DNA of 64,000 nt from an uncultured Lachnospiraceae bacterium (GCA_944383835.1 CALWRE010000158.1:6008-70007); one strand, 5' to 3'; numbered from the stretch's first letter, positions 1 to 64,000 are shown. Made by a program: numbers and translations. Notes: generated from the sequence alone by a model not told the origin.

Positions 1-1
1 C

Positions 2-1048
2 GAGCAGTATTATTATGAGATGATGTACAGCTACATGTATGGAACAACCGATATCTGGGATTTGCAGGCCGATACGAATCTCACGATGGAGGAAAGCCTG
101 AAGGCAACGGTGATGACGGTGCTTCGCCAGACCTATATCCTCTGCAGCCATGCTGAGGAGCTGGGCGTAAGCTTAAGCGAGGAAGATATCGCCAATGTGG
201 AGGAGACGGCGGACATCAACCTGGAGCAGACCGACGAGGTTCTGCTTTCCGCAATGAACCTGACCAGGGACCGGATGATCGAGATTCTGGAGAAGAATGC
301 CCTGGCCAACCGTGTCTGGGAGGCGGTGGTAGCCGCTGCGGATACCGATATTTCCGATGAGGAGGCCCGTTGCGTAGGGGCGTCCTATGTGCTGGTGGCG
401 GATAACGACGCCTCTTCGGAGGAGGAAACCCAGGCGGAGACCCAGGCCGATGGCACGGAGAACACAGAGAGCACGGGGCAGTCGCCCAAGGTGGTGGCGC
501 AGACCATTTATGACGATGTGAGAAACGGGAACACCCTCTCCGATGCGGCCGAGGCCCAGGGCCTGACGACGGCCAGCGTTACCTATTATACAGGGGATAC
601 CTTTGACGAGGGAAGCCTGGGAGCCCATGCCATAGCCATGGCAGAGGGAGATGTGGAGCTTTTCTACGTGGAAGGCAGCGGCTGGTACGTGCTGTACCTG
701 GATTCTGAGATGGACGAGGATTCCACCGAGGCCCAGAGGCAGAGCATGATTTCGGATGCCCAGGACGCCGTATTTGAGGAGACCTATGCACAGTGGCAGG
801 AGAACTCTCCGGAATTCACCGTGAACGACGATATCTGGAATGCCATTCCCATGGATAACCTCTATGTGATGGAGACGGCTGCCGAGACCGAGAGCAGTGC
901 GGAGACTTCGGCGGAGACCACCGCGGTTGCTGAGACCGAGAGCGGAGCGGAGACAAGCGCAGCGGCCGAGACCACGGCGGCGGAGACGACAGCGTCCGAG
1001 ACTACGGCGGAAGAGACTACGGCGGAAGAGACGACGGCTGCCGAGTAA
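2..1048 (+). CDS. 5'-truncated PrsA/SurA-like peptidyl-prolyl isomerase family protein with low-complexity Ala/Glu/Thr C-terminal tail
   Basis: The frame is open from nt 2 to the window edge. It has a chaperone-like N-part and a degenerate parvulin-like segment (GASYVLV...GWYVLYL). The C-terminus is AETT/AETS repeats. Confidence 0.45.
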   Translation, partial: EQYYYEMMYSYMYGTTDIWDLQADTNLTMEESLKATVMTVLRQTYILCSHAEELGVSLSEEDIANVEETADINLEQTDEVLLSAMNLTRDRMIEILEKNALANRVWEAVVAAADTDISDEEARCVGASYVLVADNDASSEEETQAETQADGTENTESTGQSPKVVAQTIYDDVRNGNTLSDAAEAQGLTTASVTYYTGDTFDEGSLGAHAIAMAEGDVELFYVEGSGWYVLYLDSEMDEDSTEAQRQSMISDAQDAVFEETYAQWQENSPEFTVNDDIWNAIPMDNLYVMETAAETESSAETSAETTAVAETESGAETSAAAETTAAETTASETTAEETTAEETTAAE

Positions 1049-1109
1049 GGAGGCCGTAAAACAATGAAATAATGAACGGCAAGGTTCCTGGGAGATATGA
1101 AAAAGGCCT

Positions 1110-1250
1110 GGGATGAAAAGGGAAACAGGTGGAAAGCCTGTGCGAACCCGTCGCTGTAAAAGGGGAGCGGACCGCGGGAAAGTCACTGGGAAACCGGGAA
1201 GACGCCGGTCGGCAAGGATCCTTGAGCCAGAAGACCTGCCTGCCGTTTAC
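1110..1250 (+). promoter_or_regulatory. Cobalamin (B12) riboswitch aptamer
   Basis: Matches conserved core GGGAAacaGGTGgAAAgCCtgtGCgaaCCCGtcGCTGTAA (1120-1160), a GtCACTGG element (1181-1189) and the B12 box GAGCCAGAAGACCTGCC (1224-1240). The ORF-track N-terminal extension 1113.. covers this RNA and is not coding. Confidence 0.8.
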
Positions 1251-1338
1251 GATACAACACCACGGGTAATTGGCGATTGTAGAACGGAGAATAAGCGGCT
1301 GCATGCAGGCGCTGTTTTCCGTCGCAATATAAACAAAC

Positions 1339-1375
1339 AGCCCTTCCTGTGCGTGCGCCGGGAGGGGCTTTTTTT
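1339..1375 (+). terminator. Intrinsic terminator (expression platform of the B12 riboswitch)
   Basis: Stem AGCCCTTCC / GGAGGGGCT followed by a T7 run, located between the aptamer and the DUF4430 start. Confidence 0.7.
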
Positions 1376-1460
1376 GGTCCGCGGGTTTGTGGCGAAGGAA
1401 AGAATCTTCCCGGTCCGCTACCGGCGCAAAGCAGGAAGAGGACAGGAGGATGATTATATT

Positions 1461-1871
1461 ATGGAAGAGAAGAAAAACAGCAAGAACAAAAAAGGTCTGC
1501 TGGCGGTGCTGGTGCTGATCGTGGCAGTGGCGGCTGCGGCTGCCGTCTATATGGCGACCCGTCCGGCGGCAAGCGATGGCGACAAGAGCATTGTCGTCGA
1601 GGTGGTGCACAAGGACGGAGAATCAAAGGAATTCCGCTATGATACGGACGCGGCGTATCTGCGGGAGGTGCTGGAGCCGGCGGGTCTGATTGCCGGCAGC
1701 GATTCGGAGTATGGGATGTTCGTCGAAACGGTAGACGGATACACGGCGGATTCTTCTAACGAAGAGTGGTGGTGCTTTACCAAGGATGGAGAGATGCTGA
1801 GTACGGGAGTGGATACGACGCCGGTGACGGACGGAGGTCATTTTGAGATTACGCTGACGGTAGGATATTGA
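1461..1871 (+). CDS. DUF4430-like (transcobalamin/intrinsic-factor beta-domain-like) membrane-anchored protein
   Basis: ATG at 1461 is preceded by AGGAGGA. It has an N-terminal TM/signal segment (LLAVLVLIVAVAAAAAVY), then the motif pattern YGMFVETVDGY...WWCFTKDGE...G typical of DUF4430. It sits downstream of a B12 riboswitch. Confidence 0.7.
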   Translation: MEEKKNSKNKKGLLAVLVLIVAVAAAAAVYMATRPAASDGDKSIVVEVVHKDGESKEFRYDTDAAYLREVLEPAGLIAGSDSEYGMFVETVDGYTADSSNEEWWCFTKDGEMLSTGVDTTPVTDGGHFEITLTVGY

Positions 1872-1872
1872 T

Positions 1873-2373
1873 GTGAAGGCAAAGGAATTGGCTGTTTTAG
1901 CCCTGCTGGGAGCCATTCTGCATGCAAGTCAGGCGGCGATGGCGTTTCTCCCCAATATTGAGCCGGTGTCGATTCTGATTTTGGTGTATACCCTGCACTT
2001 CGGGCGAAAGACACTGGCGACGGTGTACGCCTACGTCCTTTTGCAGGGGGTGACCTACGGCTTTGGGCTGTGGTGGTTTATGTACCTCTATGTCTGGGCG
2101 ATCCTGTACCTGGTGGTGCGGCTGTTTCGCCGGAATGATTCGGTCTTAATCTGGGCTGTGATAAACGGCTTATTCGGCCTCTGCTTTGGGGCCCTTTGCT
2201 CCCTGCCCTACCTGCTCATCGGCGGGCCCGCGACAGCCCTGGCCTGGTGGGTGTCCGGGCTGCCTTTTGATATCCTGCACTGCGCTGGAAATTTCGCCCT
2301 GACGCTGGCTCTGTACCGGCCGCTGACGCGGGTGATGCGGCTGCTGAAAGCAAAGGTTCTGTACGATGTGTAG
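1873..2373 (+). CDS. Small polytopic membrane protein, ECF S-component-like (candidate corrinoid transporter component)
   Basis: GTG start 2 nt after the DUF4430 stop. It has 5-6 hydrophobic helices and is co-transcribed with DUF4430 under the B12 riboswitch. The family assignment is tentative. Confidence 0.5.
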   Translation: MKAKELAVLALLGAILHASQAAMAFLPNIEPVSILILVYTLHFGRKTLATVYAYVLLQGVTYGFGLWWFMYLYVWAILYLVVRLFRRNDSVLIWAVINGLFGLCFGALCSLPYLLIGGPATALAWWVSGLPFDILHCAGNFALTLALYRPLTRVMRLLKAKVLYDV

Positions 2374-2404
2374 AAACCAAAGAAAGAGAGTGGAGAAAGT
2401 TCCA

Positions 2405-2431
2405 AGAGAGCGGAAAACCGCTCTCTTTTTT
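2405..2431. terminator. Intrinsic terminator between convergent genes
   Basis: Stem AGAGAGCGG / CCGCTCTCT, loop AAAA, then a T run. Confidence 0.6.
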
Positions 2432-3176
2432 AATGGCAGCGGTCCTGGTATTCGGAAGGGGACATGCCCACCAGCTTTTTGAAGGTGCTGCCGAAATAGG
2501 CCACGTCCCGGTAGCCGACCAGCTCCGCCACCTCGTAGACCTTGCGGCGGCAGTCCCGCAGAAGGTTCATGGCCATATGGATCCGGTATTGGGTGAGGTA
2601 GCCGATGATCGTATAGCTGGTCTCCTTCTTGAAAATGTGGCTCAAATGGCTCTCGCTGACGCCCAGGTGTCGGGCGATGGGGGTGATGCTGATATCCTGG
2701 TCCCGGTAGTGTTCGGAGATATAATTCATGGCCTGCAGCACATATTTGCTCTTGTCCCCCTTGGGCAGAGGGAGCAGGTCGCCGGGGGTCAGGGCGGTTT
2801 GCTCCTCCTCCCGTTCATGGATGCGGCCGATGGCGGCGGCCAGCTCCTGATCGCGGAAGGGCTTGAGCAGGTAGTCCACGGCTCCCAGCTGCAGGGCGCT
2901 GCGGGCGTATTCAAAGTCGCTGTAGGCGGTCAGCAGGATCACATAGGCGCGGCAGCCCTGGGCCCGCAGTTCGCGGACCATTTGCAGGCCGTCCATCTTC
3001 GGCATGCGCACATCGGTGATGATCAGGTTGGGATTGTACCGTTTGACGGCGGCCAGCCCTTCTTCCCCATTGGAGGCCTCCCCGGCCACAATGCAGCCCA
3101 TGGAGGCCCAGTTTACGCCCAGGACAATTCCTTTGCGGACGACGGGCTCATCGTCTACTACCAGTACTTTAAGCAT
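2430..3176 (-). CDS. Response regulator, receiver + AraC-type HTH (YesN-like)
   Basis: Start MLKVLVVDDEP overlaps the kinase stop. It has receiver aspartates and DVRMPKMDG, with a C-terminal AraC HTH (ARHLGVSESHLSHIFKK...YFGSTFKK). Confidence 0.9.
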   Translation of the reverse strand: MLKVLVVDDEPVVRKGIVLGVNWASMGCIVAGEASNGEEGLAAVKRYNPNLIITDVRMPKMDGLQMVRELRAQGCRAYVILLTAYSDFEYARSALQLGAVDYLLKPFRDQELAAAIGRIHEREEEQTALTPGDLLPLPKGDKSKYVLQAMNYISEHYRDQDISITPIARHLGVSESHLSHIFKKETSYTIIGYLTQYRIHMAMNLLRDCRRKVYEVAELVGYRDVAYFGSTFKKLVGMSPSEYQDRCH

Positions 3177-4872
3177 TTTCGTCTCTCCTCCTTTGTATCG
3201 GCAGCCGCAGGGTGGCGCAGCAGCCCTCTCCCGGCCGGGACTGAATGGAGAGGCCGTAGGGCTCCCCAAAGTGCAGCCGGATAATACTATTCACATTGAA
3301 TAACCCCAGATGGGAACCGCGGCTGGAGGGGTCTTTTTCCGGCCGGCGGTTTAAGTCTGCAAGCTGTCCGGGAGGGATGCCGCAGCCGTTGTCCGATACG
3401 GACAGAAACAGGTCGCCGTCCTTTGCCTCGGCCCAGAGCTTGATGTAGCCGTCGTTTTTATCCGCTACCCCGTGGATGATGGCGTTTTCCACCAGGGGCT
3501 GCAGAACCATCTTGGGAATCAGGCAGCTCTGGAATTCCTCGGGAATATCGATCTCACAGGTGAAGCGATCCTCGAAGCGGATGGATTGGATGGCCAGATA
3601 GCGGTCAATAAGCTCCAGCTCCTGCTCCAAGGTAATGATTTCGTCTCCGGAAATGCCGGCTCGCAGGATAATGGCCAGGTCGGAGGCCAGCTCTGCAATC
3701 TGCGGGACGTGGTGGGCGACGCCCAGCCATTTCATGGTGTCTAGGGTATTGTAGAGAAAATGGGGGTTGAGCTGGGCCTGCAGCATCCGCAGCTGAGTAT
3801 CGTTGAGTTCCTTCTGCCTGGCCACGGACCGGGACAGATTCATCCGGTATTCATCGGTCATGTGATTGAAGCTGCCCACCAGCCGCCCGAATTCGTCCTC
3901 CCTGCTGGTATCCAGATGGACGTTGTAATTGCCCTTCTGCACTTCGCCCATGGCCTCGTCCAGCTGCCGGATCGGACGGAACAGGCGGCGGCTCAGAAGC
4001 CAGGCGCACCACAGGCAGAGGAGGAGGCACAGAAGCCCCATCAGAAGGCTGACGGCGTAGATGGTATGCACGACGGTGGAGGTAAAGGTCATCGGCTGCT
4101 GGAGAATCAGAGCCATGCCGGATTCCGGATGGGAGGATGCATAGTAATAGTAATCGCCTCCGGCTCCGGTCAGCTCCTCCCCGGCAAGAAACTGCCGGCG
4201 CAGGCTTTCCGTCACGTTCTCCGCCTGGGCGGGCTGCGAGTGATAAATCGGCCACCAGAAGGGATCCATCAGGATAATATCGCTGGCTGCCGCGTACAGG
4301 TTTTGAAAGAGAAGGTCAAAGTTTTCGGAGGTCATGGACGCCGTCAGATAGCCCAGGATGCTGCCGTCGTAGCTTCGCACGGCGCGGGCGGCGGTCAGGG
4401 CCAGATTCCCATCCCCGGAGCGAAAGACCAGGCCCTCGGCCTGCGAAGCAGCGTAGAGGATATCCCAGCCGGTGCTTAAAGCGCCTGTGGGAACCGTTGC
4501 ATCCGTGGTGTAGAGGCAGAGGCCTTCGCTGTCATAGATATCGAAGCGTGCGTACTCCCTTTCATCGTCGGTGACCCGGAACAGGAGCTGGTAGAGGACG
4601 CGGGAATCCGCATTTTTCTGGCGGAGGACGCTGCGCACCGCGGTGCTTTCGCATAAGTCCCCCGTTATTTCCTCGAAGGAGAGAAGGAGGCTGTCCAGGG
4701 CCTCGTCCAGGGCGGAGAGCTGGCTGCGGGCCTCCCTTGCCAGGCTGACCTCGCTGCGGACCACTTGCATCTGCATCATCAGAACATTGCAGAACAGTAG
4801 GGGCAGGAGGGTGACCAGAAGAAGGGTCAGGAAAATCTGGTTGCGGAAGGAGCGGCGAATCCATCGTTTCAT
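3169..4872 (-). CDS. Sensor histidine kinase (YesM/LytS-like: 2 TM, HAMP, His_kinase, HATPase)
   Basis: Has an N-terminal TM, a large extracytoplasmic domain and a second TM, then HAMP (RPIRQLDEAMGEV), an H-box QLNPHFLYNTL and an ATPase N/G-box (ENAIIHG...DNGCGI). There is an ATGA overlap with the upstream SBP gene. Confidence 0.9.
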   Translation of the reverse strand: MKRWIRRSFRNQIFLTLLLVTLLPLLFCNVLMMQMQVVRSEVSLAREARSQLSALDEALDSLLLSFEEITGDLCESTAVRSVLRQKNADSRVLYQLLFRVTDDEREYARFDIYDSEGLCLYTTDATVPTGALSTGWDILYAASQAEGLVFRSGDGNLALTAARAVRSYDGSILGYLTASMTSENFDLLFQNLYAAASDIILMDPFWWPIYHSQPAQAENVTESLRRQFLAGEELTGAGGDYYYYASSHPESGMALILQQPMTFTSTVVHTIYAVSLLMGLLCLLLCLWCAWLLSRRLFRPIRQLDEAMGEVQKGNYNVHLDTSREDEFGRLVGSFNHMTDEYRMNLSRSVARQKELNDTQLRMLQAQLNPHFLYNTLDTMKWLGVAHHVPQIAELASDLAIILRAGISGDEIITLEQELELIDRYLAIQSIRFEDRFTCEIDIPEEFQSCLIPKMVLQPLVENAIIHGVADKNDGYIKLWAEAKDGDLFLSVSDNGCGIPPGQLADLNRRPEKDPSSRGSHLGLFNVNSIIRLHFGEPYGLSIQSRPGEGCCATLRLPIQRRRDENA

Positions 4873-5972
4873 TGGCGTTCCTCCTCCCAAATCTGTTCCC
4901 AGGACTGAAGAATCTCCTCCTGGCTTTCAGAAGACAGGACAAGGTCATAGGGGAAGAGGTCAAAATCCGCCTCCGCCCCCTCCGGCAAAAGGTCGCCCGA
5001 AACCGGGCGGCGCAGGCAGGTCTGCCGGATATATTCCTGTGCGTCTTGGCTCAGAAGAAAATCGATGAAGGCCTGGGCGTTTTCCTCGTGGGCGCAGCCT
5101 TTCAGGACGGCGGCCCCGTCCGCTACGGCGCAGACGCCCTGGGAGGGGTAGACGACGGCGATGTCATAGCCGGCTTCCATGGCCCGCAGGGCGTCGTCCT
5201 CCCCGGTAATGCCGATATAGCAGTTGCCGTTGGCTACCTCACGGATCACATCGCTGGAGGAGGCGAGAAGTTTTCCGCCCAAGTTGGCGGCAAAGGCCCG
5301 CAGGATCTCCTCCTCGCTTCCGGGCAGGGCCTGAAGGAGGGAGGCCAATACGGTGTAGCTGGCGTCGGAGGCGGAAGGATCGGCAAAGGCAATCCGCCCC
5401 ATCCATGCCGGATCCAGCAGGCTGTCCATGCCGGAAGGAGGATGGACCCGCGCAAGCTTGGGATTGTAGATCAGAACCAGAGGGACGATGGAGAAGGGGG
5501 TCGAGGTTCCATCCGGCGGAAGGCAGGTAATCTGCATCTCTTCCAGCAGGCTGCTTTGATAGGCGGAAAACAGTTCCGTATGGGCGGCCAGGCTGTCTGC
5601 CCTTGCACCGAACAAAAGATCCCAGTCAGGGGAGCCCTCCGCCCCGCGGATCTCTTCCAGCAACTCCAGGGTTTCCCCGGTTTCCACTGTGACCCAGATG
5701 CCTGTCCTCGCTTCAAACTCCCGGACGATCGGCTCGTAGACGGAGGGAGAAAGAGAGGTGCAGATATGCAGGCGGGCGTCCTCCGCTGGAGGTTCGAGGG
5801 TGCGGGAGGAGGCGTCCGGCTGGCTGCAGCCGGACAAAAGGAGAAGGAAGCTGGCGGCGGCCATCAGCGCAGCCCACCGTTTTATCCTCCCCTTCTTTCC
5901 CAATACTGTCCAAGCATTCCTCTTTATTGTGCTTTTCTTTATCGTGCTTTTCTTTATTGTGCCTCTCTTCAT
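4869..5972 (-). CDS. Lipoprotein, ABC-type substrate-binding protein fold (Fbp/Afu/thiamine-like), likely sensory partner of the kinase
   Basis: Has lipobox LLLSGC and SBP-like sequence (ICTSLSPSVYEPIVREFEARTGIWV...LLFGA...). The stop overlaps the kinase start. The start is uncertain: Met at 5972 gives a long basic n-region, and 5864 is an alternative. Confidence 0.65.
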   Translation of the reverse strand: MKRGTIKKSTIKKSTIKRNAWTVLGKKGRIKRWAALMAAASFLLLLSGCSQPDASSRTLEPPAEDARLHICTSLSPSVYEPIVREFEARTGIWVTVETGETLELLEEIRGAEGSPDWDLLFGARADSLAAHTELFSAYQSSLLEEMQITCLPPDGTSTPFSIVPLVLIYNPKLARVHPPSGMDSLLDPAWMGRIAFADPSASDASYTVLASLLQALPGSEEEILRAFAANLGGKLLASSSDVIREVANGNCYIGITGEDDALRAMEAGYDIAVVYPSQGVCAVADGAAVLKGCAHEENAQAFIDFLLSQDAQEYIRQTCLRRPVSGDLLPEGAEADFDLFPYDLVLSSESQEEILQSWEQIWEEERQ

Positions 5973-5992
5973 TGCGCTCTTCTTCCTCGTGC
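5918..5992. repeat. Five tandem 15-bp units (consensus on + strand TTTTCTTTATYGTGC)
   Basis: Units at 5918, 5933, 5948, 5963 and 5978. On the minus strand they read as in-frame basic pentapeptides (GTRKK SAMKR GTIKK STIKK STIKR). Confidence 0.8.
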
Positions 5993-6292
5993 CCCTTTTC
6001 CTTGTTTCCCTCTTCCGTCCGGCTTCCCGCCGTATTGAAAATTTTCCGGAATCTTTACTTTTATTATACATAATCTTTTCCAAAAGCACAAATCTATTTC
6101 GGAAGTCTTGCGGAGGCCTCTTGCAAATATGGCAAAAATGCACATAAAAGTCATATAAACAGAAGAAATTATGGATAGTTTTAACAGAATATCCGCAATA
6201 AAAGCAGTTTTGTCCTGTTTCCATGGAAAGAGGATTCCTTTAGAATATAAATATAACTATTAGTGTCTTTTTTAAGAAAAGGAGAAAGAGAT

Positions 6293-7579
6293 ATGAAAAA
6301 GGTTCTTGCATTACTGCTGGCCCTTGCCATGGTGCTCTCGCTGGCTGCCTGTTCCGGCGGCGGGGATGAGACGGCGGCGGGCGGAGGAGAAACCTCCGGC
6401 GGCGGCTCCGCAGAGACTTCTGGCGGCGGCGACTCCGAGGAGGTAAAGGATTATTCCGACTATACGATCCGCATCTACTCGAATTCCAACTCCACCGAGA
6501 GAGCCACCTGGCTGGTCAATGAGGCCAGAGACGCAGGTTTCACAATCTCGATGGATGACAACAGCGTCATCTCCGGCGATACGGCCGTGATTTCCGCTGC
6601 TAATGAAAACCAGGACGGCGACCTGATCTTCGGCCTCAATGAGACCCGCTGGAGCCAGCTGGTCGACGGCGTCTATGAGAATCTGTCCCTGGTTGAGTGG
6701 ACTCCTTCCTGGGCGGAGGAGGTCGGCGAGTACGCGTATCCCGGCTATGCCTACGGCCTGGTTATCCAGAACATCCTGATGCTCTACCGCACCGACGAAT
6801 ACGGTACCAACGGGGAAACCCTTCATTTTGAGCATTGGGCCGACATCGTGGACTGCGGCTACACCTGGTACCGCCAGGGAAAGGTGGGCGGCACTACCAA
6901 TTCCAACATCAACAACTCCATGCTGTATTCCTTCGTGGATCCCGATTCCCCTGCGGGCGGCATCTCCGTGGACGGCTGGAGAACATTATGGCAGTATTGC
7001 CAGAACGGTGTATTCACCGGTGACGACTATGGCTTCGACGCATTAAACCGCGGCGACGTCCAGGTTTCCACCTTCTATTCTTCCTCTCTGTACGGCAATA
7101 TTGACGCGGCGGGGGAGAGCTCCGAGCATCCGCTGCTTGGCACCCTGGAGCCGGAGAACTGGGATCTGGTGCAGATCGACGACGGCACCTACTACATCGC
7201 TGAGTACATCGGCATCCTGGATAAGGAAGGACGTACCGAGGAGGAGACCGAGGCGGTTATGGCCTTTGCCGAGTGGTTTGGTTCCGCCGACGTGCAGGCT
7301 GCATGGGGCGAAGAGTTCGATTCCTATCCCTGCAACCAGGCAGCCGCCGAGATCCTGTATCCCGACGGAGTACCGTCCATCTACACGCTGCCGAACTTCG
7401 CTCTGACGGAGGTCGAGGGCACCGGCATGACCTATGCGGAATACGTTGCCGCGCACTCCAGCGAGTGGACCAACATCATGACCAACCTGGGCTTCTACTG
7501 GGCCGATATGAACAGCCCGAATCCGGAGCCTGACTGGGATAACCTTGACTGGGCTACACTGACACAGGCCGCATCCTGA
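6293..7579 (+). CDS. ABC transporter substrate-binding lipoprotein (Fbp/Afu-type family)
   Basis: RBS AAGGAGAAAGAG, then signal plus lipobox LSLAAC and a Gly/Ser/Glu linker followed by an SBP fold. It is the first gene of the operon with the ATPase and the fused permease. Confidence 0.85.
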   Translation: MKKVLALLLALAMVLSLAACSGGGDETAAGGGETSGGGSAETSGGGDSEEVKDYSDYTIRIYSNSNSTERATWLVNEARDAGFTISMDDNSVISGDTAVISAANENQDGDLIFGLNETRWSQLVDGVYENLSLVEWTPSWAEEVGEYAYPGYAYGLVIQNILMLYRTDEYGTNGETLHFEHWADIVDCGYTWYRQGKVGGTTNSNINNSMLYSFVDPDSPAGGISVDGWRTLWQYCQNGVFTGDDYGFDALNRGDVQVSTFYSSSLYGNIDAAGESSEHPLLGTLEPENWDLVQIDDGTYYIAEYIGILDKEGRTEEETEAVMAFAEWFGSADVQAAWGEEFDSYPCNQAAAEILYPDGVPSIYTLPNFALTEVEGTGMTYAEYVAAHSSEWTNIMTNLGFYWADMNSPNPEPDWDNLDWATLTQAAS

Positions 7580-7698
7580 CAAGTACGGCCGGTAAGCTGA
7601 AAGGATAATTTGTCGATTATGTGTCGATTATGGCGGGCCGGATTTCCGGCTCGCCATGTCTTTGACGGACGTACAGAATAGAAAAGGAGTTGTCACGT

Positions 7699-8733
7699 AT
7701 GATCAGGCTCAATGACATCGTAGTAAAATTCGGGGATTTTACTGCCCTGCACAATATCAACGTACATGTGAAGGAGGGAGAGTTTTTCACCTTCTTAGGC
7801 CCCTCCGGCTGCGGGAAGACCACGACGCTGCGGACGCTGACCGGCTTTATTGATCCGGTGCAGGGGTCGGTGATGGTCGGCGGAAAGGATATCACCCATG
7901 TTCCCATCGAGGAGAGGAATATCGGCATGGTATTCCAGAGCTACGCCCTCTTTCCGACAATGACGGTGTACGACAACATTGCCTTTGGCCTAAAGGTAAA
8001 GAAATTGAAGAAGGCGGAGATCGACCGCAAGGTGCGGGAGCTGGCGAAGAAGGTGGACTTGACCGACGATCAGCTGAAAAAAGCGGTTTCCCAGCTGTCC
8101 GGTGGCCAGCAGCAGCGGGTGGCCATCGCCCGCGCCCTGGTTACCGATCCGTCGATTATTTGCATGGACGAACCCCTTTCCAACCTGGACGCAAAGCTCC
8201 GCGTACAGCTGCGCAACGAGCTGAAAAAGATGCAGGAGGACTTTGGCATCACCACGATCTACGTGACCCATGACCAGGAGGAGGCCCTGACCCTCTCCGA
8301 CCGCATCGCCGTTTTCAACAAGGGAGTAATCGAACAGGTGGGAACCCCCAACGAGGTCTATAACCATTCGGCCACCGAGTTCGTCTGCAACTTCATCGGC
8401 GATATCAACCGGCTGTCCACCGAGGTAGTGGACGAGATGAACCGCAGAGGGGGAAGCGTGGACAGAGGGGCCCACAACTATATCCGCCTGGAGCGCATTC
8501 ATGTCAATGTGGAACCGAAGGAAGGGGATATGTGCTTTAAGGGAACCGTGCAGAAGCGGGAATACTACGGCCTCTATATCAAATATTACATCGATCTGGG
8601 TTCTCAGATCATCAAGGTAATCGAGAAGAATGACGGCATCAATATCTACGAGGCAGGACAGACCGTGGAGGCGGTGATGAATCCCAGGGATATCATGGCC
8701 TACCCGGCGGGAGGCGAGGAGGTGGCTTCATGA
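7699..8733 (+). CDS. ABC transporter ATP-binding protein (PotA/FbpC/AfuC-like)
   Basis: Walker [10 protein letters not shown], signature LSGGQQQR, Walker B IICMDEP and H-loop VTHD, with a C-terminal TOBE-like domain. Confidence 0.9.
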
Positions 8734-10673
8734 ACAAGGCGAAAGCCAGGCGGCTGAATCCGCAGATACTGATCAAGGTGCTGGGCGTGGCGTTCTTTGC
8801 CTACCTGTTTTTTGGCTTCATGCTGATTCCCTGCTTAAATACGCTGACCAGCATTTTTACGACAAGGGATGCGTCCGGGGAGATAGACCCCTGGGCCGTG
8901 ATCCGCTTCTTTTTCGCCGGCAATATGGGACGGTATGTGTTAAACTCCCTGAAGCTGGCCGTATGCCTGGTGGTGACAGTCAATATCGTCGGTGTATCCA
9001 TCGTCCTTTTGACCGAGTATTTCGATATCAAGGGGGCGCGCATCCTGCGGCTGGGCTATATGACCACCCTGATCTACAGCGGCGTGGCCCTGGTTACCGG
9101 CTATCTGTTCCTATATGACAGCGACGGCATTTTGACCAATCTCCTGGTCAATGCCTTCCCGAACATGGATCCCAACTGGTTTTCCGGGTTCAACGCCGTC
9201 CTCTTTACAATGACCTTTGCCTGTACCAGCAATCACGCTCTTTTCCTGCGAAACGCCATCCGGGGCATCGATTACAATACGGTGGAGGCGGCCCGCAACA
9301 TGGGGGCGAAGCCCTTTACCGTGCTCCGGAAGGTGGTTTTCCCCACCCTGCTGCCGACGATGTTCTCCCTGACCATCATGACCTTTATCACAGGCCTGTG
9401 CGCCATGTCGGCCCCTACCCTGCTGGGCTATGATTCCATCAATCCGGAGATCGTGCGTCTGGCCGGCTCGTCCACGGCGGACGAGGCCTTCCCTCAGGCC
9501 AGGGCGGCTTTGCTCTCCATTATCCTGGCGATGTTCACCATCGTCCTGCTGACGATCCTGTCCTCCTATGAGAGAAAGGGGCATTACCTGTCGGTCTCCA
9601 AGACCAAGGCCAGGCTGCAGAAGCAGAAGATCACTAATCCGGTCGCCAATGTGATCGCTCATATTTACGCCTATATCCTCTTTGTGATCTACATGATTCC
9701 CGTAGTGATGATCGTTGTTTTCTCCTTCCAGACCTACGGGGCGATCCGGATGAAAAAGCTGGATCTTAGCAACTGGACGCTGATCAATTTCTTTGGCACC
9801 CAGGACTACGAATACCTCACGTCCCGCGGGACCTACCGGCTCCGGGAGGGGGCGATTTCCGGCCTCTTTTCCAATGAGGCTACCCTGGGCGGCATCAAGA
9901 TCAGCTTCATCATGTCGGCCATAGCCGCTTTGCTGGCCTGCATCATCGTGGTGGTGGCCTGCAATTACATTTTCAAAAACCGCAATAAGAAGAGGGGGAC
10001 GGTTCTGGAGTACAGCCTTCTCTTCCCCTGGCTGCTGCCTACGATACTGATCTGCTATTCCTACCGTATTTTTTTCAACAGCAATGACGTCTGGTATGTG
10101 GGCAATCAGAGCCTTTACTATGCGGAAAATGTGCGGTTCTTGATTATTATGGCCTATACGGTGACGAAGCTGCCTTTCTCCCTGCGTATGATAAAGGCCT
10201 CGTTCTACGCGATAGACGAAGAACTGGAGGACGCGGCGAGAAACCTGGGGGCCAGCGGGCTGCGAACGTTCCTAAAAGTGAAGCTGCCGATTATTCTGCC
10301 CAGCGTCATGGCCGTGTTCGCCCTGAATTTCAACTCCCTCTTTACGGAATACGACATGTCGGCCACCTTTGCCAGTTCCTATGGAACTACCTACGCCATG
10401 GTGATCCAGAGCATGTGCGAGGAGGAGGGAATGTACGGCTACAACGTCAACGCTTCGGGACGGCGCTGCGCCTCCACCGTCTTTATCATGGTAGTTTCCG
10501 GCATCATCCTCTATCTGGTATACGGCGTCGGCGGCCGCGATCTGGGCGACCGGCTGGAGCTGCGGGATAAGAGGAAGAAGAGGAGAGAGAAACTGATGGC
10601 CCATTTCAAGAGGCGCTCCGAGCCGAAGGCCGCGATGTCTGTCCGAAGGGAGGCAAAGGAGGCCCAGGGATGA
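8730..10673 (+). CDS. Fused double-domain ABC permease (FbpB/AfuB-like)
   Basis: 647 aa with about 12 TM segments and two EAA-type loops (EAARNMGAKPFTVLRKVVFP and DAARNLGASGLRTFLKVKLP). ATGA overlap with the ATPase gene. Confidence 0.9.
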   Translation: MNKAKARRLNPQILIKVLGVAFFAYLFFGFMLIPCLNTLTSIFTTRDASGEIDPWAVIRFFFAGNMGRYVLNSLKLAVCLVVTVNIVGVSIVLLTEYFDIKGARILRLGYMTTLIYSGVALVTGYLFLYDSDGILTNLLVNAFPNMDPNWFSGFNAVLFTMTFACTSNHALFLRNAIRGIDYNTVEAARNMGAKPFTVLRKVVFPTLLPTMFSLTIMTFITGLCAMSAPTLLGYDSINPEIVRLAGSSTADEAFPQARAALLSIILAMFTIVLLTILSSYERKGHYLSVSKTKARLQKQKITNPVANVIAHIYAYILFVIYMIPVVMIVVFSFQTYGAIRMKKLDLSNWTLINFFGTQDYEYLTSRGTYRLREGAISGLFSNEATLGGIKISFIMSAIAALLACIIVVVACNYIFKNRNKKRGTVLEYSLLFPWLLPTILICYSYRIFFNSNDVWYVGNQSLYYAENVRFLIIMAYTVTKLPFSLRMIKASFYAIDEELEDAARNLGASGLRTFLKVKLPIILPSVMAVFALNFNSLFTEYDMSATFASSYGTTYAMVIQSMCEEEGMYGYNVNASGRRCASTVFIMVVSGIILYLVYGVGGRDLGDRLELRDKRKKRREKLMAHFKRRSEPKAAMSVRREAKEAQG

Positions 10674-11410
10674 AGATTCGGAACATTGTCTTTGATATGG
10701 GAGAGGTACTGATCCGCTTTACTCCCTCGGAATTTATCCGCCGTCTGGGGATCGAGGGGGAGGACGCCGCCCTCCTGCGAAAAGAAGTCTTTGGCCGGGT
10801 GGAGTGGGTGCAGTTTGACCGGGGGACGCTAAATGAGGAGCAGACGGCCGCCTCCGTCTGCGAGCGGCTGCCTGTCCGCCTGCACGAGGCGGCCAGAGAG
10901 CTGGTCTTTCACTGGTGGAGCCGTCCTCTGATCCCCATTGACGGGATGGAGGAGCTGATGGGTGAGTTAAAAGGGCTGGGCTATGGAATTTACCTGCTCA
11001 GCAACGCCAACCGCCGTCTGCGGGAATACCTGCCCCGGATACTGGGGAGCCAGTACCTGGACGGCCTGGTCGTCTCGGCGGAGGAACTTTTGTTAAAACC
11101 CCAGAGAGAAATCTATCAGGTCTTATATGACCGCTACGGGCTGAAGCCGGAGGAATGCTATTTCATCGACGACTCCCCTCTCAATGTGGAAGGGGCCCTG
11201 TGCACCGGAATGCGGGGGAGCGTCTTCGACGGGGACGTGGAACGGCTGCGCCGCGAGCTGCGGGCGGCGGGGATCCCGGTTAGGGACGCATCGGCTGCCG
11301 CCGTATCCGGGGGCGATGCTCGGACTGCCGGCCCTTTGGCTGCAGAAATAGATGCAGAAATAGAAACAGAAACAGGAACGAGATGGGAAAAACGGGAGAA
11401 GGAAATATGA
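10670..11410 (+). CDS. HAD-superfamily hydrolase (YihX-like sugar-phosphatase type)
   Basis: Motif I FDMGEVL (the D-x-G variant seen in YihX-type enzymes), LLSNAN, and motif IV FIDDS. ATGA overlaps on both sides. Confidence 0.75.
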   Translation: MKIRNIVFDMGEVLIRFTPSEFIRRLGIEGEDAALLRKEVFGRVEWVQFDRGTLNEEQTAASVCERLPVRLHEAARELVFHWWSRPLIPIDGMEELMGELKGLGYGIYLLSNANRRLREYLPRILGSQYLDGLVVSAEELLLKPQREIYQVLYDRYGLKPEECYFIDDSPLNVEGALCTGMRGSVFDGDVERLRRELRAAGIPVRDASAAAVSGGDARTAGPLAAEIDAEIETETGTRWEKREKEI

Positions 11411-12828
11411 TAAAATTTGGAACCGGGGGCTGGAGGGCCATTATTGGGGATGATTTTACCAGAGAAAATATCTCGATTCTGGCGAAGGCCATGGCGGAGA
11501 AGATAAAGGCGGAAAAAGCGGACGAAAAAGGAATTGTCATCGGCTATGACCGGCGGTTTTTGTCCAAGGAGACGGTGATGTGGGTCTGCGAGGTGATGGC
11601 GGCCGAGGGAATTGTCTGCCATTTCGTCAACCGTTCGGTTCCCACGCCTCTGATTATGTTTTACGTGATGCAGCACGGCTACCCTTACGGAATGATGGTG
11701 ACGGCCAGCCATAACCCGGCCCTGTACAATGGAATCAAGGTCTTTACCGCCGGGGGGCGGGACGCCGACGAGGGGCAGACGGCGGATATCGAAAGATATA
11801 TCGCTGCGGTGCGCCCGGATGCGATTCGCCGGATTGAATATCCCCAGGCGGTGGAAAGGGGGCTGGTCCATGAGTTCTATCCGATGAACGAGTATATCGA
11901 CGATATCATGGGCAAGATCAATATGGAGGCAATCAAGAATGCCCAGCTGCGGATCGCCCTGGATCCGATGTACGGGGTCAGCGAAACGGCGCTGGGGACC
12001 ATCCTGATTTCCGGCCGCTGCGATCTGACAGTGATCCACCGGGAACACGACACCCTCTTTGGCGGGAGGATGCCGGCCCCGTCGGAGGATACCCTGGGGA
12101 TGTTAAAGACCTCCGTACTGGACCGCCATCTGGATCTGGGCATCGCCACCGACGGGGATGCGGACCGTCTGGGCGTCATCGACGACAAGGGACATTATCT
12201 TCATCCCAACGATATTCTGGTGCTGCTGTACGCCTATCTGCTGCAATACCGGAAGTGGAGCGGTCCGGTGGTCCGCAATATCGCCACCACCCACAGGCTG
12301 GACCGCCTGGCCGCCGCATACGGGGAAACCTGCTATGAGGTGCCGGTGGGCTTTAAGTATATTTCCGCCAAGATGCAGGAAACCGGGGCTATCCTAGGCG
12401 GGGAGTCCTCCGGCGGCCTGACCGTGGCCGGCCACATCAACGGCAAGGACGGGGTCTATGCCGCCTCCCTGCTCATTGAAATGCTGGCGGTAACCGGAAA
12501 GAGGCTCTCCGAGCTGATGGCGGAGGTATCCGCCCAATGCGGGGAGAGTTATATGGAGGAGCATTCCTGCCGCTTGACCGCCCAGGTAAAGGAATCGCTG
12601 CAGCGCCGCCTCTTTGAAGAAAAGGAACTGCCGGATATGGCACCCTATGAGGTGGATCATGTGTCCTACCTGGACGGCTGCAAGGTCTATTTCAAGAACG
12701 GAGGCTGGATCATCGCCCGCTTCTCCGGCACCGAGCCTCTGCTCCGCATTTTCTGCGAGATGCCCGCCAGAGTCGAAGCCGCCGCCATGAGCGAGAGGTG
12801 GATGGGGTATTTTGGGATTAGCGGGTGA
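11407..12828 (+). CDS. Phosphoglucomutase/phosphomannomutase family protein
   Basis: Active-site loop TASHNPALYNGIK, metal loop ATDGDADR and sugar loop GGESSGG. Confidence 0.9.
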   Translation: MIKFGTGGWRAIIGDDFTRENISILAKAMAEKIKAEKADEKGIVIGYDRRFLSKETVMWVCEVMAAEGIVCHFVNRSVPTPLIMFYVMQHGYPYGMMVTASHNPALYNGIKVFTAGGRDADEGQTADIERYIAAVRPDAIRRIEYPQAVERGLVHEFYPMNEYIDDIMGKINMEAIKNAQLRIALDPMYGVSETALGTILISGRCDLTVIHREHDTLFGGRMPAPSEDTLGMLKTSVLDRHLDLGIATDGDADRLGVIDDKGHYLHPNDILVLLYAYLLQYRKWSGPVVRNIATTHRLDRLAAAYGETCYEVPVGFKYISAKMQETGAILGGESSGGLTVAGHINGKDGVYAASLLIEMLAVTGKRLSELMAEVSAQCGESYMEEHSCRLTAQVKESLQRRLFEEKELPDMAPYEVDHVSYLDGCKVYFKNGGWIIARFSGTEPLLRIFCEMPARVEAAAMSERWMGYFGISG

Positions 12829-13136
12829 TTTGCCGTCGATTTGCCGCCGGGATAGTTCCGTTTCTGGACCTGCCTGGGATTTCAATATTTCTTGTTGAAC
12901 AGCTCTTCTTGACAGAGAAATGGAAAATCAGAAAAATCGGTGAAATATCATAAGAAGTTCCACGGAGAAATCCAGAGATTTACTGGACAAAAAGTTTTCT
13001 ATGTGTTACTATACTTTTACAGCGTCAGCTTACCGTTGCCGCTGTTGGGGATTGAACAAGCCAGGATAATTTTGCTGGGGAGAGACTGCAAAAGGAACAA
13101 ATTAACCCAATCCACCCCCAATAAGGAGGCAGCAGT

Positions 13137-13568
13137 ATGGAAAATGCAATGAAAATCATTCTGGATGAGCTGGCAAAAGTAAACGCTAATGTATTGAAGC
13201 TGGGCGAGCAGATCGGCGAACGTCTGAACCACTTGGAAGAGCGCATGGAACATGTGGAAAAGCGTCTGGATCGCTTGGAAAAGCGTCTGGATCGCTTGGA
13301 AGAGCGCATGGATCACGCAGACGAGCGTATGGATAATCTGGAGGACGCAATAAAGGCGCTTGATAAGCAGATAAGGGATATCCGGATTACGCTTGAAAAC
13401 GTGACGAACCCTAATATTACCATTATTGCCGAAGGGCATTTGGATTTAGTGCGGAAATTGGAAGATGCGCTGCGCGTGGAAAATGACCGGGAAATTATGC
13501 GGATTCGCCTGAATGCGCTGGCAGACGACGTACGGAGACTGAAAGAGAGAAGTGCGGAGTCGGCATAA
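13137..13568 (+). CDS. Hypothetical coiled-coil protein with six 21-bp (heptad) repeats
   Basis: RBS AAGGAGG. Heptads are GERLNHL EERMEHV EKRLDRL EKRLDRL EERMDHA DERMDNL (nt 13215-13340), and two units are identical at DNA level. No TM segment and no recognised enzymatic motif. Confidence 0.6.
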   Translation: MENAMKIILDELAKVNANVLKLGEQIGERLNHLEERMEHVEKRLDRLEKRLDRLEERMDHADERMDNLEDAIKALDKQIRDIRITLENVTNPNITIIAEGHLDLVRKLEDALRVENDREIMRIRLNALADDVRRLKERSAESA

Positions 13569-13715
13569 GCTTCTGGCGCACCGTTAGGAGCAAAATACTC
13601 TGGGCTGGCGTTAACCCGTCCTCTGCCGTATCTATCGCAAGAGAAGGCCTCGAAGGAGAAATTATTTGGAAAATCTTATAAAGATGTGCGAAAGGCCTGA
13701 AAAGGCCAGAAAAAA

Positions 13716-13748
13716 GGGCCGGTGCAGCAGCTGCACCGGCCCTTTTTT
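13716..13748. terminator. Bidirectional intrinsic terminator
   Basis: 12-bp perfect stem GGGCCGGTGCAG / CTGCACCGGCCC, flanked by an A6 run and a T6 run. Confidence 0.85.
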
Positions 13749-13778
13749 AGGTGCGCCCGGCGGGCGCACGTTCTAAGG

Positions 13779-14594
13779 CTAGATCAAAAACCCTGCGAAG
13801 AAGAAAAGCAGGCCTGCGGCCAGGGCGAGGACCGGCAGAACCAGGGACAGGATGCTTCGCTGCTGGGCCGCCTTGGAGGCGAAGATCAGGCCGAGGATGC
13901 CAAGGAGGATTCCGGCGGCGGGAATCACGGAGGCGAAAATACCGATGACGCCCAGGATAATGGCGGTGCGGTTGTTTTTGGCGGCGGCCTCGGAGGCAAC
14001 CCTCTCCGGCAGATCGGCGTTTTCCTCGCTCACCTGGCCGGACAGGGAACGAATGAACTGGTCGAAATGACGGCATTCATTCGGCTGTACAATGTTTACG
14101 TGATGGAAACGATCCTCGCGGGTGTTGGCGGTGTCCACATACAGGGTGAGGAGTTCTTTGCCGTTCTTATCGTGGAACGTGGCGGTGATGCGCTTGATTT
14201 CGCCGGTCTTTTTGTCGCTGAGGGTATAGTGGCTGACGATGCCGAGAACGGAGCTGTCTGCGAGCATGGGCTCGTGAAGCTCCATATCGTTGTCCTCGTC
14301 GAATGTGAGGGGGATGATGTACAGCTGTTTATCGTTAAAAGCCAGGCCGTAGCAGTAATAGGTGGTGCGGGTCGTGCGGCCGTAACGCTCCACCTTTTCC
14401 CAGTGTGCATAGGCCACATCCCAGCTGGCAGCCTCGGGCAGGATGCGTTCGATCTCTTCGCGCAGACGTCTCAGGTCTTTTCCGTCCTGCGCCTTGGCCA
14501 GGTTTCTTTTCTCTTTGATGCGGCTGTAGAGCATGGCGATGGCTACAAGGGCTGCAACGACGGCAATACTAAGGATAACTTCTAAATTTTCCAT
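13779..14594 (-). CDS. Hypothetical membrane protein (N-terminal TM, soluble middle domain, C-terminal Gly/Ile/Leu-rich double TM)
   Basis: Long ORF with plausible coding bias and TM segments at both ends. No family recognised. Confidence 0.55.
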   Translation of the reverse strand: MENLEVILSIAVVAALVAIAMLYSRIKEKRNLAKAQDGKDLRRLREEIERILPEAASWDVAYAHWEKVERYGRTTRTTYYCYGLAFNDKQLYIIPLTFDEDNDMELHEPMLADSSVLGIVSHYTLSDKKTGEIKRITATFHDKNGKELLTLYVDTANTREDRFHHVNIVQPNECRHFDQFIRSLSGQVSEENADLPERVASEAAAKNNRTAIILGVIGIFASVIPAAGILLGILGLIFASKAAQQRSILSLVLPVLALAAGLLFFFAGFLI

Positions 14595-14693
14595 TCCCTT
14601 TTCCTCTTTTCTTTTTGCTTTTATATAGGCGGATGCGCCGCTTCTGACGGCGAATTCGCTATATTGGTTTTAGTATCCTCTATATTATCCGGG

Positions 14694-15455
14694 CTATCTT
14701 TTGTAATAGCTGTGGGTTTCCGGCTCATAGGGCTGCGCCTCGCCGGGCTGTGCTTCGCGGGATTGTGCCTGCCGTTCTCTTGCCTCGCGGGCGGCGGCCT
14801 TTGCCCTGGCGCGGTCGTTAGCCCGGCTGACGCCATTGAAAATCCAGATGGCGGCCAGCAAGAAGAGAATCAGCCCCACGGCAAATATTCCGCAGACAGC
14901 GCCGAATGCACGGGGAACAATCAGAAGGGGTTCTCCCATGGCATCGATTTCATCCGGCAGATAACCGTAGCTTTCCAGGGTATTCTCAAAGGAATCGACC
15001 AGCTTCGGGTATTCATCTTCCATCCGGATTACTTTTCCGGAGTAGGAGAAGGTTGCAGAAGGAGCCTGGCTGGCCCCGCTTAAATAGCTGTAGGTTTCAT
15101 TTGCCACGCTTGCGGCGGCGCTGCGGTCGGAGGATTTTACCTTCAGTCCCAGATAGCTGGTGCTGCCGGGTACTATGTAATAGTAAGCGGAGGTCTCCCT
15201 GGGGGTGACGCTTCCATTGCTGTTTTCTGTCCAGGATTCCTCTGTGGAGAAATAATCTAGCAGATAGAGGACGTCGCCGTCGATATGATCGCCGACCGAG
15301 ACGTCTCCGGCCAGAACGTCTTCAAAATCTTTGGCTGGCTTTATGAAAGTGATCATATCGCCGGCGGAGAAATAAATCATGTAGATCCCGATTGCCGCCA
15401 GGAGAATCTTTTGCAGGCTGAGTGTGCGCAGGATTCGCTTCAGTTGTTTGACCAT
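14694..15455 (-). CDS. Hypothetical bitopic membrane protein with Arg/Ala/Glu/Gln-rich C-terminal tail
   Basis: ATG at 15455 with GGAGGG RBS. TM near the N-terminus (ILLAAIGIYMIYF) and near the C-terminus (AVCGIFAVGLILFLLAAIWIF). Confidence 0.55.
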   Translation of the reverse strand: MVKQLKRILRTLSLQKILLAAIGIYMIYFSAGDMITFIKPAKDFEDVLAGDVSVGDHIDGDVLYLLDYFSTEESWTENSNGSVTPRETSAYYYIVPGSTSYLGLKVKSSDRSAAASVANETYSYLSGASQAPSATFSYSGKVIRMEDEYPKLVDSFENTLESYGYLPDEIDAMGEPLLIVPRAFGAVCGIFAVGLILFLLAAIWIFNGVSRANDRARAKAAAREARERQAQSREAQPGEAQPYEPETHSYYKR

Positions 15456-15692
15456 GTATGGCCCTCCTATGTTGTGGATTTTGGCTGCGTTTAAAGGCGT
15501 AGCGTATGCATGAAAGATGATAATTTTCACCAAATAATAAAAAATCTGGCTATTTGTTATTATAGCACCTATTCGGAAAAAAGCAGATAAAAAAATACCG
15601 ATGTAAAAAAATATGCATAAATTTAACACCGGTATAATTTTAGCTATGATTTTACTTTTAAGGTTCGCCGTCCGGATCAGGGCAGCCGCAGG

Positions 15693-16640
15693 TCAGTTGA
15701 AATACACCAGATCTTCTTTAGGGGGCTGTGCGTCTTCCACGGAGGCGGCGTACAGCACGGGGCCTTCATCCTGATAAGCTTCGCAGTACTGCCAGCGCAG
15801 TCGGGCGGTGACCGTCACCCACTGGCGGCTTTTGATTTCACTGGCATGCTCATAGTAGCAGAGGAAACCGATGAAAGCCACGTCGTCGGCGCAGCAGGTC
15901 ATGGCATTGCGCCCCGGCAGAAAGCTGCCCTTGGGGAAGGCAGGAGTGCGCAGGGTCCGCGCCTTGAAGCGGACGGTTTTGCCGTCATAGCGGTCGGGAT
16001 TGTCCAGGGCGTCCACATACCAGATGCCGAAATCATCTTCTCCGATTTCAATGATGGGAGCGGTTATGTCATAGGGAAGCTCCTCCTCAAACTGGACCAG
16101 CTCTCCTTCTCCGTCCTCAAAGATTACCTCGCCGGCCCGGTTGACGGCCCGGATGCTGCGCTTGAACATGGACAAGGGCATGTCGGTGGTGCAGCGGTTG
16201 AAGACAATCATATCGGCCAGGGAGACCATGTCTACCACCAGGGACTTCATGTTGTTTAAGTACAGCTGGAAGGTGGAGGCGTCGAAAATGGAGATGATCT
16301 GATACAGCTCGAAGCCGGCCGGCAGCTTCATCTCCGTCAGGGTGCTCATGCGCCACATGCCGTTGTATTCGATGATGACCCGGTCGGGCCGGTACTTCTT
16401 CTTCATTTCCCGCAGGAATTCGGGTGTCAGCTCCTTTTCCGCGTCAAGGGTTACCATGACGGCGTGGAGTTTTGCCAGTACGGCAGGCTCGTATTCCTCC
16501 TCGCCTTCCTCGCAGACAATGAGCAGGGTCTTCTCCCCGTCGTTAAAATATTCTTGTTGCATCGTAAAACGAATAAATTCCGTCTTGCCGCCTTCCAGAA
16601 AACCGTTGATCAGATAGATGGGTATGCCTGTATTCTGCAT
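15693..16640 (-). CDS. COG0523/CobW-family GTPase paralogue lacking the CxCC metal motif
   Basis: Walker A-like GFLEGGKT. The position of the canonical CxCC reads VCEEGEEE. It has a CobW_C-like C-terminal half and lies immediately downstream of the canonical paralogue. Confidence 0.7.
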   Translation of the reverse strand: MQNTGIPIYLINGFLEGGKTEFIRFTMQQEYFNDGEKTLLIVCEEGEEEYEPAVLAKLHAVMVTLDAEKELTPEFLREMKKKYRPDRVIIEYNGMWRMSTLTEMKLPAGFELYQIISIFDASTFQLYLNNMKSLVVDMVSLADMIVFNRCTTDMPLSMFKRSIRAVNRAGEVIFEDGEGELVQFEEELPYDITAPIIEIGEDDFGIWYVDALDNPDRYDGKTVRFKARTLRTPAFPKGSFLPGRNAMTCCADDVAFIGFLCYYEHASEIKSRQWVTVTARLRWQYCEAYQDEGPVLYAASVEDAQPPKEDLVYFN

Positions 16641-16675
16641 AGCAGTGTTCCTTTCCCTATGGTTTAGCCTGTGGT

Positions 16676-17773
16676 TTAGCTCAGATGGAATGCTTCCTTC
16701 AGAGCGTCTTCCTTAAGATCCGCGCCGATGACGCAGAGGCGGCCGGTGTAATCCGGGCTGCCCTCGCGAATCTCATATTCGCCGGGGGTCAGGTCAAAAT
16801 ACATCCAGGTGCCTTCGGGGGTGGGCAGCATGCCCTTAGCCCGCAGGATTGTTCCGTAGGAGGTTCCCTCGGAAAGTTCCTTTAAAATAGTCTCCAGCTC
16901 CGCACGCTCATACTGATGAGGGGTTTCCACACCCCAGCTGGTAAATACCTCGTCGGCATGGTGATGGCCCTCATGATGGTGATGCTCATGTCCGCAGCCG
17001 CATTCATCGTCGTGGTGGTGATGCTCATGCTCGCAGCCGCATTCATCGTCATGATGATGGTGATGCTCATGCTCATGTTCATGTTCACAGCCGCATTCGT
17101 CGTCATAGTGATGATGATGCGCATGCTCCTCCTCATGACTCTCTTTCAGTTCTTTGAGAAGCTCGGCTGCCAGATCCTGATCCTGCTCCATCGCCTGCCG
17201 GATCTGGGCACCGCTCAGCTGATCCCAGGGGGTGGTGATAATCGGGGCCTTCGGGTTATGCTCCCGGAGCATGGATACGCAGGCCTCCAGCTTGTCCTGG
17301 GAGAGTTTCTGCGTCCGGCTCAGGATAATGGCTCCGGCGCTTTCTACCTGGTTATTGAAAAATTCGCCGAAATTCTTCATATAAAGCCTGCACTTGGTGG
17401 CGTCCACCACGGTGACAAAGCTGTTCAGCTCCAGGGGCGTTTCTTCCTGCACGCCCTGTACGGCCCGAATTACGTCGGAGAGTTTGCCTACGCCGGAGGG
17501 CTCGATCAGGATGCGGTCGGGATGAAACTGGTCCAGCACCTTCTTTAAGGCCGCTCCGAAATCGCCTACCAAAGAGCAGCAGATGCAGCCGGAATTCATC
17601 TCGGTGATCTGAATGCCGGCGTCCTTTAAGAAGCCGCCGTCGATGCCGATTTCGCCGAATTCATTTTCGATAAGTACCAGCTTTTCGCCCGTATAGGCCT
17701 CGGCGATCAGCTTTTTGATCAGAGTGGTTTTTCCTGCCCCCAGAAAACCGGAGACTATGTCAATCTTGGTCAT
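16676..17773 (-). CDS. COG0523/CobW-family metallochaperone GTPase with His/Cys-rich insert
   Basis: Walker A GFLGAGKTT, CxCC motif GCICCS and switch ENEFGE. The linker carries three DDECGC(E/G)HEHHHH-type repeats. Confidence 0.9.
   Translation of the reverse strand: MTKIDIVSGFLGAGKTTLIKKLIAEAYTGEKLVLIENEFGEIGIDGGFLKDAGIQITEMNSGCICCSLVGDFGAALKKVLDQFHPDRILIEPSGVGKLSDVIRAVQGVQEETPLELNSFVTVVDATKCRLYMKNFGEFFNNQVESAGAIILSRTQKLSQDKLEACVSMLREHNPKAPIITTPWDQLSGAQIRQAMEQDQDLAAELLKELKESHEEEHAHHHHYDDECGCEHEHEHEHHHHHDDECGCEHEHHHHDDECGCGHEHHHHEGHHHADEVFTSWGVETPHQYERAELETILKELSEGTSYGTILRAKGMLPTPEGTWMYFDLTPGEYEIREGSPDYTGRLCVIGADLKEDALKEAFHLS
16955..17137 (-). repeat. Coding tandem repeat specifying the His/Cys-rich linker of the CobW-family protein
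   Basis: Three GATGACGAATGCGGCTG(C/T)G-containing units separated by CAT/GAG-rich runs. Confidence 0.8.
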
Positions 17774-17893
17774 GGTTCTTCCTCCTCGTCTGGAATAAAA
17801 TGATGTAAAATGATGTCTATCACTGCGGCGTCCGTCCGCGTTCGTCGGCGGCGGAGCCGAAACGGTTGATATGTGTGCTTTTGCGCGGAATTA

Positions 17894-17922
17894 ATTATAC
17901 AGCGGTTTTCCTGCGGGGTCAA
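17894..17922 (-). promoter_or_regulatory. Putative sigma-A promoter of the CobW-family operon
   Basis: On the minus strand this reads TTGACC, 17 nt, TATAAT. The palindrome AATTAATT overlaps the -10. Confidence 0.5.
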
Positions 17923-17994
17923 GCGGGGGCGGCCAGCCGGATTCTCACCCGGATTCCCACATGGATGTGCATGATGTACCATCGGATTTTTTTC

Positions 17995-18023
17995 TTGACA
18001 ATCATTCTCTGCCGTGGTAAAGT
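17995..18023 (+). promoter_or_regulatory. Putative sigma-A promoter of the T-box leader
   Basis: TTGACA (17995-18000), 17-nt spacer, TGgTAAAGT extended -10 (18015-18023). Confidence 0.55.
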
Positions 18024-18029
18024 ATCACA

Positions 18030-18311
18030 CAAAGAAACAGACATGACGCTGACGAGGAAGAGTAACAGGAAGGCGGGAATCAGAGAATTGCCGGGCGGTG
18101 CGAGGCAGTCGAAGCATTCTGCGAAGATCCCCTCTGAGTCTCCGGCCTGAACCGATCTTTGTAAGGATCCCAGTAAGCTTGGACGGCTGATAGCCGTTAC
18201 CCTATCCCATATTGTAAGATATGTGAGCGAGAGGTCGTTTTTAACGGCAATAAGAGTGGTACCGCAGAGGAATAGAAGCCCTTTGTCTCTTAAGGAGGCA
18301 GGGGCTTTTTT
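18030..18311 (+). promoter_or_regulatory. T-box leader (tRNA-sensing riboswitch) with terminator
   Basis: Stem I elements are present: AGTA (18061), AGAGA (18082-18086) and distal-loop GGTGCGA (18097-18103). The T-box sequence AATAAGAGTGGTACCGC is at 18249-18265, followed by an imperfect long hairpin and a T6 run (18275-18311). Confidence 0.75.
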
Positions 18312-18389
18312 GTGTGATTTTTCTATCTGCTTATCTGCGTCAGGGAAAAGGATGTCTGCGTCTTATTTTATCCAACGGAGGAAGAGAGT

Positions 18390-19343
18390 ATGAAGGTATT
18401 GGAAAAGATCAGTGATTTTTTTGGAACGTATATGGCGGTGATTGTGCTTGCGGTGGCTGCGCTGGCTCTGTTTGCCCCGAACACCTGCCTGTGGGTGGAA
18501 ACCTCCTGGGTCAATTATCTGCTGATGATCGTGATGTTCGGTATGGGTCTGACGCTGAAGCTGGAGGATTTCCGCCTGCTTTTTACCCGGCCTAAGGATA
18601 TTATCATCGGCTGCGTTGCTCAGTTCAGCATCATGCCGCTGCTGGCCTGGCTGCTGGGAAAGCTGTTTCAGCTGGATCCGGCGCTGCTTGCCGGCGTAGT
18701 TTTAGTGGGAACCTGTCCGGGAGGAACCTCCAGCAATGTAATTACCTATTTGTCCAACGGCGATGTGGCCCTTTCGGTGGGAATGACCAGCGTAAATACG
18801 CTGCTGGCCCCTTTCCTGACGCCGGCCATCACGTATCTGCTGCTGCGAACCACGGTGACGGTGGATATGGTCAGCATGTTTGTTTCCATTGTACAGGTGG
18901 TGATTGTGCCCATTGGCCTGGGCTTCCTGATCAATAAATTGTTCGGCAGCTTTACCCAGAAGCTGGTGAAAATACTGCCCTGCATTTCTGTTATTGCGAT
19001 CTGCCTGATTGTGGCGTCCGTGGTGTCTCACAATGCGGATAAGATTATGTCCACCGGCTTCGTTGTTTTTGCCGTTGTAATTCTTCATAATCTGCTGGGC
19101 TATGCCGGCGGCTTTGCTGTGGGAAAGCTGCTGCACCTGAATGTGGCAAAGACAAAGGCTTTGTCCATCGAAGTAGGGATGCAGAATTCAGGCCTGGCGA
19201 CCTCCCTGGCCGGCACGGCCTTCCCTGACCTGGCGATGGCTACGGTGCCGGGGGCTGTGTTCTCCGTGTGGCATAATATTTCCGGCGCAATCCTGGCCAA
19301 TATTTACAGGCGCTGGTCCGATAAGGAGCAGAAGGCGGACTGA
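18390..19343 (+). CDS. Bile acid:sodium symporter (BASS/YocS-like) family transporter
   Basis: About 10 TM segments. Family-typical segments are FGMGLTLKLEDF, GTCPGGTSSNV and EVGMQNSGLA. Confidence 0.85.
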   Translation: MKVLEKISDFFGTYMAVIVLAVAALALFAPNTCLWVETSWVNYLLMIVMFGMGLTLKLEDFRLLFTRPKDIIIGCVAQFSIMPLLAWLLGKLFQLDPALLAGVVLVGTCPGGTSSNVITYLSNGDVALSVGMTSVNTLLAPFLTPAITYLLLRTTVTVDMVSMFVSIVQVVIVPIGLGFLINKLFGSFTQKLVKILPCISVIAICLIVASVVSHNADKIMSTGFVVFAVVILHNLLGYAGGFAVGKLLHLNVAKTKALSIEVGMQNSGLATSLAGTAFPDLAMATVPGAVFSVWHNISGAILANIYRRWSDKEQKAD

Positions 19344-19345
19344 GC

Positions 19346-20242
19346 CTAACGGTTTTCGGGATTGGAAAAGCTTCGGATGTACGTAAAAAAGGCTTCTTCC
19401 GCAGCGGAGCGCCGGTAGTCTTTGCGGCAGGACAGGTAAATATCCCAGTTCAGCTCCGGATCCTCGAAGGGAATCTGGCGCACCGCGTCAAGCTCCGGCT
19501 CGCCCTGGGCCCCCAGGATGCCGATGACAGCCCGGCCGCGGGCAAAGACATTCCGATAAGTGGTATACAGGTTGCCGCTGGTGGGAATCAGATGAAGGGT
19601 AATCCCGGCATCCGCCGCCTTCTTTCGCAACAGATGGTAGGTCTTGAACTGGGGGCCGGCGCAGTGCAGGGTCAGCCCGTCCAGATCAGACATGCGAAGC
19701 GCATCCTGCGTGTACAGCGGATGGCCGGGTCCTGCCATAATGCAGAGGGCGAGGGGGCGGATCAGCCAGCTGTCAAACTGGTCCCGCGGCTGCGGCATCC
19801 CTATGCCCAGCACAAAGTCGGCCTCCCCGTCGAGGACGGCTTTTTCGGCCGGCAGATCGGGCATGGCGTCGCAGCGGATATAGATGTCGGGATGGGTTTG
19901 ATGAAAGTCCTCGATCAGCGTAAAGGACAGGGTGTCGACAGCCTGATAGGCGGCGGCCATGCGCAGCGGGGCAGCCCCATCGGGGGTGATGGAGCGGATC
20001 TTCTTGATTCCGGCCTCAAAGTTGCGCACCATTTCCCGGCAGATCGGGCAGATGGCCTCCCCGTAAGGGGTCAGCCGGATGGTGTTCCCGGTTTTTTTAA
20101 AGAGTTCGCTGCCCAGCTCCTTTTCCAGGGCCTTGACGCTTTTGGAAAGGGCCTGCTGGGTGATGTAAAGCCTGGTGGCTGCGGCGGAAAAGCTCTTGTC
20201 GTCGCAGACCTGGAGAAAATAGTAAAGATTGCGCAGTTCCAT
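19346..20242 (-). CDS. LysR-family transcriptional regulator
   Basis: N-terminal HTH MELRNLYYFLQVCDDKSFSAAATRLYITQQALSKSVKALEKELG. It is divergent from the flavoprotein gene. Confidence 0.9.
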   Translation of the reverse strand: MELRNLYYFLQVCDDKSFSAAATRLYITQQALSKSVKALEKELGSELFKKTGNTIRLTPYGEAICPICREMVRNFEAGIKKIRSITPDGAAPLRMAAAYQAVDTLSFTLIEDFHQTHPDIYIRCDAMPDLPAEKAVLDGEADFVLGIGMPQPRDQFDSWLIRPLALCIMAGPGHPLYTQDALRMSDLDGLTLHCAGPQFKTYHLLRKKAADAGITLHLIPTSGNLYTTYRNVFARGRAVIGILGAQGEPELDAVRQIPFEDPELNWDIYLSCRKDYRRSAAEEAFFTYIRSFSNPENR

Positions 20243-20412
20243 AATCAGTATTCCTCCTGTTCTTTCATTATACATAAGCAGAGAAAAAAAGTTAAGATTA
20301 TGTGAAAAAAAGTTGTTAGAAAAATGATTAACAGGCAGATATAATGAATATCGAATCGAAGAGAATGAAGCGATTCAACAGGAAAACATCATGACAACGA
20401 GGAGGAAAGACA

Positions 20413-22326
20413 GTGAAGAGCAAAATGAGAAGGGGTGCTGCCCTGCTTGTGAGCCTGCTTCTGGTTCTCTCCCTGGCTGGCTGCAGCCAGGAGAGCGCTC
20501 AGACCACGGCAGAGACGCAGGCGCAGACACCCGCGCAGACAGAAGGAACTGCAGAGACGGCTGCAGAGGAAACCCAGGGGGGCCAGCATTTTACGGCAGG
20601 CACCTATACGGCTGAGGCCGAGGGCATCCGCAGCACGGTGAAGGTGGAGGTCACCTTCAGCGATACGGAGATTACCGATATCCGGATTGTAGAGCATGGC
20701 GAGACCCGCAACATCGCCGATGCAGCGCTGGAGCAGATTCCCCAGGAGATTCTGGACAATCAGTCCCTGGCAGTGGATGTGATTTCTTCGGCTACCTTTA
20801 CCAGCCGCGCGGTGATCAACGCGGTGACGGATGCCTGCGAGCAGGCCGGCGGCGACATGGATCTGCTGCGGGAGGCGATTCCGGAGAATCCCCAGGATGA
20901 GGAAGTTACCGCCGACGTAGTGGTGGTTGGCATGGGCTTAGCAGGCGTGACGGCCTCCATGAGCGCCCTGGATGAGGGCGCAACGGTGGTGGCTGTGGAG
21001 AAGGCCGGCGCGGCCGGCGGCTCCTCCAAATATTCCGGAGGCTTTATCACCGGCGTGGGCACCAAGCAGCAGCAGGCCATCGGCTACGACCTGGATGTGG
21101 ACGGGTACATGGATTATTTCAATGCCAGCGAGGACCAGTCCGTAAAACCCGATGAGACCGACAGGGATGCGGTGCGGGCGATGATTGAGCGCTCGGCCTC
21201 GGATATTCAGTTCCTGGAGGATCACGGTGTGGGCATCGCAGGTCCCGACGGCTTTGGAAGTGATTTCCTGGTATGGCATTATCCGGCTACCCGGACCAGC
21301 GCCTTCGACGGTGAGGCAGGCGGAGCCGATCACATCGTGGCCGGCATGGATTGGCTGGAGAACCAGGACGGTTTCTCCATCTATTATAATTCTCCCGCTG
21401 TGGAGATCCTGACCGATGAGGCAGGAAATATCACCGGTGTGCGCTGCGAGAGGGACGACGGTTCCACCCTGACAGTGAATGCAAAAGCGGTGGTTCTCTC
21501 CTGCGGCGGCTGGGCGGCCAGCCAGGAGATGATGGCCCGCTTCTGCCCCGACTTCCCGTCTGAGTGGGTGCTGCCTTATACGACGGCTGCCATGACGGAT
21601 ACCGGCGACGGCATCACGATGGCGGAAGCCCTGGGCGCTGACGTCTATAAGGACGGCTGGTGGATGGATCTGGCCATCGGCGTGGATGTGGGCGGATATT
21701 CCACCTATTTCCCGGACACCTTGAACGGCCTGATCAACTATGCCAACTATTTCGTGGTGGACGGCGAGGGAACCCGCGTGTTCAACGTCAACTCCCTCTA
21801 CGGCCCCCGCTCCATCGCCTTTGCCGACGCCATGGAGAGAACCGGCGTGATCTACTCCATCTTCACGGCCGAGGGCTTTGAGAACGGCATCCAGTTCATC
21901 GAGGACAACGACCGGGTGGACAATGTGAACGTCTACAAGGCAGATACCCTGGAGGAGCTGGCTGAGATTACCGGTATGGACGCGGATAATTTCGTAGCTC
22001 AGGTGGAGCGCTACAATGAGATGTGCGCCAACGGCGTGGACGAGGATATGGGCCAGACGACCCTGATCCCCATTGGAGACGGCCCCTACTATGCGGTCAG
22101 CATCAAGACCATCACCATGGGCACCATCGGCGGTCTGAAAACCAACGATGACAACCAGGTGCTTTCCACCGACGGCACGCCCATCGAGGGCCTGTACGCG
22201 GCCGGTGAGCTGATCAACGGCAAGTACTTCAACCAGGTCTACGTATCCGGCGACGCGCAGCTTCTGTGCACCGATTCCGGTATCATTGCAGGCGCAGGCG
22301 CCGCAGCCTATGCCCTGGGTGAATAA
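20413..22326 (+). CDS. Extracytoplasmic lipoprotein flavin reductase (FMN_bind domain + FAD_binding_2 fumarate/urocanate-reductase-like domain)
   Basis: GTG start after AGGAGG. Lipobox LSLAGC, an FMN_bind domain with DVISSATFTS, a dinucleotide fold DVVVVGMGLAG and the C-terminal signature GLYAAGE. Confidence 0.85.
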   Translation: MKSKMRRGAALLVSLLLVLSLAGCSQESAQTTAETQAQTPAQTEGTAETAAEETQGGQHFTAGTYTAEAEGIRSTVKVEVTFSDTEITDIRIVEHGETRNIADAALEQIPQEILDNQSLAVDVISSATFTSRAVINAVTDACEQAGGDMDLLREAIPENPQDEEVTADVVVVGMGLAGVTASMSALDEGATVVAVEKAGAAGGSSKYSGGFITGVGTKQQQAIGYDLDVDGYMDYFNASEDQSVKPDETDRDAVRAMIERSASDIQFLEDHGVGIAGPDGFGSDFLVWHYPATRTSAFDGEAGGADHIVAGMDWLENQDGFSIYYNSPAVEILTDEAGNITGVRCERDDGSTLTVNAKAVVLSCGGWAASQEMMARFCPDFPSEWVLPYTTAAMTDTGDGITMAEALGADVYKDGWWMDLAIGVDVGGYSTYFPDTLNGLINYANYFVVDGEGTRVFNVNSLYGPRSIAFADAMERTGVIYSIFTAEGFENGIQFIEDNDRVDNVNVYKADTLEELAEITGMDADNFVAQVERYNEMCANGVDEDMGQTTLIPIGDGPYYAVSIKTITMGTIGGLKTNDDNQVLSTDGTPIEGLYAAGELINGKYFNQVYVSGDAQLLCTDSGIIAGAGAAAYALGE

Positions 22327-22354
22327 CGGCAGGGGTAACTGCCATAAAATTTGC

Positions 22355-22394
22355 ACCGGCAGCCGGGAGATTTGACAGCTCCCGGCTGCCGGTG
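22355..22394. terminator. Bidirectional terminator hairpin
   Basis: 16-bp perfect stem CACCGGCAGCCGGGAG / CTCCCGGCTGCCGGTG between convergent genes. Confidence 0.75.
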
Positions 22395-22408
22395 TGCTGT
22401 TTCCGGTT

Positions 22409-23701
22409 TTACAGGCAATCCCGGACAAACTGCTCCAGCTCTACGCTCTCCCCTTTATGAAGGCGGGAATATTCGGCGGCCATGGCCATCACATGACTTT
22501 CCACCGAAGCGTCGATGGAGGTCAGAGCCTGGCTGCCGCCGTCCTGCAGAAGATGGTACAGGGAGTCCATCATCCGGAAGTCTCCGCCGCCGTGTCCGGC
22601 AAAACGGTCGTCGAGGGAGTCCAGCTTTATGACCTGCTCCGGCTGGCCAAAGAGGCACAGATGAATCGTATTTTCCGCCATATTTCCCTCCAGCTCGCCG
22701 GCGCTGCCAGTGGCCCGGAGGGTGCGGTAGCAATTTTCGGTGAAGGCGGAGAGGGTGAAGGAGGCGGTTATACCGCCCTCAAATTCCATCTGGACGGTCT
22801 GGTGGTCGGCCACGTCGTTGTCGCAGTGATAGACGCAGCGGCCATAAGGGCCCGAGCGCAGGGCCTTATAGAGTTTTTCCTCGGTGGGATTTATGGCTAC
22901 CACATTGCAGGGCCAGCCATTATGTCCTGCCCGGATGCCGGTCTTTTGGCTGCTTATGTAAATTTTCTCACAGTCGTAGGGGCAGCTGTCCTTGGCGGGG
23001 CAGCCGTCCAGACAGCGCATGGCTCCAGGCTTGGGGCCATTTTCTTCTTTAAACCAGTCGAGGCTTCCGTAGGAGGAAAGGCGCAGGCAGCGTACGCCGG
23101 CCAGCCAGCGCAGGATATCCATATCGTGGCAGGATTTCTGCAGAATCAAGGGACTGCTCTCATCGCTGCGTCTCCAGTTGCCGCGGACGAAGCTGTGAGC
23201 GAAATGCCAGTAGGCCACGTTTTCGCTGGCCTCCAGGGTCTGCAGCTTTCCGATGGCGTTCTGGGCGAGCAGCTCATGAATCTTCTGATAGAAGGGGGTG
23301 TAGCGCAGCACATGGCAGACTACGACGATCCGGTTTTGCCGGTGGGCCTCCTCCCTTAGCTGCAGACACTCCTGCAGGCTGGGGGAAATGGGCTTTTCCA
23401 GCAGCAGATGGTAGCCCTTTCGCAGAGCGGGCAGGGCATAGCAGATGTGCTGGGTATCCATTGTGGCGATGATCATTACGTCGGCCAGCTTAGGCGCCGC
23501 CAGCAGCTGATCCCCATTTTCAAAGCAGTATTCCGGGGCGACGCCGTATTCCCTGCGTGCCTCCGCCCTTTTCTCCGGATCCGGATCCGCCATGGCGACG
23601 ATCTTTATCTGCTCCGGAAAATAATGGGCATAGGATGCATAGGCGTCTCCGCCCCTGCTGCCGAAACCGCAGATGGCTACGGTGATAGGTCTTTGATTCA
23701 T
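22409..23701 (-). CDS. Gfo/Idh/MocA-family NAD(P)-dependent oxidoreductase with Cys-rich insert
   Basis: N-terminal Rossmann VAICGFGSRGG and an EKP motif LLLEKP. The insert is CLDGCPAKDSCPYDC (C-x3-C-x5-C-x3-C). Confidence 0.85.
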   Translation of the reverse strand: MNQRPITVAICGFGSRGGDAYASYAHYFPEQIKIVAMADPDPEKRAEARREYGVAPEYCFENGDQLLAAPKLADVMIIATMDTQHICYALPALRKGYHLLLEKPISPSLQECLQLREEAHRQNRIVVVCHVLRYTPFYQKIHELLAQNAIGKLQTLEASENVAYWHFAHSFVRGNWRRSDESSPLILQKSCHDMDILRWLAGVRCLRLSSYGSLDWFKEENGPKPGAMRCLDGCPAKDSCPYDCEKIYISSQKTGIRAGHNGWPCNVVAINPTEEKLYKALRSGPYGRCVYHCDNDVADHQTVQMEFEGGITASFTLSAFTENCYRTLRATGSAGELEGNMAENTIHLCLFGQPEQVIKLDSLDDRFAGHGGGDFRMMDSLYHLLQDGGSQALTSIDASVESHVMAMAAEYSRLHKGESVELEQFVRDCL

Positions 23702-23963
23702 GATATTCTCCCTTCCGCCGCGACAGACAGCGGCCTTTTGTATTTCGTTTCCTGACACAGAGAGTATGAGTCAATGGAATATAAAAGTCAAGAGTCATTT
23801 TCATTTCCGGCATGCTCGGCCCTGCTCCATCATACGCTCCATCATACAAAACTATCATACAAAAAAGTAATTTTAAATTTTGAAGCGAATGATATAAACT
23901 GTTAAGCGTAAGAGGATAACTATGTCCATTACCTTAATTAAAAGAAGAAAGAAGGATTAAACA

Positions 23964-24848
23964 ATGGCAAAGGCAAAGGTTTATTTTACAAAAGAGATCA
24001 CGCCGGAGAGCCTTGTACGCATCTATAAGGCGCTGGGAAGAGATCTGAAGGGAAAAGTTGGCGTCAAGATTTCCACCGGTGAGCCTGGCGGGCATAATTA
24101 CCTGCATCCGGAGCTGATCGGCGATCTGGTGCATCAGCTGGACGGTACGATCATCGAATGCTGCACGGCCTACGGCGGACAGCGCCAGGATCCGAAGAAG
24201 CACTGGAAGGCCATCGAGGATCATGGGTTCAAGGCCATGGCTCCCTGCGACATTATGGATGAGTTCGGCGAGATGGATATTCCGGTGGAGAATGGCTTTC
24301 ATCTGAAGAAAGACATCGTCGGCGAGCATTTTGCAAACTATGACTCCGTGCTGGTGCTGTCCCATTTCAAGGGGCATGCCATGGGAGGCTTCGGCGGCGC
24401 GCTGAAGAATATCAGTATCGGCATTGCCTCCACCCATGGAAAGGCGAATATCCATACCGCCGGCGTTACCACGGAGGCGGCGAAGCTTTTTGACAATCTG
24501 CCCCCGCAGGATCATTTCCTGGAATCCATGGCCGATGCCTGCAAGGCGGTTATCGCATATAAGGGAGCCGAAAACATGCTTTACATCAACGTGGCCAACC
24601 GCCTGAGCGTGGACTGCGACTGCGATTCCCATCCGGCGGAGCCGGAGATGGCGGATCTGGGCATTTTTGCATCCGTGGATCCGGTGGCCGTGGACCAGGC
24701 CTGCTATGACGCGGTAGTCAATTCCTCGGATCCCGGCAGGGCAGCCCTGATTGAGAGAATGGATTCCCGCCATGGCATCCATACGGTAGAGGCAGCTGCG
24801 GAGCACGGACTGGGCAGCCGGGAATATGAGATCGTATCCCTGGACTGA
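23964..24848 (+). CDS. DUF362-domain protein
   Basis: The N-terminus KVYFTKEITPESL...VKISTGEPGG and the later SHFKGH and VDCDCDS segments are typical of DUF362 proteins. Confidence 0.7.
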   Translation: MAKAKVYFTKEITPESLVRIYKALGRDLKGKVGVKISTGEPGGHNYLHPELIGDLVHQLDGTIIECCTAYGGQRQDPKKHWKAIEDHGFKAMAPCDIMDEFGEMDIPVENGFHLKKDIVGEHFANYDSVLVLSHFKGHAMGGFGGALKNISIGIASTHGKANIHTAGVTTEAAKLFDNLPPQDHFLESMADACKAVIAYKGAENMLYINVANRLSVDCDCDSHPAEPEMADLGIFASVDPVAVDQACYDAVVNSSDPGRAALIERMDSRHGIHTVEAAAEHGLGSREYEIVSLD

Positions 24849-24858
24849 CTGATGGGCG

Positions 24859-26157
24859 GTGAGAACCATATCTTCGCGTGAAAAGAAAAGAAGAAGCCGC
24901 AGGAAATGGAGAAGGCTGAGCATAGGCCTTTTATCCCTGGATATTTTCTTGCTGGCAATGCTGCTGATTTTAGCAGGACTGGCATGGCCGGAGCTGGCCT
25001 CGCAGAATGTGGCCATCGCGGCGGAACCGCCTGCCGTTTCGGAAACGGGTACGGAACCGGAGCTGCAGACGGAACCAGAGACCGAACCGCAGACGGAGAC
25101 AGCGGAGGAGACGGAACCGCAGACAGAAGCGGAGACGGCAGAAGAGACGGAGGCGGAGACAGCAGAGGAAACGGAACCGGAGCTGCCGGTGCTGACGGAA
25201 AACGGACTGGAGCTGCCGATAAACGGGGCTACAGGCTATGCTCCGGTGGCAATGACGCTGTGGTCGGAGATTCCCCGCGCCGATGCGCCGGGACAGCCTG
25301 CGGCTGAACTGACGCCGGGGACTGCTTTTGTGATTCTGCAGGAGGAAGGCGACTGGTGGCAGGTGGAAACGGAGACGGAGACGGGCTGGGTGGAGCATCG
25401 CTACTGCATGATCAACCTGCCCGATGTGATCCCTTCCATTATATATGACGCTACCAACTCCTACAGCTCCCTGTACAAAAGTTCGGGCAGAGAGATTCCG
25501 GAGGTGACGGGAAAGTCCCTGTATCCCGGAGCGGTATACAATGCGCGGCTGGAACGGGAAGAATACTGCATGCCCATGCTTTATGCCGCAGCGAAGAAAG
25601 TCTGCGCTGCCCAGCAGGCCGCTTTGGCCCAGGGCGACAGCCTGAAGATTTACGAGGCGTATCGGCCCTATTCCGTGCAGAAGGCAGTGGTGGATGGGCT
25701 TGGAGCCCTGGCAAAGGCTGACCCTGTGGTGGCTGCGGGGATCAATACCTCGCCCTGGCATATGAGGTATTTCATTGCCACCGGCTACTCCAACCATCAG
25801 AGAGGCTTCGCGGTAGATGTGAGCCTGGCCAAGGTGAAGGAAACCGAGGTAAAATATACCGGCAGCTTCAAGTATCTTCAGATAACGGAATATGAAGAGT
25901 ATGCCATGCCGACGCAGATGCATGAGCTGAGCATGGCGGCGGCCTCCGCCGTCGGCCCCGGCAGCAATGAGCTGGCTCCCACGATGAATGAGCCGGCGAT
26001 AGCCCTGCGCAGGTATTTTACAGAGGCAGGGATGTCGCCGCTGGAATCGGAATGGTGGCATTTTAATGACTTTGCGGCGCGGGATCTGGCAGCGGAGCGG
26101 CTGAGCGTGGGAAATTTTGTGGCGGAGGATTGCTTCAGCAGGCCTCCGGCGGGCTGA
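24859..26157 (+). CDS. Membrane-anchored M15-family (VanX/VanY-like) peptidoglycan peptidase with SH3b-like domain
   Basis: Basic n-region plus a TM, an acidic TEPE/TAEE linker and an SH3-like GDWWQVETETETGWV segment. Zinc-peptidase motifs YEAYRPYSVQ, SNHQRGFAVDV and EWWHF are present. The GTG start is uncertain. Confidence 0.7.
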   Translation: MRTISSREKKRRSRRKWRRLSIGLLSLDIFLLAMLLILAGLAWPELASQNVAIAAEPPAVSETGTEPELQTEPETEPQTETAEETEPQTEAETAEETEAETAEETEPELPVLTENGLELPINGATGYAPVAMTLWSEIPRADAPGQPAAELTPGTAFVILQEEGDWWQVETETETGWVEHRYCMINLPDVIPSIIYDATNSYSSLYKSSGREIPEVTGKSLYPGAVYNARLEREEYCMPMLYAAAKKVCAAQQAALAQGDSLKIYEAYRPYSVQKAVVDGLGALAKADPVVAAGINTSPWHMRYFIATGYSNHQRGFAVDVSLAKVKETEVKYTGSFKYLQITEYEEYAMPTQMHELSMAAASAVGPGSNELAPTMNEPAIALRRYFTEAGMSPLESEWWHFNDFAARDLAAERLSVGNFVAEDCFSRPPAG

Positions 26158-26383
26158 AAGACGCGGACGCGGCCGGAGAGGACGAAAATTCAACAAATTT
26201 TCACAAAATATTCCTCAAAGTTATTAGACAGCCGGGGCGAAGGCGTATATAATAATTTTGACCCGCGAAAACAGAAGAACACAGAGCAGCCGGCGTATTT
26301 CGGGAGAAAAATATATGTAAGTGGAAGAATAACGGCAGTTGGAGCTGTTCCGGCTGCCGTTGTTTCAATGGGATGTACGGAAG

Positions 26384-27106
26384 ATGGACGTAAAAACACA
26401 CAGTTTCAAATTAAACGGCAATCAATTAAAGCTGATTGCCATCGCAGCGATGGCGCTGGATCACTGCGTCGCGGTATTTGTGCCGCAGCAGATAGCCGGC
26501 CGCTGGATTTTGCGCATGCTGGGACGGATGGCTGCGCCGATTATGTGTTATTTGATCGCCGAGGGATATTGGCACACTTCAAACCTGAAAAAGTACATGG
26601 CTCGTCTTTTTGTGGTGGCGGTCATTTCTCATTTTCCCTATAATCTCTGTTTCGGATATGACGTTTGGCATTTCTGGGAGGCCACGGATGTGATGGTGGC
26701 GCTGTTTGCCGGCCTGGCGGCCCTGGCTGCCTTCGAGAAGAAGGAGCTGCCTTTATGGCTGCGTCTTTTCTTTGTTGCAGTCTGCTGTGCTTTCGCTTAC
26801 TCCGCTAACTGGAATTATATTGCCGTGCTCTGGATTCTGGGCTTTGGCGTTTTCCATGGCGATAAGCGCAGGCAGCTTGCGGCTTTTACGGCGGTGGCCG
26901 GCCTTTACTTGCTCCAGCCTTTTATCTATGGAATGAATTTGGCATTCATATCTTATATACGCCGCTTCGGCGTTTTTCTCGTGATTCCTCTCCTGCTTGC
27001 CTACAGCGGAGAGAGAGGAAAGAAAAATAAATGGATCAAATGGGCTTTCTATTGGTTTTATCCGGTGCATTTATGGGTGATTTATCTGATCAACCAGTTT
27101 GTCTGA
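26384..27106 (+). CDS. TraX-family membrane protein
   Basis: The N-terminus LNGNQLKLIAIAAMALDHC is typical of TraX-family proteins, and the protein is polytopic. Confidence 0.8.
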   Translation: MDVKTHSFKLNGNQLKLIAIAAMALDHCVAVFVPQQIAGRWILRMLGRMAAPIMCYLIAEGYWHTSNLKKYMARLFVVAVISHFPYNLCFGYDVWHFWEATDVMVALFAGLAALAAFEKKELPLWLRLFFVAVCCAFAYSANWNYIAVLWILGFGVFHGDKRRQLAAFTAVAGLYLLQPFIYGMNLAFISYIRRFGVFLVIPLLLAYSGERGKKNKWIKWAFYWFYPVHLWVIYLINQFV

Positions 27107-27199
27107 GAGAAAATTCCATTGGGAATGCTTTGGTATAAATTCCTCCGTTTTACAGATACTAGTTTCCATAACAAGCAGTGCAAAATGGAGGAAATTTTC

Positions 27200-27745
27200 A
27201 TGAAAGCGACTGGAATTGTCAGACGAATTGATGATTTAGGTAGAGTTGTAGTACCAAAAGAAATCCGGCGCACCCTGCGGCTTCGGGAGGGGACTCCCCT
27301 GGAGATTTTTACGGATCGGGAGGGGGAGATTATCCTGAAAAAATATTCCCCGATGGCAGAGATGGGAGCCTTTGCAAAGCAGTATGCGGAGGCTCTCAAC
27401 CAGACGACCGGCCTTACCGTGTGCATCACGGACCGGGACCAGGTTATCGCGGTGGCCGGAGCCAAAAAGGATATGCTGCAAAAGCCCGTCAGCAAGGCCC
27501 TGGAACAGATGATCCTGAACCGGGAAAACGGGGCGGCAGTAAAGGGCGAGAAAAAATTTGTTCCGCTCGTAGACGATGACAAGGAGGAATACACCGCCCA
27601 GATGATTCAGATCATCCTGTCGGCGGGGGACGCCATCGGCGCGGTGGCCCTGCTGTCCCGCGACGCCCGAGCAAAAATGGGTGATACCGAGCAGAAATTG
27701 GCCGCAACGGCGGCCAGTTTCCTGGGCCGCCAGATGGAGGCGTGA
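27200..27745 (+). CDS. spoVT: Stage V sporulation protein T (AbrB-type regulator)
   Basis: The N-terminus is near-identical to B. subtilis SpoVT (MKATGIVRRIDDLGRVVVPKEIRRTLRLREG). It has a GAF-like C-domain ending in FLGRQME. Confidence 0.95.
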   Translation: MKATGIVRRIDDLGRVVVPKEIRRTLRLREGTPLEIFTDREGEIILKKYSPMAEMGAFAKQYAEALNQTTGLTVCITDRDQVIAVAGAKKDMLQKPVSKALEQMILNRENGAAVKGEKKFVPLVDDDKEEYTAQMIQIILSAGDAIGAVALLSRDARAKMGDTEQKLAATAASFLGRQMEA

Positions 27746-27772
27746 AGGGAGCAAAGAAGCGGCTGGGAAAAA

Positions 27773-27808
27773 AATACCGGTGCGGTTTTGGAGAACTGCA
27801 TCGGTATT
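27773..27808. terminator. Hairpin terminator (good U-run for the minus-strand transcript)
   Basis: Stem AATACCGGTGC / GCATCGGTATT with one mismatch. An A7 run on the + strand gives a U-run for the minus-strand transcript. Confidence 0.6.
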
Positions 27809-27809
27809 A

Positions 27810-28001
27810 TTATAAGCGGATCCATATAAGCGTCACAATGCAGTCACAGCCAGAACGCAAGGCCGTGTCCACCTGATCTTGGTAGGGATTGGATAGCTTC
27901 GCAACTACTTTGCCATTGCGGGTAATATAAATATCCTCTGTTTCTGCCAGCAACAGATATTTGCTGAGGTTTATCTTTAATTCCGTTGCAGTGATTGACA
28001 T
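27810..28001 (-). pseudogene. Phd/YefM-type antitoxin N-terminal remnant, no cognate toxin
   Basis: MSITATELKINLSKYLLLAETEDIYITRNGKVVAKLSNPYQD matches the antitoxin N-domain. The sequence after QVDTA is unrelated and ends early, and no toxin ORF follows. Confidence 0.45.
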
Positions 28002-28064
28002 GGGTATGTCAAGAGGGATCGTTATTTTGAAAGCCAGGAACAAAGATAAAAGAGGAATTCTGGT

Positions 28065-28424
28065 TTAATCCCGTGAGAAGAGGGAAGCCAGGGGATTGAT
28101 CACCTGATAGAGGTCGTTGATGGCCCGGTTCAGGGTCTCAATATCTATGGCCTCCAAATTATTGATCGTGCCCTCAATATTGGCGTCTTTGAGCTGCTCT
28201 GTGATTTCCTGGGTGTTGGAGACGACCACATTCAGCTCGTTTAAAGTGGAAACGGCGCGGGGAAGCAAAGTGGCCAGCGAAATGACCACTGCGGCTACCA
28301 GACATAAAAACAGCAGCCCCAGGTTCCGGGTCAGCCGGCACTGCCTTTCCAGAAGGGCCTGCTGCCGTTTATTTTCTTCTTTTATTTCCTGCAATACGGA
28401 TATCAGCTCGTTATGGTTTTCCAT
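28065..28424 (-). CDS. Hypothetical single-TM coiled-coil membrane protein
   Basis: ATG at 28424 with a strong RBS (AAAGGAG, 8 nt). TM segment LGLLFLCLVAAVVISLATLL. The longer ORF-track version (to 28595) runs through the 51-bp repeats. Confidence 0.6.
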   Translation of the reverse strand: MENHNELISVLQEIKEENKRQQALLERQCRLTRNLGLLFLCLVAAVVISLATLLPRAVSTLNELNVVVSNTQEITEQLKDANIEGTINNLEAIDIETLNRAINDLYQVINPLASLFSRD

Positions 28425-28439
28425 GACAAAATCTCCTTT

Positions 28440-28562
28440 CCTTATGTTTGGCCGTGCCTTTTGGCCATCTGGTATACCCGAAGGGTGTTTCCTTATGCTT
28501 GGCCGTGCCTTTTGGCCATCTGGTATACCCGGAGGGTGTTTCCTTATGTCTGGCCGTGCTGC
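28440..28562. repeat. 51-bp tandem repeat, 2 full copies + partial third
   Basis: Units at 28440-28490 and 28491-28541 differ at 2 positions, with a partial copy at 28542-28562. Each unit contains TGGCC-N9-GGCCA, the GGTATACC palindrome and an ACCC-GRA-GGGT mini-hairpin. Confidence 0.85.
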
Positions 28563-28679
28563 TTTCATTGTGCAGTGCCGGGAGGAGTTTGTCAATCATT
28601 TTTGTGTTCCTTCTTTTGTGAAACCGTGCTATACTGAGGGAAAACAGAAAGAAAACGCCTGAACCGGCGGGGAGGCTTT

Positions 28680-29087
28680 ATGGAAACAAAGAAGGAGAAA
28701 TACACATTCGATGAGCTGAGGGAAATCATTGCCAGGCTGCGGGCGGAGGACGGCTGTCCCTGGGATCGGGAACAGACCCACCAATCCCTGATTCCCTGCC
28801 TGCGAAATGAGGCGGAGGAAGTGGTGGAGGCCATTGAAAAGAAGGATGAGGCGAATTTATGCGAGGAGCTGGGCGACGTCCTGCTGCAGGTGCTGATGCA
28901 CAGCCAGATTGCGGAAGAAATGGGAGAATTTACCTTGGATGACGTGATCGATACGGTCAGCCGCAAAATGATTCGCCGCCATCCCCATGTCTTTGGGGAC
29001 GCTGTGGCCCGGACGCCGGAGGAATGCCTTCGCCTTTGGGAAGAAATAAAGGCAAAAGAGCGGGAGACAAAGGCGAAAAACCCTTGA
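28680..29087 (+). CDS. mazG: MazG-family nucleoside triphosphate pyrophosphohydrolase (YabN C-terminal-domain type)
   Basis: CPWDREQTHQSL...EE..E...........ELGDVLLQV motif set. The position after spoVT matches Bacillus synteny. Confidence 0.9.
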   Translation: METKKEKYTFDELREIIARLRAEDGCPWDREQTHQSLIPCLRNEAEEVVEAIEKKDEANLCEELGDVLLQVLMHSQIAEEMGEFTLDDVIDTVSRKMIRRHPHVFGDAVARTPEECLRLWEEIKAKERETKAKNP

Positions 29088-29158
29088 CAAACATAGCGGT
29101 AACGAGTATAAATAGATAGCAGATAACACATAGAAATCTTATGTTTTAGGAGGAAATT

Positions 29159-29434
29159 ATGAATAAGACTGAGTTTATCGCAGCCGTTGCAGAGAAGGCC
29201 GGTTTATCCAAGAAGGATGCTGAGAAGGCGGTCAAGGCTTACACGGATGTTGTGACCGAGGAGCTGGTAAAGGGCGGCAAGGTCCAGCTGGTAGGCTTTG
29301 GTACCTTTGAGGTGGCTGACAGACCCGCCAGAGAGGGCAGAAATCCCAGAAGCGGCGAGCCGATGACCATTGCAGCTTCCAGAATTCCTAAGTTTAAGGC
29401 TGGAAAGGCTCTGAAGGATCAGGTCAACGCATAA
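29159..29434 (+). CDS. hup: HU-family DNA-binding protein
   Basis: MNKTEFIAAVAEKAGLSKKDAEKAV...GFGTFEV..R.AREGRNPRSGEPM.. Confidence 0.95.
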   Translation: MNKTEFIAAVAEKAGLSKKDAEKAVKAYTDVVTEELVKGGKVQLVGFGTFEVADRPAREGRNPRSGEPMTIAASRIPKFKAGKALKDQVNA

Positions 29435-29453
29435 TTGAGGACAAGCATGGAGA

Positions 29454-29475
29454 GGGCGGCTTTGGCCGCCCTTTT
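29454..29475 (+). terminator. Intrinsic terminator after hup
   Basis: Stem GGGCGGC / GCCGCCC, loop TTTG, then CTTTT. Confidence 0.7.
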
Positions 29476-29514
29476 GCTGTAATTAAGGAAAGGCAATGCA
29501 GGAAGGAGACGGAA

Positions 29515-29754
29515 ATGCGATTGGATAAGTTTCTGAAGGTTTCGCGGGTAATCAAGAGGCGGACGGTAGCCAACGAGGCCTGCGACGCCGGGCGAGTGAA
29601 GATCAATGACAGGCCGGCCAAGGCTTCGGCCGAGGTCAAGGTGGGCGACATCATCGAGGTGCAGTTTGGCAGCCGCCCGGTAAAGATCCAGGTGCTGAAT
29701 ATTCAGGAGACCACCAAGAAGGAAGAGGCAGGAGAATTATTTAAATATCTGTAG
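29515..29754 (+). CDS. rqcP: S4-domain RNA-binding protein YabO/RqcP
   Basis: MRLDKFLKVSRVIKRRTVANEA...TTKKEEA closely matches B. subtilis YabO. Confidence 0.9.
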   Translation: MRLDKFLKVSRVIKRRTVANEACDAGRVKINDRPAKASAEVKVGDIIEVQFGSRPVKIQVLNIQETTKKEEAGELFKYL

Positions 29755-29783
29755 CCGAATCCGTTCTGATTTTGTCCTCCCGC

Positions 29784-29843
29784 GCATACAATGATGATGC
29801 ATACGATAAGGATGCATACGGTAATGGCGCATACGATAAGGAC
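29784..29843. repeat. Four tandem 15-bp units (GCATACGATAAGGAY-like)
   Basis: Units start at 29784, 29799, 29814 and 29829, and a degenerate fifth follows. Confidence 0.8.
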
Positions 29844-29919
29844 GCCAGGTAACGATGCAGTGACGCCAGGGCCGAAAGGCTTTCGGCCCTGGGAGACGCA
29901 AAAGCAGGAGGATGAGAGT

Positions 29920-30228
29920 ATGGCGTTGGAAGAAAAGGGAAGCCCTGCGGCCAGGGGGCAGAATCAGCTGCACCGGGTAAACTTAATCAACAGGGAGAGC
30001 GCGGCAGTGACCGGGGTGAAGGACGTTCTGGCCTTCGATGTGACGGAGGTGCTTCTGGAAACCGGAGGAGGGATGCTGAGCATCCGAGGAAACGATCTGC
30101 ATGTCAATCGCCTGACCCTGGAAAAGGGCGAGGTGGACGTGAGCGGGAAAATCGACAGCCTGACCTATTCGGATGTGGGAACCTACAAAAAACAGGGGGA
30201 ATCTCTGCTGGGCCGTCTGTTCCGTTAA
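29920..30228 (+). CDS. yabP: Sporulation protein YabP
   Basis: ATG after AGGAGGA. The pattern HRVNLINRESAAVTGVKDVLAFD...L.I.G..L.V is typical of YabP, and the synteny matches. Confidence 0.85.
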   Translation: MALEEKGSPAARGQNQLHRVNLINRESAAVTGVKDVLAFDVTEVLLETGGGMLSIRGNDLHVNRLTLEKGEVDVSGKIDSLTYSDVGTYKKQGESLLGRLFR

Positions 30229-30231
30229 GCT

Positions 30232-30843
30232 ATGAGCGCTGTGATCACCGAGGAACTGCGTCTGCTGGGAGCCTGCATTCTTTTTGGGATGGGCATCGGG
30301 GCCGCTTATGAGCTGCCCCGTCTGTCGCGTCTCCTGTTCCGCCACGGCCGTCTTTGGACAGGGATAGAGGACCTTATATTCTGGGCAATGGCCGCAGCCG
30401 CGGTGTTTGGCATGATTCTGCGCACAAACGACGGTGCGATCCGCTGGTATGCCCTAGCAGGCTGCGTGGGCGGAGCGGGCCTTTACCAGGCTGTCTTTCA
30501 CAGGCTCCTGGCATATCTTCTGACGCCTGTGGGACAAATCATCAAAAAGGTGCAAAATTCCAGGCGAAACCGGTTGAAAAGAGGGAAAAAATCCGCTAAA
30601 CTAAAAGAAAATACGCAAGAAAAAGTGCAGGAAAAACTGCAGGAAAAAACCGGGGAGCCGAGAAGGGAGGTGCAGGATGGCCGGATACGCAAAAAAGAAG
30701 AAGAAAGGGAACAAGACGGCCATGCTGGGCATAAGCCTGGTGCTGTGCGCCCTGCTCGCCGTCCTGGGTTACCAGACCCTTCAGCTGCAGAAGAGAAGCG
30801 ACGAGTATACCGCAAGGCTGGAAGCGGTGGAAGAAGAGCTTGA
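30232..30843 (+). CDS. yabQ: Spore cortex protein YabQ-like membrane protein with long Lys/Glu/Arg-rich tail
   Basis: The three N-terminal TM helices and the position after yabP fit YabQ. The C-terminal 55 codons overlap divIC out of frame. Confidence 0.65.
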   Translation: MSAVITEELRLLGACILFGMGIGAAYELPRLSRLLFRHGRLWTGIEDLIFWAMAAAAVFGMILRTNDGAIRWYALAGCVGGAGLYQAVFHRLLAYLLTPVGQIIKKVQNSRRNRLKRGKKSAKLKENTQEKVQEKLQEKTGEPRREVQDGRIRKKEEEREQDGHAGHKPGAVRPARRPGLPDPSAAEEKRRVYRKAGSGGRRA

Positions 30844-30979
30844 AGCGGAGAAAGACCGGGCACAGGAGCTGGAGGAAGAAAAGATTTATACCCAGAGCAA
30901 ACAATATATTGAGCAGGAGGCGAAGGAAAAGCTGGGCTTGGTAAATCCCAATGAGATTATCCTGAAGCCGGAGGAATGA
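30677..30979 (+). CDS. divIC: Septum formation initiator (DivIC/FtsB family)
   Basis: GGGAGG RBS, a basic N-terminus, a TM and a coiled coil, and the C-terminal IEQEAKEKLGLVNPNEII motif. Confidence 0.85.
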   Translation: MAGYAKKKKKGNKTAMLGISLVLCALLAVLGYQTLQLQKRSDEYTARLEAVEEELEAEKDRAQELEEEKIYTQSKQYIEQEAKEKLGLVNPNEIILKPEE

Positions 30980-31054
30980 CAAAGACAGCGGAAACGGCAA
31001 GTTACTGTAACAGTAACTATGACAGTAACCATGACAATGACAGTGGCTGTAACA

Positions 31055-31085
31055 GGCGGGGAGAAACAATCCCCGTCTTTTTTTG
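31055..31085 (+). terminator. Intrinsic terminator after divIC
   Basis: Stem CGGGGA / TCCCCG followed by a T7 run. Confidence 0.7.
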
Positions 31086-31115
31086 TCCCATTTTACTAAG
31101 ATGTTTTTCAATAGA

Positions 31116-31158
31116 CAATACATAACGTATTGACACCATGTTTAATATTTGCTATTAT
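31116..31158 (+). promoter_or_regulatory. Putative promoter with overlapping inverted repeat (candidate TetR operator)
   Basis: TTGACA (31130-31135), 17 nt, TATTAT (31153-31158). The IR CAATAC-ATAAC-GTATTG (31116-31132) overlaps the -35. The palindrome TGTTAACA lies downstream. Confidence 0.5.
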
Positions 31159-31214
31159 TAGGTGTGTTAACATAATGTCTTAACAATGTGTATATTTAGG
31201 AGGAAAACAGTAAG

Positions 31215-33446
31215 ATGAAAGCGGTAAAGAGGATTGTTTCCATGGTCTGCACAGCTGCGCTGACCATTGGGATGCTTGCAGGCTGCTCTGCACCGGCACA
31301 GGAGACGACGGCTGCCGGTACGGATGCGCCGGCCCAGACGGAGGGAGAACAGGCCGGAACCCAAGCCCAGGGAGCTTATATCCCCGGCGCTTATACTGGC
31401 AGCGGCACGGGGATGCACGGTACGGTAACCGCCGTGGTCACCGTGGACGAGAGTGCGATTACGGCTGTGGAAGTGGACGTGTCCGTGGAGGACCAGGACA
31501 GAGTAGGAGAGAACGGAGGGGATACCCTGGCTTCCCAGGTGATGGAGGCCCAGTCCGCTGCAATCGACGGGATTTCCGGTGCGACCGTAACCTCGGATGC
31601 GGTGAGCGTTGCGGTGGAAGATGCGCTGAACCAGGCCAGAGGAAACGGAGGAGACGGTCAGATGACGGCTGGTACTTATACGGCGACCGCCCATGGGGCC
31701 AAGCATGACCTGACGGTATCGGTGACGGTGTCGGAGAACGTGATCGAAGCGGTCGAAGTGGTGGAGTCGGACGATTCCCCTTATATCAGTGAGTCGGCGA
31801 TCAACGCCCTGCCGCAGAGGATTATAGATAAGCAGTCTGTGGCAGTGGATGGGGTAACCGGGGCGACCATGACCAGCTCCGCCATCCTGAGCGCCGTCAG
31901 CGACTGCCTGACCCAGGCCGGCGCGAATTTAAGCGATTGGACGAAAGCGACGGAAATCACCGCAGGTGAGGATGTTACCGTGGACGTCCTGGTGGTGGGC
32001 GGAGGAACCTCCGGCTCCACAGCGGCCCTGGCTGCGAAGACGGACGCAGCCCTTTCGGATACGGACAGCGGGCTGGATGTGATGATTGTGGAGGCCAACG
32101 GCTATATCGGCGGAAACATGGCCATCTGCGGCGGCTACATTGCCAGCTATTTCGGCACGGCCCTGAACGAGCAGACCGGCCAGTCCTGGGATCCGGACGA
32201 GCTGGTGGATTCCCTGGAAAACCTGTATCCCCAGTATAGCGATGTGATCAACGATACGTTGATGCGCAATCTGGCCGATCTGACGGATGATACCTTGAAC
32301 GGGCTGATGGCACGGGGCTTCTATCTGACGGGGACGGACGCCTATGAGGCAACATCTTCCCGCCTGTCAGCCGATGGACCGGCTCCCTATACCTCGAGCA
32401 CGGTAATAGCCGATCCGGAGACGGGAGAACGTTCCGGGGACAAAGGCTATGATATTTACGGCGGAGGCGCCTTCTTCGGCCAGTCTATGACCGATATCCT
32501 GAACGACGCTGGCGTAGAGATCCGCTATGAGACCACGGCTACCGGACTCATCATGGATGGAAATACCTGCGTAGGCGTCACGGTGCAGGATCACGAGCAC
32601 AGCTACAATGTCTACGCGGACAAGATCATCCTGGCAACCGGCTATGCCGGCTTCGACGATGAGACCATCTCTTTGTACCTGCCGGAAGTGTACGGCAATG
32701 TGATAGGGGCGGAGACGGCCGCAAACCAGAGCTTTGCCCAGAAGCAGATCACAGGCCTGGGCGGCGAGGTCAACGATGTCCATGAGGCAATCAGCGATGG
32801 GCATATTGTCCTTGGCTATAACAGCACCCTTGCCCATTATGGCGAGGAACATCTTCTGTACAGCAGTATGCTGGGCATGTTTGTGAACACCGACGGTGAG
32901 CGCTTTGCCGACGAGACCGACCGCGGCGCGGGGATGGCGATGACCATCGCTGAGTTGGGCGGAAAGGCCTACATGATTTTTGACAGCACCCATGAAGGCG
33001 TTCGTTTCTATGACTTCCTGGCATCCAATGGGCTGGCTTGGACTTCCGATACCCTGGAGGGACTGGCGGAGGAGATCGGCGTTCCGGCAGAGAATCTTAC
33101 CGCAACGGTGGAACAGTACAATGCGGATTATGAGAACGGCGGAGACACCGTATTTGGCACGGGCGTAGAGAATATGGCCCCGGTGCAGACCGGCCCCTTC
33201 TACGCTGTCCAGGTGAACGCGATCTCTACCGGCGGAATCGATATTGCGGTATATACCGATGAAAATATGAACGTGACGCTGACGAACGGAGGCGAACCGG
33301 TGGAGAATCTCTATGCCTGCGGCGGAGCCGGCTCGGGCAGCTACTTTACGCTGCTGAACATTGGCCTGGGTTCTCATGTGGTAGGCTGCCTGACCTCTGG
33401 CGTCTATGTGGGAAATATTGTCAGAGAGGCGCTTTTGAACCAATAA
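31215..33446 (+). CDS. Extracytoplasmic lipoprotein flavin reductase with two FMN_bind domains + FAD_binding_2 domain
   Basis: Lipobox MLAGCS. There are two flavinylation-type motifs, DGISGATVTS and DGVTGATMTS. Dinucleotide fold DVLVVGGGTSG and C-terminal NLYACGG. Confidence 0.85.
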   Translation: MKAVKRIVSMVCTAALTIGMLAGCSAPAQETTAAGTDAPAQTEGEQAGTQAQGAYIPGAYTGSGTGMHGTVTAVVTVDESAITAVEVDVSVEDQDRVGENGGDTLASQVMEAQSAAIDGISGATVTSDAVSVAVEDALNQARGNGGDGQMTAGTYTATAHGAKHDLTVSVTVSENVIEAVEVVESDDSPYISESAINALPQRIIDKQSVAVDGVTGATMTSSAILSAVSDCLTQAGANLSDWTKATEITAGEDVTVDVLVVGGGTSGSTAALAAKTDAALSDTDSGLDVMIVEANGYIGGNMAICGGYIASYFGTALNEQTGQSWDPDELVDSLENLYPQYSDVINDTLMRNLADLTDDTLNGLMARGFYLTGTDAYEATSSRLSADGPAPYTSSTVIADPETGERSGDKGYDIYGGGAFFGQSMTDILNDAGVEIRYETTATGLIMDGNTCVGVTVQDHEHSYNVYADKIILATGYAGFDDETISLYLPEVYGNVIGAETAANQSFAQKQITGLGGEVNDVHEAISDGHIVLGYNSTLAHYGEEHLLYSSMLGMFVNTDGERFADETDRGAGMAMTIAELGGKAYMIFDSTHEGVRFYDFLASNGLAWTSDTLEGLAEEIGVPAENLTATVEQYNADYENGGDTVFGTGVENMAPVQTGPFYAVQVNAISTGGIDIAVYTDENMNVTLTNGGEPVENLYACGGAGSGSYFTLLNIGLGSHVVGCLTSGVYVGNIVREALLNQ

Positions 33447-33498
33447 GCGGGAATCAATAAGCAGGAACCTATGGATTTGAATCCGTAGAACATAACAA

Positions 33499-33540
33499 AC
33501 CAGGGCGTTTACCGTAAGAACCGGTAAGCGCCCTGGTTTG
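33499..33540. terminator. Bidirectional terminator hairpin
   Basis: 17-bp stem AACCAGGGCGTTTACCG / CGGTAAGCGCCCTGGTT with one mismatch, between convergent genes. Confidence 0.75.
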
Positions 33541-33541
33541 C

Positions 33542-34162
33542 TTATTTTAGAATTTGCAGAATCATGTTATAAGCCAGCTCATAGACAGAGGTTTCCTTTA
33601 AAGGCATATGAGCGGCCTTGCGTGCTTCAACCTGCACGGGAGTCAGATCCACATAGCGGTACATGCCGTGCATGAAGGGAAAGAAAATGTAAAGCATGCG
33701 GGTAATATCTTCTTCGCTTTTTTCGGGGAAGTATTTGGCAAAGCAGTCGTGCATCAGCCGGATTGCCTGGGAGAAGGCCTCCTTGTGGGAGAAGACGAAT
33801 TCCCTGCGGCAGTTGGCTTCCCTCTCATGGAAATCGGCGACGGAAAATCGGAGCATCCGCTCGCGCCGGACCAGGGTGCCGGCGATGGCGTCGGCGAAAC
33901 CGGAGGCGGTGAAGCTGTCGTTTTCGGCGAGAAGCTTCTGCAGGTCCTCGGCCCAGAGCAGGTATTCCTTCTGATAGGCGCAGATAAAGATTTCATCGAT
34001 GTTTTTGAAATAGTTGTAGATGGTGGCGCGGGTAAAATGGGCGGCCTCCGCTACGGTCTTTATCGTTATATCGTTTAAATTTGTATGCGCATATAAGGCC
34101 AGAAAGGCTTCGAGAATTTCATCCCGTCGTTTTTCAATCAGCAAATCCGGGTGCTTTGGCAT
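33542..34162 (-). CDS. TetR/AcrR-family transcriptional regulator
   Basis: AAGGAGGAGG RBS. HTH ITIKTVAEAAHFTRATIYNYFKNIDEI. Confidence 0.9.
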   Translation of the reverse strand: MPKHPDLLIEKRRDEILEAFLALYAHTNLNDITIKTVAEAAHFTRATIYNYFKNIDEIFICAYQKEYLLWAEDLQKLLAENDSFTASGFADAIAGTLVRRERMLRFSVADFHEREANCRREFVFSHKEAFSQAIRLMHDCFAKYFPEKSEEDITRMLYIFFPFMHGMYRYVDLTPVQVEARKAAHMPLKETSVYELAYNMILQILK

Positions 34163-34345
34163 GGCTGCAGCCTCCTCCTTTCGTTTCGTGTATAAGTGTA
34201 TCACATTTCCGGCCGGGTGGCCAGGAAAACCATCGGATTTTGCGGCCAAATTTATCCTGCCGGGGATATTCTTCGACAAAACACAGGATTCTTTTTCACT
34301 ATAATAGATGTCCAGTGGATATGGAAGGAAAAGGGTGGACAGGCT

Positions 34346-36163
34346 ATGAGAAAAATGAAGAATCTGTGGTTTGCCAAGCTGGTGGTCATTGTGTTTCTGG
34401 GGATCCTTCTGGCTGGGCTGGTGACGGAGAGCGTGACGGCGGTGTCGGCCGTGCAGGCGGTGATGTATTATTTTGTGCTGTATTTCGGTTATCGCTTCGG
34501 GGCGGGAAACGGGGCCTTTGCCGGTACGGTCTGCGGGGTCGCCGAGACCCTGCGCCAGCAGGATATGGCGCCTCTGGGACTGTTCTGTCTGATGGGGACT
34601 TTGGCGGGGGCCTTTCGCCGCCTGGGCCGGGTTCCTTCGGTCCTTGCCTTTTTCTGCGGGGCATTGGGAATCGGCTCCCTCTATGCCCTGGAATATATGG
34701 CCGGTTCCGTCCCGGAGATGACGACGGCGGCGGTTCTCTTCCTTCTGACGCCGCCGGAGCTTCTAAGAGCGCCGGAGAAGCGGGGGGAGCCGGACGGAAT
34801 GGAACAGCTGCAGAGGTTTCGCCTGCTGGAGGCCTCCGCCTCCTACGGAAAACTGGCCCGTTCCCTGGCAAATACCAAGGAGGGGCAGAGAAGGATAAAG
34901 CCGGAGCAGGCTGCGGAGGCCGTGCAGAGGACCTCGGATATGGTCTGCGGAGGCTGCCGCCAGTGCAGTCTGGGAAAGGGCGGGGAGACGCCGGCAATCG
35001 AAACCGGCCTTTTATGCGAAAAATGGCAGGAGAGCGGCAAGGTGGATGCGGAGGCTTTTCCGGAGGAATTTCGGACGGAATGTCGCCGCCAGGAAATGTA
35101 TCTGGAGGCCCTTTCGGACTGCATGGCCAATTTTGATTACGATGAGGGATGGAAAAGCCGGTTTTTTGAGAGCCGGGAGGCAGCCTCCCTGCAGTTTCGG
35201 GAGATGGAGAGGATGCTGCGGGAGATGGCGGACCGTATGGGCCGGGAGACGGATGTGACCGGGGAGTTTGAGAAAAAGGTGCGCCGGACCCTGCGCCGTT
35301 TTCACCTGAAGGTGGACAACCTGCTGGTTTTGGAAGGGGCGGGGGCCAGGCAGGAGGCCTATTTGACGGTCAGCGCCGGAGGGGAGGGCTGCGTTACCGT
35401 GAAGGAACTCAGCGAGTCCGTGGGCCGGACGATGGAAAGAAATATGCGGGCGGCGGAGGGCGGGAGAACCGTGGTGGGAAAGGAGCCCTGCACCATCCGC
35501 CTGGTGGAGGACACTTCCTTCCGCCTGCTGTCCGGCGTCGCCAGGGTGTGCAAGGACGATGAGGACATTTCCGGCGACAGTTTTTCCGCCCGCCTTCTCC
35601 CTGACGGGAGGATGATGCTCTGCCTGTCCGACGGCATGGGCTCGGGAAGGGCGGCCTTTTTGGAGAGCAAGTTTTTGACGGAGCTTTTGGAGGAGCTTTT
35701 GGAGGCCGGTTTTTCACCGGAGCGGGCCATCTATATGCTCAATGCTCTGCTGGTGGTAAAGGGGGACGAGCGGCCGGCCACCTTGGACCTGGCGCTGGTG
35801 GATCTGTATACGGGGCGGGCCCGCTTTTTCAAGCAAGGGGCTGTCAGCACCTTTATCCGCCGCGGGGGAGAGGTGCTCGAGATCGAGCCGGGTTCCCTTC
35901 CGATGGGGATGGACTGCGAGGCGGATCCGGTATCCGCCCATGGGCAGCTGCGGGACGGGGATATGATTGTGATGGTGACGGACGGCGTTTTGGACGCCTT
36001 CCAGGAGGAGGACAAAGAGGGGGCCCTGCGCCGCCTGCTTGCAAAGAGCACGACCCTCAATGCCAGGGAGCTGGCCGAGCAGGTGCTAAAAGGCGGCTGG
36101 TCGGAGGATCGGGAGGCAAAGGACGATATGACCGTGCTGGCGGCAGGGGTCTGGAAAAAGTGA
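34346..36163 (+). CDS. spoIIE: Stage II sporulation protein E (PP2C phosphatase), short-membrane-domain form
   Basis: N-terminal TM helices and C-terminal PP2C motifs (SGDSF...LSDGMGSG...VMVTDGV). The position before tilS-hpt-ftsH matches Bacillus. Confidence 0.85.
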   Translation: MRKMKNLWFAKLVVIVFLGILLAGLVTESVTAVSAVQAVMYYFVLYFGYRFGAGNGAFAGTVCGVAETLRQQDMAPLGLFCLMGTLAGAFRRLGRVPSVLAFFCGALGIGSLYALEYMAGSVPEMTTAAVLFLLTPPELLRAPEKRGEPDGMEQLQRFRLLEASASYGKLARSLANTKEGQRRIKPEQAAEAVQRTSDMVCGGCRQCSLGKGGETPAIETGLLCEKWQESGKVDAEAFPEEFRTECRRQEMYLEALSDCMANFDYDEGWKSRFFESREAASLQFREMERMLREMADRMGRETDVTGEFEKKVRRTLRRFHLKVDNLLVLEGAGARQEAYLTVSAGGEGCVTVKELSESVGRTMERNMRAAEGGRTVVGKEPCTIRLVEDTSFRLLSGVARVCKDDEDISGDSFSARLLPDGRMMLCLSDGMGSGRAAFLESKFLTELLEELLEAGFSPERAIYMLNALLVVKGDERPATLDLALVDLYTGRARFFKQGAVSTFIRRGGEVLEIEPGSLPMGMDCEADPVSAHGQLRDGDMIVMVTDGVLDAFQEEDKEGALRRLLAKSTTLNARELAEQVLKGGWSEDREAKDDMTVLAAGVWKK

Positions 36164-36240
36164 AAGGTTGATTTTTTGCGTGAAAGTGGTTATAGTAAAG
36201 GTATGACAAGGTTGGCCGAAAACAGCCCGGAGGCGCGGCG

Positions 36241-37758
36241 ATGGCAAAGAAGATGGCAGATAAAATGACGGGCTTTGTCCGAGCATATATAGAGAAGCAT
36301 GATTTGATACAGACTGGGGATTCGGTCGTCGTGGGATTGTCCGGCGGGGAAGACTCGGTCTGTTTGCTGTCTGTTCTGCGGGAATTGGCGGGGGAGATGG
36401 GATTTTCCCTGCGGGCGGTGCACGTCCACCACGGGATTCGGGGGGCGGAGGCCGATGAAGACATGGAATTCTGCCGCAGGCTCTGCGGCGATTGGGATGT
36501 CCCTTTTGAAGGAATCCGGGTAGATGCGGCCGGGACTGCGGCCCGGCAGAAACGCTCTCTGGAGGAGGCGGCCCGGTCGGAGCGCTATCGGGTGCTGGAG
36601 GAATGCCGGAAAAAGGCGAAGGCACAGCGTATCGCCATGGCCCATCACCGCCGGGATGAGGCGGAGACGGTTTTATGGAATCTGTTTCGCGGGACGGGGT
36701 TAAAGGGGCTGGCGGGAATGGAGCCGGCAAACGGCTGCGTGATCCGTCCTCTTTTGGATGTGCCAAAGGAAAGCATCCGGGCCTATATGGAGGAAAAGGG
36801 TCTTTCCTGGAGGCTGGATTCCACCAATGAAGAGGAAGGCTGCACCCGCAACCGCCTGCGCCTGCGTCTCCTGCCCTATGTGGAGGAGGAGATAAACCGC
36901 CAGGCCGTCGCCCATGTCTGTCAGACGGCGCAGATCGCGGGAAAGGCCGACCGCTACCTGCGCGGCCAGGCGGAGAAATGGCTGGAAAAGGAGCAGGAGC
37001 CGGAGCGGAAGCAGGAATCGGAGCGGGAGAAAGCAGACGGCCGGGAAGAGAAAGGCGGAAAAATCGAGCCGTGCGGCCGGATCTGCGTCAGCGCCGGAAG
37101 GCTTGCCGGGGAGGAAGAAATTCTGCAGGAATACATTGTCCGCCTTGCCTGCGAGAGGATGGGGGGACTCACCGATATCTCCGCCCGCCATATAGCAGCG
37201 GCGCTCTCCCTTCTGGAAAAGCGGCAGGGGGCGGCGGCCTCCCGTGAGGTCAGGCTGGCCGGGCAGATCCGCGTCCGGCATTCTTACGGGCAGCTGATTT
37301 TTGAGAGGGGCGAGGGGGAGGCAGCCTGCCGGACGGAGGACTGGGCCGTCCCGGAGCCGCAAACCTATCCCGCCCGTATACGTCTGGGAGGAAAAATCGC
37401 GGAGCTTCAGGTTTTTTCTTATGATAAAATGCAGGAAATTCCAACAAACCAGTATACGAAATGGCTGGATTATGATAAAATAGAAAGACCGCTTATTTTT
37501 CGTAACCGCCGCCCAGGGGATTATTTTTATATGGCGGGCGGCGGAAGAAAAACGGTAAAGGCGTATATGATTGACCAGAAAATTCCGGCGAAGGAGAGAG
37601 ACGGCGTCGCCGTGGCGGCCTGCGGCAGCCATGTGATGTGGATCGAAGGCCGGCGCTTGGACGAAGGGGTAAAAGTGACGGAGGATACCAAAGTCATATT
37701 GCAAATAAAAATGTACGGAGGAGAAGAAGATGGAGAAGATTCGGGTTCTGATTCCTGA
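36241..37758 (+). CDS. tilS: tRNA(Ile)-lysidine synthase
   Basis: PP-loop VGLSGGEDS and the C-terminal TilS substrate domain (RNRRPGDYF...K.YMIDQKIP..ER). It has an acidic insert (EKEQEPERKQESEREK...). Confidence 0.9.
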   Translation: MAKKMADKMTGFVRAYIEKHDLIQTGDSVVVGLSGGEDSVCLLSVLRELAGEMGFSLRAVHVHHGIRGAEADEDMEFCRRLCGDWDVPFEGIRVDAAGTAARQKRSLEEAARSERYRVLEECRKKAKAQRIAMAHHRRDEAETVLWNLFRGTGLKGLAGMEPANGCVIRPLLDVPKESIRAYMEEKGLSWRLDSTNEEEGCTRNRLRLRLLPYVEEEINRQAVAHVCQTAQIAGKADRYLRGQAEKWLEKEQEPERKQESEREKADGREEKGGKIEPCGRICVSAGRLAGEEEILQEYIVRLACERMGGLTDISARHIAAALSLLEKRQGAAASREVRLAGQIRVRHSYGQLIFERGEGEAACRTEDWAVPEPQTYPARIRLGGKIAELQVFSYDKMQEIPTNQYTKWLDYDKIERPLIFRNRRPGDYFYMAGGGRKTVKAYMIDQKIPAKERDGVAVAACGSHVMWIEGRRLDEGVKVTEDTKVILQIKMYGGEEDGEDSGSDS

Positions 37759-38254
37759 GGAGGACGTGGACAGAAAGATCGGAGAGATCGGCGCTCAGAT
37801 CAGCAGAGATTATGCGGGAAAGGAAGTGCACCTGATCTGCGTGCTCAAAGGAGGGGTGTTTTTCACCTGCGAGCTGGCGAAACGGATTACCGTGCCCGTC
37901 TCCCTGGATTTCATGTCGGTTTCCAGCTACGGGGATGATACCAAATCCAGCGGCGTGGTGCGCATCGTCAAGGATCTGGACGAATCGCTGAAAGATAAAG
38001 AGGTATTGATTGTGGAGGATATCGTAGATTCCGGCCGTACCCTGTCGTATCTGGTGGATATGTTAAAGGACAGAGGGCCAAAGAGCATACGGATCTGCAC
38101 CCTTCTGGACAAACCCTCCCGTCGGGTGAAGGCGGTCCGGGTGGACTACACCTGTTTTTCCATCCCGGATGAATTCGTGGTGGGATACGGGCTGGATTAT
38201 GCGCAGAAATACAGAAACCTTCCCTATATTGGCGTAGTGGAAGGAGTCGAATAA
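37730..38254 (+). CDS. hpt: Hypoxanthine phosphoribosyltransferase
   Basis: PRPP loop VLIVEDIVDSGRTL and the conserved C-terminal GYGLDY..KYRNLPYI. Confidence 0.95.
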   Translation: MEKIRVLIPEEDVDRKIGEIGAQISRDYAGKEVHLICVLKGGVFFTCELAKRITVPVSLDFMSVSSYGDDTKSSGVVRIVKDLDESLKDKEVLIVEDIVDSGRTLSYLVDMLKDRGPKSIRICTLLDKPSRRVKAVRVDYTCFSIPDEFVVGYGLDYAQKYRNLPYIGVVEGVE

Positions 38255-38281
38255 AGTTTAGCAGCGGAAGGAGATGCGTTT

Positions 38282-40105
38282 TTGGACAGACAGACAAGAA
38301 GCATGGGGAGCTTATGGGTGCCCCTGCTGATCATTATGGTTTTGCTGATGTTTTTTATGCGGGACATGGTGAACCAGACGCCCGCGTACACCAACCAGCA
38401 GTTTGAGCAAGCCCTGGAGAGGGAAGAGGTTCAGGCGGTGACCATTGAGCAGTCCGCCACGGTGCCCACCGGCACCCTGAATATTTACCTGAACGACGGC
38501 AGCATCGTGACGATGGCCGTGTCGGATGTCAATGCGGTGCAGGAAACCCTGGCCGAATACAATATTTCCGTGACGGTGGAGCCGGTTCCAGAGCAGGATC
38601 TGGGGTTCACGGTGGTGCTGCCGATCCTGCTGGGCGTGCTGCTGATCGTCGTAGGGATGATCACCGTGATCAGCCGGATGATGGGCGCCAGCTCCAACAG
38701 TAAGATGATGAATTTTGGCAAGAGCCGGGCCAGGCTTGCAAAGGACGCCGGCGAGACCAATTTGAGCAAGGTGGCCGGCCTCCAGGAAGAAAAGGAAGAG
38801 GTTCGGGAAATCATCGATTTCCTGAAAGACCCGCAGAAGTTTACGCAGATGGGAGCGAAGATCCCCAAGGGAATCCTGCTCGTCGGCCCTCCGGGCACAG
38901 GCAAGACCCTGCTTGCCAAGGCCATTGCAGGGGAGGCAGGGGTGCCGTTTTTCAGCATTTCCGGTTCGGATTTCGTGGAGATGTTCGTCGGCGTCGGCGC
39001 CTCCCGCGTCCGCGACCTGTTCGAGGAAGCGAAGCGGAATGCTCCCTGCATTGTGTTTATCGATGAGATCGACGCTGTGGCCAGACGCCGCGGCAGCGGA
39101 CTGGGCGGCGGCCATGACGAGAGGGAGCAGACGCTGAACCAGCTCCTGGTGGAGATGGACGGCTTTGCGGTCAATGAAGGCATTATTGTGATGGCCGCGA
39201 CCAACCGGGTGGACATCCTGGATCCCGCCATCCTGCGTCCCGGCCGTTTTGACCGGAAGATCGTGGTGGGCCGGCCCGACGTCAGGGGCCGGGAGGAGAT
39301 CTTGAAGGTTCATGCGGCGAACAAGCCTCTGGGCGACGATGTGGATCTGGAGAAGATTGCCCGCACCACCGCAGGCTTTACCGGGGCCGACCTGGCCAAC
39401 CTCTTAAACGAGGCGGCCATCGTGGCCGTGCAGGCGGGACGGCGGTTTATCAGCCAGGCCGATATCGAGAAAGCCTTTGTAAAGGTGGGAATCGGCACGG
39501 AGAAACGCAGCCGCCTGGTTTCCGAGGAAGAAAAGAAGATCACCGCTTACCACGAGGTGGGGCATGCGATCCTGTTTGAATGCCTGCCGGATGTGGGACC
39601 GGTGCATACGATTTCCATCATCCCTACCGGAGGCAGCGCAGCCGGCTATACGATGCCGCTGCCGGGCAAGGATGAAATGTTCAACAGCCGGAAAAAGATG
39701 CTCCATCATATCATGGTGTCTTTGGGGGGACGGATTGCCGAGGAGCTTGTTTTCGATGATATTACGACCGGGGCGTCCCAGGATATCAAGCAGGCTACGG
39801 AGATTGCCCGTTCGATGGTGATGGAGTACGGCATGTCCAAAAAACTGGGCCTGGTGCATTACGGCAACAACAGCGAGTTTGTCCTGGGCAATGAGCTGGG
39901 GCACACCAGGGATTACGGTGAGACCATCGCCACGGAGATCGACGCTGAAGTAAAGCGGATTGTCGACGAATGCTACACGGAGGCAAAGAAGATCCTGGAA
40001 CAGCATAAAGATGTGCTGGAGAAGGGCGCGGCGCTTCTGTTGCAAAAAGAGAAGGTAGGAAGAGAAGAGTTTGCAGCATTATTTACGACTGCAGACCAGG
40101 GATAA
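38282..40105 (+). CDS. ftsH: ATP-dependent zinc metalloprotease FtsH
   Basis: TTG start with GGAAGGAGA RBS. Walker [12 protein letters not shown] region and the zinc motif HEVGHA. Confidence 0.95.
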
Positions 40106-40171
40106 AAGTAAAACTGCACAAAACGAACATGTGATTTTTGTAAAGTTTGTGCACACTTATTTGGGGAATAG

Positions 40172-40283
40172 TGCTATACTAAATAACGTAAAACAACCCC
40201 CCCAATACATTAGTTTTACAAACCCCATAAAATGAAATACCTTCTCCTAAATCGGACAGCAATCCATATTGCTGTCCCTTTTA
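40172..40283 (+). ncRNA. Candidate small RNA or attenuating leader with C-rich motifs
   Basis: Extended -10 TGCTATACT (40172-40180). Hairpin GTAAAAC/GTTTTAC (40187-40219) has C7 in its loop. A single-stranded CCCC (40223-40226) and CCTTCTCC (40240-40247) follow, then terminator GGACAGCAAT/ATTGCTGTCC + CTTTT (40254-40282). Confidence 0.35.
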
Positions 40284-40326
40284 CTATCTATGGAAAGGAT
40301 TGAAGAAAGGTGTATGGGAGACTGTA

Positions 40327-42315
40327 ATGAACAGGGAAGCAATCTTTTGTGACGAGACGGAAGACTACCGGATGCCGTTGGAGCCCATGGCTGGGGAGAC
40401 GGTTACCTTCCGGCTGCGTGCAGCCAGAGGGGACAGCCTGCAGGTCCGCCTGGCGACAGACAGGGGGGAACACAGGCTGGAGCGTGTTTCCAGTGAGGGA
40501 ATGTTTGATTATTATGAGACTTCCTTCCCGGTAGGGGAGGAGCCTTTCTGCTACTGGTTTATCATCGGGGATGGAAACGAGGAAGCGGAATATAACCGGC
40601 TGGGATTTCGGGAGAGAAGGGATGAATCATCCCTGTTTCACGTGACGCCCGGGCGAAAGACACCTGTCTGGGCAGAGGGGGCGGTGATGTACCAGATCTT
40701 TGTGGACCGCTTCTGCGACGGCGACCGCTACAACAATGTGCGGGACCGGGAGTACCGCTATGTGGGGAAGGACGCCGAGGCCGTGGAGGAATGGTACGAT
40801 ATGCCGGAGCCCTTTGATGTGCACCGCTTTTACGGCGGCGACCTGCAGGGCATTCTCGATAAGCTGGATTATCTCAGCCGGCTGGGCGTCGAGGTTTTGT
40901 ACCTGAATCCGATTTTCGTCTCCCCTTCCAACCATAAATACGACTGCCAGGATTACGACGCGGTGGATCCGCATTATACCCTGATTGCCAAAGAAGGGGA
41001 TTACACCACCCGCGTGACCGATCCGGCCAATCTGGAGGCCTCCAACGCTTTCTTTGCCGCCTTTGTTAAGGAACTGCACAGAAGGGGGATGCGGCTGATC
41101 ATCGATGGCGTGCTTAACCACTGCGGTTCCTTCCACAAGTGGATGAACCGGGAGAAGATTTACCGTCGTCAGGAGGGCTATCCTGCCGGGGCCTATGAGT
41201 CGAAGAGCAGCCCCTATCACAGCTATTTCAGCTTCTCGAAGGATGAATGGCCGGACAATGACAGTTATGAGGGCTGGTGGGGATATGAGACCCTGCCGAA
41301 GCTCAATTATGAGGGCAGTGAGGAATTGTGGAAGGACGTCCTGCGCATCGGCCGCAAATGGGTATCCGAGCCCTACGGGGTGGATGGCTGGCGCCTGGAT
41401 GTGGCGGCGGATCTGGGGCACAGCCCGGAGACCAATCACCGGTTCTGGAAGGAATTCCGCGATGAAGTGCGTAAGGCCAATCCGGAGGCTCTGGTTCTGG
41501 CGGAGCATTACAGCGATCCCTATCCGTGGATCCGCGGGGATGAGTGGGATACGGTGATGAACTACGGGGCCTTTATGGAGCCGGTGACCTGGTTTTTGAC
41601 CGGGATGGAAAAGCACAGCGACAGCTTCCGCCCGGACCTCTTAGGCAACGGGGAGGTTTTTTGGGATACGATGCGGGAAAATATGCCGCGGCTGGGAGGC
41701 GGCCTTCGGATTGCGATGAATCAGCTGTCCAACCATGACCATTCCCGGTTTTTGACGCGGACCAACCGGACCGTGGGCCGGCTGGCCACGGCGGGGGGCG
41801 ATAAGGCGGCCGAGGGAGTGCGCTTCAGCTCCATGTACCAGGCGGTCGTGATGCAGATGACCTGGCCGGGAGCCCCGACCCTTTATTACGGGGATGAGGC
41901 CGGGCTCTGCGGCTGGACCGATCCGGACAGCCGCCGGCCCTACCCCTGGGGCTATGAGAATACCGGGCTGATTTCCTTCCACCGGGCAGCCATCGCCATG
42001 CACAAGAGCCACCGGAGCCTGCGAGCCGGTTCCCTTCACGAGCTGGTCTGCGACGGGCCGGTGATCGCCTATGGCCGGAGCCTGGGGAAAGATCGGGTCG
42101 TTGTAATCGTCAATGTGGACGAGGGCTCCCGTCTTGTCTCGGTTCCCATCTGGAAGACCGGGGCGGATCCGGAGGGCGTCTTTGTCAACCTGCTGAAAAC
42201 CTCGCCGGTGGGCTTTGACCAGATTCCCGATGAATTTACCGCTGCAGGCGGCATCCTGCAGATTCGGATGGTGGGGCAGTCCGCTATTGTGCTGGGGGAA
42301 AAGACGGAGGCGTGA
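40327..42315 (+). CDS. GH13 alpha-glycosidase (neopullulanase/cyclomaltodextrinase-like)
   Basis: N-terminal EAIFCDE...-type N-domain. GH13 regions DGVLNH, GWRLDVAADL, LAEHY and NHDHSRF. Confidence 0.9.
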   Translation: MNREAIFCDETEDYRMPLEPMAGETVTFRLRAARGDSLQVRLATDRGEHRLERVSSEGMFDYYETSFPVGEEPFCYWFIIGDGNEEAEYNRLGFRERRDESSLFHVTPGRKTPVWAEGAVMYQIFVDRFCDGDRYNNVRDREYRYVGKDAEAVEEWYDMPEPFDVHRFYGGDLQGILDKLDYLSRLGVEVLYLNPIFVSPSNHKYDCQDYDAVDPHYTLIAKEGDYTTRVTDPANLEASNAFFAAFVKELHRRGMRLIIDGVLNHCGSFHKWMNREKIYRRQEGYPAGAYESKSSPYHSYFSFSKDEWPDNDSYEGWWGYETLPKLNYEGSEELWKDVLRIGRKWVSEPYGVDGWRLDVAADLGHSPETNHRFWKEFRDEVRKANPEALVLAEHYSDPYPWIRGDEWDTVMNYGAFMEPVTWFLTGMEKHSDSFRPDLLGNGEVFWDTMRENMPRLGGGLRIAMNQLSNHDHSRFLTRTNRTVGRLATAGGDKAAEGVRFSSMYQAVVMQMTWPGAPTLYYGDEAGLCGWTDPDSRRPYPWGYENTGLISFHRAAIAMHKSHRSLRAGSLHELVCDGPVIAYGRSLGKDRVVVIVNVDEGSRLVSVPIWKTGADPEGVFVNLLKTSPVGFDQIPDEFTAAGGILQIRMVGQSAIVLGEKTEA

Positions 42316-42337
42316 TTCTCTTCCGGTGCATTCTATT

Positions 42338-42721
42338 TTAATTTTCACAGCAGGGCTTCCAGGAGGCGCTATTGCCTGCGGAGGCTCCTGCGTTTACGGC
42401 GCGGTCTGGAGTAAAATCCAGGCCGCGTTCGTAGTCCCGGACCTGGGCCCGCAGTCTTTCGTACTCCTGGCGCAGAACCTCTTCGCCGCGTTCCGTCAGA
42501 AGGTAGCTGCGCCGCCGCCCTTCCACCTTTGTCTCCCGGATAAAGCCGGCGCTTACAAACTGCTCCAGCAGGTTGTACAGGGTGCCGGACCCCACATGGA
42601 CCCGTCCGCCGGTCATGGCCGGAATCTGTTCCAGCATATCGATTCCGCAGCATTCCTGCCTCAGGCAGAGGAGGATATAAAACATCTGCTCTGTCAGTGT
42701 CTGAAATTTTTCTCTTGGCAT
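42338..42721 (-). CDS. PadR-family transcriptional regulator
   Basis: MFYILLCL....CGIDMLEQI.......V.VGSGTLYNLL..F...GFI pattern. Confidence 0.9.
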   Translation of the reverse strand: MPREKFQTLTEQMFYILLCLRQECCGIDMLEQIPAMTGGRVHVGSGTLYNLLEQFVSAGFIRETKVEGRRRSYLLTERGEEVLRQEYERLRAQVRDYERGLDFTPDRAVNAGASAGNSASWKPCCEN

Positions 42722-42857
42722 AGTCTATTTCTCTTTTATTTCCTTTCTACTATTTGTTTTGCCTGCTTTTCAACCTGTTTTAGCCAGGGATTTCTGGTGA
42801 GCGCTGTTCTCTGTACTGATTTCAGTCCGAAATTTAATGGAACTATTAAGATAAACG

Positions 42858-43730
42858 TTATAAAATTGCCGGTATAATCATGCCAAACAGCAGGAGGATC
42901 AGAAGCAGGCCAAGGCCGAAGGAACGGCCGAGGTTCTGCCAGCAGGAAACACCGGCCTTCCGCATTCTGCCCTGCCAGAACGAAAGAAAAAGGATGATGA
43001 GCAGGAGGCCTCCGCTTAGTACGGCCGTCCCTGCCAGGCCGAGGGCCGCAGTTAAATAGACGGCGACAAGGAAGAAAAGAATCGCATAGCAGAAACAGAA
43101 GGCAAGTTTTCCCAGCCTGCTAGTCTTTCTTTCCAGGAATATGCCCTGGCGGGCTGCTTTTCCGGCCCGGTATATCCAGGCGAAGGCGGAAAACAGGTCG
43201 GCGAGAAGCAAAATGCTGCAGAATATCCAGATCACCAGCCAGAAGAAGGACGGATCGGCCAGGTGCTGTGCAGGGGTGAGGGTCAGAGTGCGCCGAAATC
43301 TCCGGGACGAAAAACTTGCAAACAAGACGTAAGCTTCCGGAAGGATCACGCCCCATAGGAGAGCGTTTCGGACGCACCGGTATTGGGTCAGGGGATCGGT
43401 CTCAATGGGGACGGGAGCCGGGCTTTCGTTGTAAAAAAGATGCATGGATTTCCACCAGGCGGCCAGGCGCCAGCCGTCCTGGGAGCAGTATTCCAGAAAA
43501 TCCTGCTTCTCCGCATCGTTATCCGGGTCATATGCGGTGTAACCGGCGAGGTAGACGACGGAAAAATGCAGGGGCCTGGGTTCGATGCGCCGGTAACGCC
43601 AGGAAAAGCCGCTTATCCCTTCCACCAGCCAGCCCTGTGCCGCCATCCGTTCCGCCTGCTCCCGGATTGCGGCCGAGTCAAAGAGGGAAGAACGGGAAAA
43701 AATGCGAAATTCACGTCGGTGCTCTCTCAT
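42858..43730 (-). CDS. DUF2812-like membrane protein (PadR-associated)
   Basis: N-terminal soluble domain (AAIREQAERMAAQGWLVEGISGFSWRYRR) followed by several TM helices. Adjacent to padR. Confidence 0.7.
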   Translation of the reverse strand: MREHRREFRIFSRSSLFDSAAIREQAERMAAQGWLVEGISGFSWRYRRIEPRPLHFSVVYLAGYTAYDPDNDAEKQDFLEYCSQDGWRLAAWWKSMHLFYNESPAPVPIETDPLTQYRCVRNALLWGVILPEAYVLFASFSSRRFRRTLTLTPAQHLADPSFFWLVIWIFCSILLLADLFSAFAWIYRAGKAARQGIFLERKTSRLGKLAFCFCYAILFFLVAVYLTAALGLAGTAVLSGGLLLIILFLSFWQGRMRKAGVSCWQNLGRSFGLGLLLILLLFGMIIPAIL

Positions 43731-43833
43731 GAATCCTCCTTTCCGGCAAGCTTTCTGCCAGAGTCTGCCATTCTGTCTCATATCTCGAATATCGAGGTTT
43801 CTAATTCCAGTATAATCTCGATATTCGAGAATG

Positions 43834-45756
43834 TCAACCACGACCTAGTGAAGAGAGGATATCCAGGAAGGAGATATAATCCGTGGCTCCAAGTAGGGCG
43901 GAGGCATTTTTAGGTTCGGAAAAGAGTTTGATTAACAGATCATAGAGTTTCCAGAACGGCTCGCGTTCTGCGGGACGGAAGGCAAGCAAAATCAAGAAAT
44001 TTACGCGATCCTGGCCCCAGGGCATGGGAGTCTTGTTCAGCAGCAGATAAATGGAGCTCTGTTTCACGCAGTCCTCGCACCGATGGGGGAGGGCCAGAGT
44101 GCGGCAAAAGGACGACTCGCCGATTTCCTCCCGGCGCAGGATCCGCCCTTTAAATTCCTCCGTTACGATTCCCTCCCTCTGCCATTCGCCGCAAAGCGAG
44201 GATAAAGCGGCGTCACGGTCGGAAAAGGCATGTCCTATCCGGAAATACTGCGGCGAAAGGTATTGTGTAAAATAGCCATACAGCTGGCGGGAGTAGGATT
44301 CCAGCTTGATTTTGCGGATTTCTTTCCGGATCCGACGGTAATCTTCCGATTTTGGAAAAGGGGCAATCGTGACGACATGGGGGAAATTGTCCGATGGCAC
44401 CACCGAGACGATGAGCTCGGTGCAGCCGGACAGCTGTTCCAGATCCAATGTCTCAATAACCCTGTGCAGAACGATGGCGTTTCCCAGACGCGAAGTCAGT
44501 TCCAGAGACAGATCCGCTGCAATATGGTAATAGCTGGGGCAAACCAGGGTGCAGGGAACCGGATTTTCAAACAGGATCTGCCGGTTCAGGCGCTGGGCCA
44601 GCAGCAGGACAAGAAAGCCAATCTCCGAGGGGTGGGGCTCCGTCTGGAAAAGGCGGGAAAAATCCTCCAATATTCCAAGACAGATATCATAAAGCTTTGG
44701 ATAGGATAACCGCAGGTTGGGATACAGGGGATTGGGGGTATACAGCCGCATTTTTTGACGGACCAGCACGCGCTGAAAGAAGGCGGTGAAAAGCTGCGGG
44801 AAATCCTGTGAAGAATAATCGGCGGGGATATACCGGCCGAGGGCATTTAACGTTTGCAGAGCATAATCTTGAATGGAGGAATCCTGTGGGGATGAAGGCC
44901 CGCCGTTTGCAGCTGTTTCAATGGGTTTGCTGGAGTCTGTTTTCGAGATAAGCAGGGCAGCCAGATATGCAATCTCCCATTCATTATAGGCGATATCACA
45001 GAGAGCGGACAGCAGGCCGGCCAAGGCTTTGGCGGCGGAGAAATCCCTGAATCCGTGAAGCTCCAGCCCGTCCGTTTCGCTTAAGGCCATCGACTGTCCC
45101 GCGTGAATCTGCTGTACCTGCAAGACGACGTGCAGCAGCAGGTCGTACTCCGCATAGCCGTTTGGCAGCAGCCCGTATTGCTCCAGGACGGTATGCAGCG
45201 ATTGGGCGACAGCCAATACGTCGTATTCGGGAAAGCAGCCGGCGATGAAGCGCAGGGAAAGAAATTCCGTTTCCGTAGCCTGCATAATCAAATGGGCGCT
45301 CAGGCGGCGTTTATCGCTTTGGCGGCCTTCCAGCACAAGAGTATCGCGGCTTCGCCTGAGCCGCAGCTGATAGGGCTTAAGCTGGGGCTTTAGCGCCTGA
45401 AAGTCTGCCTCCAGCGTCCGGTCGCTGACAGACAGATGAAGCCCTAATAAGGTCAGGCTGACCTTCCTCCCATACAGGAGCTGGCGCAGGATATAGGAAC
45501 AGCGCTCTTCCGGCGTCTGCGGCAGAGAACGTTCCAGGCTGTAGAACGGCCTCTGGTTTGCACCGGCGGTATTCCAACGGTAGCCTTTCCGGGAGGTTAG
45601 GATCAGGGGAGAGGGGGCGTTTTGATTCACTTCTTTTGCATAGTTTTGGACGGTGCGCGTGGTGGTGTGCAGGTAGCTGGCGATCTCCTGGGTGGAATGC
45701 CATTCATCATTGGATGAAAGGTAGGAGATAAACAGCTGAAGATTATTGTGCTTCAT
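43834..45756 (-). CDS. PRD-containing transcriptional regulator (HTH-PRD-PRD-EIIB-like-EIIA2; LicR/MtlR type)
   Basis: N-terminal HTH (STQEIASYLHTTTRTVQNYAKEV), central PRD-like helices and a C-terminal EIIA-2-like LALPH motif. Divergent from the PTS operon. Confidence 0.8.
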   Translation of the reverse strand: MKHNNLQLFISYLSSNDEWHSTQEIASYLHTTTRTVQNYAKEVNQNAPSPLILTSRKGYRWNTAGANQRPFYSLERSLPQTPEERCSYILRQLLYGRKVSLTLLGLHLSVSDRTLEADFQALKPQLKPYQLRLRRSRDTLVLEGRQSDKRRLSAHLIMQATETEFLSLRFIAGCFPEYDVLAVAQSLHTVLEQYGLLPNGYAEYDLLLHVVLQVQQIHAGQSMALSETDGLELHGFRDFSAAKALAGLLSALCDIAYNEWEIAYLAALLISKTDSSKPIETAANGGPSSPQDSSIQDYALQTLNALGRYIPADYSSQDFPQLFTAFFQRVLVRQKMRLYTPNPLYPNLRLSYPKLYDICLGILEDFSRLFQTEPHPSEIGFLVLLLAQRLNRQILFENPVPCTLVCPSYYHIAADLSLELTSRLGNAIVLHRVIETLDLEQLSGCTELIVSVVPSDNFPHVVTIAPFPKSEDYRRIRKEIRKIKLESYSRQLYGYFTQYLSPQYFRIGHAFSDRDAALSSLCGEWQREGIVTEEFKGRILRREEIGESSFCRTLALPHRCEDCVKQSSIYLLLNKTPMPWGQDRVNFLILLAFRPAEREPFWKLYDLLIKLFSEPKNASALLGATDYISFLDILSSLGRG

Positions 45757-45961
45757 CCAAGGACTCCCTTCGTAAACATTGAAAAAACAATTATAGTATA
45801 GCAGATGATTAGGCAGAATGCACATGGTTTTTTCTGCGTACAGAGAAAAAAGCATGAATTTACACCAAATTTCTTTCCGCCTATAATGAGGATACTAAGC
45901 GATGTACACCGCAGAAACATATTCAAACGTATCAAAATGCATTAGGAGATAGGAGGTATTT

Positions 45962-47356
45962 ATGAGCAAGCAGAGAAAGATTGCGGAAGCGGTGCTGGAG
46001 CTGGTAGGCGGCGCGGAGAACGTGCAGGACGTATTTCACTGCATGACGCGGCTGCGGTTTCGGCTGAAGGATGATTCCGGTATTTCATTGGATCATTTAA
46101 AGAAGGTAGACGGGGTTTTGGGAGCCCAGTTCGCTCAAAATACGCTGCAGGTGATTATCGGCCCGGCGGTCGACGACGTTTACCGGGAATTGATTGAAAT
46201 CAGCGGGCTGAAGCCTACCGTAAAAATTGAGGAGAACCTGGACGGAGAGCTGCCGGCCCGATCCTTTTCCATCAAACAGATACCGGGAAACATCATTAAG
46301 ACCTTTTCCAACTGCATGGAGCCTTTGGTTCCCCTGTTCGTTGCACTGGGCATGTTCAATGTCGTTGCCGCTGTCATAGGACCGACCATATTGAACCTGG
46401 TTTCCAGCGAGTCCGATATATATAATAATTTCTACTATGTGGGCCAGGCCATCATCTATTTCCTGCCGGGATTCGTAGCTATCACGGCCTCCCGCTATTT
46501 TGGAACCAATACCTTTGTTTCGGTTACCCTTGCGGTGCTGATGCTCTATCCGGATCTGGTCACGGCCCTCGCTTCGGAGACGGGGTTCACCATTTATGGA
46601 ATTTCGGCTCCGAATGTGAGCTACAGCGGCCAGCTGATTCCGATTTTGCTGGTGGTCTGGGTGCAGAAGTATGTGGAAAAGCTGCTCAATAAGGTGATAC
46701 CGGACGCCCTGAAGGTTCTCGCCGTCGCTTTCCTTACCATTGCCATCATGCTGCCCCTGCAGTTCTGCCTGCTGGCCCCTCTCGGCTATAATATCGGTTC
46801 CCTGCTGGTCAATGTGGTGCTGTGGCTTTATAATGTGGCGGGCCCGGTGGAGACGATGCTGGTCTGTGCCTTCATCCCTTTCCTTACGGCGCTTGGAATT
46901 GGACGTCCCGTCTTCTTTGCCTGCCTGAATGTCCTCCTGAGCACAGGGGTTGAGTACGCCTATATGCCCATCGCCATGGTTCTAAATAACTTCGTTGTAA
47001 TGGGCATTGCCGCCGGCTATACGATCAAAACAAAGAAGGCGGACAACAAAAAGCTGGGCGGCACCTGTCTGGTGGCAAGCGTTCTGGGCGGCGTATCTGA
47101 GCCGACTCTCTTTGGTATCCTGCTGGCCAATAAAAAGGCTTATCTGCCCACAGTGGTTGGGGGAGCGGCTTCTGGGCTTTATCTGGGTCTGATGCATGTG
47201 GGCTATTACCAGTTCGGCCCCAGCAATATACTTTCTGTCCTGGGCTTTATGGGCGGCGAGGGAAGCGCCAACTTTATCAACGGCTGCATCGCCGCAGCCA
47301 TCGGCTTTGCCGTCACGTTCATCATGATGCTGGCGCTTTTCCGGGATGAGGAATGA
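45962..47356 (+). CDS. PTS EIIBC component (glucoside/sucrose family)
   Basis: EIIB active site FHCMTRLRF, followed by a polytopic EIIC. Confidence 0.9.
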   Translation: MSKQRKIAEAVLELVGGAENVQDVFHCMTRLRFRLKDDSGISLDHLKKVDGVLGAQFAQNTLQVIIGPAVDDVYRELIEISGLKPTVKIEENLDGELPARSFSIKQIPGNIIKTFSNCMEPLVPLFVALGMFNVVAAVIGPTILNLVSSESDIYNNFYYVGQAIIYFLPGFVAITASRYFGTNTFVSVTLAVLMLYPDLVTALASETGFTIYGISAPNVSYSGQLIPILLVVWVQKYVEKLLNKVIPDALKVLAVAFLTIAIMLPLQFCLLAPLGYNIGSLLVNVVLWLYNVAGPVETMLVCAFIPFLTALGIGRPVFFACLNVLLSTGVEYAYMPIAMVLNNFVVMGIAAGYTIKTKKADNKKLGGTCLVASVLGGVSEPTLFGILLANKKAYLPTVVGGAASGLYLGLMHVGYYQFGPSNILSVLGFMGGEGSANFINGCIAAAIGFAVTFIMMLALFRDEE

Positions 47357-47466
47357 AAACGCACAGCAAAAAAAGCAGGATTTTGCCTGCCAAATAAGCC
47401 TGACATATGGGCCTGTTTATCAATAAGTTTAGATAAGTTTATCAAATATTGAAGGGAGAAACAGTT

Positions 47467-48891
47467 ATGAACAGCAAAAAAATGATTCTTGCAAATATTG
47501 GTTCCGGTTCATCTTACCTGCCGGATATTGTCGAGATGCTGATTGAGCGCAAGGAAACAATGCAGGTGGCGGAATGGAGGCTGATGGATATCGATGCGTA
47601 TCGGCTTAACTGCACCGGGAAATATGTGCAGAAGATGTTCGCCGACGCCGGGATGTCCACGAAGGTTACGCTGACGCTGGATCTGGAGGAGGCTGTGAAG
47701 GACTGCGATTTCGTCATTACCACCATCCGCCCCGGCATGTCCGACGGCCGCAATTTGGACGAGACAATCCCGTTCAAGCATGGGCTGATCGGCCAGGAGA
47801 CGACGGCTCCCGGCGGCATGATCATGGGCTTTAAGACCATTCCCGCCATGCTGGAGATTGCCCATGCGATCAAGCGGGCGGCGAAGCCGAGCTGCTATCT
47901 GATCAACCTGGCCAACCCCTCCGGCATGATCGGCGAGGCGCTGGAACGGCACAGCGATATCCATTACGCCTGCCTCTGCAACGGCCCGACCGTTATCCGC
48001 AAGGCGATGCAGGCTATTTACGGCCAGGAGGATCCGAACGACGTCTTTGTCCAGGTTACCGGTTTGAACCATTTGATCTGGTGCAAGGTGTTTGTGAAGG
48101 GGGAGGACGTGACGGACGACGCCTTTGAAAAGCTTTTGGACTGGTCCGCCGACAATATCCCCGCCCTGCGCCGTGAGTTCGTCGAGCCTGCCCTGGAAAG
48201 ATTCATCGGCTATATCCCCATGGGCCCTTACCTTGAATTCTATTATGACTTTGATACCAACTTCAATGACCTCCAGAACTATTCGGGCAACCACTGGGAG
48301 TCGATGCTGGAGCATGTGCGCAAGCACGTCGGCGACGTGTGCGACGACCTGGTTATGCCGGAGAATGCAACCCGCGCCGAGTGCGTCAAGATAATTGAAA
48401 AGCGTACCTTTGAGCTGTATGAGAAGCTTGATCCCAGGGCTTACCAGCTGGCCTGCAATACCCGCGGCGGCAAGGGCTACGGCGAAGCGGGAATCACCCT
48501 GATTAACGCCCTGTGGAACAACACCAATGAAGTGTTCAGCCCCGATGTGGCGAGCATGGGCTGCATCCAGGAATTTGACCCGCGCTGCGTCTGCACGACG
48601 ACCTCCCTGGTTAATGCCTCCGGCATTCATCCCATCTGCTTCCCGAAGCTGCCGGGACATATGATGGCTAAAATCTATGCGGCCAAGGAATATGAGAAGC
48701 TGGCGGTGGAGGCTGCGGTGACCGGCAGTTATCATGCGGCTTTGGAGGCTCTGGTCTGCAACCCTTTGGTCAACAGCTACTATAAGGCGAAGGGCGCTTT
48801 AAATGAGCTGCTGGTGGCGGAAAAGGAATGGCTGCCCCAATTCGCTGAGGCGATTGACGCCCTGGAGAAAGGGGAGGAACCGAAAAACTGA
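47467..48891 (+). CDS. GH4-family 6-phospho-glycosidase (NAD+/Mn2+-dependent)
   Basis: N-terminal dinucleotide fold ANIGSGSSYLPDIV. GH4-typical NLANPSGM and CLCNGP segments. Confidence 0.85.
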   Translation: MNSKKMILANIGSGSSYLPDIVEMLIERKETMQVAEWRLMDIDAYRLNCTGKYVQKMFADAGMSTKVTLTLDLEEAVKDCDFVITTIRPGMSDGRNLDETIPFKHGLIGQETTAPGGMIMGFKTIPAMLEIAHAIKRAAKPSCYLINLANPSGMIGEALERHSDIHYACLCNGPTVIRKAMQAIYGQEDPNDVFVQVTGLNHLIWCKVFVKGEDVTDDAFEKLLDWSADNIPALRREFVEPALERFIGYIPMGPYLEFYYDFDTNFNDLQNYSGNHWESMLEHVRKHVGDVCDDLVMPENATRAECVKIIEKRTFELYEKLDPRAYQLACNTRGGKGYGEAGITLINALWNNTNEVFSPDVASMGCIQEFDPRCVCTTTSLVNASGIHPICFPKLPGHMMAKIYAAKEYEKLAVEAAVTGSYHAALEALVCNPLVNSYYKAKGALNELLVAEKEWLPQFAEAIDALEKGEEPKN

Positions 48892-49766
48892 TGGACGGCC
48901 AGAGGATTGCGGATATTCACCACCATGTCTTTCCGCCTGAGAGGCCGGTGCACCGCTGGGATATCGATACGGACTGGCGGGATATGCAGGACTGCGGCGT
49001 GACGGATGTTATTCTCTCCTGCCCCCTGGAGACGGATCATGCGTTTGCCCATCAGATGAATCTCTTCCTATCCCGCCAGGTATCGGAGAATCCGCGGCAT
49101 TATCGGATGCTGGGGGCCCTGGCTTATGACGATGTGCCGGCAGCCCTGGAGGAAATCGCTTTTGTGATGGATGAGCTTCATGCCGCAGGCTTTGGCATCA
49201 ATACGCACAATGGGGCCGTTTACATGGGAAATGACAGCCTGAACCCGATTTTTGAAGAGCTGAACCGACGCGGGGCTGTGGTTTTCCTCCATCCCTGCCA
49301 TCAGCGTGCGCCCGGCAACGAAAAAATATTGTTTACCGGAAATGACTCGGTCTATGAATATACCTTCGATACCACCCGTGCGGTAATGGATTTTGTCTTC
49401 CAGGACAAGGTGAAACGCTGGCCCCGGATTCGTTGGATCCTGGCTCATGCGGGCGGAACCATCCCGTTCCTGGCCCATCGGATGGCGATATCCGGACGCT
49501 GGGGATGCATCCGGCAGGATGAAGAGGAAATTCTGCGTGCATTAAAGTCCTTTTATTATGACCTTACCCTGAATGCGGCGGAGGAAAATTACCGGTTCAT
49601 GAAGCAGTTTGCAGGGGCGGATCATCTTTTGTTTGGGAGCGACTATCCTTCGTGTGACAAGACAATCCTTGCGGACAGCCTGCGTGCGCTGCAGGAGACG
49701 GAGGCGTTTACACCGGAGGAAAAATGGCAGATTCTGTATGGAACGGCCAGCCAGCTCCTAGGTTGA
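48891..49766 (+). CDS. Amidohydrolase_2-family metal-dependent hydrolase/decarboxylase
   Basis: N-terminal DIHHH metal motif, an internal HP.H, and C-terminal FGSDYP. The start overlaps the GH4 stop. Confidence 0.8.
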   Translation: MDGQRIADIHHHVFPPERPVHRWDIDTDWRDMQDCGVTDVILSCPLETDHAFAHQMNLFLSRQVSENPRHYRMLGALAYDDVPAALEEIAFVMDELHAAGFGINTHNGAVYMGNDSLNPIFEELNRRGAVVFLHPCHQRAPGNEKILFTGNDSVYEYTFDTTRAVMDFVFQDKVKRWPRIRWILAHAGGTIPFLAHRMAISGRWGCIRQDEEEILRALKSFYYDLTLNAAEENYRFMKQFAGADHLLFGSDYPSCDKTILADSLRALQETEAFTPEEKWQILYGTASQLLG

Positions 49767-49884
49767 GCATAGAAGGACGCGGTACCAAAGTCATGGCCTG
49801 GAAAGCTGCGGCAAAAACGACTATAAAAAACAGGAATTCGGCATTAAAAAGTCGTAAAAATCAGGAAAAATTTCCAAGAAATTC

Positions 49885-49952
49885 TTGACATTTTTTCTTG
49901 AGACTGTTAGAATGTAGACAAGAGGCAAGGATGGTTCTCCTTGCCTCTTTTG
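49885..49952 (+). promoter_or_regulatory. Consensus-like promoter followed immediately by a 5' stem-loop
   Basis: TTGACA (49885-49890), 17 nt, TAGAAT (49908-49913). An 11-bp stem AGAGGCAAGGA / TCCTTGCCTCT (49921-49948) plus TTTG follows. Confidence 0.55.
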
Positions 49953-50043
49953 CTCCACAGGGAATGTCATAAAACCTGTTAATCTCATACCTGCGGCCGA
50001 TCACACCGTGGGCATGTCCCACCTAAGATGAGGGGGAGAAGCT

Positions 50044-50301
50044 ATGAAAAAAATGCGAATCAAATTTACGTCATGTGAGCAGGTGCTACAGTTTATTGAC
50101 TGCGTCCAGGGGCTGCCGGGAGAGTATGATTTGGTGGAGGGAAAAAACGATATTGATGCGAAATCGATGCTGGGCGTTTTTTCGCTGGACTTTTCCAAGG
50201 CGCTGACCCTGGTAGTGTACGACGACGAAGAGTATCCATGGGTCATGGACAAGCTGGCTGCATTTGAGTTCAAGGCTCCGGTTTTTCAGCAGATCGGATA
50301 G
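50044..50301 (+). CDS. HPr-like protein lacking the His15 phosphorylation loop
   Basis: GGGGGAG RBS. The segment DAKSMLGVFSL aligns with the HPr Ser46 region (LKSIMGVMSL). The GIHARPA loop is absent. Confidence 0.5.
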   Translation: MKKMRIKFTSCEQVLQFIDCVQGLPGEYDLVEGKNDIDAKSMLGVFSLDFSKALTLVVYDDEEYPWVMDKLAAFEFKAPVFQQIG

Positions 50302-50349
50302 GCGGACAGCCTCATAACGGGGAACAAAATCAAAAGATACGCATAAGAG

Positions 50350-50387
50350 GGATACACCCGAACAGAAAAGCGGGTGTATCCTTTTTA
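50350..50387 (+). terminator. Intrinsic terminator
   Basis: 11-bp stem GGATACACCCG / CGGGTGTATCC followed by T5. Confidence 0.8.
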
Positions 50388-50531
50388 TATAAGGTTATAT
50401 AAGCCGCTGCGTCAGTTCGGTTGTCTTTTTCCTTAGTATGATGTATAATGAATATAACAAAGCGGCAGACAGATATAAATTAAAATCAAGAGGGGGGATA
50501 TAGCCGAAATGGAGAATGGAGGCATGAATAT

Positions 50532-50708
50532 ATGACTTTATTAATGCGTGATCAGGAAAATCTGGAAAAAGGCAGAGCAGAAGGCCGTGCTCTGGAAAAG
50601 AAAAAAATTATATTAAATATGCTCCAGGAGGGTTTTGACACAGCACGGATTATGCTGCTTGCAGATGCCACGGAGGAGGAAATCGAAAGCTGCAGAGCAA
50701 ATATGTAA
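50532..50708 (+). CDS. Small ORF (58 aa), helical, resembles the C-terminal tail of Rpn/PD-(D/E)XK transposase-like proteins
   Basis: Not in the ORF track because it is under 60 aa. GGAGAATGGAGG RBS. Sequence MTLLMRDQENLEKGRAEGRALEKKKIILNMLQEGFDTARIMLLADATEEEIESCRANM. Confidence 0.35.
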   Translation: MTLLMRDQENLEKGRAEGRALEKKKIILNMLQEGFDTARIMLLADATEEEIESCRANM

Positions 50709-50784
50709 GATACCAGGGTCAAAACAACTTTTGCCCCTGACATCATATGTGAGCAGGTAAAAATATACGGGAGGACAACAGAAA

Positions 50785-51984
50785 ATGAACCATACGGAAG
50801 AGATCCTGTACCGCGACAGGAAAGGGACGGACTGCAATAAATGGGATAGCCTGGAGGATCGGTTCGGGGCGTTCGATTTGATTCCGCTGTGGGTGGCGGA
50901 TATGGACTTTGAGGCGCCGGCCTGCGTGCGGGAGGCCCTGGCGGCCTGTGGACAGAACGGTTTATTCGGCTATTACCGGGTGCCGGAACGGTACTTCCAG
51001 GCCTTTATCTCCTGGGAGAAGAAATATCACGGCTATGAGGTACGCCGGGAGTGGCTGCGCTACTCCCCCGGCGTGGTTGCCGCCCTCAACTGGCTGGTGC
51101 AGATCCTGACCCAGCCCGGCGACGGGGTAGGCGTAATGACGCCGGTATACTATCCTTTTATGAACGCGGTGAACGACAATGGGCGGACGCTGGTTGACTG
51201 TCCGCTGCTGGAGGAAAAGGGGATCTACCGGATGGATATGGAGCGTTTTGAGAAGCTGGCTGCCGAAGGGCGGATGAAGCTCTTTATTCTGTGCTCCCCG
51301 CACAATCCGGTGGGGCGGGTCTGGACGGAGGAAGAACTTCGCGGGCTGTTGGACTGCTGCCGGAAATATGGGATTTATGTGCTGGCGGATGAAATTCATC
51401 ATGATTTGATCGTGGGAGACAAGCCCCATACGGCTGCGGCAGCGGCCGGAGATTACAGCGATATGCTGGTGACGGTGACGGCGGCCAGCAAGACCTTCAA
51501 TCTGGCAGCGCTGAAAAACTCCGTGGTGGTGATTCCCGATGCTAAGGTACGGGAAAAATGGGACGCCTTTACCGGACGGCTCCATGTGACGGACGGGGGA
51601 ATGATGGGCTACGTGGCAGTGGCCGCCGCCTATGAGGGCGGGCGGGACTGGCTCGATGGCGTCCTTTCGATTGTGAAAGCAAACGCCGACTGCCTGCGGG
51701 GGATTCTGGCAGAGGGTCTGCCGGAGGCAGTTATGTCCCCTCTGGAGGGAACCTATCTGGCCTGGGTTAATCTGGCGGCATATGTAAAGCCTGAGGATAT
51801 GAAGCAGGTGGTGCAGGATGAGGCGAAGCTTGCGGTGGACTATGGAGATTGGTTTGGCGGGGCAGATTACGCCTCCTTCATTCGCATCAACCTGGCCACC
51901 AGCGAAGAGAACATCCGCCGGGCCGGGCAGCAGCTGTGCCGGGCCGTAGAGAAATACCGGAAAGCGCAGGAGCAGAAGCAATGA
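50785..51984 (+). CDS. PLP-dependent C-S lyase / aminotransferase class I-II (PatB/MalY-like)
   Basis: The N-terminus DRKGTDCNKWD and the later ADEIHHDL and SKTFNLA (PLP lysine) segments are typical of MalY/PatB. Confidence 0.9.
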   Translation: MNHTEEILYRDRKGTDCNKWDSLEDRFGAFDLIPLWVADMDFEAPACVREALAACGQNGLFGYYRVPERYFQAFISWEKKYHGYEVRREWLRYSPGVVAALNWLVQILTQPGDGVGVMTPVYYPFMNAVNDNGRTLVDCPLLEEKGIYRMDMERFEKLAAEGRMKLFILCSPHNPVGRVWTEEELRGLLDCCRKYGIYVLADEIHHDLIVGDKPHTAAAAAGDYSDMLVTVTAASKTFNLAALKNSVVVIPDAKVREKWDAFTGRLHVTDGGMMGYVAVAAAYEGGRDWLDGVLSIVKANADCLRGILAEGLPEAVMSPLEGTYLAWVNLAAYVKPEDMKQVVQDEAKLAVDYGDWFGGADYASFIRINLATSEENIRRAGQQLCRAVEKYRKAQEQKQ

Positions 51985-53759
51985 AATTTTTGCTGACAGC
52001 TGTGGGGAGCAAGTTCATTCACAGCAATCTGGCTGTCAGAAGCCTGCAGGCCTATGCCAAAAAGAACGGCAGAGGCGGGCAGGTGGAGACGGCGGAATAT
52101 ACGATCAATCAAAATACGGGAGACATTCTGGCGGATATTTACAGACGCCGTCCGGACGCGGTGGGATTTTCCTGTTATATCTGGAATATCCACACCGTGC
52201 GGACGCTGGCGGCGGACCTGCATCGTCTGCTGCCGGATGTGGATCTGTGGCTGGGAGGGCCGGAGGCCTCCTATGACGGGGAAGGGCTCCTTGGGGCCCT
52301 TCCTTTTGTGCGGGGCGTTATGGTAGGGGAGGGGGAGGAAACGTTTCTCCGCCTGCTTGGCTGTTATGATGAGGGGGAGAGGTTCGCAGAAAGGCTGGCG
52401 GCGACGCCGGGCCTGCTGTTTCGGGACCCCAGGGACGGGGAACTTCGCCGGACAGGAAAGATGCCTGCCCTGAATCTCTCCGACCTTCCCTTTGTGTATG
52501 AGAGGGAAGAGGGGGAGGAGGAAAACAAAATTCTGTATTATGAGAGCAGCAGGGGCTGCCCTTTCTCCTGCAGCTATTGCCTGTCGTCCCTGGACAAGAC
52601 GCTTCGGTTCCGGGACTGGGAGCTGGTGCGCCGTGATTTGGATACATTTCTTGCGCGGAGGGTCCGGCAGGTGAAATTTGTGGACCGTACGTTTAATGCA
52701 AGCCATGCCCATACAAAGCGGATCTGGAGTTATCTGGCCAGCCGTGACAACGGAGTAACCAATTTTCACTTCGAGGTATCGGCGGATCTGCTCGACGAGG
52801 AGGAACTTTCCATCCTGGGTCAGATGCGCCCAGGCTTCGTACAGCTGGAAATCGGCGTGCAGTCGGTAAACCCGGAGACGCTGAAAGTCATCCGCAGAAG
52901 AACGGACCTCCCTAAGCTTGCTGAAAATGTGAAGAAGATCGCCGCCGGAAGAAACGTTCATATCCATCTGGATTTAATTGCCGGCCTTCCCTGGGAGGAT
53001 TATCCGAGTTTCGGCCGTTCTTTTGACTGGGTATACGCCCTGGGGCCGGAACAGCTGCAGCTGGGATTCTTAAAGGTACTGGCGGGCTCGGCCATGCAGC
53101 GGGAGGCAAAAGAGTATGGCCTTATCTGGGGAAGCGAGCCTCCCTACGAGGTGCTGCAGACCGGCTGGCTTTCTTACGAAGAAATCTGCCGCCTCAAACA
53201 GATTGAAAAGGTGCTGGAAATATATTATAACAGCGGGCAGTTTCCCATGGCCATGGAAAGGCTCGCCGGATACTTTTCCTCTCCCTTTAAACTCTACGAA
53301 GAGCTGGCCGATTTTTATGACAGGGAGGGCTTGTTTCGGCGAAGCTTAAGCCGGACGCAGCGCTTCGAGGCCCTGTGGAAGTTTCTTTCGGCCCAGCCGG
53401 AGCGGTTCGGGCTGCAAAAGACTGCCTGGCGGGAGATTCTGACATATGATTATTATCTGCGGGAAAACGCCAAGGTTCGGCCGGCGTTTGCACCGGACGA
53501 CAGCTGGTACCGCCGGGATATGGGGGACTGGTACGTAAAGGCCCTGGAGGAAGGGAAAATTTTCGCCGATTACACGGGCTGCAGCTACCGCCAGCTCCTG
53601 CATACGACCCATGCCGAGGTAATTTCCGAGGATTTTTCACAGAATGGACAAAAAAACCTGATACTATTTGACTACAATAAGCGAAGTGCGCTTACCGGCA
53701 ATGCGTCGGTTCGCCGTTTTCCGTTCCCGTACAGGGACGAAACAGAGAAAGGAGAGTAG
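51981..53759 (+). CDS. B12-binding-domain radical SAM protein (DUF4080-type C-terminus)
   Basis: ATGA overlap with the upstream gene. It has an N-terminal B12-binding-like domain and the radical SAM cluster motif CPFSCSYC. Confidence 0.85.
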   Translation: MKFLLTAVGSKFIHSNLAVRSLQAYAKKNGRGGQVETAEYTINQNTGDILADIYRRRPDAVGFSCYIWNIHTVRTLAADLHRLLPDVDLWLGGPEASYDGEGLLGALPFVRGVMVGEGEETFLRLLGCYDEGERFAERLAATPGLLFRDPRDGELRRTGKMPALNLSDLPFVYEREEGEEENKILYYESSRGCPFSCSYCLSSLDKTLRFRDWELVRRDLDTFLARRVRQVKFVDRTFNASHAHTKRIWSYLASRDNGVTNFHFEVSADLLDEEELSILGQMRPGFVQLEIGVQSVNPETLKVIRRRTDLPKLAENVKKIAAGRNVHIHLDLIAGLPWEDYPSFGRSFDWVYALGPEQLQLGFLKVLAGSAMQREAKEYGLIWGSEPPYEVLQTGWLSYEEICRLKQIEKVLEIYYNSGQFPMAMERLAGYFSSPFKLYEELADFYDREGLFRRSLSRTQRFEALWKFLSAQPERFGLQKTAWREILTYDYYLRENAKVRPAFAPDDSWYRRDMGDWYVKALEEGKIFADYTGCSYRQLLHTTHAEVISEDFSQNGQKNLILFDYNKRSALTGNASVRRFPFPYRDETEKGE

Positions 53760-53765
53760 CCGCCA

Positions 53766-53873
53766 TGATGAATATGCAGAACAAAAAGACCAGGAGGATC
53801 GTTACCGGCGTGATTATCGCCGTGCTGGTAATATCCATGGTTCTGCCGATGATTCTCAGTTATCTTATGTAAG
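53766..53873 (+). CDS. Possible 35-aa single-TM micropeptide
   Basis: MMNMQNKKTRRIVTGVIIAVLVISMVLPMILSYLM begins 7 nt after the radical SAM stop. There is no separate RBS beyond GGAGAG in the preceding codons. Confidence 0.3.
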
Positions 53874-54032
53874 AGGCTTATACCACTCTGGTCTTCGCTT
53901 ATGTGACCAATTCAATACGATTTTATGACAAGAGTATTACATTTTTGGCAGACGCTTGAAAAATCAAAGATTTCAGGTAAAATGGTACTGTGTAACTTTG
54001 GCATGCTTTTTGTAAAGAGGAGTTTGTAATTT

Positions 54033-55730
54033 ATGAAGATGCATAAAGGCGTAAAGCTTTTGGCCGCGTGTCTGGCCTGCGCCGTGCTGGCGATAGCCGG
54101 GAGGGCGTACGCAGCCTCGGGAACGGGGCAGGGAGCGGAGCCGGTGATAGCCGACGGGGTGTTTATCGGACAGGTAGACGTAAGCGGAATGACAAAGCAG
54201 GAAGCGGAGGCTGCGGTGGAGGCTTATGTGGATTCTCTTACCGGCAGCGATCTGATTCTTTCCTTTAATGGACAGGAGAGCAGGGTCAGCTTTTCCGAAC
54301 TGGGTTTTTCCTGGGACAATCCGGCTGTGGTAGACGAGGCCGCGGCCCTGGGAAACAGCGGGAATATCCTGGAGCGATATAAAGCAATCCGCAATCTGCA
54401 GAATCAGAATGTAACCCTGGAGCTGGAATATTCCTGGGACGACGACGCCCTGGAGACCTACCTGCAGGAGCAGGCGGACGAGATGGAGACGGAGCCGGTG
54501 GAGGCTACGATCACCCGGACCAGCTCGAACAGCAATCCTTTTGAGACGACGGAGTCGGAGACCGGCCTTACCGTAGACATTGCCTCCACGATCAAGGCGA
54601 TCAAAGAGGCGGTGGCCGCTGGCTGGAACGGCGGCGACCTGGAGGTAGAGGCTGTGGTGGAGGTGGTTGAGCCCCGGCTTACCACGGAGATTGTAGAAAG
54701 CATCCAGGACTTGCTGGGCGATCACTATACCAATTATAATCCGGCGGAGATAGACCGCTCGCAGAATCTGATCAACGGCACCGGCTTTATCAACGGCGTC
54801 GTAATGCTGCCCGGCGAGGAGATGTCCCTGCACGATTATCTCTACCCCTGCACGGTGGAGAACGGATACCGCAGCGCCATCGCCTATGCGGACGGCGGCT
54901 ATGTGGATTCCATCGGAGGCGGTATCTGCCAGATTTCCACGACGGTGTATAATGCCGTCCTGGAGGCGGAGTTTGAGGTAATCAGCCGCTATCCTCATTC
55001 GATGACGGTCAGCTATGCCGACCCCGGACTGGATTCCGCGCAGGCGGAGTCTTCCGGCAAGGATTTAAAATTTTCCAACAATACGGATTACCCGGTTTAT
55101 GTGGAGGCCTGGGCCAGAAACGGCCGTCTGTATGTGGCCTTCTGGGGTACGGAGACCCGCCCGGAGAACCGTGAGGTAGAATATTACAGCGAGTACACGG
55201 AGACCTATGTTTACAGCGGCCAGGTGCAGACCACCTATGACCCGAACCTGCCCTACGGCACGGTGACCGGCGTTCAGGGTGAGTATCCGAGGGTGACCGC
55301 CACGGCTTATAAGAGAGTGATTGTGGACGGAGAAGTGGTCAGCGAAGAGGTTATGCATACCGATACATACAGGGCTTCCATTGCCAAGCAGACGATTGGC
55401 ACCGGAGGGTTGACTGAAGAGGAGTATCTGGCCGGCGTACAGCCTTCTGGCGAGACGCAGGCGGAGACCCAGGCACAGCAGCAGGAGCAGCAACAGCAGC
55501 AGCAATCTACTACGCAGGCTCCTGCGGAGACGACGACAGCCGCGCCCACCGAGACGACGACTGCGGCGCCTGAGACGACTGCCCCCACCGAGTCGGCGAC
55601 CCAGCCGTCTGCGGAGACACAGCCGTCCTCCGAGGCAGCGACAGAGCCGTCGAGTGAGGCACCGCAGCCTGCGGAGACGGCGGCCCCTGCCGCTGACAGC
55701 GGGACGGGCGGGGAAAATGGCGCAGCATAA
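54033..55730 (+). CDS. VanW/YoaR-family cell-wall protein with G5-like C-domain (paralogue 1)
   Basis: Signal/TM, a PG-binding-like N-domains, the VanW core GGGICQISTTVYNAVLEAEF...PHSMTVSY, a G5-like domain, and a Gln/Thr/Ala/Glu/Pro-rich tail. Confidence 0.85.
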   Translation: MKMHKGVKLLAACLACAVLAIAGRAYAASGTGQGAEPVIADGVFIGQVDVSGMTKQEAEAAVEAYVDSLTGSDLILSFNGQESRVSFSELGFSWDNPAVVDEAAALGNSGNILERYKAIRNLQNQNVTLELEYSWDDDALETYLQEQADEMETEPVEATITRTSSNSNPFETTESETGLTVDIASTIKAIKEAVAAGWNGGDLEVEAVVEVVEPRLTTEIVESIQDLLGDHYTNYNPAEIDRSQNLINGTGFINGVVMLPGEEMSLHDYLYPCTVENGYRSAIAYADGGYVDSIGGGICQISTTVYNAVLEAEFEVISRYPHSMTVSYADPGLDSAQAESSGKDLKFSNNTDYPVYVEAWARNGRLYVAFWGTETRPENREVEYYSEYTETYVYSGQVQTTYDPNLPYGTVTGVQGEYPRVTATAYKRVIVDGEVVSEEVMHTDTYRASIAKQTIGTGGLTEEEYLAGVQPSGETQAETQAQQQEQQQQQQSTTQAPAETTTAAPTETTTAAPETTAPTESATQPSAETQPSSEAATEPSSEAPQPAETAAPAADSGTGGENGAA

Positions 55731-55854
55731 GAAAAACGGAATCGCCGCCGCAGGGCATCTGACTGCGGCGGCCTTCCTGCATACCGCAGCGGGAACGGAC
55801 AAAGCTGCGGAAATAAAGATATAAAAAGGGACAAATGTGAAAGGAGAAAGACAT

Positions 55855-57360
55855 ATGTCGGGGATACATTGGGGAAAGCTGCTGGCCGGATTTGCTTTGG
55901 CTGCGGCGGTTGCCTCCTTTGGCGCAGGCCAGGCCTATGCGGCGGAGGAAAGCGGCGAACAGGATAAGGATACGGTGATTGCGCAGGGCGTCAGCATTGA
56001 CGGCATTGATATAAGCGGAATGACCGCGGACGAAGCGAGACAGACGGTGGAAGAGTATGTGGACAGCCTGGAGAATGCCTGGCTCGATCTGACTTTTGCA
56101 GGACAGGAAGGGGAGGAGGAAGAACGGCTGCGTTTTTCCGACCTGGGCTTTAGCTGGGACAATCCGGAGGTGGTGGATCAGGCGGCCGCCCTTGGCAATA
56201 CCGGCAACCTCCTGGAGCGCTACCAGGAAATCCGCGATCTGGAGAATGAGAACGTAGATTTGTCCATAGAATATTCCTGGGACGATTCGATCCTGCGCGA
56301 GTTTTTGAATGAGCAGGCCGAGGAAAGGGATGCGGAGCCTGTGAATGCGACCATGACCCGCAGAGGCAGCGGTTTTGAGGTGACGGAGTCGGTCACCGGC
56401 CTTTCCTTAGATGTGAACGCGACGATAGAGGCGGTAAAAACCGCCATCGAGACGGATGGGCTGCACGGACAGGATGTGAGCCTGGACGCTGTGGTGGAGG
56501 TGACGGAGCCGGAACTGACCACGGAGATGGCCGAGTCGGTGCAGGATATTCTGGGCGAGTATGACACGCCCTACAATCCGGCCGAAACCGACCGTACCCA
56601 GAATCTGGCGACGGCCTGCAATTATATCAACGGCGTAATCCTGCTGCCGGGCGAGTCCCTGTCTTTCTTTGACTATCTGTATCCGGTGACGGCGGAGAGA
56701 GGATATAGGGGAGCCGTGGCTTATCAGGGCGGACGCTATGTCGATTCCCTGGGCGGCGGCCTGTGCCAGGTGTCCACCACCTGCTACAATGCGGTTCTTC
56801 TGGCGGAGCTGGACGTATTGTCCCGTTCGCCTCACAGCATGACGGTTTCCTATGTGGAGCCGGGGCTGGATTCCGGACAGGCCTGGTCCTCCGGCAAAAA
56901 CCTGGAGTTTGCAAATAACACCGATTATCCGGTCTATGTGGAGGCTTGGGTCTCCGGCGGCACTCTTTATATCGGCCTCTGGGGCAAGGAAACCCGGCCG
57001 GATAACCGCACCATCCGTTATGGCAGCGATGTGACGGAGGAATGGCCTTACGCCGGCCAGACCGTTTACGAATATGACCCTTCCCTTCCCTATGGAGTTC
57101 AGCAGCAGACGCAGGGAGAATATCCCAAGGCGACCGGCCATGCCTATAAGGAGGTCTATATCGACGGGGAACTGGTCAGCAAGGAATATTTAAGCGATGA
57201 GGTCGATATCTATCGGGCGACGCCCCGGTATGTATCCATCGGCACCGGCGGGCTGACCCAGGAGGAATACCTGGCAGGAGTCCTGCCGGAGGGAATGACC
57301 CCGGAGCAGGCCGCGATCGCCCGCGGGGAGGCGCCGGCCGAGACCCAGCCCGCCCAGTGA
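55855..57360 (+). CDS. VanW/YoaR-family cell-wall protein (paralogue 2)
   Basis: AAAGGAGAAAG RBS. Same architecture, with core GGGLCQVSTTCYNAVLLAEL...PHSMTVSY. Confidence 0.85.
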   Translation: MSGIHWGKLLAGFALAAAVASFGAGQAYAAEESGEQDKDTVIAQGVSIDGIDISGMTADEARQTVEEYVDSLENAWLDLTFAGQEGEEEERLRFSDLGFSWDNPEVVDQAAALGNTGNLLERYQEIRDLENENVDLSIEYSWDDSILREFLNEQAEERDAEPVNATMTRRGSGFEVTESVTGLSLDVNATIEAVKTAIETDGLHGQDVSLDAVVEVTEPELTTEMAESVQDILGEYDTPYNPAETDRTQNLATACNYINGVILLPGESLSFFDYLYPVTAERGYRGAVAYQGGRYVDSLGGGLCQVSTTCYNAVLLAELDVLSRSPHSMTVSYVEPGLDSGQAWSSGKNLEFANNTDYPVYVEAWVSGGTLYIGLWGKETRPDNRTIRYGSDVTEEWPYAGQTVYEYDPSLPYGVQQQTQGEYPKATGHAYKEVYIDGELVSKEYLSDEVDIYRATPRYVSIGTGGLTQEEYLAGVLPEGMTPEQAAIARGEAPAETQPAQ

Positions 57361-57485
57361 TCCTTCTTCCCGGCGGATGGCTTCCGGCGGCGCAGCCGCC
57401 AACCAGCAGATAAAAAACAGACAGACACAGGATAAGTAATCAGGGATCAGAAGCAATAAAATGTAAAAGCAGAGGAGTTATTGTG

Positions 57486-59048
57486 ATGAGAGGAAAAAAA
57501 CTTGCAGCAGCATGGTTTGTCCTCGCTGTCCTGTGTCTGACCGGCTTTTCCCGGCTGTGGGGCGGAGAGGCGATGCACAGCCAGGCGGCCGGGAGCCGGA
57601 ACGAGAACCAGAGCGAGAGCCAGAGAGGCGAGGGCCGCGCGTATCAGGAACGGACGGCAGACGGGCAGACGGGAGAGAGCCGGGCCGCCGGGAACGGGGA
57701 AACCGGGGAAGCGGCACAGGCCGGCGACGGGACGGGAAACGACCGCGGCAGGATTGCGCGCGGGGTAAAGATCGGCGAAGTGGATGTGGGCGGCCTGACG
57801 CAGGAAGAGGCGAAACAGGCCGTGGAAGAGTATTTTGCGCCTTATCGGAATGGTACGCTTTGCCTTTCCATCCATGGGGAGGAGGCGGAGATTGGCTTTG
57901 GCCAGCTGGGAATGAGCTGGGATAATCCCGAGGTAATCAGCCAGGCAGCCGCCTGCGCCCGTTCCGGCAATCTGCTGGAGCGTTATCGGGAGGAAAGGCG
58001 TATTGAGAGGGAGGAGGAAGTCCTCCCCTTCGCATATTCTGTGGAGGATGGATTGCTGCTTGCCTGGGTGAACGCCCAGGCGGAGGAACACAATACGCCT
58101 GCGGTGGACGCGGCGATTACCCGAAGAGGAGGCAGCTTCACCGTCACCCCTTCCGCAGACGGCTTGTCGGTAGATGTGGAGGCTACTTTGGAAAGGATCC
58201 GCCAGGAGCTCACCGGATATCAGGGCGGAGAGCTCCGGGTGGAGGCGGTGACGGAGGTGCTCGAACCGAAATATAAGGAAGAGGAGCTTTCGCTGATCCA
58301 GGACTGCCTGGGCGAGCATTCCACTTCCTACAATGCGGCCAGCGCGGACCGCAGCCAGAACCTGGTCAATGGAACCGGTTTTATTGACGGAGTGGTGCTT
58401 CTGCCCGGCGAAACCTTATCCCTCTACGATTATCTTTATCCCTGTACCGAGGAAAACGGATACCGCTCGGCCATTGCCTATGTGGACGGGGGCTATGTGG
58501 ATTCCATCGGAGGAGGAATCTGCCAGATTTCCACGACCCTCTACAATGCCCTGTTAAAAGCGGAGCTCAAAGTCCTGACCCGCTCGCCCCATTCGATGAC
58601 GGTCAGCTACGCGGAGCCGGGCTTTGATTCGGCCCAGGCCGAGGGCAGCAAGGATTTAAGCTTTATGAATTCCACGGAGTATCCGGTCTATCTGGAGGCC
58701 TGGGCTGTGGACGGAGAACTGCATACCGCCCTGTGGGGCAGGGATGACCGCCCGGATAACCGGGAGGTTGTCTATTACAATGAAATCATCAGCCGGGTAA
58801 GCCCCGGCGATCCAATCTATACGGAAGATCCTTCCCTCCCGGCCGGAACGACGGTGACCGACCAGCAGCCCTATGACGCCATCAAGGCGGCCCTGTATAA
58901 GCAGGTGCTGATCGACGGCGAAGTGGTGGAGACCACCCTGCTTCACACCGACCGATATCGCGCTTCGCCGGCTAAGATTCGGGTGGGAACCGGGGCCCCG
59001 GCGGAATCGCCGACAGAGGCCCCGGCCGAGGAGACGCCGGCGCAGTAA
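57486..59048 (+). CDS. VanW/YoaR-family cell-wall protein (paralogue 3)
   Basis: Same architecture, with core GGGICQISTTLYNALLKAEL...PHSMTVSY. It has a longer Gly/Glu/Ala-rich N-terminal linker. Confidence 0.85.
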   Translation: MRGKKLAAAWFVLAVLCLTGFSRLWGGEAMHSQAAGSRNENQSESQRGEGRAYQERTADGQTGESRAAGNGETGEAAQAGDGTGNDRGRIARGVKIGEVDVGGLTQEEAKQAVEEYFAPYRNGTLCLSIHGEEAEIGFGQLGMSWDNPEVISQAAACARSGNLLERYREERRIEREEEVLPFAYSVEDGLLLAWVNAQAEEHNTPAVDAAITRRGGSFTVTPSADGLSVDVEATLERIRQELTGYQGGELRVEAVTEVLEPKYKEEELSLIQDCLGEHSTSYNAASADRSQNLVNGTGFIDGVVLLPGETLSLYDYLYPCTEENGYRSAIAYVDGGYVDSIGGGICQISTTLYNALLKAELKVLTRSPHSMTVSYAEPGFDSAQAEGSKDLSFMNSTEYPVYLEAWAVDGELHTALWGRDDRPDNREVVYYNEIISRVSPGDPIYTEDPSLPAGTTVTDQQPYDAIKAALYKQVLIDGEVVETTLLHTDRYRASPAKIRVGTGAPAESPTEAPAEETPAQ

Positions 59049-59157
59049 GACAGTTTCGGGAAGGATGGAGAGGCAGCGGAACCCCGCGGCTCTCTGTCCT
59101 TTCCGAAAGGGCGGGAGAAAGAGAAAAAACAGGACAGAAGAGATGGAAGGAAAAAGG

Positions 59158-59706
59158 ATGGAGCTGGTGATGGGCGGATATCTGGCCCTGGAGGGGACGG
59201 CGGCCGCCGTGAAGCTGGCGGAAAGTAAGCTGTCTGTCCGCCTGCCGCAGGAGCTTTTGGAGGCTGCGGGAGAACTTTGGGAGGAACAGAGCCGGGCGTT
59301 TCGCCGTTTTGCTGCAAATCGGGAGCCGAATGAAGAATACGGCTCGTTTTACTATATAGAGGAGGGAGAAAGCCTCTTTCATGGGCTGTGGCAGCTTTCC
59401 CTTCTGTGGAAGACCGGCTTTCACGCGGATCTTCTTCGTCTCCCGCTGCGGCAGGAGACGGTGGAAATCTGTGAATGTCTGGAACTAAACCCCTATGGGC
59501 TTAGAAGCGGCGGCTGTCTGTTGGCCGCCTGTGAAAACGGAGGCCAGCTGGTGCGGATTCTCCGGGAAAACGGCCTTGCCGCCGGGGTGATCGGGGAATT
59601 GACCGATAACCGGGATAAGCTTTTGACACATGGACGGACCACCAGCTGCCTGAATCGTCCCGAGCCGGATGAACTGGAACGATGGGCGGCCGGTGTGATG
59701 CAATAG
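59158..59706 (+). CDS. AIR-synthase-related C-terminal-domain-like protein
   Basis: Resembles the C-terminal domain of PurM/HypE/ThiL-fold proteins (GG.LLA...G..LV..L...G..A.VIGE.T). There is no N-terminal ATP-binding domain. Confidence 0.4.
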   Translation: MELVMGGYLALEGTAAAVKLAESKLSVRLPQELLEAAGELWEEQSRAFRRFAANREPNEEYGSFYYIEEGESLFHGLWQLSLLWKTGFHADLLRLPLRQETVEICECLELNPYGLRSGGCLLAACENGGQLVRILRENGLAAGVIGELTDNRDKLLTHGRTTSCLNRPEPDELERWAAGVMQ

Positions 59707-59733
59707 ATTAAAAAGAGGAAAGGATGGGCAGGT

Positions 59734-60216
59734 ATGAGAGAAAAAATTCTATGGATGCTGGAAAAAAACAGCCGTATTGATCTGAAGGAGCTGGCGGTGA
59801 TGCTGGGCACCGACGAGGCGACGGTGGCCAATGAGATCGCCGAGATGGAGAAGGAGAATATTATCTGCGGCTATCACACGATGATCAACTGGGAAAACAC
59901 CTCCGAGGAAAAGGTAATCGCCCTGATTGAGGTGCGGGTAACCCCCCAGCGCGGGATGGGTTTTGACAAGCTGGCCGAGCGAATCTACCGCTATGAGGAG
60001 GTGGAGACGGTCTATCTGATGAGCGGCGGCTATGACTTTACCGTAATCCTCGACGGGAAAACTCTGCGGGAGGTCTCGCGCTTCGTATCGGAGAAGCTGG
60101 CGACCCTGGATTCGGTTCTCAGCACCTCCACCCATTTCGTATTGAAAAAGTACAAGGAGCATGGAACCATTTTGGCTGAGAGACCGAGGGATGAAAGGAT
60201 GCTGGTGACGCCGTGA
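59734..60216 (+). CDS. Lrp/AsnC-family transcriptional regulator
   Basis: HTH at the N-terminus (ILWMLEKNSRIDLKELAVMLG) and a C-terminal RAM domain. Confidence 0.9.
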   Translation: MREKILWMLEKNSRIDLKELAVMLGTDEATVANEIAEMEKENIICGYHTMINWENTSEEKVIALIEVRVTPQRGMGFDKLAERIYRYEEVETVYLMSGGYDFTVILDGKTLREVSRFVSEKLATLDSVLSTSTHFVLKKYKEHGTILAERPRDERMLVTP

Positions 60217-61400
60217 GAAATTTTCTGTCTGATAAAAGCGTGGGCTTAAAGCCCTCGGGAATCCGCAAATTTTTTGATATCGTAAGCGAGATGCCGGACG
60301 CCATCTCCTTAGGCGTGGGCGAGCCGGACTTTGATACGCCCTGGCATATCCGGGAAGAGGGAATCTATTCCCTGGAAAAGGGGAGAACCTTTTATACTTC
60401 CAACGCGGGCTTAAAGGAGCTGAAGGTGGAGATCTGCCGCTATCTGAAGCGCCGCGTTCATCTGGATTACGACCCGGATCACGAGGTATTGGTGACCGTC
60501 GGCGGCAGCGAGGCCATCGACATTGCGATGCGTGCCATTTTAAATCCCGGCGACGAGGTGCTGATCCCCCAGCCCAGCTATGTGTCCTATGAGCCCTGCT
60601 GCATTTTGGCCGACGGGGCGCCGGTGATCGTGGAATTAAAGGAGGAGAATCAGTTCCGCTTAAAGCCGGAGCAGCTGCTGGCGGCCATCACCGACCGGAC
60701 GAAGATTCTGGTAATGCCCTTCCCTAATAACCCCACCGGCGCCATCATGGAGAGGGAGGACCTGGAGGCCATCGCCAAGGTTCTGATCGAGAAGGATATC
60801 TTTGTTCTCTCCGATGAAATTTATTCGGAGCTGACCTACGGGCAGGATCATGTGTCCATCGCATCGATTCCGGGAATGAAGGAGAGAACCCTTGTGATCA
60901 ACGGCTTTTCCAAGTCCTATGCCATGACCGGCTGGCGCTTGGGCTATGCGGCCGGGCCGGCGGATCTGATTGCGGAGATGATCAAGATCCATCAGTATGC
61001 CATCATGTGTGCCCCTACGACCAGCCAGTACGCGGCAGTGGAGGCCATGCGCTATGGGGACGGCGACGTGGCAAAAATGCGGGAGGCCTACGACGGCCGC
61101 CGCCGTTTCCTGCTCCACGCGATCCGGGAGATGGGCCTGCCCTGCTTCGAGGCCAGGGGGGCTTTCTATGTTTTCCCCAATATCAGCCGTTTCGGGATGA
61201 GCAGCGAGGATTTTGCCACCCAGCTTCTGCAGGAGGAGAAGGTGGCCGTGGTGCCGGGGACGGCTTTCGGCGACTGCGGCGAGGGATTTATCCGTATTTC
61301 CTATGCCTATTCTCTGGAGAATTTAAAGGAGGCGCTGGGAAGGGTGGCCCATTTTGTAAACCGGCTGGACAGCAGGCAGGGCGGTGCGCCCCATGCTTAA
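60213..61400 (+). CDS. PLP-dependent aminotransferase class I (aspartate/aromatic type)
   Basis: PSGIRKFFD, GEPDFDTP, NPTGA and SKSYAMTGWRLGY (PLP lysine). The start overlaps the lrp stop. Confidence 0.9.
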   Translation: MRNFLSDKSVGLKPSGIRKFFDIVSEMPDAISLGVGEPDFDTPWHIREEGIYSLEKGRTFYTSNAGLKELKVEICRYLKRRVHLDYDPDHEVLVTVGGSEAIDIAMRAILNPGDEVLIPQPSYVSYEPCCILADGAPVIVELKEENQFRLKPEQLLAAITDRTKILVMPFPNNPTGAIMEREDLEAIAKVLIEKDIFVLSDEIYSELTYGQDHVSIASIPGMKERTLVINGFSKSYAMTGWRLGYAAGPADLIAEMIKIHQYAIMCAPTTSQYAAVEAMRYGDGDVAKMREAYDGRRRFLLHAIREMGLPCFEARGAFYVFPNISRFGMSSEDFATQLLQEEKVAVVPGTAFGDCGEGFIRISYAYSLENLKEALGRVAHFVNRLDSRQGGAPHA

Positions 61401-61893
61401 TGTCGTTCTCCATGAGCCGGAGATTCCGGCCAATACCGGGAACATCGGCCGCACCTGCGTGGCGACCGGTTCCCGCCTGCATCTGATCAAACCCCTCGGC
61501 TTTTCGCTGGACGAAAAGCAGTTAAAGAGGGCCGGTCTCGATTACTGGCCCCATTTGGATGTGACAGTCTATGAAAATTTTGAGGATTTTCTGTCCCGCA
61601 ATCCGGGAGCGAAAATATACATGGCCAGCACCAAGGGGCATCATGTCTATACGGAGGTTTCCTATGAGCCGGACTGCTATCTGATGTTCGGCAAGGAAAG
61701 CGCCGGCATCCCGGAGGAGATTCTGCTGGACTATGAGGATACCACCGTGCGGATTCCGATGAATGCGGATATCCGTTCCCTGAATCTGTCCAATTCGGCA
61801 GCCATCCTGGTTTATGAGGCCCTGCGCCAGCAGAACTTCGCCGGAATGCAGACGGAGGGGCAGCTGCACCGGCTGCACTGGCAGAAAGGGTGA
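61393..61893 (+). CDS. trmL: tRNA (cytidine/uridine-2'-O-)-methyltransferase TrmL (SpoU/TrmH family)
   Basis: MLNVVLHEPEIPANTGNIGRTC...LGFSLDEKQLKRAGLDYW...FG.E..G. Confidence 0.9.
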   Translation: MLNVVLHEPEIPANTGNIGRTCVATGSRLHLIKPLGFSLDEKQLKRAGLDYWPHLDVTVYENFEDFLSRNPGAKIYMASTKGHHVYTEVSYEPDCYLMFGKESAGIPEEILLDYEDTTVRIPMNADIRSLNLSNSAAILVYEALRQQNFAGMQTEGQLHRLHWQKG

Positions 61894-61898
61894 GGAGA

Positions 61899-62954
61899 TC
61901 AGTCCAGCTGCACCAGTACGCCGCAGTTGGGCTGATCAATTTTTACAGGGGCCGCGTTCATGACGATCAGGCCCTTTTCATAATTGAGGGTAAAGAAAGT
62001 CAGCGTGCATTCCTCATAATTGATGCTGCATACGTGCTGCTCATCGGGAAAGAGGATGAAATCCTTCGGATAGCGCCCGCTGACCGGCAGGGAGAAACGG
62101 GGGGTCAGAAGGCCGGTCTCCGGATCGCGGTCCAGCATCCCCAGACAGTTGTCCCCGGCGCTGGTAAAGAGCAGGTGCTTTTCATCGGAGGTCAGATCCA
62201 GGTGGAGGGCTGCCGTCACGGAGCTGCTGGGGCTGCGCTTGCCCACCGTGGGGATTGTCTGCAGGCGGCAGAATTCCGGATGGGTGCCGCAGTCCTTATA
62301 GGAGTAGGCCGTGATGGTGTTGGCCATTTGAGAGATTACATACAGGAAACGGGCGTCGCGGCTGAATACGATCTGGTTGGGGGCGGACTGAATATCGCAG
62401 TGCAGGATGTGGGCCACTTCCAGCTTGCCGGTCTCCTGGTCAAAGCGGAAAACCTTGATATTGTCCAGGCCCAGATCCACCGAGCAGAGATATTTGCCGT
62501 CGGGGGTGAAGCGGACGCAGCTGATATGGGGCTGGGAATCGCGCTCGGCGATGCTGCCCATCCCCTGGTCAAACATCCAGCCGGTGATCTCCCCGACCGA
62601 ACCGTCCTCGCGGATGCGAAGCACCGTGGTCTTGCCATCGTGGTAGCCGGCCACCGCAATATAACGGCCGGAAGGATGGATATCGAGGAAATGCCCTCTC
62701 ATGCCCCGGATGGAGGCGGCGCCGATTTTTTTGAGACTGCCGTCTGCGAGAATCTGAAAGCTTACAATCCCCTCGTCTGCGATGGAATACAGATAGCGAT
62801 GATCTGCCGACACGATCAGATGGGAGGAATTATCCACGTCCACCTCCTCGCGCTTGCTCATGGAGTTTTTTTCCGTATCCACGTCCAGGATCGTTATGCC
62901 GCGGCTATTGCCGATATACGTGTAAGAGCCGATATAGGCTACATATTTGCTCAT
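61899..62954 (-). CDS. Beta-propeller lactonase-family protein (6-phosphogluconolactonase-like)
   Basis: The N-terminus YIGSYT and repeated blade pattern are typical of the 7-bladed lactonase family. Confidence 0.8.
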   Translation of the reverse strand: MSKYVAYIGSYTYIGNSRGITILDVDTEKNSMSKREEVDVDNSSHLIVSADHRYLYSIADEGIVSFQILADGSLKKIGAASIRGMRGHFLDIHPSGRYIAVAGYHDGKTTVLRIREDGSVGEITGWMFDQGMGSIAERDSQPHISCVRFTPDGKYLCSVDLGLDNIKVFRFDQETGKLEVAHILHCDIQSAPNQIVFSRDARFLYVISQMANTITAYSYKDCGTHPEFCRLQTIPTVGKRSPSSSVTAALHLDLTSDEKHLLFTSAGDNCLGMLDRDPETGLLTPRFSLPVSGRYPKDFILFPDEQHVCSINYEECTLTFFTLNYEKGLIVMNAAPVKIDQPNCGVLVQLD

Positions 62955-63157
62955 GGTAATTGCCCTCCGTATTGTCTGTTGTCTGAAGCCCGAATAAACA
63001 TCTAAATTCCAACAATTTTATCATAGCACACCTTGGAGGGAATGTTAAGGCGTTTTTTCAGTGGAAAATCTCGAAGGAAATCTTGAAGGATAGGTGCGGC
63101 AGGGCTATAATCTCTTAACAGAGAGATTGACAATGGATAGACGAGATGGAGGGAGAA

Positions 63158-63928
63158 ATGAAATACTTGTTGGGAACAGTGGCTCATATATTGGGCGTAA
63201 CAAAGGGGACAGTCCGCAACTATGAAAAGCTGGGATTGATTCAGTCGGAGCGGGATCCGCAGAATAATTACCGGTATTACCGGTTTGAGGACGTGGACGA
63301 GCTGCGTAAAATCCGCTCTTTTCGGAATATGGGATTTTCGTTGGAGGAAATTCGGGAGTTAATGGCCGGGGGCGATCTGGAAACGATAGAGAGAGAACTT
63401 GCTCATAAGAAAAAGGAGCTGGCAGAGGAAAAACGAAAGCTGGAGATCCAACTGGAGAATGTGGACAGTGTAAAAACGCGGCTGGGTCTGCTGGAAAAGG
63501 TAGGAGAGATTACTAGGGTGGAACGCCCTTGGCTTTTTTGGATACCAGCGGAGGGGGAGGACGAAGATGAACAGGGTGCTTGGACGGAGGCAATGCCGGA
63601 TACGTCGATTTCGCCGCTGTTTGAGAGGAAAGACGGCAAGATGAGAGCTAGAGTCGGATTCTGTGCCGAAAAGGAAATCTTTTACCGCAGAAAGCTGCCG
63701 GGCGGCAGATATTTACGGGAATTTTCCCCCTGCCTGTGCGCCAGACAGGTTATTGCCTATCATGCCCCGCAGAATGACATATATGAGGAGGAAATTTTTG
63801 AAAAAATGAAAAGCTATCTGTGTGACTGCGGGCTGAAGGAACCCCAAGAATTTATTGGACGAGGGATCTTTACCCTTGGCCAGGGGGAGGAGAGAACTTT
63901 TTATGCAGAAATATGGAGTCCGCTTTAA
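63158..63928 (+). CDS. MerR-family transcriptional regulator with C-terminal effector-binding domain
   Basis: HTH LLGTVAHILGVTKGTVRNYEKLGLI...YRYY, a coiled coil, then a GyrI-like C-domain. Confidence 0.85.
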   Translation: MKYLLGTVAHILGVTKGTVRNYEKLGLIQSERDPQNNYRYYRFEDVDELRKIRSFRNMGFSLEEIRELMAGGDLETIERELAHKKKELAEEKRKLEIQLENVDSVKTRLGLLEKVGEITRVERPWLFWIPAEGEDEDEQGAWTEAMPDTSISPLFERKDGKMRARVGFCAEKEIFYRRKLPGGRYLREFSPCLCARQVIAYHAPQNDIYEEEIFEKMKSYLCDCGLKEPQEFIGRGIFTLGQGEERTFYAEIWSPL

Positions 63929-63945
63929 AAAATAAAAAAATCCTC

Positions 63946-63976
63946 TTGACTGTACAACAATTGCATCCTTTAAAAT
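63946..63976 (+). promoter_or_regulatory. Promoter-like element with 19-nt spacer (MerR-type geometry)
   Basis: TTGACT (63946-63951), 19 nt containing the TGTACA and CAATTG palindromes, then TAAAAT (63971-63976). Confidence 0.4.
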
Positions 63977-64000
63977 AACCTTGTTACAAAAAAGACAAGA

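Follow-up and report, generated by a model that had tools for sequence, protein, structure and literature searches.

Organisation of the locus

The window analysed was a stretch of 64,000 nucleotides of DNA from an uncultured Lachnospiraceae bacterium. By ORF and domain checks, all eight genes were confirmed at the coordinates given in a first-pass annotation, and their Pfam domains and motifs matched its description (Table 1). The minus strand carries a solute-binding protein (SBP1), a histidine kinase and a response regulator; the plus strand carries a second solute-binding protein (SBP2), an ATPase, a permease, a HAD phosphatase and a mutase.

Table 1. Genes and sequence features of the locus (positions counted from the first letter of the window)
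Feature	Position	Strand	Details
Response regulator, REC + AraC-type HTH (YesN/HptR type), 248 aa	2430..3176	-	Pfam
Sensor histidine kinase, 567 aa	3169..4872	-	TM1, outer domain, TM2, HAMP, His_kinase PF06580, HATPase (Pfam)
SBP1, probable ligand-sensing lipoprotein of the solute-binding type, HptA homologue	4869..5972	-	Pfam, lipobox LLSGC
Tandem repeat with a 15-bp unit, 4.3 copies, at the 5' end of the SBP1 ORF	5921..5984		TRF; encodes KKSTI repeats
Conserved box: two half-sites, each with CAG, 20 nt apart; predicted probable target of the regulator	6184..6221	+	ACAGAAT-N9-AAAAGCAGTTTTGTCC-TGTTTC
Promoter-like site of the importer operon	6218..6246	+	weak -35 TTTCCA, 17-nt spacer, -10 TAGAAT
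SBP2, solute-binding lipoprotein belonging to the importer, 428 aa	6293..7579	+	RBS AGGAG at 6280; Pfam SBP_bac_8, weak match (33 bits)
GC-rich hairpin, 12 bp, SBP2-ATPase spacer	7630..7657	+	stable element of the MFE and centroid folds
ABC ATPase (PotA/PhnT2/AfuC-like) with TOBE_2	7699..8733	+	Pfam ABC_tran, 127.7 bits
Fused double permease, 647 aa, two BPD_transp_1 halves	8730..10673	+	EAA loops EAARNMGA and EDAARNLGA
HAD-IA phosphatase, YihX-like	10670..11410	+	Pfam Hydrolase/HAD_2; motif I FDMGEVL (DxGxV)
Alpha-D-phosphohexomutase (PGM/PMM type), 473 aa	11407..12828	+	four PGM_PMM Pfam domains (I-IV)

The SBP1 and kinase genes overlap by 4 nt and the kinase and regulator genes by 8 nt. On the plus strand, all genes had been described as joined by 4-nt overlaps. 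This was found to be correct for the ATPase/permease, permease/HAD and HAD/mutase junctions, but the SBP2 and ATPase genes do not overlap and are separated by a spacer of about 119 nt. The hairpin located in this spacer may act as an mRNA stabiliser or as a partial terminator that raises the SBP ratio. Rfam searches of the region 5973-6292, of this spacer and of the AfuA-operon leader detected no known RNA. For the ATPase, a start at ATG 7699, which is preceded by AGGAG, is likelier than one at TTG 7690, and it agrees with the 344-aa gene call on the same-species contig L004. The start codon given for SBP1 is provisional. Between the kinase and SBP2 genes, L004 and the window differ by 15 nt.

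The ATPase gave its best NCBIfam match with PhnT2 (356 bits, below the cut-off of 457.7). The phosphatase was most similar in the PDB to E. coli YihX (2B0C/8PNO, E 3e-10), in an alignment that covers each of the four HAD motifs, and its catalytic motifs were invariant in 62 orthologues; the score against the NCBIfam YihX equivalog model was 43 bits (cut-off 295). An identity as the phosphonatase PhnX was ruled out, no such model being present among the NCBIfam matches. The mutase displayed the motifs TASHNP, DGDADR, GGESSGG and RFSGTEP in its translation. Its best PDB matches were 1TUO and 1WQA, and it scored 297 bits against the archaeal-GlmM model, below the cut-off of 439.

The sensor triad and the box upstream of the importer

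The regulator showed Pfam matches to Response_reg (103.6 bits), HTH_18 (75 bits) and HTH_AraC, and is 70-95% identical across related loci. The same architecture, REC plus AraC, is that of HptR. In the kinase, TM1 and TM2 enclose its extracytoplasmic domain (about 235 aa), and its core is nearest to PDB entry 6SWJ. An AF2 model of its residues 1-305, built with 13 database homologues, reached a pLDDT of 82.6. The best Foldseek matches of the outer domain were the dCache/double-PDC domains of DctB, rpHK1S-Z16, KinD and Tlp3; the domain thus models with confidence as a member of the dCache fold class. The HptS chain was absent from its best 50 Foldseek matches. When a profile of 17 orthologues of this domain was run against PDB sequences, only 3LIF was obtained (E 0.018), and HptS was not recovered.

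SBP1 matched the Pfam families SBP_bac_6, 11, 8 and 1. In a phmmer search of PDB sequences the first entries were 6LKI and 6LKG (E 5e-21), the structures of S. aureus HptA (PMC8050422), ahead of FutA1, P5PA and AfuA. The residues equivalent to the AfuA ligand positions vary among SBP1 orthologues. Although both SBPs had been assigned to the same broad fold, this holds at the level of the Pfam clan only: hhalign of the SBP2 family against SBP1 revealed no similarity past the signal peptides.

The triad is a homologue of HptA-HptS-HptR, the glucose-6-phosphate sensor of the Firmicute S. aureus. HptA binds glucose-6-phosphate, signals via the dCache domain of HptS and controls uhpT (PMC8050422; PMC8774646), and the genes are laid out as 'hptASR <--> uhpT', in divergent orientation (PMC8774646, table 1). 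Both systems use a cluster-D SBP as extracellular sensor, HptA being the best solved relative of SBP1, and combine a dCache outer domain with HAMP in the kinase; they also share the order SBP-kinase-regulator and, in the window, the divergence from the transporter gene. They differ in the target, which in S. aureus is the antiporter UhpT and here an ABC importer equipped with a separate SBP and cytoplasmic enzymes. The alignment of SBP1 with HptA spans only about 240 residues, at apparently low identity. The earlier view of the triad as an SBP-dependent three-component sensor, in which SBP1 is the probable ligand sensor to judge from its sequence relatives, is supported by an HptA-like SBP1, a dCache kinase and a REC-AraC regulator. 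The statement that the combination had not been characterised in Firmicutes was wrong for the sensor, whose S. aureus homologue senses glucose-6-phosphate and is divergent from its target transporter.

The analogy that had been drawn with XylFII-LytS-YesN of C. beijerinckii proved more distant than HptA. XylFII belongs to Peripla_BP_4 and the outer domain of LytS is a four-helix bundle (PMC8050422), whereas SBP1 is of the SBP_bac_6/11 type and its kinase carries a dCache domain. Together with AraPST (Geobacillus) and CuaD-CuaS-CuaR (R. cellulolyticum), that system resembles the present one in having a non-transporting SBP, a kinase and regulator of the YesM/YesN class, and an adjacent ABC importer with its own SBP that is switched on. 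The sensor SBPs of these three systems are nevertheless of Peripla_BP or CUT1 type and serve neutral sugars, unlike the cluster-D SBP1. SpsRK-SpsABC of B. cereus is a gut-induced Firmicute system for sensing glucose-6-phosphate and fructose-6-phosphate that needs an SBP-like lipoprotein and occurs in clostridia too (PMC4049939). It differs in its extra protein SpsA, its MFS antiporter target SpsC and its gene layout, and it was discarded as the closest system because its regulator is of the OmpR type.

The region 5973-6292, in which a regulator site had been expected, was found by sequence comparison to contain a conserved box that is unique in the window (one match; expected 0). The consensus of 59 loci was tgaCAGaATt..c.g.atAATcGCAGttTTGtCC.GTTcc, followed 25-26 nt further on by TATAAT. 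The distance from the box to the -10 is fixed across these loci, for divergent and co-directional sensor arrangements alike. The box was present in about 53 of 54 loci bearing the sensor and absent from 17 of 24 loci devoid of it, nine of which have a perfect TTGACA-N17-TATAAT in its place. In the window the box abuts the weak -35 upstream of SBP2, which would fit an activator-dependent promoter. In S. aureus the activation site of HptR lies at -67 to -96, upstream of the -35 (PMC6291074). Since the box tracks the presence of the sensor and keeps its distance from the -10, the regulator very probably controls the divergent ABC operon, as had been proposed. A regulon shared with neighbouring AfuA-type operons was ruled out, the box not being found upstream of them.

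SBP2 and the neighbourhood of related loci

In order to survey the gene neighbourhood, 80 loci, almost all from gut Oscillospiraceae and Lachnospiraceae, were fetched out of 458 species genomes matching SBP2. The SBP2-ATPase-permease core was found in 80/80, and the sensor triad adjoined it in 50 of the 70 loci with enough flank; in about two-thirds of the sensor-bearing related loci the triad is co-directional rather than divergent. The arrangement is therefore not due to chance. Across bacterial orders, identity is 72-94% for the transport proteins; for the permease it is 80-94% in all related loci. The phosphatase and the mutase had both been regarded as hard-wired. This stands for the YihX-like HAD, present in 58/67 loci, but not for the mutase: the type seen in the window follows the operon in 4/57 loci, and some PGM/PMM, of two types, occurs in 13/80. 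A type I phosphomannose isomerase was present in 7 loci, and a separate, genuine AfuA-type importer in 17.

SBP2 has more than 1,700 homologues, the best 120 at 73-100% identity, and its family forms one full-length cluster at 50% identity among 1.84 billion representatives. It is thus a member of a tightly conserved, uncharacterised orphan family. A direct phmmer search of PDB sequences gave nothing relevant. A bridging profile linked it to the AfuA-like 8X1A, to P5PA and to FbpA. The AF2 model, built from 37 close homologues, was poor (pLDDT 63; Foldseek TM 0.3-0.45, rmsd at least 11 Å), so that it supports only the assignment to type II SBPs, and the pocket was read from alignments.

The ligand residues of AfuA are Ser37, Thr150, His205, Asp206 and Glu229 (PMC4546632). 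In the bridging-profile alignment, the phosphate-binding Ser37 and Thr150 correspond to invariant Ser/Thr residues of SBP2 (S94, T201/T202), His205-Asp206 is replaced by Ser264-Ser265, and the alignment of Glu229 is ambiguous. The 17 AfuA-like SBPs encoded nearby served as a positive control and retained every one of the five positions, with Ser37 as Thr and the other four unchanged. By alignment, the SBP2 pocket appears to contain neither the His-Asp pair of AfuA nor the Tyr-Tyr pair of ferric-binding proteins.

The locus resembles AfuABC, the hexose/heptose-phosphate importer of Actinobacillus, Citrobacter and EHEC, in its cluster-D SBP, its fused double permease and its ATPase with a C-terminal regulatory domain, and both have been annotated as iron transporters. 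However, the AfuA-like reading of SBP2 in the first-pass annotation did not hold, given the Ser-Ser in the pocket, the lack of a direct PDB match and the existence of true AfuA orthologues in separate operons of related loci. SBP2 is about 60 residues longer than AfuA, is not its orthologue and differs at the essential His-Asp pair; furthermore, the operon described here includes a phosphatase, sometimes a mutase, and has a dedicated three-component sensor.

Proposed mechanism and cargo

It is rather likely, if far from certain, that an HptASR-like sensor controls an ABC importer for a phosphorylated hexose or a close relative, which is then handled by the phosphatase and the mutase. The scheme that follows is inferred as regards signal flow, activation, the class of ligand and what the two enzymes do. 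The lipoprotein SBP1 would bind an extracellular small molecule and dock on the dCache domain of the kinase, which would phosphorylate the regulator; the phosphorylated regulator would bind the box and switch on the importer operon. SBP2, the ATPase and the fused 12-TM permease would constitute the importer. Inside the cell, the mutase may shift the phosphate between C1 and C6, leading to glycolysis, while the phosphatase may release free sugar and phosphate or keep sugar-phosphate levels down, the pump being ATP-driven and one-way.

The likeliest cargo is a phosphorylated sugar. Several observations count against the proposed scheme: cluster-D SBPs also bind iron, PLP, thiamine and aminoethylphosphonate, the mutase and the isomerase occur in a minority of loci only, the AfuA-equivalent residues of SBP1 vary among orthologues, HptS was not recovered with the outer domain of the kinase, and the HAD falls far short of the YihX cut-off. 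The cargo probably lies outside the AfuA substrate set, since the His-Asp pair appears to be missing from SBP2 and genuine AfuA importers are present as well in related loci. A more specific and rather unlikely proposal is that, with SBP2, Fbp/Afu-type importers gain a further class of substrate, a phosphorylated sugar not taken by AfuABC, for instance glucose-1-P or mannose-1-P; horizontal transfer would have carried the system through gut Clostridia. A hexose 1-phosphate would explain the glucose-1-phosphatase-like HAD in the operon, the occasional 1-P/6-P mutase or phosphomannose isomerase, and the location beside, not instead of, genuine AfuA importers. A search of the literature for ABC importers of glucose-1-phosphate yielded nothing relevant.

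With the same sensor wiring, the importer could instead carry a phosphonate or an organophosphate other than a sugar, which the HAD would dephosphorylate after import; candidates are 2-aminoethylphosphonate, pyridoxal phosphate, glycerophospho compounds and nucleotides. This reading is unlikely. The best NCBIfam models, all below cut-off, were PhnS2/PhnT2/PhnU2, for both SBPs the PLP-binding P5PA and an AEP-binding protein ranked among the top PDB relatives, and the HAD is the conserved partner while the sugar-specific enzymes are occasional. On the other hand, the nearest solved relative of the HAD is a glucose-1-phosphatase and the nearest characterised sensor binds hexose 6-phosphates. The recurrent neighbours are PGM/PMM, phosphomannose isomerase and AfuA-type importers, with no phnW/phnX-type phosphonate-catabolic or vitamin-salvage genes among them.

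That the cargo is an unphosphorylated carbohydrate, the two enzymes acting on phosphorylated products formed intracellularly, is quite improbable. SBP2 is indeed large (about 380 mature residues) and has many invariant Trp, Tyr, Asn and Ser, and oligosaccharide-binding proteins were among the Foldseek matches of its model, which is too poor to carry weight. However, the permease and the TOBE_2 ATPase belong to the fused Fbp/Afu/Pot type and not to the sugar transporters of type CUT1, and no glycoside hydrolase or phosphorylase recurs beside the locus. Ferric iron is a very improbable cargo: some family members bear the JGI label 'iron(III) transport system substrate-binding protein' and FbpA- and FutA-type proteins are structural and profile neighbours, but the Tyr-Tyr position of FbpA seems to fall on F-Y-S-S-S in SBP2 (YYY of M. 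catarrhalis FbpA on F261-Y262-S263, by alignment only), a phosphatase with invariant catalytic motifs shares the operon, no iron-related gene recurs in the 80 loci, and the original annotation of AfuA and HptA as binders of iron or metal was itself mistaken (PMC4546632; PMC6291074). The earlier argument against iron is in keeping with these results and with the recurrence of the YihX-like HAD, PGM/PMM, phosphomannose isomerase and AfuA-type importers.

The locus pairs an HptASR-type sensor with an importer of Afu-type architecture whose binding protein belongs to the SBP2 family. Alongside HptA, the system would give a second case of an SBP that bridges a dCache kinase, and one open to cultivation, Enterocloster asparagiformis DSM 15981 being a cultured carrier; SBP2 represents an orphan family whose ligand could be identified. 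If the cargo is a hexose 1-phosphate, the phosphatase would serve as a built-in safety valve, the sugar-phosphate pump being ATP-driven and one-way. The high identity of the transport proteins across orders points to strong selection or recent horizontal spread, which suggests that the nutrient probably matters in the gut. To our knowledge, most work on the uptake of sugar phosphates has dealt with pathogens (UhpT, AfuABC, HptRSA). A dedicated system of this kind in commensal Clostridia, under sensor control, would suggest that they cross-feed on phosphorylated metabolites that host or microbial cells release.

Genes of the locus and neighbouring elements

All eight genes of the first-pass annotation were found as described, both as open reading frames and in their domains (see table). 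Within the triad formed by the putative sensor lipoprotein SBP1, the sensor kinase and the response regulator, the first two genes overlap by 4 nt and the last two by 8 nt. An overlap had also been claimed between the genes for the ATPase and for SBP2, the solute-binding protein that heads the divergent importer operon. This was wrong: a spacer of about 119 nt containing a 12-bp GC hairpin separates them. The hairpin may act as an mRNA stabiliser or a partial terminator, shifting the ratio of binding protein to membrane components upwards. The common fold proposed for SBP1 and SBP2 applies only at the level of the Pfam clan, with no detectable similarity outside the signal peptides. A tandem repeat at the beginning of the SBP1 ORF makes the position of its true start codon uncertain. 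The interval from the kinase gene to SBP2 differs by 15 nt between the window and a same-species contig (L004), which suggests copy-number variation of this repeat.

Features of the sensor and importer locus in the window
Feature	Position	Strand	Description
Response regulator	2430-3176	-	REC + AraC HTH
Sensor kinase	3169-4872	-	HAMP, His_kinase PF06580, HATPase
SBP1	4869-5972	-	Lipoprotein; SBP_bac_6/11/8 match
15-bp tandem repeat	5921-5984		4.3 copies; 5' end of SBP1 ORF; encodes KKSTI repeats
Box (window copy)	6184-6221	+	Reaches into weak -35
Weak -35 TTTCCA	6218-6223	+	Promoter-like site 5' of SBP2
-10 TAGAAT	6241-6246	+	Promoter-like site 5' of SBP2
SBP2	6293-7579	+	Weak SBP_bac_8 match, 33 bits
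GC hairpin	7630-7657	+	12-bp, strong; between SBP2 stop and ATPase start
ATPase	likely start ATG at 7699	+	ABC_tran + TOBE_2
Fused permease	8730-10673	+	Two EAA loops
HAD	10670-11410	+	Motif I FDMGEVL
Phosphohexomutase	11407-12828	+	TASHNP

Two further elements were noted. A cobalamin riboswitch (RF00174; window 1064-1257, plus strand; 112 bits, E = 7e-28) lies directly 5' of a DUF4430 gene (~1374-1871) and a 166-aa ORF (1873-2373), and in the L004 gene table CobW-family genes lie on the minus strand a few kb downstream of the locus. A weak Thr_leader match (window 13620-13749, plus strand; 29.7 bits versus a gathering score of 55, E = 0.04) is probably due to chance.

Sensor module and its probable wiring to the importer

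The best solved relatives of SBP1 were 6LKI/6LKG (E = 5e-21, about 240 residues aligned), ranking above FutA1, the PLP-binding P5PA and AfuA. These entries show S. aureus HptA bound to the HptS outer domain; the ligands of HptA are glucose-6-phosphate and galactose-6-phosphate, the protein bridges two HptS dCache domains, and the system turns uhpT on (PMC8050422). The S. aureus layout, hptASR <--> uhpT, equals that of the window sensor and importer in gene order and divergence (PMC8774646). Residues 1-305 of the kinase were modelled with 13 database homologues (pLDDT 82.6), and every top Foldseek match was a dCache or double-PDC sensor domain (DctB, rpHK1S-Z16, KinD, Tlp3). HptS was recovered from this outer domain neither by sequence profile search nor in the Foldseek top 50, and the agreement of the predicted domain with HptS is at the level of fold class (dCache). 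The window sensor is a member of the HptA-HptS-HptR (HptARS) kind. The XylFII-LytS-YesN system, to which it had earlier been compared, is alike in general design but a more distant analogue; its SBP is of the Peripla_BP_4 type and its outer domain a four-helix bundle (PMC8050422). B. cereus SpsRKABC differs in its OmpR-type regulator.

The 320 nt 5' of SBP2 were aligned for 78 sequences (77 related loci and the window). This revealed a conserved element, the box, reading tgaCAGaATt..c.g.atAATcGCAGttTTGtCC.GTTcc and followed by TATAAT 25-26 nt on. Its pattern matched once in the 64-kb window, where none is expected by chance. Among the 54 sensor-bearing sequences (53 loci and the window), 47 carried the fixed pattern and another six had obvious one-base variants, for divergent and co-directional sensors alike. 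In 24 loci the fetched stretch held no sensor; 17 of them lacked the box, and in nine of these 17 (L044, L051, L052, L057, L062, L064, L069, L074 and L026) a perfect TTGACA-N16-18-TATAAT replaced it upstream of SBP2. In those nine genomes, therefore, the importer seems set up to be expressed constitutively or under a different regulation.

The geometry, with two half-sites two helical turns apart beside the -35, fits activator binding, and the AraC-type regulator is the candidate binder. In S. aureus, the HptR site at uhpT spans -67 to -96 (PMC6291074). Co-variation of box and sensor provides strong comparative support for a regulator-box link, and control of the divergent importer operon by the sensor triad is very likely.

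Binding protein and probable cargo

Distant relatives of SBP2 (23-29% identity) were SBP_bac_8/6 lipoproteins. A profile including them matched 8X1A (AfuA-like), P5PA, FbpA, SfuA, an aminoethylphosphonate binder and AfuA, with E values from 1e-15 to 5e-22. Because the profile reaches this set, SBP2 is, as judged from sequence, a divergent cluster-D SBP. AfuA holds the phosphate by Ser37 and Thr150, and the sugar by His205, Asp206 and Glu229 (PMC4546632). The SBP2 pocket was read from the profile alignment alone, the structure model being too poor for a three-dimensional reading. In this alignment, invariant Ser/Thr residues of SBP2 (S94; T201/T202) occupy the phosphate positions, F-Y-S stands at the Tyr cluster of FbpA, and Ser264-Ser265 is found where AfuA has its essential His-Asp pair.

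The HAD gene lay 3' of the permease in 58 of the 67 loci with enough sequence, and all four catalytic motifs were unchanged across 62 orthologues. Among solved structures, the best relative of the HAD, with which it has the unusual DxGxV motif I in common, is E. coli YihX, an alpha-D-glucose-1-phosphatase. A mutase of the window type followed the operon in merely 4 of 57 loci, and a second, 560-aa PGM type lay upstream in six; some PGM/PMM was present in 13 of the best 80 loci. Type I phosphomannose isomerase was encoded 3' of HAD in seven. A second, genuine AfuA-type ABC importer was found in 17 loci, beside the sensor or 3' of HAD (for example L022, 279-4364; L045, 427-4503; L037, ~15100 onward), and its SBP kept the five AfuA ligand positions (T, T, H, D, E) in 17/17 sequences. 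This operon has its own consensus promoter (TTGACA-N17-TACAAT) and a conserved GC-hairpin leader, the end of which reads GGGAAA..GATTGGAGGA. The regulator box was not found upstream of AfuA-type operons, and Rfam gave no known family in their leader. The neighbourhoods of the related loci held no recurrent iron, phosphonate or vitamin genes. This neighbourhood evidence places the locus, at the level of gene content, in hexose-phosphate metabolism, and argues for a SBP2 specificity different from that of AfuA.

A phosphorylated sugar is the somewhat probable cargo. A non-sugar organophosphate or phosphonate is unlikely, an unphosphorylated carbohydrate less likely still, and iron very improbable.

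In the proposed mechanism, SBP1 would bind a phosphorylated sugar outside the cell and, once loaded, would alter its contacts with the kinase dCache dimer in the fashion of HptA. The phosphorylated regulator would then bind the box and activate the importer operon, and from SBP2 the cargo would go on to the fused permease with its ATPase. In the cytoplasm, the mutase, where present, would interconvert 1-phosphate and 6-phosphate forms, and the phosphatase would release free sugar and phosphate or set a ceiling on sugar-phosphate accumulation.

Novelty and distribution

The combination had been described as uncharacterised in Firmicutes. This was overstated for the sensing half, because the sensor is of the HptARS kind. 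SBP-dependent three-component sensors that switch on an adjacent ABC importer are likewise known, in XylFII-LytS, CuaDSR (PMC10384115) and AraPST. For the full pairing, literature searches gave no description: an HptA-type sensor, an importer of Afu/Fbp architecture whose orphan SBP is extremely conserved, and a YihX-like phosphatase encoded in the operon.

When one genome was scanned for each species, 458 genomes proved to have an SBP2 relative. The best 80 of these were nearly all Oscillospiraceae, Lachnospiraceae and other Clostridia, including the cultured Enterocloster asparagiformis DSM 15981 (L046; locus at NZ_CP102272, 3.34-3.36 Mb). All 80 loci had the SBP2-ATPase-permease core, at 72-94% identity even across bacterial orders. 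The nearest genome was an uncultured MAG labelled Lachnospiraceae (SBP2 94%), and gut metagenome assemblies contained proteins identical or near-identical to those of the window. SBP2, ATPase and permease (window 6293-10673 versus L007-L086, the related loci) were 72-94% identical between Lachnospiraceae and Oscillospiraceae, against only 32-60% for SBP1. Among 1.84 billion 50%-identity representatives, the SBP2 family formed one full-length cluster (659 bits), the next scores being <=114 bits. This identity and the single cluster suggest horizontal spread or unusually strong constraint. The system is widespread among gut commensals, and its ligand is open to direct testing.
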